A stretch of DNA of 16,970 bases from Chthoniobacteraceae bacterium (GTDB lineage Bacteria; Verrucomicrobiota; Verrucomicrobiia; Chthoniobacterales; Chthoniobacteraceae): the NCBI GenBank assembly GCA_031409655.1, contig JANNXQ010000138.1:1-16970 (forward strand), written 5' to 3'. The notes beneath the pieces are model-generated. The model was not told the DNA's origin and did no database searches. It saw only the letters and a program-made list of their open reading frames with translations. The translations under genes were made by a program, and so were the position numbers. This document shows positions 1 to 16,970 of the stretch, piece after piece. The stretch's first letter is position 1. Each line of letters begins with the position of its first letter.

Positions 1-744
1 GCGAAAGAGGCAGTCCACCACATTCCGCACATACTGCTCGTCCGGCACCGCCTCGACCGCCTCAGCCGGAAACGTGACCAGCGCTTTGAAATGCTCCGCG
101 AGTCCGGCGAAGAGCCGGATGCGGGCGGCCGGTTCGAGTTCATCCCGGCGCACGAGGGATTGCAGCGCGAGGCGGGCTTCATCCGGCGAGACGCGCTGCC
201 GCAGCCGCGCTTCGAGATGCGGGTGCTGGCGCAGGGAGTTGAATTTTCCCGCCAGCAACTGATCGAGGTCCGGCTCCGTGATCTTCGGCACGTGGACGAC
301 GATGGTATTCGCCGCGAGATCGCCGAGCCGCTGCGCGCGCTGACTGAGCAGACAAGCCACGCCGCCGACGAGGTAACAGCCCGGCAACAGATCGACGAAG
401 CGCAGCAGATTGCGCATCAGCACCTGATGAAATTGCAGCCGCAACCCGCCCGCATCCAGCACCCGCAGCCGCAGCAGCCGCTTGCCAACAGTCTGCCCGC
501 GCCAGGCCCATTCCGTCGCGACCCCGTAGCCGATAGAGACCACGAAGTAGCTCAGCGTCATCAGCGCGGTCCCGAGATCAGGGCTCAACATTCCACCCAG
601 CAGCCCGATGACACTCAACCCCTGCGACACCGCCATGATGACAAAGAAATCCACGCTCCACGCCAGGCAGCGCGCGATCGGCCCCGCCAGTTGATAGGCG
701 AAAACGATGCCCTCCGGCGTGCGGATCTTCAGCTCGGAATTCAC
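1..744 (-). CDS. RDD family membrane protein (3' end runs off the window)
   Basis: Absent from the ORF track. Manual translation from GTG at 744 (GTGA overlap with the stop of the upstream gene) gives MNSELKIRTPEGIVFAYQLAGPIARCLAWSVDFF...GQTVGKRLLRLRV...RNLLRFVD...QRLGDLAANTIVV, which are typical RDD motifs. Confidence 0.9.
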   Translation of the reverse strand, partial: MNSELKIRTPEGIVFAYQLAGPIARCLAWSVDFFVIMAVSQGLSVIGLLGGMLSPDLGTALMTLSYFVVSIGYGVATEWAWRGQTVGKRLLRLRVLDAGGLRLQFHQVLMRNLLRFVDLLPGCYLVGGVACLLSQRAQRLGDLAANTIVVHVPKITEPDLDQLLAGKFNSLRQHPHLEARLRQRVSPDEARLALQSLVRRDELEPAARIRLFAGLAEHFKALVTFPAEAVEAVPDEQYVRNVVDCLFR

Positions 745-1739
745 GCCCGCTCCTTTCCGCGCGTGCCGAGAAACCAGCCCAGCGCGACCAGCTCCGTGAC
801 GCCAAAGGCGATCTTCAACCAGTAGGGAATCACCGGCTCGTGATACTGCGAAAGGAACGACTCCACGAAGCCCGCCCAGACCAGCAGCACCGCGACCCCG
901 CCGATGATCGTCATCACATCGCTCCCCACCGCGCGCAGGCGGCGCCCGAGTGGCGCCCGATCGCCGCGACCGATGAGCGCGTGGCCGAGCACCAGCCCGC
1001 CCTGGCCGGCGAGCAGGATCGCGGGAATCTCGATCGAGCCGTGCGGCAGCAGCCAGCCGAGGAGGAAGACAAGTTGCCCGGCGAGGATGTAGTCGAGCCC
1101 GACGAGTCCGAGGATGATGCCATTGTAGAAAAGGATGACGATCGTCCCGAGGCCGTAAGTCATCCCGAGCGCGAGCGCCTTGATCGAGACCCCGATGTTA
1201 TTCGCCATGAGCTGACTGGCGAAGGTCGAGCGCTGGCCCTCCAGCCGATCCTTCTTTCCCTCCTCCTCCATCCGCACGCGTTTCGCCGGGTCGCCCAGGT
1301 GCGACGAAAACATCTGCGGGAGGATCGCCTCCTTGGCCTCGCCATCGAGCCCCACCGCAAATCCGCCAAAGAGCACCCCGACCACCGTGATCAGGACGGA
1401 AATCAGGAAGGCGCCAAAGTGGCGGCGAAAGGCGCGGGGAAATTCTGTGGTGAACCAAGGCACCGGACGAAACCGCGTGGACTGCGCGCGGGTCTCGTGG
1501 ATCTCGCCGTAAGCGCGCGCCGTCAGCGATTCCAGATACCGCCGCAGTTCAGGCTCGGAGGCGAAAGTGGAGATGCGGGCGAGGTCGGAGGAGACCTTCT
1601 GGTAGAGCAGATGAAAGCGTTTCGCTTCCTCGAGCGACGGCTCGCGATCCGGCGTGAGTTCGAGCCGATCGAGCATCTGCTCCAGCTCCGTCCAGGCCGG
1701 GCGCTCGGCGGCGATGAAGCGGGTGAGGTCGAGAATCAT
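741..1739 (-). CDS. Stage II sporulation protein M-like (DUF95) membrane protein
   Basis: 332 aa with an N-terminal 'F...W.ELE.LL...LYQKVSSDLA' region, NNIGVS, NGIILG and LLPHGSIEIPAI motifs and several TM helices. It lies in the usual MoxR/DUF58/RDD context. Confidence 0.9.
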   Translation of the reverse strand: MILDLTRFIAAERPAWTELEQMLDRLELTPDREPSLEEAKRFHLLYQKVSSDLARISTFASEPELRRYLESLTARAYGEIHETRAQSTRFRPVPWFTTEFPRAFRRHFGAFLISVLITVVGVLFGGFAVGLDGEAKEAILPQMFSSHLGDPAKRVRMEEEGKKDRLEGQRSTFASQLMANNIGVSIKALALGMTYGLGTIVILFYNGIILGLVGLDYILAGQLVFLLGWLLPHGSIEIPAILLAGQGGLVLGHALIGRGDRAPLGRRLRAVGSDVMTIIGGVAVLLVWAGFVESFLSQYHEPVIPYWLKIAFGVTELVALGWFLGTRGKERA

Positions 1740-1741
1740 GG

Positions 1742-1831
1742 GATTTCAGATTTCAGATCGAGGAGTTCGGATTGAAGCTACGGATCGAAGCCGCCCCAAA
1801 ATCTGCGATCTGAAATCGGCGATCTGAAATC
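1742..1831. repeat. Inverted heptamer repeat array (GATTTCA-type units, then ATCTGAA-type units)
   Basis: GATTTCA GATTTCA GATCGAG GAGTTCG GATTGAA on the left; ATCTGCG ATCTGAA ATCGGCG ATCTGAA ATC on the right. The outermost 10 bp are perfectly inverted. Confidence 0.8.
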
Positions 1832-3182
1832 ATACAAGCTGCCTCGCTTTCACCTCGGCATGTTGCGCCACGATCTGCGCGGAGAGACGTACCGGATCGA
1901 GGAGGGAAAAACGCACGCCGCGGCGCTCCAGCTTCTTGCTGAGTTCCCGCAAATCCCGCCACCGCAGATGGCCCCCGAGCCGACGGTAGATTTCGTCGAG
2001 ATCGCCGATCGGCGCCGCACCACTGAAGAGCGCCTCGGCCCCGGCAGGCTGCACCATATTGACGAGGAGCAGATGCTGGCGGCTGATCAGTTCCGTGGCC
2101 TTGGCGAAACTTTCCGCCAGCATCGGATCATCCAGCGCGGTCAGGAAGATGAGCAGCGCGCGTTTCCGCAGACGCAGGCGGATGAAAGAGCACAGCTCCT
2201 CAAAGTCCGGCGACACGCCTTGCGGCTGCAGGGTGTAGAGCCGGTCGCGACAGGCGTCGTAGTGCGCCTGGCCGGACTTTGCCCGGACAAAGCTGAGCAC
2301 GCGGTCGCTGTAGGTCACGAGGCCGAATTGATCGCCCTGCTGCTCCGCCGCGAGCCCGAGAATGAGCGCAGCCGTCACGTAGCGCTCGAGCACCGTGGTC
2401 GTCGGCGTGGCCTGGCCGGTCTTCCCCTCCATCGGCACCTCGCGCGCGCTGAGACGGGAGGCATCGACGATCACATAGACCTCCTGCGTCCGCTCGATCT
2501 GGAAGACTTTCGTCACCGGATGCCCGCGCTTGGCCGATACTTTCCAATGCACGTCCGTGAGGCAGTCGCCGGGCAGATACTCGCGCAGCTTTTCAAACTC
2601 CCGCCCCTGCCCCGCGCGCCGCTGGGTCTGCGCGCCGAGCTCCGACCGCCGCAGGAAAACTGCCGCCACATTCTTCCGTTCGTCGAAAAGATTTGGATAC
2701 ACGCGCAGCTCGGAACGCACCGCCTGATTCGCGCGCACCGACCAAAATCCCAACGTGGAAGGCGCCTCGAGATAGGCGCGCTCCAGGAGGTATTGGCCAC
2801 GCATCGTCGGCGCGAGATCCCACTCGATCCGGGAAAGCTCCGCACCCGCCGGGAGCAAGGTCGTGCGATCATCCGCCGCCGCGATCTCCTGCGGAAAAGC
2901 GAACCCGAGGCGCAGCTCACGCGCTGTTTGCGCTTCGTTGTGGAGATGCACCTCGAGCGTGCCGGGACGATCTTTCTGCAGGCGCACCAACTCCGGCAAC
3001 TCGACCCGGATGCCGTCGAGACGCCCCTGCGCAAGCAGGGCATCCGCCAGCACCACCGCCACCAACCCCCCGATGAGCGCTGCGGAGATCGCGAACGCGC
3101 CGGGAACCGTCGCGCCAATCGCCGCGAACGGCAGCACGATCAGCGAGACCCAAAGGATGAGACGCGTGCGGGGAACGATCAT
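1830..3182 (-). CDS. DUF58 domain protein (MoxR-associated, vWA-like C-terminus)
   Basis: 450 aa with two N-terminal TM helices, the GREFEKLREYLPGD...VHWKVSAKRG signature and VIVDASRLS. It is adjacent to MoxR. Confidence 0.92.
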   Translation of the reverse strand: MIVPRTRLILWVSLIVLPFAAIGATVPGAFAISAALIGGLVAVVLADALLAQGRLDGIRVELPELVRLQKDRPGTLEVHLHNEAQTARELRLGFAFPQEIAAADDRTTLLPAGAELSRIEWDLAPTMRGQYLLERAYLEAPSTLGFWSVRANQAVRSELRVYPNLFDERKNVAAVFLRRSELGAQTQRRAGQGREFEKLREYLPGDCLTDVHWKVSAKRGHPVTKVFQIERTQEVYVIVDASRLSAREVPMEGKTGQATPTTTVLERYVTAALILGLAAEQQGDQFGLVTYSDRVLSFVRAKSGQAHYDACRDRLYTLQPQGVSPDFEELCSFIRLRLRKRALLIFLTALDDPMLAESFAKATELISRQHLLLVNMVQPAGAEALFSGAAPIGDLDEIYRRLGGHLRWRDLRELSKKLERRGVRFSLLDPVRLSAQIVAQHAEVKARQLV

Positions 3183-3210
3183 CGGGCGGATGAGAAGCGT
3201 GAGGGGCGAG

Positions 3211-3386
3211 TCCGGGGAGCGTGGGCGTCTCGCCCGCTGGTCGCGGCGTCCCGCCGCGACGAACTTTTAAAAAACAAGGGGCCGCAGCCGGAGATCCGTG
3301 CGTCCGTTTTTCCAAACGAGCGGCACCGGAAAGTCCGCAGCGGCGAGACGCCGCTGCCAGCGGGCGGGACGCCCACGCTCCCCGGA
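3211..3386. mobile_element. REP doublet / REPIN-like non-autonomous palindromic element
   Basis: 57-bp inverted repeats at 3211-3267 and 3330-3386 (50/57 identical). Each arm is GGGGAGC followed by two GC-rich hairpins, the same layout as the repeats flanking the RAYT in alaS. Confidence 0.8.
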
Positions 3387-3420
3387 GTTCCGGCCCGCGA
3401 TCTGTTCGCCGCCCGTAGGT

Positions 3421-4386
3421 TCATCGCGGCACGGCCACTTGTTCGAGAAGCTTTCCGATTACTTCATTCACGGTCACTCCTTCGATCTCGTACTCAGGCC
3501 GCAGCACGAGACGATGGCCAAGCACCGGCTCGACCATCGCCTTTACGTCATCGGGCGTGACGAAGTCGCGGCCGGCCAGCGCGGCTTGCGCGCGGGCGGC
3601 GAGGAGCAGGGACTGGGTGGCCCGCGGGCCGGCGCCGACGAGCACGGTGTCGCTCTCACGCGAGGCGCGCACGACATCGACCACATAGGCGACGAGTTCC
3701 TCGCGCACGGTGATGGCTTCGAGTTCCCGGCGGAAGGTCGCGAGGTCGTCCGCGGAGATCACGGGCTGGACGACTCCGGCGGCGAGCGCGGCTTCGGGGG
3801 AGTTGGTGCCGAGCATCCTTTGCGCGAGTTCGAGTTCGCCGGCGCGATCGGGCGCAGCCATGGAGATCTTTAACATGAAGCGATCCTTCTGCGCCTCGGG
3901 CAGCGGATAAGTGCCCTCGTATTCCACCGGGTTCTGCGTGGCGAAGACGGTGAAGCCGTCCGGCAGCGTGTGGGTCTCGCGGTCGATCGTCACCTTCCTC
4001 TCCTGCATCGCCTGGAGCAGCGCGGACTGGGTCTTGGCCGGGGCGCGATTGATTTCATCCGCGAGCAAAAAGGTCGTGAAGACCGGGCCCTTGATGAGCG
4101 TGAACTCGCTCGTCTTCATATTGAAAACGTTCGTGCCGGTGATGTCCGCGGGCATCAGGTCGGGCGTAAATTGGATGCGGTTGAACTCGCACCCGAGCAC
4201 CCGCGCCAGGGTGCGCACGAGGAGCGTTTTCGCCACGCCGGGCACACCTTCCACGAGCGCGTGGTGGCCGGTGAAGATGGCGATGAGCGCGCGGTCGATG
4301 ACGGTGTCCTGGCCGATGATGACCTTGCGGACTTCGGCGCGGGCGCGGTTGAGAAGATCGTGGATTGGGGTGGGTGTCGGGTTCAT
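3421..4386 (-). CDS. moxR: MoxR family AAA+ ATPase
   Basis: Walker A GVPGVAKT, RIQFTPDLMPADITG, Walker B LLADEINRAPAKTQSALL, ATQNPVEYEGTYPLPEAQKDRF. Start placed at ATG 4386 because the 30-codon extension to TTG 4476 is translated repeat DNA. Confidence 0.95.
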   Translation of the reverse strand: MNPTPTPIHDLLNRARAEVRKVIIGQDTVIDRALIAIFTGHHALVEGVPGVAKTLLVRTLARVLGCEFNRIQFTPDLMPADITGTNVFNMKTSEFTLIKGPVFTTFLLADEINRAPAKTQSALLQAMQERKVTIDRETHTLPDGFTVFATQNPVEYEGTYPLPEAQKDRFMLKISMAAPDRAGELELAQRMLGTNSPEAALAAGVVQPVISADDLATFRRELEAITVREELVAYVVDVVRASRESDTVLVGAGPRATQSLLLAARAQAALAGRDFVTPDDVKAMVEPVLGHRLVLRPEYEIEGVTVNEVIGKLLEQVAVPR

Positions 4387-4401
4387 ACGGGGCAAAGGGG
4401 A

Positions 4402-4494
4402 AACATCGGACATCGAACATTGAACACCGAACACCGAACGGCTCTCAACTCGGAGCGTTCGATGTTGGATGTTCAAAGTTCGATGTTCGATGTT
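4402..4494. repeat. Inverted heptamer repeat array (AACATCG)n ... (CGATGTT)n
   Basis: AACATCG GACATCG AACATTG AACACCG AACACCG AACGGCT (4402-4443), then GAGCGTT CGATGTT GGATGTT CAAAGTT CGATGTT CGATGTT (4453-4494). Confidence 0.9.
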
Positions 4495-4502
4495 CGCTTC
4501 AT

Positions 4503-5771
4503 TCAGGTCTTGCGAGTGACGGTTTTGCTAAGGGTGCGATAAGTCGCAACGGGATTGCGTTCCTTTGGCGGACGGGCCTGTTCGGTGGCCCAGGCTTCTT
4601 CGAGCCGGGGGCGTTCCCGACCCGCCAGTGGCGCGGTCTTCCGCCACTCCTCCACGCAGACGCGCACGATGTCCTTTGGCTTGATGGTGCGGCGCAGCAG
4701 ATTCACGAAGCCCTCGGAGGATTCCTTGCCGCTGACGATGTCGCCGGTATCCACATCTTCGCGGGGCGGGAGGAAGCGCGTGGAATTCTTCCAGACGAAA
4801 AGCGCCGCAATCAAGGCCAGCGCAGCGACGGCGCCGTGCAGTCGATACTTTCGCGCCAGTGTGGCGACGCCCTGCTGCTCGCTGATGCCGAAATGTTCTT
4901 CATCAAAGACGACCGTCGCGGGTCCGCTGAAAACCCGCCCGAGCAACTGCGGAAGCCGCTCGGCGCGCAAGGCTTCATTGCTCAGGAAAAAGGAGTCCGC
5001 CGCGAGGACGATGCTGCCCTTGCCAAACTTTCGCTCCACGACGACGGGCTGGCCGTCACTCGTATAAAGGGTCGTCCACTCGGGCGTCAGATCCTTGAAA
5101 TAGAGGGTGCTGTGCCAGGAGATTTCCGGTTCGAGCGATCCCTTCGGATCGGCAGCCAGCGCCTTGCGGGCGGGGGATTCCTCCGCCGGTGGCACCAGGT
5201 GGCCGAAGTCGAAGCCCCAGCCCTTCGCCACCTTCGCGAATTTGATGAGCCCCTCGTTTTCGTCCTCTTCTTCCTCGGTCTTTTCCTCGTCCTCCTTCTT
5301 TCCTTGGCCGGCCTTTTTTCCCTTCTTCTGCGCTTCCTTTTTTCGGGCTTCCTTCTTTCGTTCGCGCTCATTTTTCTCGGCCCGCTGATCTTCGAGCGCG
5401 GTCGGCGGATGATTGCTGGGGAAGAAGGTGAAGACGGCGCGCGAGCCCCCGCGCACGAGGGTCTCGAAGACTTCCAACTCCTGGCTCTGCCAAAGCGAGC
5501 GCTTCGGAACGCCGGTGTAGACGAGCGTGATCGGGCCTGGCGGCTGGAGCCGCGGGAGTGCGCGGAAATTGCGCTGCACGTCCACGCCGGGGAGCGCGCC
5601 AAGAGCATCGTGGATCGCTTTCGCGCCGAGCGGATCAGCCCGCAGCGAGGAGTAGGGCGGATAGACGCCACCCGCGGAAAAGCGCAGTGCGAAGAGCCGC
5701 ATCACGCCGCCGAAAAACGCGACTCCGAGGAGCGCGGCAGCGACGATGGCCAGGGTGCGACGGCTCAGCAT
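4503..5771 (-). CDS. DUF4350-like membrane-anchored protein
   Basis: 422 aa with an N-terminal TM, YSSLRADPLGAKA, GKGSIVLAADSFFLSNEAL, VVFDEEHFG and a second TM. It lies directly upstream of MoxR and has an internal K/E-rich low-complexity segment. Confidence 0.8.
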   Translation of the reverse strand: MLSRRTLAIVAAALLGVAFFGGVMRLFALRFSAGGVYPPYSSLRADPLGAKAIHDALGALPGVDVQRNFRALPRLQPPGPITLVYTGVPKRSLWQSQELEVFETLVRGGSRAVFTFFPSNHPPTALEDQRAEKNERERKKEARKKEAQKKGKKAGQGKKEDEEKTEEEEDENEGLIKFAKVAKGWGFDFGHLVPPAEESPARKALAADPKGSLEPEISWHSTLYFKDLTPEWTTLYTSDGQPVVVERKFGKGSIVLAADSFFLSNEALRAERLPQLLGRVFSGPATVVFDEEHFGISEQQGVATLARKYRLHGAVAALALIAALFVWKNSTRFLPPREDVDTGDIVSGKESSEGFVNLLRRTIKPKDIVRVCVEEWRKTAPLAGRERPRLEEAWATEQARPPKERNPVATYRTLSKTVTRKT

Positions 5772-6616
5772 GCGCGGATCCTTTCCAGATATTGCGCGAA
5801 AGCCCCGAGGGTCTCGCGCGTGACCTCGTGCTCGCCATACCAGGAGCGCTCAAAAGTGAGCAGGCTGCGATCGAAGGAAGCGATGAGATCCGCATTGCCC
5901 CGCGCGCGGCGGCGCAGCTCGCGGTCGTAGTCGCGGTTCGATTTATGGCGGGCGAGGAGGATCATCTCGCGCTGCCCGAGATGGGCGAGTCCGGCGAGAT
6001 AGGAGGCGCGCAAAGAGAGCCGCAGTTCACCGCGCTCCAGGAGATCGCGCGCCATCTTCAGCCAGCCGTCTTCGGGAAGCTGATCCGCGGTGACATCCTC
6101 GCGAGTGAGATCGGGCAGTGCCGCCATCGCCACCGCGGCGACCGGGCGTGCTCGGGCGCGCCGCCGCGCCCGCACGAGCATGACGACGAGGAGGATCAGG
6201 GCCCCGCCAAGCAGGACGTAGAGGAGATTGGTGACCGCGCCGCGCCAATCCCAAGCGCCCGCAGCGGCGTCCTGCGGCGTGCGACCGCCGGAAAACCAAT
6301 CCACCAACTTCCGCAAACCGCGACCCATCCAATTTCCCAGCTTCCACATCTTCTTCTCGAGCCACGCGCCGAATTCCCGCCGCGTGCTCTGAAACCACGT
6401 CTCGTCCTCAACTGGCACCTCGGCCTCGACGCGCGGGGACCGCCAGGCAAACTCGCGCTGCTCGAGCACGTCGTCGATCGAGCGGCTGAGTTCCGTGGCT
6501 TCGACGCGCGGGGCGGCCGGAGGATTCTCGGCCCGAGCGGTCGGCCAGGTGAAGGTGGCACCGACCCCGAACGCGATCATCGCGCAGCGGCCCCTCATCA
6601 TCTTCATCGTCATCAT
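5765..6616 (-). CDS. DUF4129-like membrane protein
   Basis: Central TM followed by WLKMARDLLERGELRLSLRASYLAGLAHL...HKSNRDYDREL...FERSWYG. The exact start among several Met codons is uncertain. Confidence 0.82.
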   Translation of the reverse strand: MMTMKMMRGRCAMIAFGVGATFTWPTARAENPPAAPRVEATELSRSIDDVLEQREFAWRSPRVEAEVPVEDETWFQSTRREFGAWLEKKMWKLGNWMGRGLRKLVDWFSGGRTPQDAAAGAWDWRGAVTNLLYVLLGGALILLVVMLVRARRRARARPVAAVAMAALPDLTREDVTADQLPEDGWLKMARDLLERGELRLSLRASYLAGLAHLGQREMILLARHKSNRDYDRELRRRARGNADLIASFDRSLLTFERSWYGEHEVTRETLGAFAQYLERIRAC

Positions 6617-6659
6617 CCCCGCGCGCTCCCAGTTTGAGGATGAAGTTGCAGAGGATGAG
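6594..6659. repeat. Degenerate inverted hexamer repeat at a gene junction
   Basis: CTCATC ATCTTC ATCGTC ATCATC (6594-6617) versus GAGGAT GAAGTT GCAGAG GATGAG (6636-6659); 19/24 complementary. Confidence 0.55.
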
Positions 6660-7479
6660 CACCGGCCTCGGAGACCGTACGGAGCGTGCGGAGTTGGACT
6701 TCGAGATCATCGCCGGTCCGCAGGGAACCGCCTTGGAAACAGCGCACGACCACCGCGGCTTTGCGGATCGGATCGACGCACAGATAGAGGGCCGCAAAGG
6801 TCGCGCTGAAAAAGGTCGTATTCAGATACCCATCGAGGTGGCGCGAGAAGGCGGTCTCGATCCCGAGGAACATCTTCAGCAGCATCGGCGCAGCGACGAA
6901 TCCAATCGCGAGATTCACCCAGACGAAGAAGGCGAAAAGGAGGAGCAAGAGCGTGAAGACGTGCGCCTGCCCGGGCCAGAGGCGGGCTTGCGCGATGGCC
7001 TGCCGGGTCACGGCGCGGAGACCTTCGCGGCCATCGCCGAGCGCGGTGACGTTCTGGAAAAAGAGGGCCATCCAGACCGCCGGCAGGGTGACGACGAGCG
7101 CCAGCGGACGCAGGAGGAGACCGAGCGGGTGACAGAGGGACTGCACCCCGGCGAGACGCAGGATACGGCCGAGGCTCCAGCGGGGCGGAGCTTCCAGGAG
7201 GAGGATCGCGCGGAGGTGCGCGGCGAAGGCGGCCTGCCAGCATTTCATCCAGAGGTAGAGGGCGGCGAGCCCGCCCGCAGACGAGACGAGACGCTCGGCG
7301 GCGAAGGCGCTCTGGCTCATATCCGCGACGAAATAGAGCGCGCCGAGCAGGCCCGGCACACTGCCGATGAAGTGCAGGAGGAGCGTGGAGGCGGGCGCAC
7401 TGCGCAGCAGGTGCGCGGCGGACTCGAGCAGATCGGTGGCCGGCACACCGGCGCGGCGGTGGGAGGTCTTCTTACTCAT
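6613..7479 (-). CDS. Multi-pass membrane protein of the MoxR/DUF58 cluster
   Basis: About 6 hydrophobic segments. Start placed at ATG 7479 (MSKKTSH), overlapping the stop of the upstream gene by 8 nt. Confidence 0.8.
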   Translation of the reverse strand: MSKKTSHRRAGVPATDLLESAAHLLRSAPASTLLLHFIGSVPGLLGALYFVADMSQSAFAAERLVSSAGGLAALYLWMKCWQAAFAAHLRAILLLEAPPRWSLGRILRLAGVQSLCHPLGLLLRPLALVVTLPAVWMALFFQNVTALGDGREGLRAVTRQAIAQARLWPGQAHVFTLLLLLFAFFVWVNLAIGFVAAPMLLKMFLGIETAFSRHLDGYLNTTFFSATFAALYLCVDPIRKAAVVVRCFQGGSLRTGDDLEVQLRTLRTVSEAGAHPLQLHPQTGSARG

Positions 7480-7816
7480 CGTCGTCGTTGCCGAGCGCTT
7501 CGATAAAGCGGGTCTTCCAGAGGCTCTCGCCGTGCGTGTCATCGGGCAGGGCGAGGAAGAGGCGCCCGAGGAGGTAGAAGCACAACCACGCACCGACCAG
7601 CCCGGTGCCGAGTTGCGCAAAGGGCCAGAGGTTGATCCGGCGGCGCGCTTTCTTCGCCGGATCGCCGCCGAGTTTTTTCAGGCAGGCCGCGCAGACCACG
7701 CGGTCGTCGTGTTCGGCGATGCATTCGCGGCAGAAAAAGTGGTTACACTCGGGGCACCGCGCCACTGCCTCCCGCACGGGGTGATGGAGGCAGCGGTGGG
7801 CGAGGAGCGTGGCCAT
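7472..7816 (-). CDS. Small B-box-like zinc finger membrane protein
   Basis: CLHHPVREAVARCPECNHFFCRECIAEHDDRVVCAAC followed by one TM helix; fits the operon spacing. Confidence 0.85.
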   Translation of the reverse strand: MATLLAHRCLHHPVREAVARCPECNHFFCRECIAEHDDRVVCAACLKKLGGDPAKKARRRINLWPFAQLGTGLVGAWLCFYLLGRLFLALPDDTHGESLWKTRFIEALGNDDDE

Positions 7817-7821
7817 GGCGG

Positions 7822-8853
7822 CTACGACGCCGGCGCATCAGCGCCCGCCTCCGGTTGCCGCGACGAACCCACCAACAAGGCCAGCCCGACCAGCCCAAGC
7901 ACCCCGGCGATGATTCCGCTGACGAGCGACACTTCTGGAAACCCCGGCTCGCCGATGATCTCCAAGCCCGTGAGGACGGGCGTTCCGACGTGGTTCACGC
8001 TGAACATCACGGTGAAGACGAAGCCCGCGATCATTTCGAGAATGTAAAACGCGAGGGCGATCTTTGGCAGGGTCCGCAGGCCGCTCGGCAGGGTGCGCCC
8101 GGCCTGCCGCACCAGCGCCACGATGCAGGCGATGAAGCCGCAGAGCGTGACGATCATCCCGAGCGCAAAGAGCGGCTCTTTCCGCAGCGCGAAGGCGAGC
8201 CCCGCCAGCACGGCCTCGGCGAGCAGCAGGCTGATGAGAAAAGCGTGCGGCTTGGTGCTCGCCCGAGTGACCGGCGCAGTCGTCGGCTTGACCGGTCCGA
8301 ACCGCGCGACCGCGGCATGATCCGGCGCGACCCACGGGGCGGCGAGATACTCTTCTTCCGTCAAGCGGCCCTGCGCTTCTTCGATGCTCGGTCGCACGAT
8401 CTCGAGCACCTTCAGCGCCACGGGCAGACGGCTGAGACTCGGGAGTTGCTCAAGTTGCACCGCCGTGCGCACGTGCGTCTGGCAGGTGGGGCCGCGGAAG
8501 GTATTGATGAGGATGAAGACCAGCCAGAACGCCGCGATGACGGCCGCCTCAGCCAAGGGCACAGTGCTCTCGCCTGACGTGTACCAGAAGGCGACGAATG
8601 GCCCCGCCGTGATGAGAACAGCCGCGAAGAGCGCCCAATTCCAAACCTGCCGCCCGGCGGTGCGGCGGGTCACGAAACCCTCGATATCGCGAAAGTAAAA
8701 GCGCCGGTAGCTCTCCGAGGCGATCGTGGAATCCACAGCCAGCAGATGGTCCGGCCCCAGCCACAGTCGGCAGCGCGTGGCACTGATCGCGGCGATCGCC
8801 CGCCGCAGCCCACGGCCCGGCAGCTTGATGTAAGAGATGGGTTCCGTGGCCAT
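7822..8853 (-). CDS. Hypothetical multi-pass membrane protein
   Basis: Start at ATG 8853 (MATEPISY), 4 nt after the upstream stop. It has 2 + 4 hydrophobic segments. Confidence 0.8.
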   Translation of the reverse strand: MATEPISYIKLPGRGLRRAIAAISATRCRLWLGPDHLLAVDSTIASESYRRFYFRDIEGFVTRRTAGRQVWNWALFAAVLITAGPFVAFWYTSGESTVPLAEAAVIAAFWLVFILINTFRGPTCQTHVRTAVQLEQLPSLSRLPVALKVLEIVRPSIEEAQGRLTEEEYLAAPWVAPDHAAVARFGPVKPTTAPVTRASTKPHAFLISLLLAEAVLAGLAFALRKEPLFALGMIVTLCGFIACIVALVRQAGRTLPSGLRTLPKIALAFYILEMIAGFVFTVMFSVNHVGTPVLTGLEIIGEPGFPEVSLVSGIIAGVLGLVGLALLVGSSRQPEAGADAPAS

Positions 8854-8857
8854 GGGG

Positions 8858-9436
8858 TCAGGGATTGCGGCCGATGGAAACGAAGACCGCGACCCAGCCG
8901 AGGATCTGGAGCACGCCAAGGATGATGGCGAGCACGGCGCGCCATTTCCCGCGCCGGATGATGCTCGAAGGCGCATTCCAATAGCGGATCGCGAGATAGA
9001 TCGCGATGGGCGCGCCGAGGAGCGTCGGCCAGACGAAGATCATGGGGTACACCGCGACCGCGAGCGCCATGCTGTCGTAGAGCGTCCGCGAATTTTCGAG
9101 CTGCTTCAGCCGGCCTTTTTTCTTCCCGGATTCCAGGCAGCCGGGGCACAGGTGCGCGCCGCTGAGTTCCACATCGCAGACCGCGCAGAGGAAACGTCCG
9201 CAGCTTTCACACGGCACCACGGCCTTCTTCGCCGGATGGTAAAAGCAGCTCACCTCGCCTTCCGCGAGCACCTGTTCCGCGCTGGTCCCGAGGCCCGGCG
9301 GACGGAGCGCCGCGGGGAAGACCGCCACCCGATAGTCCGCGCCGCAGGCGAGGCACGGGCGCAGGGCCACGGAGTTATAGGACGCGGGCGGCAGGGGCGC
9401 GCGACACTTGGAGCAGGCGAGGAGGCGGGCGGTCAT
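8858..9436 (-). CDS. Zinc ribbon + B-box-like zinc finger membrane protein
   Basis: CSKC...CLAC, then CFYHPAKKAVVPCESCGRFLCAVCD...CPGC, with two C-terminal TM segments. Confidence 0.85.
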   Translation of the reverse strand: MTARLLACSKCRAPLPPASYNSVALRPCLACGADYRVAVFPAALRPPGLGTSAEQVLAEGEVSCFYHPAKKAVVPCESCGRFLCAVCDVELSGAHLCPGCLESGKKKGRLKQLENSRTLYDSMALAVAVYPMIFVWPTLLGAPIAIYLAIRYWNAPSSIIRRGKWRAVLAIILGVLQILGWVAVFVSIGRNP

Positions 9437-9439
9437 CCG

Positions 9440-10228
9440 TCACCGCTTCCGCACCACCCGGGTGCCGCACATGCGATCGTGCAGCGCACGTTTCTCCTCG
9501 TCGAAGCCCGCCATGATGTAGCCGATCATCAGAGTGAAAGCGCTGACGATCTCCGCAAAGTAACGACCCGCCGCGACGCCGTGAGTGACCGGTGAACCAT
9601 CGGCGCGGATGACTTCCAGCTTGCAGGCCATCTTGCCCGGGGTCGCCCCGAACTTGCCCAGGAAATAAACTTGGTACGCCAGCCCGATCAGGAGGCCGAG
9701 GACCACGCTCAGGATCGTCGTCGTGTTATTGCTCCCCAAGGTGAGCACGAGCGCAAAGCCGATCACCTGCCCAACGATGTTATTGATGATCCCATCCACG
9801 AACTTTGCCCCAAACCGAATCCAGAAGCCCGCATACTCGCGCTGACCGCTGACCAGTGCGCCTTCCTTCACCCGCTGGAAAAAGAGCGGCTTGCACTCGG
9901 CGCAGACCGTCTGGCCCTCGTAGGTGATCATTTCGTCCGGAGAAAAGGCGCGGCCGCATTGGCTGCACAGCCCTTCGCCCGCCACCCCACTCGAGCGGGG
10001 TCCAGTCGCCACGGCCACCGTCCCAGCCCCGCCCACCGCCGCCGCCGACGCCGCGCGCGAGGCCGCGGTGAGACCAGGCGCGACTTCGGAGTACGCCTGC
10101 CAGGCAGCCATGCCTTCGCACCAGACAAGCGTCTCCGGCTTGATCGTTCCCGCCGCGGCGAGTGCTTGAAAATCGGCTTCCGCGGTTGGACCGCGACGTT
10201 CGTTATTCTCTGCGTAGTACCATTTCAT
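9440..10228 (-). CDS. RDD family protein with N-terminal GYF_2 (DUF4339) domain and Cys4 zinc ribbon
   Basis: MKWYYAENNERRGP...GTIKPETLVWCEGMAAWQ (GYF_2), CSQC...CAEC, and AGFWIRFGAKFVD...GATPGKM...KRALHDRMCGTRVV (RDD). Start at ATG 10228. Confidence 0.9.
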   Translation of the reverse strand: MKWYYAENNERRGPTAEADFQALAAAGTIKPETLVWCEGMAAWQAYSEVAPGLTAASRAASAAAVGGAGTVAVATGPRSSGVAGEGLCSQCGRAFSPDEMITYEGQTVCAECKPLFFQRVKEGALVSGQREYAGFWIRFGAKFVDGIINNIVGQVIGFALVLTLGSNNTTTILSVVLGLLIGLAYQVYFLGKFGATPGKMACKLEVIRADGSPVTHGVAAGRYFAEIVSAFTLMIGYIMAGFDEEKRALHDRMCGTRVVRKR

Positions 10229-10341
10229 GAGAGGGAAACTTCGAGCTAGTAGTGGGCCGGGAGGTTGGCAATTCCCCGCTGGTTTGGGAAGTGTCCAGAT
10301 GGCACTCGCCGGAATTGCGCTAGTTCGGGGAAGCCGGCGTA

Positions 10342-10462
10342 GGAGCGCCGCCGTCCCGTGCGGCAAACGCAGCCATCGCGCGCAGCGCCTTTCCACGAAG
10401 GCCCAGGAGGTCTGGCGCGGCGCGCGTGTCGGCAGGATGGCCGCACGAGACGGCGGCGCTCC
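10342..10462. repeat. REP-like inverted pair
   Basis: GGAGCGCCGCCGTCCCGTGCGGC (10342-10364) and its inverted copy at 10440-10462, 22/23 identical. The pair is intergenic and has the GGAGCG head plus a hairpin. Confidence 0.78.
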
Positions 10463-10493
10463 CAGGGCATTTTCCCCGGTTCCTGGCAACCAT

Positions 10494-11378
10494 TCAGGAG
10501 CGCGTCTTCGGGATGGCAGGGACCGGCGACGCCGTGGACGGCACCTCCGCAGCCGGCGCCGGAACGGGCACCACGGGCGCTGTCCCCTCCGGCGCCGTCT
10601 TCGGAACCGGCGTGGCTTTCGGCTTCGGGACTGGCGGGCGGTCCATGGCGATCAACTCCGAGACGGTCACAAATTTGAGCCCTTTCGCCGTCAGCCCATC
10701 GAGCGTCTCGGGCATCGCATCGATGGTGCTTTTGTGGATGTCGTGCGCGAGGATGATCGAACCCGGAACTGCGTGCGAAAGGATGTGCGACTTCACATGC
10801 GCGGCGTTGCGCACCTTCCAATCCAGCGGATCGACATCCCACATGATGCATTTGTAGCCCCACTTCCGAAACGCCCAGCCTTGCTGATTCGGAGTAAAGG
10901 CTCCGTAGGGCGGTCGCATCACCTTGGGCGTCACGCCCGTGGTCTGGATGATGATGTCATGCGTTTTCCCGAGTTGCTCGGTCACGCCGCCTTCCCCCAT
11001 TTTCGTGAGCTGCGGATGCGACCACGAGTGGTTCGCGATCTCGTGCCCCTCGGCCACGATGCGCTTCATGATGTCGGGATATTCCGCCGCGCATTGGCCC
11101 ACGATGAAGAAGGTCGCCTTGATCTTGCGCTGCTTGAGCAGGTCCAGCAGCCGCGGGGTATTCGTGCCGTGCGGCCCGTCATCAAAGGTCATCGCGACGA
11201 AAGGGCCGTCCACACTGCACTGGCTGTAGGTGACCTTGGCCTGCGCCGGACGCACCTGCCCGACCGGCTCCGCCGTGCGCACCGGCATGGGCGTGGAGGG
11301 AGCGGGCACGGGTGCCGCCTTCGGTGCGGCGCTGGCCAGACTTGCGGTCGCGAGGAGGACGAAAAGGGAGCGGCTCAT
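10494..11378 (-). CDS. Secreted polysaccharide deacetylase (NodB/CE4 family)
   Basis: Signal peptide, motifs TFDDGP, HSWSH, RPPYG, DPLDW and LAHD, and Pro/Ala-rich tails. Confidence 0.95.
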   Translation of the reverse strand: MSRSLFVLLATASLASAAPKAAPVPAPSTPMPVRTAEPVGQVRPAQAKVTYSQCSVDGPFVAMTFDDGPHGTNTPRLLDLLKQRKIKATFFIVGQCAAEYPDIMKRIVAEGHEIANHSWSHPQLTKMGEGGVTEQLGKTHDIIIQTTGVTPKVMRPPYGAFTPNQQGWAFRKWGYKCIMWDVDPLDWKVRNAAHVKSHILSHAVPGSIILAHDIHKSTIDAMPETLDGLTAKGLKFVTVSELIAMDRPPVPKPKATPVPKTAPEGTAPVVPVPAPAAEVPSTASPVPAIPKTRS

Positions 11379-11499
11379 GGCTTGGACCGCACCAATGAAC
11401 TACCGGGCGCCGAATGTCTAACGACGAATTCTGACGGATTGGATATTTTCCGCGATGCCGCAGGTTCTCAAGCTAGGCGGCCGCGGGAACTGCGGAGGA

Positions 11500-12480
11500 T
11501 CACCGCACCGCCACCAATCGCCCATGCGCCAGCAGGCCCGCGCACCAGCGCTCCGGCACCCTCTGCGCCGCGCCGAGCAGCGCGCCCACCACGACTCCGC
11601 GATGGCAGTTATCTCCACCCACATTGGCATTCGCGATAATCCCGGCATCGAAATCGCCCGCATATTTCCACGCGAGATAGAGCGCCGCGGGAAAGGCATC
11701 TTTAATGTAACAAGCTGGGCTCAGCCGCCCGCCGATCACCTGCTCATCACCCTCCAGCGCCCAGGCCGCCATCTTCGCCGCCGAGACCCAGTCGGTCGCT
11801 TCGCTTTCGATCACCGCCCGGAGCGCCTGCCCGGCAAGCGTCCGCACGAGCACCCGCGTGAAGACATCCGCCGCCGCGAGCACTCCGGGATCCTGATGGG
11901 TGAGACCCACATGCGTCTGCACGATCTCCCGCAGCCGCGGTGCGTCTGGGCCGAGCGCCGCGACGAGCGCCGGCACGGGCGCGAGGCCGCCGATGTGGAC
12001 ATCCGCGATCCCGCACTTCGCGGGCTTCTTGCCCCGCGCGTAGTTCGTGAAAAAGGCGCGGTGATATTCCTCCACATAGGTATCGCGATGCCGGCCCGGC
12101 GTGAGCATGAAGTCGATATAGTGGGCCAGCCAGACCTCCGGATCGTAGCCCTCACGTGCCCGCACTTCCTCGTAGAGTTCCACGGCGAGTTGCAGGTTCA
12201 GCGTATTCTCCCCAGCCGCCAGGAACTGATGATAATGAACGCCCCGCCGGCCCCAATATTGCGCCTGCTCATGGAGGATATCGCCGCGCTCATTCGGCGG
12301 CGTGTAGCTCGAGCGCCAGAGGATGCTGTCCGCATGTGGGCTCTTCGGCGCCACATAGTGATCGACGCGGCCGTAGTCACGCCGCAGCGAGAGGCGGTCG
12401 TAATACCAATGCACCGGCATCGAGAGCGCATCAGCGGCCAGTGCTCCGAGAAAAGGATCGAGAGAGGAAGCAGTCGTCAT
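11500..12480 (-). CDS. ADP-ribosylglycohydrolase family protein
   Basis: GALAADALSMPVHWYYD, LTH and NANVGGDNCHRGVVVGALLGA match the family pattern, with non-canonical metal motifs. Confidence 0.85.
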   Translation of the reverse strand: MTTASSLDPFLGALAADALSMPVHWYYDRLSLRRDYGRVDHYVAPKSPHADSILWRSSYTPPNERGDILHEQAQYWGRRGVHYHQFLAAGENTLNLQLAVELYEEVRAREGYDPEVWLAHYIDFMLTPGRHRDTYVEEYHRAFFTNYARGKKPAKCGIADVHIGGLAPVPALVAALGPDAPRLREIVQTHVGLTHQDPGVLAAADVFTRVLVRTLAGQALRAVIESEATDWVSAAKMAAWALEGDEQVIGGRLSPACYIKDAFPAALYLAWKYAGDFDAGIIANANVGGDNCHRGVVVGALLGAAQRVPERWCAGLLAHGRLVAVR

Positions 12481-12556
12481 AAGTTGAATGGTGGATTTAC
12501 AGTATTACGCTTGAGCAGCGCGACCGGTTGAGCATTTCGGCGGAGCCAGGCGCAGT

Positions 12557-13654
12557 TCACCCCACGAGCTGGAATCCGCCAGAGCCGAGCTTCTCGCCAT
12601 TCACCAGCAAGTCCACCGCGTGTCTTCCGGCGTGATGTTTGCGCGTGGTGAAATCGCGGATAACCTGGCCCTTTGCGAGCGCGAGCTTTTCACCCGGTGC
12701 CAGCGTCACTTCCTTCCACTTGAAGACCTTTGCCGAAGTCGTGCCGGACTGCTTCACATAGTGGATCGCGTAGTCGATCACGAGCTTCTGGACCGCGCGC
12801 GCCGTGGACCGGAGGGCGAGGGAAATGGTCACCGCTTCCCCGAGGCGCAGGCGTTTCGGCGCGACGCTGAAAGTGTCCACGGCAATCTCCGCCCGCGCGC
12901 CCGCCCCGATCACGCCGAGCGCGCGGCGATCCCCATTTTTGATCAGCGTCCGCAGTGCGCGTTTTGCGATCCAGGCCGTGTGCGGCGTGGCGAGGCCCCA
13001 GGATTCGATGCGGTCGAGCACCCACGCGGGGTGATCCTTGGTGATGTCGTTGAGATGATTCGCGACCGACTTCCGCACATAGAGGCTCGGATCAGCTTTG
13101 AGGTTTTCGAGGATCGGCGCGGCGGGCGACGGATCGGTGATCAATGCGGTGAGCTTGAACGACCACGGCAGGCGCGGCCGACAGCCTTCGCTCGCCAGCC
13201 GACGCACGTGTTCATTTTCGTCCCCCGACCAATGCGTCATCACCCGTAACGTCCGCTGCAAATCGCGCCGCAAAAACTCGCGGATCGCAAACTCCGACGA
13301 ACCGAACTGTGTGAAGAACTTCAGCGCATCGAGCGAGCGATCGAAGTCCTCGCGTCCGTAGAGCCCGACAAAGTCCGGCAGCACCAGCGCGGTAAATCCT
13401 TCGCCCCAGCGCGGCGCCACCGCGCGCAGGAGCGCCACCGCTTTCCCATAGTCCTGCGGCAAAGTCTCCCGCAGCGCCTCCGTCGCCCGCCGCAAGCGCG
13501 CGAGCAGAGCCAGCGGCTCGAGCCCTGGCAGCGTGAGCGCGAGGAAACGCTTCTGGTCAAACTTCGGAAACGCCGCCGCCATGTCCCGCGCGATCTTCCG
13601 ATACCGCGCCTCGTTAAACATCTGCTTCAACGCCGGCGTTGCGGTGTCACTCAT
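12557..13654 (-). CDS. DNA alkylation repair protein (AlkC/AlkD-like helical-repeat family)
   Basis: FTQFGSSEFAIREFL, WSGDENEHVRRLASEGCRPRLPW, LKADPSLYVRKSVANHLNDITKDHP and C-terminal FTTRKHHAG. Start at ATG 13654 (ATGA overlap). Confidence 0.9.
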   Translation of the reverse strand: MSDTATPALKQMFNEARYRKIARDMAAAFPKFDQKRFLALTLPGLEPLALLARLRRATEALRETLPQDYGKAVALLRAVAPRWGEGFTALVLPDFVGLYGREDFDRSLDALKFFTQFGSSEFAIREFLRRDLQRTLRVMTHWSGDENEHVRRLASEGCRPRLPWSFKLTALITDPSPAAPILENLKADPSLYVRKSVANHLNDITKDHPAWVLDRIESWGLATPHTAWIAKRALRTLIKNGDRRALGVIGAGARAEIAVDTFSVAPKRLRLGEAVTISLALRSTARAVQKLVIDYAIHYVKQSGTTSAKVFKWKEVTLAPGEKLALAKGQVIRDFTTRKHHAGRHAVDLLVNGEKLGSGGFQLVG

Positions 13655-14148
13655 CGTTGCACCGCAATCTGTCTCGACAACCGCAGGCAGTAGAGCAGAG
13701 GGAGCGCGCCGAAGACGCCGAAGCTGCAGTCGATCAGCCGCCAGTAGAACGGGATGCCCCGGATCGGCCCGCAGATCAGCGCGAGCGGGATCACTCCGGC
13801 GCAGGCGATGAGGCCGATCTTCAGTACCCACGCATTGGCCACCGGCTCACGCCACGGACCGAGGAAAAAGAGCGCGATAGTGATGTGGCCGAAGGCCAGC
13901 CAGTCAGTGCCGTAAGCCAGCCACGGATATGCAGAATGCATCGCCCGCAAGCCCTCGCGGACTGTAGCAATCCAGAACACCAATCCACGCAGAGTGGCGG
14001 GCGCGGCGTCAGCGGGGATACCGAGGATTCGCGCAAGAAGTTCGAGTTCGTGGAGAAGCGGAAATGCGGTCACACCGCTAAGCACGAGTGCGACAATGAA
14101 CCCGCCGAGTACCAGTCGGTAGCGGCGCAGGGCGGTGTGAGGTTGCAC
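13651..14148 (-). CDS. Conserved hypothetical membrane protein
   Basis: 165 aa, GTG start 16 nt after the alaS stop, about 4 TM helices; YGTDWLAFGH and IRGIPFYWRLIDCSFG. Confidence 0.82.
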   Translation of the reverse strand: MQPHTALRRYRLVLGGFIVALVLSGVTAFPLLHELELLARILGIPADAAPATLRGLVFWIATVREGLRAMHSAYPWLAYGTDWLAFGHITIALFFLGPWREPVANAWVLKIGLIACAGVIPLALICGPIRGIPFYWRLIDCSFGVFGALPLLYCLRLSRQIAVQR

Positions 14149-14164
14149 GGTGTCGCCGGGAAAA

Positions 14165-16970
14165 TCACCCCAGGAGCGTCCGCGCGTGCGCGAGGGCGGC
14201 GTCGAGTTGTGAGGGGTCTTTGCCGCCGCCGCGGGCGTTATCCGGCTTGCCGCCGCCTTTGCCGCCGACGAGCGGGGCGATGGTCTGGATGATTTTGCCC
14301 GCCTGCACTTTGGCGGTGAAGTCAGCGCTCACGCTCGCGACGAGGGCGACCGCGCCATTCGCGCTGCCGCCGAGGACGGTGACGCCGGTGAAGCCGTGGG
14401 ACTTCAGCGCGTCGGCAACGGTTTGGAGCGTGTCGCCGTCGGCGGTGCCGAGATTGGCGATGATCGCGGGGGTGCCGTTGATCGTGGTGGCGGAAGCGAG
14501 CAGCTCTTTCGCGCGGCCGGCAGCTTCACGTTGCTGGGCGGACTTGAGCGCCTTCTCCAGTTCCTTCTGCTGCGCGAGCATCGCTTCGATGCGTTTCTCC
14601 AGTTCGGGCAGCGGCGTGCCGATCTTTGTCGCGAGGGCGTGGAGGCGTTGCGTGTCGCTGGTGGCGAGGTCGTAGGCATTCAGGCCGGCCTGGGCTTCAA
14701 TGCGGCGGACGCCAGCGGCGATGGCGGCTTCGCTGGCGATGCGGAAGAGGCCGATCTCACCCGTAGCGCGGGTGTGGGTGCCGGCGCACAGCTCTTTGGA
14801 AAATCCGCCGATATCGACCACGCGCACGGTCTCGCCGTATTTGTCGCCGAAGAACTGCATGATGTCCCCGCGGCCGCGCACGTCGGCGTAAGGCACTTCG
14901 ATCCACGAGACGGCGGCGTTTTCGACGATGCGCTCGTTCACCAGCCGCTCGATGTCGCGCACCTGCGCGGGCGTGAGTGCGGCGCTGTTGAAGTCGAAAG
15001 TGAGCTTGTCGGGGCCGACGAAGGAACCTTTCTGCGTGGCCTCTTTGCTCACGACTTCGTGCAGCGCCCAGTGGAGCAGGTGGGTGACGGTGTGGTGCCG
15101 CTGGATGGCGCCGCGGCGCGCGCGGTCGAACTCGATGGTGACGTGTTCGCCGACGGCGGGCGCATCGGCTTCGTCGAGGAAGTGCAGCCAGGCGTGGCCG
15201 CTCTTCTGCGTATTGGTGATGCGCCAGACGTTGCCGCCGTGGGTCATCTCACCGGTGTCGCCGACCTGCCCGCCCATCTCGGCGTAACACACGGAGTTGT
15301 TGGCGATGACGACGGTTTTGCCCTTCACCGAAAGCACTTCCTGCACATCGGCGCCGGTGTGGTCGTGGTCGTAGCCGAGGAAGTTCGTGGGCGTCTTCGT
15401 CTCGACTTCGGAAAGCTCGATGATGGTTTTCTTCTGCGCGGCGCGGGCGCGGGCGCGCTGCTCTTCCATGTGCTTTTCAAAACCCGCCGTGTCCACGGTG
15501 AGGCCGCGCTCACGGGCCATGAGTTCGGTGAGGTCGAGGGGGAAGCCCTGCTCATCATAAAGCCGGAACGCAAACGCCCCCGAGATCACTCGCGACTCCG
15601 CCTGCAAGCTCGACGGGCCTTGGGGAGCGCACGCTTCCAGCGTGCTGTGGGAGGCATCCTGCCGCACACCTTCGGGAGAAAGTGTGGAGCGCGACGATGG
15701 CTCCGGCTGGAAGCGTGCGCTCCCCACTTCACTCGCGACTGCAGAGCCGGTCGTGAGTGCCGTCCGATCGTTCCAAGTCCACACCCAAGGATACGCCTCA
15801 CCCGGCTGCATGAGGTTTTCATTCCAAGGATTCCCGCACACGTAGAGGAACTTTTCCTCCACATCCGTATCGCTGCGCATCAGCCGGTCGTGGCTTTCCT
15901 TTTCCCACACGGCCTCTCCAGTGCGTCCTTCGAGTTTGTTGATTTCGTTCGCGGTGAAAGATTTCACCGAATGGAGCAGTTCCGAGAGCGACCATAAGAC
16001 GGAGTTTCCTGCGGCGTCCTGCTGCTTCACCCACGGTTGCAGAAGGACATGGACGTGATCGGGCATGATGCAAACCGCAAAGAGGTCGTAGCGCTTTTGG
16101 TCGAAGTGAACGAAGCCGTCGCGGACGATGTCGCGGGCAGCGGGTGACATGACGCGGCGTTCACGCGTGCTGAAAGTGACGTGGTAGATCCCGTGTGGGA
16201 GTTCGTAGTGCGGGAGGTTGCGTTTGGTGAAGCGTGTGGAGCGCGACGATGGCTCCGGCTGGAAGCCGGACCCGGCACGCTGGAAGCGTACGCTCCCCTC
16301 TTCTCTCGTGACTTCGGACGCGCCGGTGAGTCTCGCGGCCTCGGCTTCGAAGAGGGCGATGCCTTTATCCAGCGTCTTGTTGAAGGACACCTCCTCGCGT
16401 TGCAGCACTTCCTCCACGTGCTTTTGCTTCGCGCGGATTCCGGGGAAGACGTCGCCCATCGTGCGCGCCAGCACGGGGACGAGCTGGTAGAAAAAAGGTT
16501 CCTTGAATCCGAGCGAACGGCCGTAGCGCACGGCGCGGCGCAGGATGCGGCGCAGGACGTAGTTGCGATCCGTATTGCCGGGCTGGATGCCGTCGGCGAT
16601 GGCGAAGCTGAGCGTGCGGATGTGATCGCCGATGACCCGGAAGGCGACGTCGATTTTCTCCTGCTCGCTCGTGGGGATGATCTGCCCGGCGGCGTTCGGC
16701 TGCGGGAGCGTGCTGCCGTATTGGTGGCCGCTCATTTTCTCCAGCTCGTCGAAGATCGGGCGGAAGATGTCGGTCTCGTAGTTGGAGATTTTCGCGTTGG
16801 CGAAGTCGGTGAATTCCTTCGTGCCTTGGATGATCGAGGTGAGGCGCTCGAAGCCCATGCCGGTATCGACGTGCTGCGCGGGGAGTGGCGTGAAGCTGCC
16901 GTCGGGGTTGGCGTTGAACTGGATGAAGACGTTGTTCCAGATCTCGATGCACTCGGCGGTGCCTTTGTTG
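14165..16970 (-). CDS. alaS: Alanine--tRNA ligase (5' end outside the window) with an in-frame RAYT insertion
   Basis: The frame is open to the window edge: EIWNNVFIQFN, motif 3 VDTGMGFERL, DHIRTLSFAIADG, YVLRRILRRAVRY, YAEMGGQVGDTG, editing motifs HTVTH and ELCAGTH, and C-terminal GGKGGGKP. Confidence 0.98.
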   Translation of the reverse strand, partial: NKGTAECIEIWNNVFIQFNANPDGSFTPLPAQHVDTGMGFERLTSIIQGTKEFTDFANAKISNYETDIFRPIFDELEKMSGHQYGSTLPQPNAAGQIIPTSEQEKIDVAFRVIGDHIRTLSFAIADGIQPGNTDRNYVLRRILRRAVRYGRSLGFKEPFFYQLVPVLARTMGDVFPGIRAKQKHVEEVLQREEVSFNKTLDKGIALFEAEAARLTGASEVTREEGSVRFQRAGSGFQPEPSSRSTRFTKRNLPHYELPHGIYHVTFSTRERRVMSPAARDIVRDGFVHFDQKRYDLFAVCIMPDHVHVLLQPWVKQQDAAGNSVLWSLSELLHSVKSFTANEINKLEGRTGEAVWEKESHDRLMRSDTDVEEKFLYVCGNPWNENLMQPGEAYPWVWTWNDRTALTTGSAVASEVGSARFQPEPSSRSTLSPEGVRQDASHSTLEACAPQGPSSLQAESRVISGAFAFRLYDEQGFPLDLTELMARERGLTVDTAGFEKHMEEQRARARAAQKKTIIELSEVETKTPTNFLGYDHDHTGADVQEVLSVKGKTVVIANNSVCYAEMGGQVGDTGEMTHGGNVWRITNTQKSGHAWLHFLDEADAPAVGEHVTIEFDRARRGAIQRHHTVTHLLHWALHEVVSKEATQKGSFVGPDKLTFDFNSAALTPAQVRDIERLVNERIVENAAVSWIEVPYADVRGRGDIMQFFGDKYGETVRVVDIGGFSKELCAGTHTRATGEIGLFRIASEAAIAAGVRRIEAQAGLNAYDLATSDTQRLHALATKIGTPLPELEKRIEAMLAQQKELEKALKSAQQREAAGRAKELLASATTINGTPAIIANLGTADGDTLQTVADALKSHGFTGVTVLGGSANGAVALVASVSADFTAKVQAGKIIQTIAPLVGGKGGGKPDNARGGGKDPSQLDAALAHARTLLG
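15621..15726. repeat. REP doublet 3' of the RAYT domain (translated)
   Basis: Perfect 21-bp inverted repeat TGGGGAGCGCACGCTTCCAGC at 15621-15641 and 15706-15726; hairpin GCACGC-TTCCA-GCGTGC. Confidence 0.9.
15773..16234 (-). CDS. REP-associated tyrosine transposase (RAYT, HUH/Y1, IS200-like fold) domain fused inside AlaRS
   Basis: RNLPHY, YHVTFST, MPDHVHVLL (HUH at 16049-16057), KSFTA, WEKESHDRLMR, YVCGNP (Tyr at 15842-15844) and YPW. Confidence 0.92.
16234..16298 (-). repeat. REP unit 5' of the RAYT domain (translated)
   Basis: GGGGAGCGTACGCTTCCAGCGTGC followed by hairpin TCCGGC-TTCCA-GCCGGA. Bases 16234-16266 are a perfect 33-bp direct repeat of 15682-15714. Confidence 0.9.

Follow-up and report, generated by a model that had tools for sequence, protein, structure and literature searches.

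We found that the gene of alanyl-tRNA synthetase (AlaRS), alaS, of a Chthoniobacteraceae bacterium contains an in-frame cassette composed of a two-hairpin REP, a RAYT-type Y1/HUH transposase core and an inverted REP. This insert is probably a selfish, non-splicing REPtron that is translated through with its host gene, i.e., a RAYT gene bracketed by its two cognate REP hairpin modules, one inverted relative to the other, and it would be part of a Verrucomicrobiota clade whose members reside within reading frames. The window (the whole stretch of DNA that was analysed, 16,970 nt) ends within alaS, and the features of this gene and of the cassette are collected in Table 1.

A transposase domain within the alaS frame

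The alaS frame of the window encodes 934 aa and is open at its 5' end, at the end of the contig (C138). The remainder of the gene lies at the end of contig C69, which shares 141 identical overlapping bases with the window end; the joined frame comprises 1146 aa from the first ATG, with the N-terminal 212 codons on C69. In a Pfam search, tRNA-synt_2c is matched in two parts, one on either side of the insert (profile positions 193-383 and 377-551), tRNA_SAD and DHHA1 being matched as well. Both editing motifs, HxxxH and CxxxH, are kept in the joined AlaRS, and AlaRS columns are conserved over 93 insert-bearing AlaRS proteins. A search with PF01411 found this gene, in its C69 and C138 pieces, as the sole alaS of the assembly, which is 94.9% complete. 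The host is a soil-type bacterium.

Table 1. Features of alaS and of the cassette in the window (strand in the third column).
Feature	Position	Strand	Basis or remark
alaS, C-terminal 934 codons	14165..16969	-	tRNA-synt_2c, tRNA_SAD, DHHA1
In-frame insert, ~243-246 codons, AlaRS residues about 429-671	15590..16327	-	missing from AlaRS of G004, G005
RAYT (Y1/HUH) core, RNLPH to WVWTW strand	15758..16222	-	profiles, fold, invariant His/His/Tyr
HUH codons	16049-16057	-	
Catalytic Tyr codon	15842-15844	-	
Left REP: GGGGAGC tag, hairpin 1, spacer, hairpin 2; translated as GSVRFQRAGSGFQPE	16254..16298	-	repeats and fold; two-hairpin plan common to relatives
Left REP hairpin 1: 7-bp stem with one G-T pair, TCC loop	16275-16291	-	
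Left REP hairpin 2: perfect 7-bp stem, TCC loop	16254-16270	-	
Right REP, inverted copy of left REP; translated as RQDASHSTLEACAPQ	15621..15664	-	repeat search
Partial copy of left junction and left REP, 81 nt (27 codons)	15674..15754	-	repeat search
REPIN-like long hairpin	15621..15726	.	21-bp perfect stem 15621-15641 / 15706-15726, 64-nt spacer
33-nt exact direct repeat, right copy	15682..15714	.	
33-nt exact direct repeat, left copy	16234..16266	.	

The insert contains no stop codon, and no in-frame ATG, GTG or TTG is present from 16327 to the ATG at 16150, which is located past the YHVTF strand, i.e., past the first conserved strand of the transposase. The insertion site falls between the residues aligned to G386 and L389 of Escherichia coli AlaRS (PDB 3HXU), in a hypervariable loop that spans 32-165 aa in relatives without the RAYT; the RAYT insert is absent from the empty-site AlaRS of two relatives, G004 and G005.

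The assignment of the insert to the RAYTs is supported by its motifs, CIMPDHVHVLL (HUH) and YVCGNPW (Y-x-x-x-N-P), and by its predicted fold. In profile searches, Pfam Y1_Tnp scored 25.8 bits for the insert alone (cut-off 23) and 21.4 bits inside the whole ORF; NCBIfam REP_Tyr_transpos NF047646 was matched over positions 4-145 of 146 with E of 2e-20, at 73.1 bits versus a cut-off of 80. The AF2 model of the insert has pLDDT of 93-98 over residues 45-190, and values below 62 over residues 1-42 and 200-246, which are the REP-derived linkers. The full-length model of the closest relative (P0002) gives 83-94 for the RAYT and 26-40 for the linkers, and is poor over N-terminal residues 21-111. The best Foldseek match was 4ER8_A (E of 4.5e-7, probability 1.00, target TM 0.63), the structure of TnpA_REP in complex with a REP hairpin, and the TnpA proteins of ISDra2 and IS608 came next; a profile search of PDB sequences also returned 4er8, at 1.8e-7. 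The two HUH histidines and the catalytic tyrosine are invariant in all 93 AlaRS-borne copies and in 12 of 12 copies taken across four host genes, and dN/dS of the core was 0.13-0.21 in six of eight pairs, dS being saturated in the other two.

An earlier note on this DNA had proposed that a RAYT-type HUH/Y1 domain of ~246 aa, with HUH and YxxxNP motifs, is nested within a single AlaRS frame that has intact editing motifs, and that a whole domain can be made only as part of AlaRS, there being no stop and no start ahead of the conserved strands. These claims are supported by the profile matches, the fold, the motifs, the reading frame and the single alaS found in the assembly.

REP hairpins of the cassette

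The flanking REP hairpins and inverted repeats, as well as the wide distribution of the cassettes described below, were absent from the earlier note. The right REP, 43 nt of which are 81% complementary to 16256-16298, brackets the RAYT core together with the left REP. The 81-nt partial copy of the left junction carries a 21-nt internal deletion and is missing in P0002. The DNA fold of the REPIN-like hairpin has energies of -46.7 and -51.6 kcal/mol (z of -5.75 and -7.04), and none of 200 shuffles folded equally well. Neither copy of the 33-nt repeat has another occurrence in the genome, and exact and short-word genome searches detected no copy of the flanking repeats outside the locus. A profile search of the genome for related GGGGAGC-tagged two-hairpin REPs yielded 13 matches at E<0.01, a number that rises to 30 at E<1; the copies of the locus itself are among these, and the remainder are diverged families. 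The tag next to the palindrome is GGAG (within GGGGAGC), without the tetranucleotide GTAG; a GTAG-tagged REP family is also found in this genome, around a different nested RAYT.

Perfect stems of at least 9 bp were found in 46 of 75 upstream flanks and in 39 of 68 downstream flanks of cassettes. In the controls, such stems were present in 2 of 73 stretches of host DNA and in 0 of 75 shuffled sequences; the stem sequences vary among lineages, with full compensation. In many loci the left tag was not matched by a regular expression, and a target-site consensus was not obtained.

Host genes and history of the cassettes

Of the 80 top-ranking relatives from species-representative genomes, 77 are nested in frame and keep an open frame in the phase of the host. 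The hosts are AlaRS (31 loci), RecG (27), ThrRS (13), MetH (3), a PFL-like protein (2) and an MmeI-like protein (1), and three loci have no host gene; PriA was also found as a host. AlaRS-RAYT proteins number more than 100 in independent assemblies. Free-standing copies exist, and the cassette also occurs in intergenic REP clusters. A search of representative clusters returned 62 clusters of mixed lengths at E up to 1e-30; because length alone cannot tell fragments from free-standing genes, eight of the cluster proteins were read individually, and all of them start with M. Within the same genus, the cassette resides in alaS of the genome studied here (G000), in RecG of G001 and G002, and in ThrRS of G003, and G000 has an empty site in RecG. 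A single copy of this RAYT clade is present in G000; in relatives, the number of copies per genome is one to three, with different genes as hosts.

The RAYT tree requires 15 host-gene changes, compared to a minimum of 6 and to 42.8 for shuffled labels. Host association is thus far from random, so that most descent is within one host gene; mixed-host clades have support of 0.98, 0.98 and 0.91. For the 93 AlaRS-RAYT proteins, identity of the host and identity of the RAYT to those of the window are uncorrelated (Spearman -0.07). In the same pairs, pS was 0.61-0.77 for the RAYT versus 0.31-0.71 for the flanking alaS, a contrast that is only rough for dS because pS is near saturation. Judged from these sequence comparisons, the history of the cassette and that of alaS are discordant. 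The alaS segments adjoining the insert are nearer to those of G004, G005 and G017 than to the nearest AlaRS proteins (G002 and G022). Co-conversion of alaS flanks with the cassette was rejected: the loops of G004, G005 and G017 differ, carrying other inserts, and a stretch of 46 downstream codons shared with locus L037 (protein 97.8% identical) has pS of 0.56, so that no recent tract is apparent.

Several observations count against a selfish, mobile REPtron: no excised or empty alaS allele was seen in the Logan contigs of the sequencing runs, the cassette is single-copy in this genome, and its own REP variant occurs at this locus only, so that any recent activity in this genome would be hypothetical. 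The strong purifying selection and the invariant catalytic residues of the RAYT fit a domesticated role equally well. Under domestication, the RAYT would serve the host within AlaRS, RecG, ThrRS and other proteins, e.g., by tethering or regulating them via ssDNA or RNA hairpins, would be retained on that account, and would now be immobile. The large number of AlaRS-RAYT proteins, the conserved host association on the tree and the single copy of the clade in G000 are in line with this, as is the general view of RAYTs as domesticated (PMC5581495, PMC8266576). We nevertheless consider domestication less likely, since the cassette sits in unrelated enzymes and in intergenic REP clusters, close relatives live with empty or otherwise filled sites, the histories of cassette and host are decoupled, and compensatory changes preserve the REP hairpins as DNA, which a role of the protein domain does not need. 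The earlier note had left open whether the insert is a non-splicing parasite in a tolerant loop or a domesticated fusion; the former is favoured by the presence of the cassette, REP hairpins included, in unrelated enzymes and as free-standing copies, the decoupled history and the hypervariable loop, and the latter less so.

The second alternative, removal of the cassette before the enzyme acts, would give a mature AlaRS without the insert, whether through a novel kind of splicing, of the protein or of the RNA, or through excision of the DNA in the majority of cells. The intein-like, in-frame position in a conserved essential gene and the 21-bp hairpin within the coding region would suit such a scheme, but we regard it as very improbable: a Pfam search of the ORF (E up to 0.01) gave only four families, none of them an intein or Hint domain; no relevant Rfam family was detected over 15300-16600, where the one match (E of 0.78) is attributable to chance; and the same-phase open frame in 77 of the 80 loci would be unneeded under RNA splicing. 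Contig depth in sequencing run X1 was similar over the insert (13) and over the unique flanks (12.5-24), and no trustworthy skipping joint was seen in the Logan contigs of the sequencing runs. The skipping joints at 15645>16255 (run X1) and 15646>16261 (run X4) have sides of only 23-24 nt, inside repeats, and the remaining candidate joints derive from conserved parts of alaS at 90% likeness; none of these is trusted. The RNA runs contain 0.06-0.11 of the words of the window.

A chimeric assembly, or a contaminated bin that contains a nonfunctional alaS copy, is the least credible explanation: the assembly is a MAG of 306 contigs with 5.26% contamination, alaS is split between two contigs, and the 33-nt repeat breaks k=31 graphs (the k=31 Logan contigs stop within its left copy), but the identical overlap yields one continuous frame, independent Logan contigs bridge both junctions without mismatches in two runs of one study, possibly the source sample of the assembly (15433-15711 and 16237-16432 in X1; 15540-15648 and 16237-16432 in X2), P0002 has the same arrangement with a core 87% identical, AlaRS is closest to that of the same-genus genome G002 (82.9%), the alaS flanks of the insert have dN/dS of 0.13-0.30, and no other alaS was found.

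Proposed mechanism and relation to known systems

As a translated-through REPtron, the cassette, which has neither a start nor a stop of its own, would depend on alaS for transcription and translation, and it seems to be made as part of the AlaRS enzyme. The order of the product would be AlaRS(1-428), linker, RAYT, linker, AlaRS(672-1146), the REP DNA being read as disordered linkers rich in Gly, Ser, Ala, Arg and Pro. Because the REPs would serve as disordered linkers, the RAYT is expected to fold as a separate bead on a tolerant surface loop, leaving AlaRS functional. By homology with TnpA_REP and the IS200/IS605 transposases, the Y1/HUH core, with its HUH and Tyr residues kept, would presumably bind and cut its own REP hairpins in single-stranded form, and, the insert being translated and not spliced, it would do so while tethered to the host protein. 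Over evolutionary time, rare jumps to other genes and exchange or loss among alaS alleles may take place; the cassette would persist because an imprecise deletion would destroy an essential gene. We also propose, tentatively, that these cassettes form a distinct selfish class without expression signals of their own, i.e., translated, non-splicing inserts in tolerant loops of essential or housekeeping genes that take an intein-like role with a HUH transposase and with REP hairpins as linkers, and that re-target the same sites of alaS, recG, thrS, metH and other genes through hairpin-guided ssDNA transposition or allelic exchange.

Compared to other REPtrons (E. coli TnpA_REP, 4ER8, and group 3), the cassette shares the Y1/HUH core, for which 4ER8 is the best match in both fold and sequence, and the inverted REP modules around the gene. 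Group 3 REPtrons are described from Stenotrophomonas and Marinomonas, their REPs being short palindromes with perfect stems, loops of 3 nt and a preceding 4-nt tag (PMC8266576); the REPs here are also tagged short palindromes with 3-nt loops. The differences are that the cassette lacks a start, a stop and a promoter, is located in frame in host genes and has translated REPs, that its tag is GGAG versus their GTAG, and that the genome contains its own REP variant at this locus only. Like inteins with homing endonucleases, the cassettes encode a nuclease and would be selfish in-frame inserts that occupy fixed positions in conserved essential genes; their occurrence is patchy among close relatives, and their history is decoupled from that of the host gene. 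Unlike inteins, the cassette lacks a Hint or splicing domain (Pfam, E up to 0.01), appears from its sequence to be retained in the mature protein, and has DNA hairpins as its ends and an ssDNA HUH transposase as its nuclease. Rickettsia palindromic elements (RPE) are in frame in ORFs and are translated, and the resulting proteins are likely to be functional (PMC3733652). The RPE resemble the cassette in being palindromic repeats translated within ORFs, but they are short and encode no enzyme, whereas the cassette has its own transposase and recurring host genes. With IS200/IS605 elements (IS608, ISDra2), the cassette has in common a related Y1 fold, a gene bordered by hairpins and, by analogy, the expected ssDNA chemistry; however, its ends are inverted REP modules rather than like-oriented subterminal hairpins, and it has no tnpB, occurs as a single copy of its clade in G000 and is nested in frame.

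RAYTs are described as single-copy, free-standing and domesticated, with no sign of mobility of their own (PMC8266576), whereas here a whole Verrucomicrobiota RAYT clade is found in frame in essential genes, with signs of host-gene switching. We found no description of nested RAYTs in the literature searched. In a large survey of the family, "unexpectedly long proteins" were left out of the analysis, being regarded as fusions of genes or as errors of annotation (PMC6006769); these proteins may be listed in its supplements. If the cassettes are translated and active, they would be a third type of selfish DNA that shelters within coding sequence, next to inteins and RPE-type repeats, their REP DNA would be under a double constraint, as hairpin and as peptide linker, and they would supply linkers and naturally tolerant positions with which domains could be inserted into AlaRS, ThrRS, RecG and MetH. 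It should be noted that the NCBI name for such proteins is "alanine--tRNA ligase-related protein", whereas the protein analysed here is the sole AlaRS found in its genome, which is an issue of annotation.

A REP-RAYT-REP cassette within the alaS frame

The source MAG (G000) comprises 306 contigs at 94.9% completeness and 5.26% contamination, and the window is the complete contig C138, in which a single minus-strand frame of 934 aa, open at the contig end, terminates with a stop at 14165. Pfam identifies the frame as AlaRS (tRNA-synt_2c, tRNA_SAD, DHHA1). The earlier note had read a RAYT embedded in frame in this gene, and the profile scan of the whole frame bears this out: the tRNA-synt_2c match is interrupted at about profile position 380 by some 245 residues matching Y1_Tnp. 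The isolated insert passes the Pfam cut-off (25.8 bits, cut-off 23) and matches positions 4-145 of 146 of the NCBIfam REP-associated tyrosine transposase (E 2e-20), its 73.1 bits lying below the strict cut-off of 80. It carries PDHVH as the HUH motif and YVCGNP as the tyrosine motif, and there is no in-frame ATG, GTG or TTG from the upstream junction to the ATG at 16150, which follows the first core strand. Aligned to E. coli AlaRS (3HXU), the insertion point falls between G386 and L389. The neighbours of alaS are ordinary chromosomal genes (MoxR-type AAA ATPase, DUF58, RDD protein, polysaccharide deacetylase, ADP-ribosylglycohydrolase).

The 5' part of alaS lies at the end of another contig, C69, which overlaps the window by 141 identical bases (window 16830-16970, C69:39995-40135). 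The joined frame of 1146 aa begins with a normal AlaRS N-terminus and contains the two editing motifs, with the insert at residues 429-671. The identical contig ends indicate that assembly ended at a graph branch within a conserved part of alaS; contigs of many other organisms pile up at this split, at a depth of 600-2400 versus about 13 over the insert. In four public runs, all from one study, independently assembled short contigs tile this region with 0 mismatches; in two of the four they bridge both insert junctions, and they break off only within a 33-nt internal repeat, because k=31 graphs must stop there. No second alaS was found in the G000 assembly.

The insert is a full cassette, more than a single domain (see the table). 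The left and right modules (43 nt) are 81% complementary, and the right module forms a 21-bp perfect stem with the extra 81-nt copy; DNA-fold z-scores are -5.75 and -7.04. The closest relative, P0002, has the same plan minus the 81 nt, so the duplication is specific to this lineage. The duplication is in frame, covers the left junction and left REP, and directly precedes the right REP; aberrant strand transfer by the RAYT could have left it as a footprint, as could slippage. The G+C content of the RAYT core is about 10 points below that of alaS.

Elements of the cassette in coding-strand order (window coordinates)
Element	Coordinates	Strand	Translated as
GGGGAGC tag, first element		minus	
Left REP, two tandem hairpins with TCC loops	16298-16254	minus	GSVRFQRAGSGFQPE
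RAYT core, between left REP and 81-nt partial copy		minus	
Partial copy (81 nt) of left junction	15754-15674	minus	
Right REP, inverted copy of left module	15664-15621	minus	RQDASHSTLEACAPQ

AlphaFold predicts a confident core for the insert, with pLDDT of 93-98 over residues 45-190 and low-confidence linkers on either side; in the model of full-length P0002, the RAYT reaches 83-94 and the linkers 26-40. The top structural match of the modelled core is E. coli TnpA_REP with bound REP hairpin (4ER8_A, E 4.5e-7), followed by IS200/IS605 transposases.

Host genes and insertion sites

Longer proteins matching the insert number 259 at E up to 1e-10; among the 120 listed, nearly all are AlaRS of about 1100-1200 aa, the remainder being MetH, RecG and ThrRS. 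NCBI labels the nested AlaRS "alanine--tRNA ligase-related protein" (Chthoniobacterales, Terrimicrobiaceae, other Verrucomicrobiota). Some AlaRS and some MetH contain two RAYTs (1379-1408 and 1648-1692 aa, respectively). In species-representative genomes, relatives are encoded by at least 516 of at least 602 candidate stretches. For the best 80 loci, hosts were assigned by reading the open frame around each, followed by a Pfam scan: AlaRS (31), RecG (27), ThrRS (13), MetH (3), PFL-like (2), MmeI-like (1), and short frames in which a host family is absent (3). PriA is a host in a relative. A high-scoring nested copy is present in 12 of 41 related genomes, G000 included, and some have two or three.

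Free-standing members of the clade are proteins of 188-266 aa whose frames open ahead of the left REP and continue across it. Of the three unhosted copies, one (L102:2200-2910) stands free in an intergenic REP cluster, downstream of tandem REP units; its 220-aa frame belongs to the same RAYT clade and has no Met ahead of the core. A second AlaRS site for RAYT lies at tRNA-synt_2c profile position ~263, in the YGSTLP loop; loci L041, L066, L090 and L097 and proteins P0003, P0004 and P0005-P0009 exemplify this site or the double insertions in AlaRS and MetH. In one AlaRS-RAYT locus (L073:2338-3597), the frame stops 47 residues past the RAYT match, at ...YDEQGFPWILPN, which may reflect a frameshift or break in alaS or else an error in sequencing.

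An AlaRS profile search of 41 same-order genomes, including G000, gave an unbroken match in 23, a match broken at the insert position in 15, fragments only in two and none in one. In 20 of these genes, the loop content was read: the flanking motifs stand 32-34 residues apart in "empty" loops (e.g., G004, G005), RAYT-filled loops have 277 (G000), 228 (G017) and 256 (G019), and 12 others hold unrelated inserts of 58-165 residues. Thus, the loop tolerates many kinds of insert, and the empty and differently filled sites that the earlier note had proposed to look for in relatives both exist. The AlaRS nearest to that of G000, from G002 (same genus, 82.9%) and G022 (another genus of the same family, 82.3%), are without RAYT. 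The unrelated in-frame inserts (58-165 aa) share RAYT-accepting loops in ThrRS of G000 (C218:~14860-15128) and in AlaRS of G002, G003, G006, G007, G022 and G028 (L016-L027). Some appear, by eye only, low in G+C and helical, and one type is common to G002 and G022; these inserts may form a further class of in-frame insertion.

Conservation, mobility and interpretation

Both HUH histidines, the tyrosine and the asparagine after it are invariant in all 93 AlaRS-borne copies, and likewise in all 12 copies taken from AlaRS, ThrRS, RecG and PriA. By a cruder pattern count, 120 of 127 domains have HUH and 107 have Y..xNP; most domains failing the latter have NA in place of NP and retain the tyrosine, and one second copy has PDHVN. 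The dN/dS of the core, which the earlier note had proposed to compute, was 0.13-0.21 in six of eight pairs with AlaRS-borne relatives, dS being saturated and the ratio not computable in the other two; flanking alaS gave 0.13-0.30, except for one 46-codon segment (0.018). We also looked for perfect stems closed by loops of 3-8 nt in the flanks of the core, taking 150 nt on the upstream side and 200 nt on the downstream side. Stems of at least 9 bp were found in 46/75 upstream and 39/68 downstream flanks, compared to 2/73 for host control DNA (450-600 nt upstream) and 0/75 for shuffled flanks; most loops are TCC, TCT, TCG or TTC. Between lineages, both arms of a stem are altered (GCGACGGCG/CGCCGTCGC, GTTTCCGGCG/CGCCGGAAAC, TCCGGCT/AGCCGGA). 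Such compensated stems would be expected of a hairpin recognised as DNA or RNA and would be needless for a peptide linker.

In a phylogeny of 89 nested cores (a few loci present twice, fetched by two tools; two outgroups and three unhosted copies dropped), the host-gene label changes 15 times, against a minimum of 6 and a shuffled-label mean of 42.8. Supported mixed clades are small: MetH/PriA/AlaRS (0.98), AlaRS/PFL (0.98) and ThrRS/MmeI (0.91). Descent thus follows a single host gene for the most part, interrupted by several switches. Among alaS carriers, cassette and alaS histories disagree. Identities to the window of host part and core are uncorrelated over 93 proteins (Spearman -0.07, p 0.49): P0043 has 87.5% in the host part and 65.6% in the core, several proteins have about 60% and 70%, and P0002 alone resembles the window closely in the two parts (84.9 and 87.4%). 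It should be noted that pS, higher in the core (0.61-0.77) than in flanking alaS within the same pairs (0.31-0.71), is near saturation. Within the genus, the hosts are alaS in G000, recG in G001 and G002, and thrS in G003; G000 itself has an empty RecG site and a ThrRS site filled by an unrelated 88-residue insert.

The simplest account, which we consider probable, is that the insert is a REPtron (a RAYT gene with its own inverted REP hairpin modules) living in reading frames. Such a nested REPtron would lack expression signals of its own, the transposase would be produced as part of the host protein, and the REPs would serve also as flexible linkers. The cassette would be shielded from loss, because alaS stays intact only after precise deletion. 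We infer that the insert is translated, that AlaRS functions with it and that the nuclease is active. Domestication of the RAYT predicts the same conservation as seen, but is a poorer fit to the host range, the turnover and the DNA-level hairpins, and we regard it as possible but unlikely. Removal of the insert by splicing has little support and is very improbable; an artefact, likewise with little support, is the least probable of all.

In our literature searches, no paper dealing with nested RAYTs came up. RAYT genes are described as mostly single-copy, with evidence of mobility lacking (PMC8266576), and a family-wide RAYT survey excluded proteins of unexpected length, treating them as fusions or errors (PMC6006769). 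Rickettsia RPEs are described as inserted in frame within ORFs (PMC3733652). JGI and other public annotation already gives the fused proteins a double name, and the proteins are thus on record; what appears to be new is their nature as a class, seemingly not described before.

Other REPs and a second nested RAYT in the source genome

The cassette's own repeat variant does not occur in the G000 genome outside the locus. A profile search for two-hairpin REPs gave 30 matches at E<1 in G000, including diverged REPs with the same GGGGAGC head; a GTAG-headed family is also present. The dispersed two-hairpin family (GGGGAGCATACGCGTCYCGCGTGT..GTTTCGGCGTCCCGCCGAAAC) often forms inverted, REPIN-like pairs about 100-150 nt apart; example sites are C194:11993-12045, C60:10133-10183 and 10245-10289, and C195:67970-68016 and 68078-68127.

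G000 has a second nested RAYT (L116, C102:32776-36897), of another subfamily (39% identity; Y1_Tnp, 31.6 bits), lying in frame in a 1374-aa ORF whose C-terminal part matches UDPGP. The flanks of this RAYT carry REPs with a GTAG tag (GTAGCGCAGGCTTCCAGCCTG...), which are dispersed through the genome.
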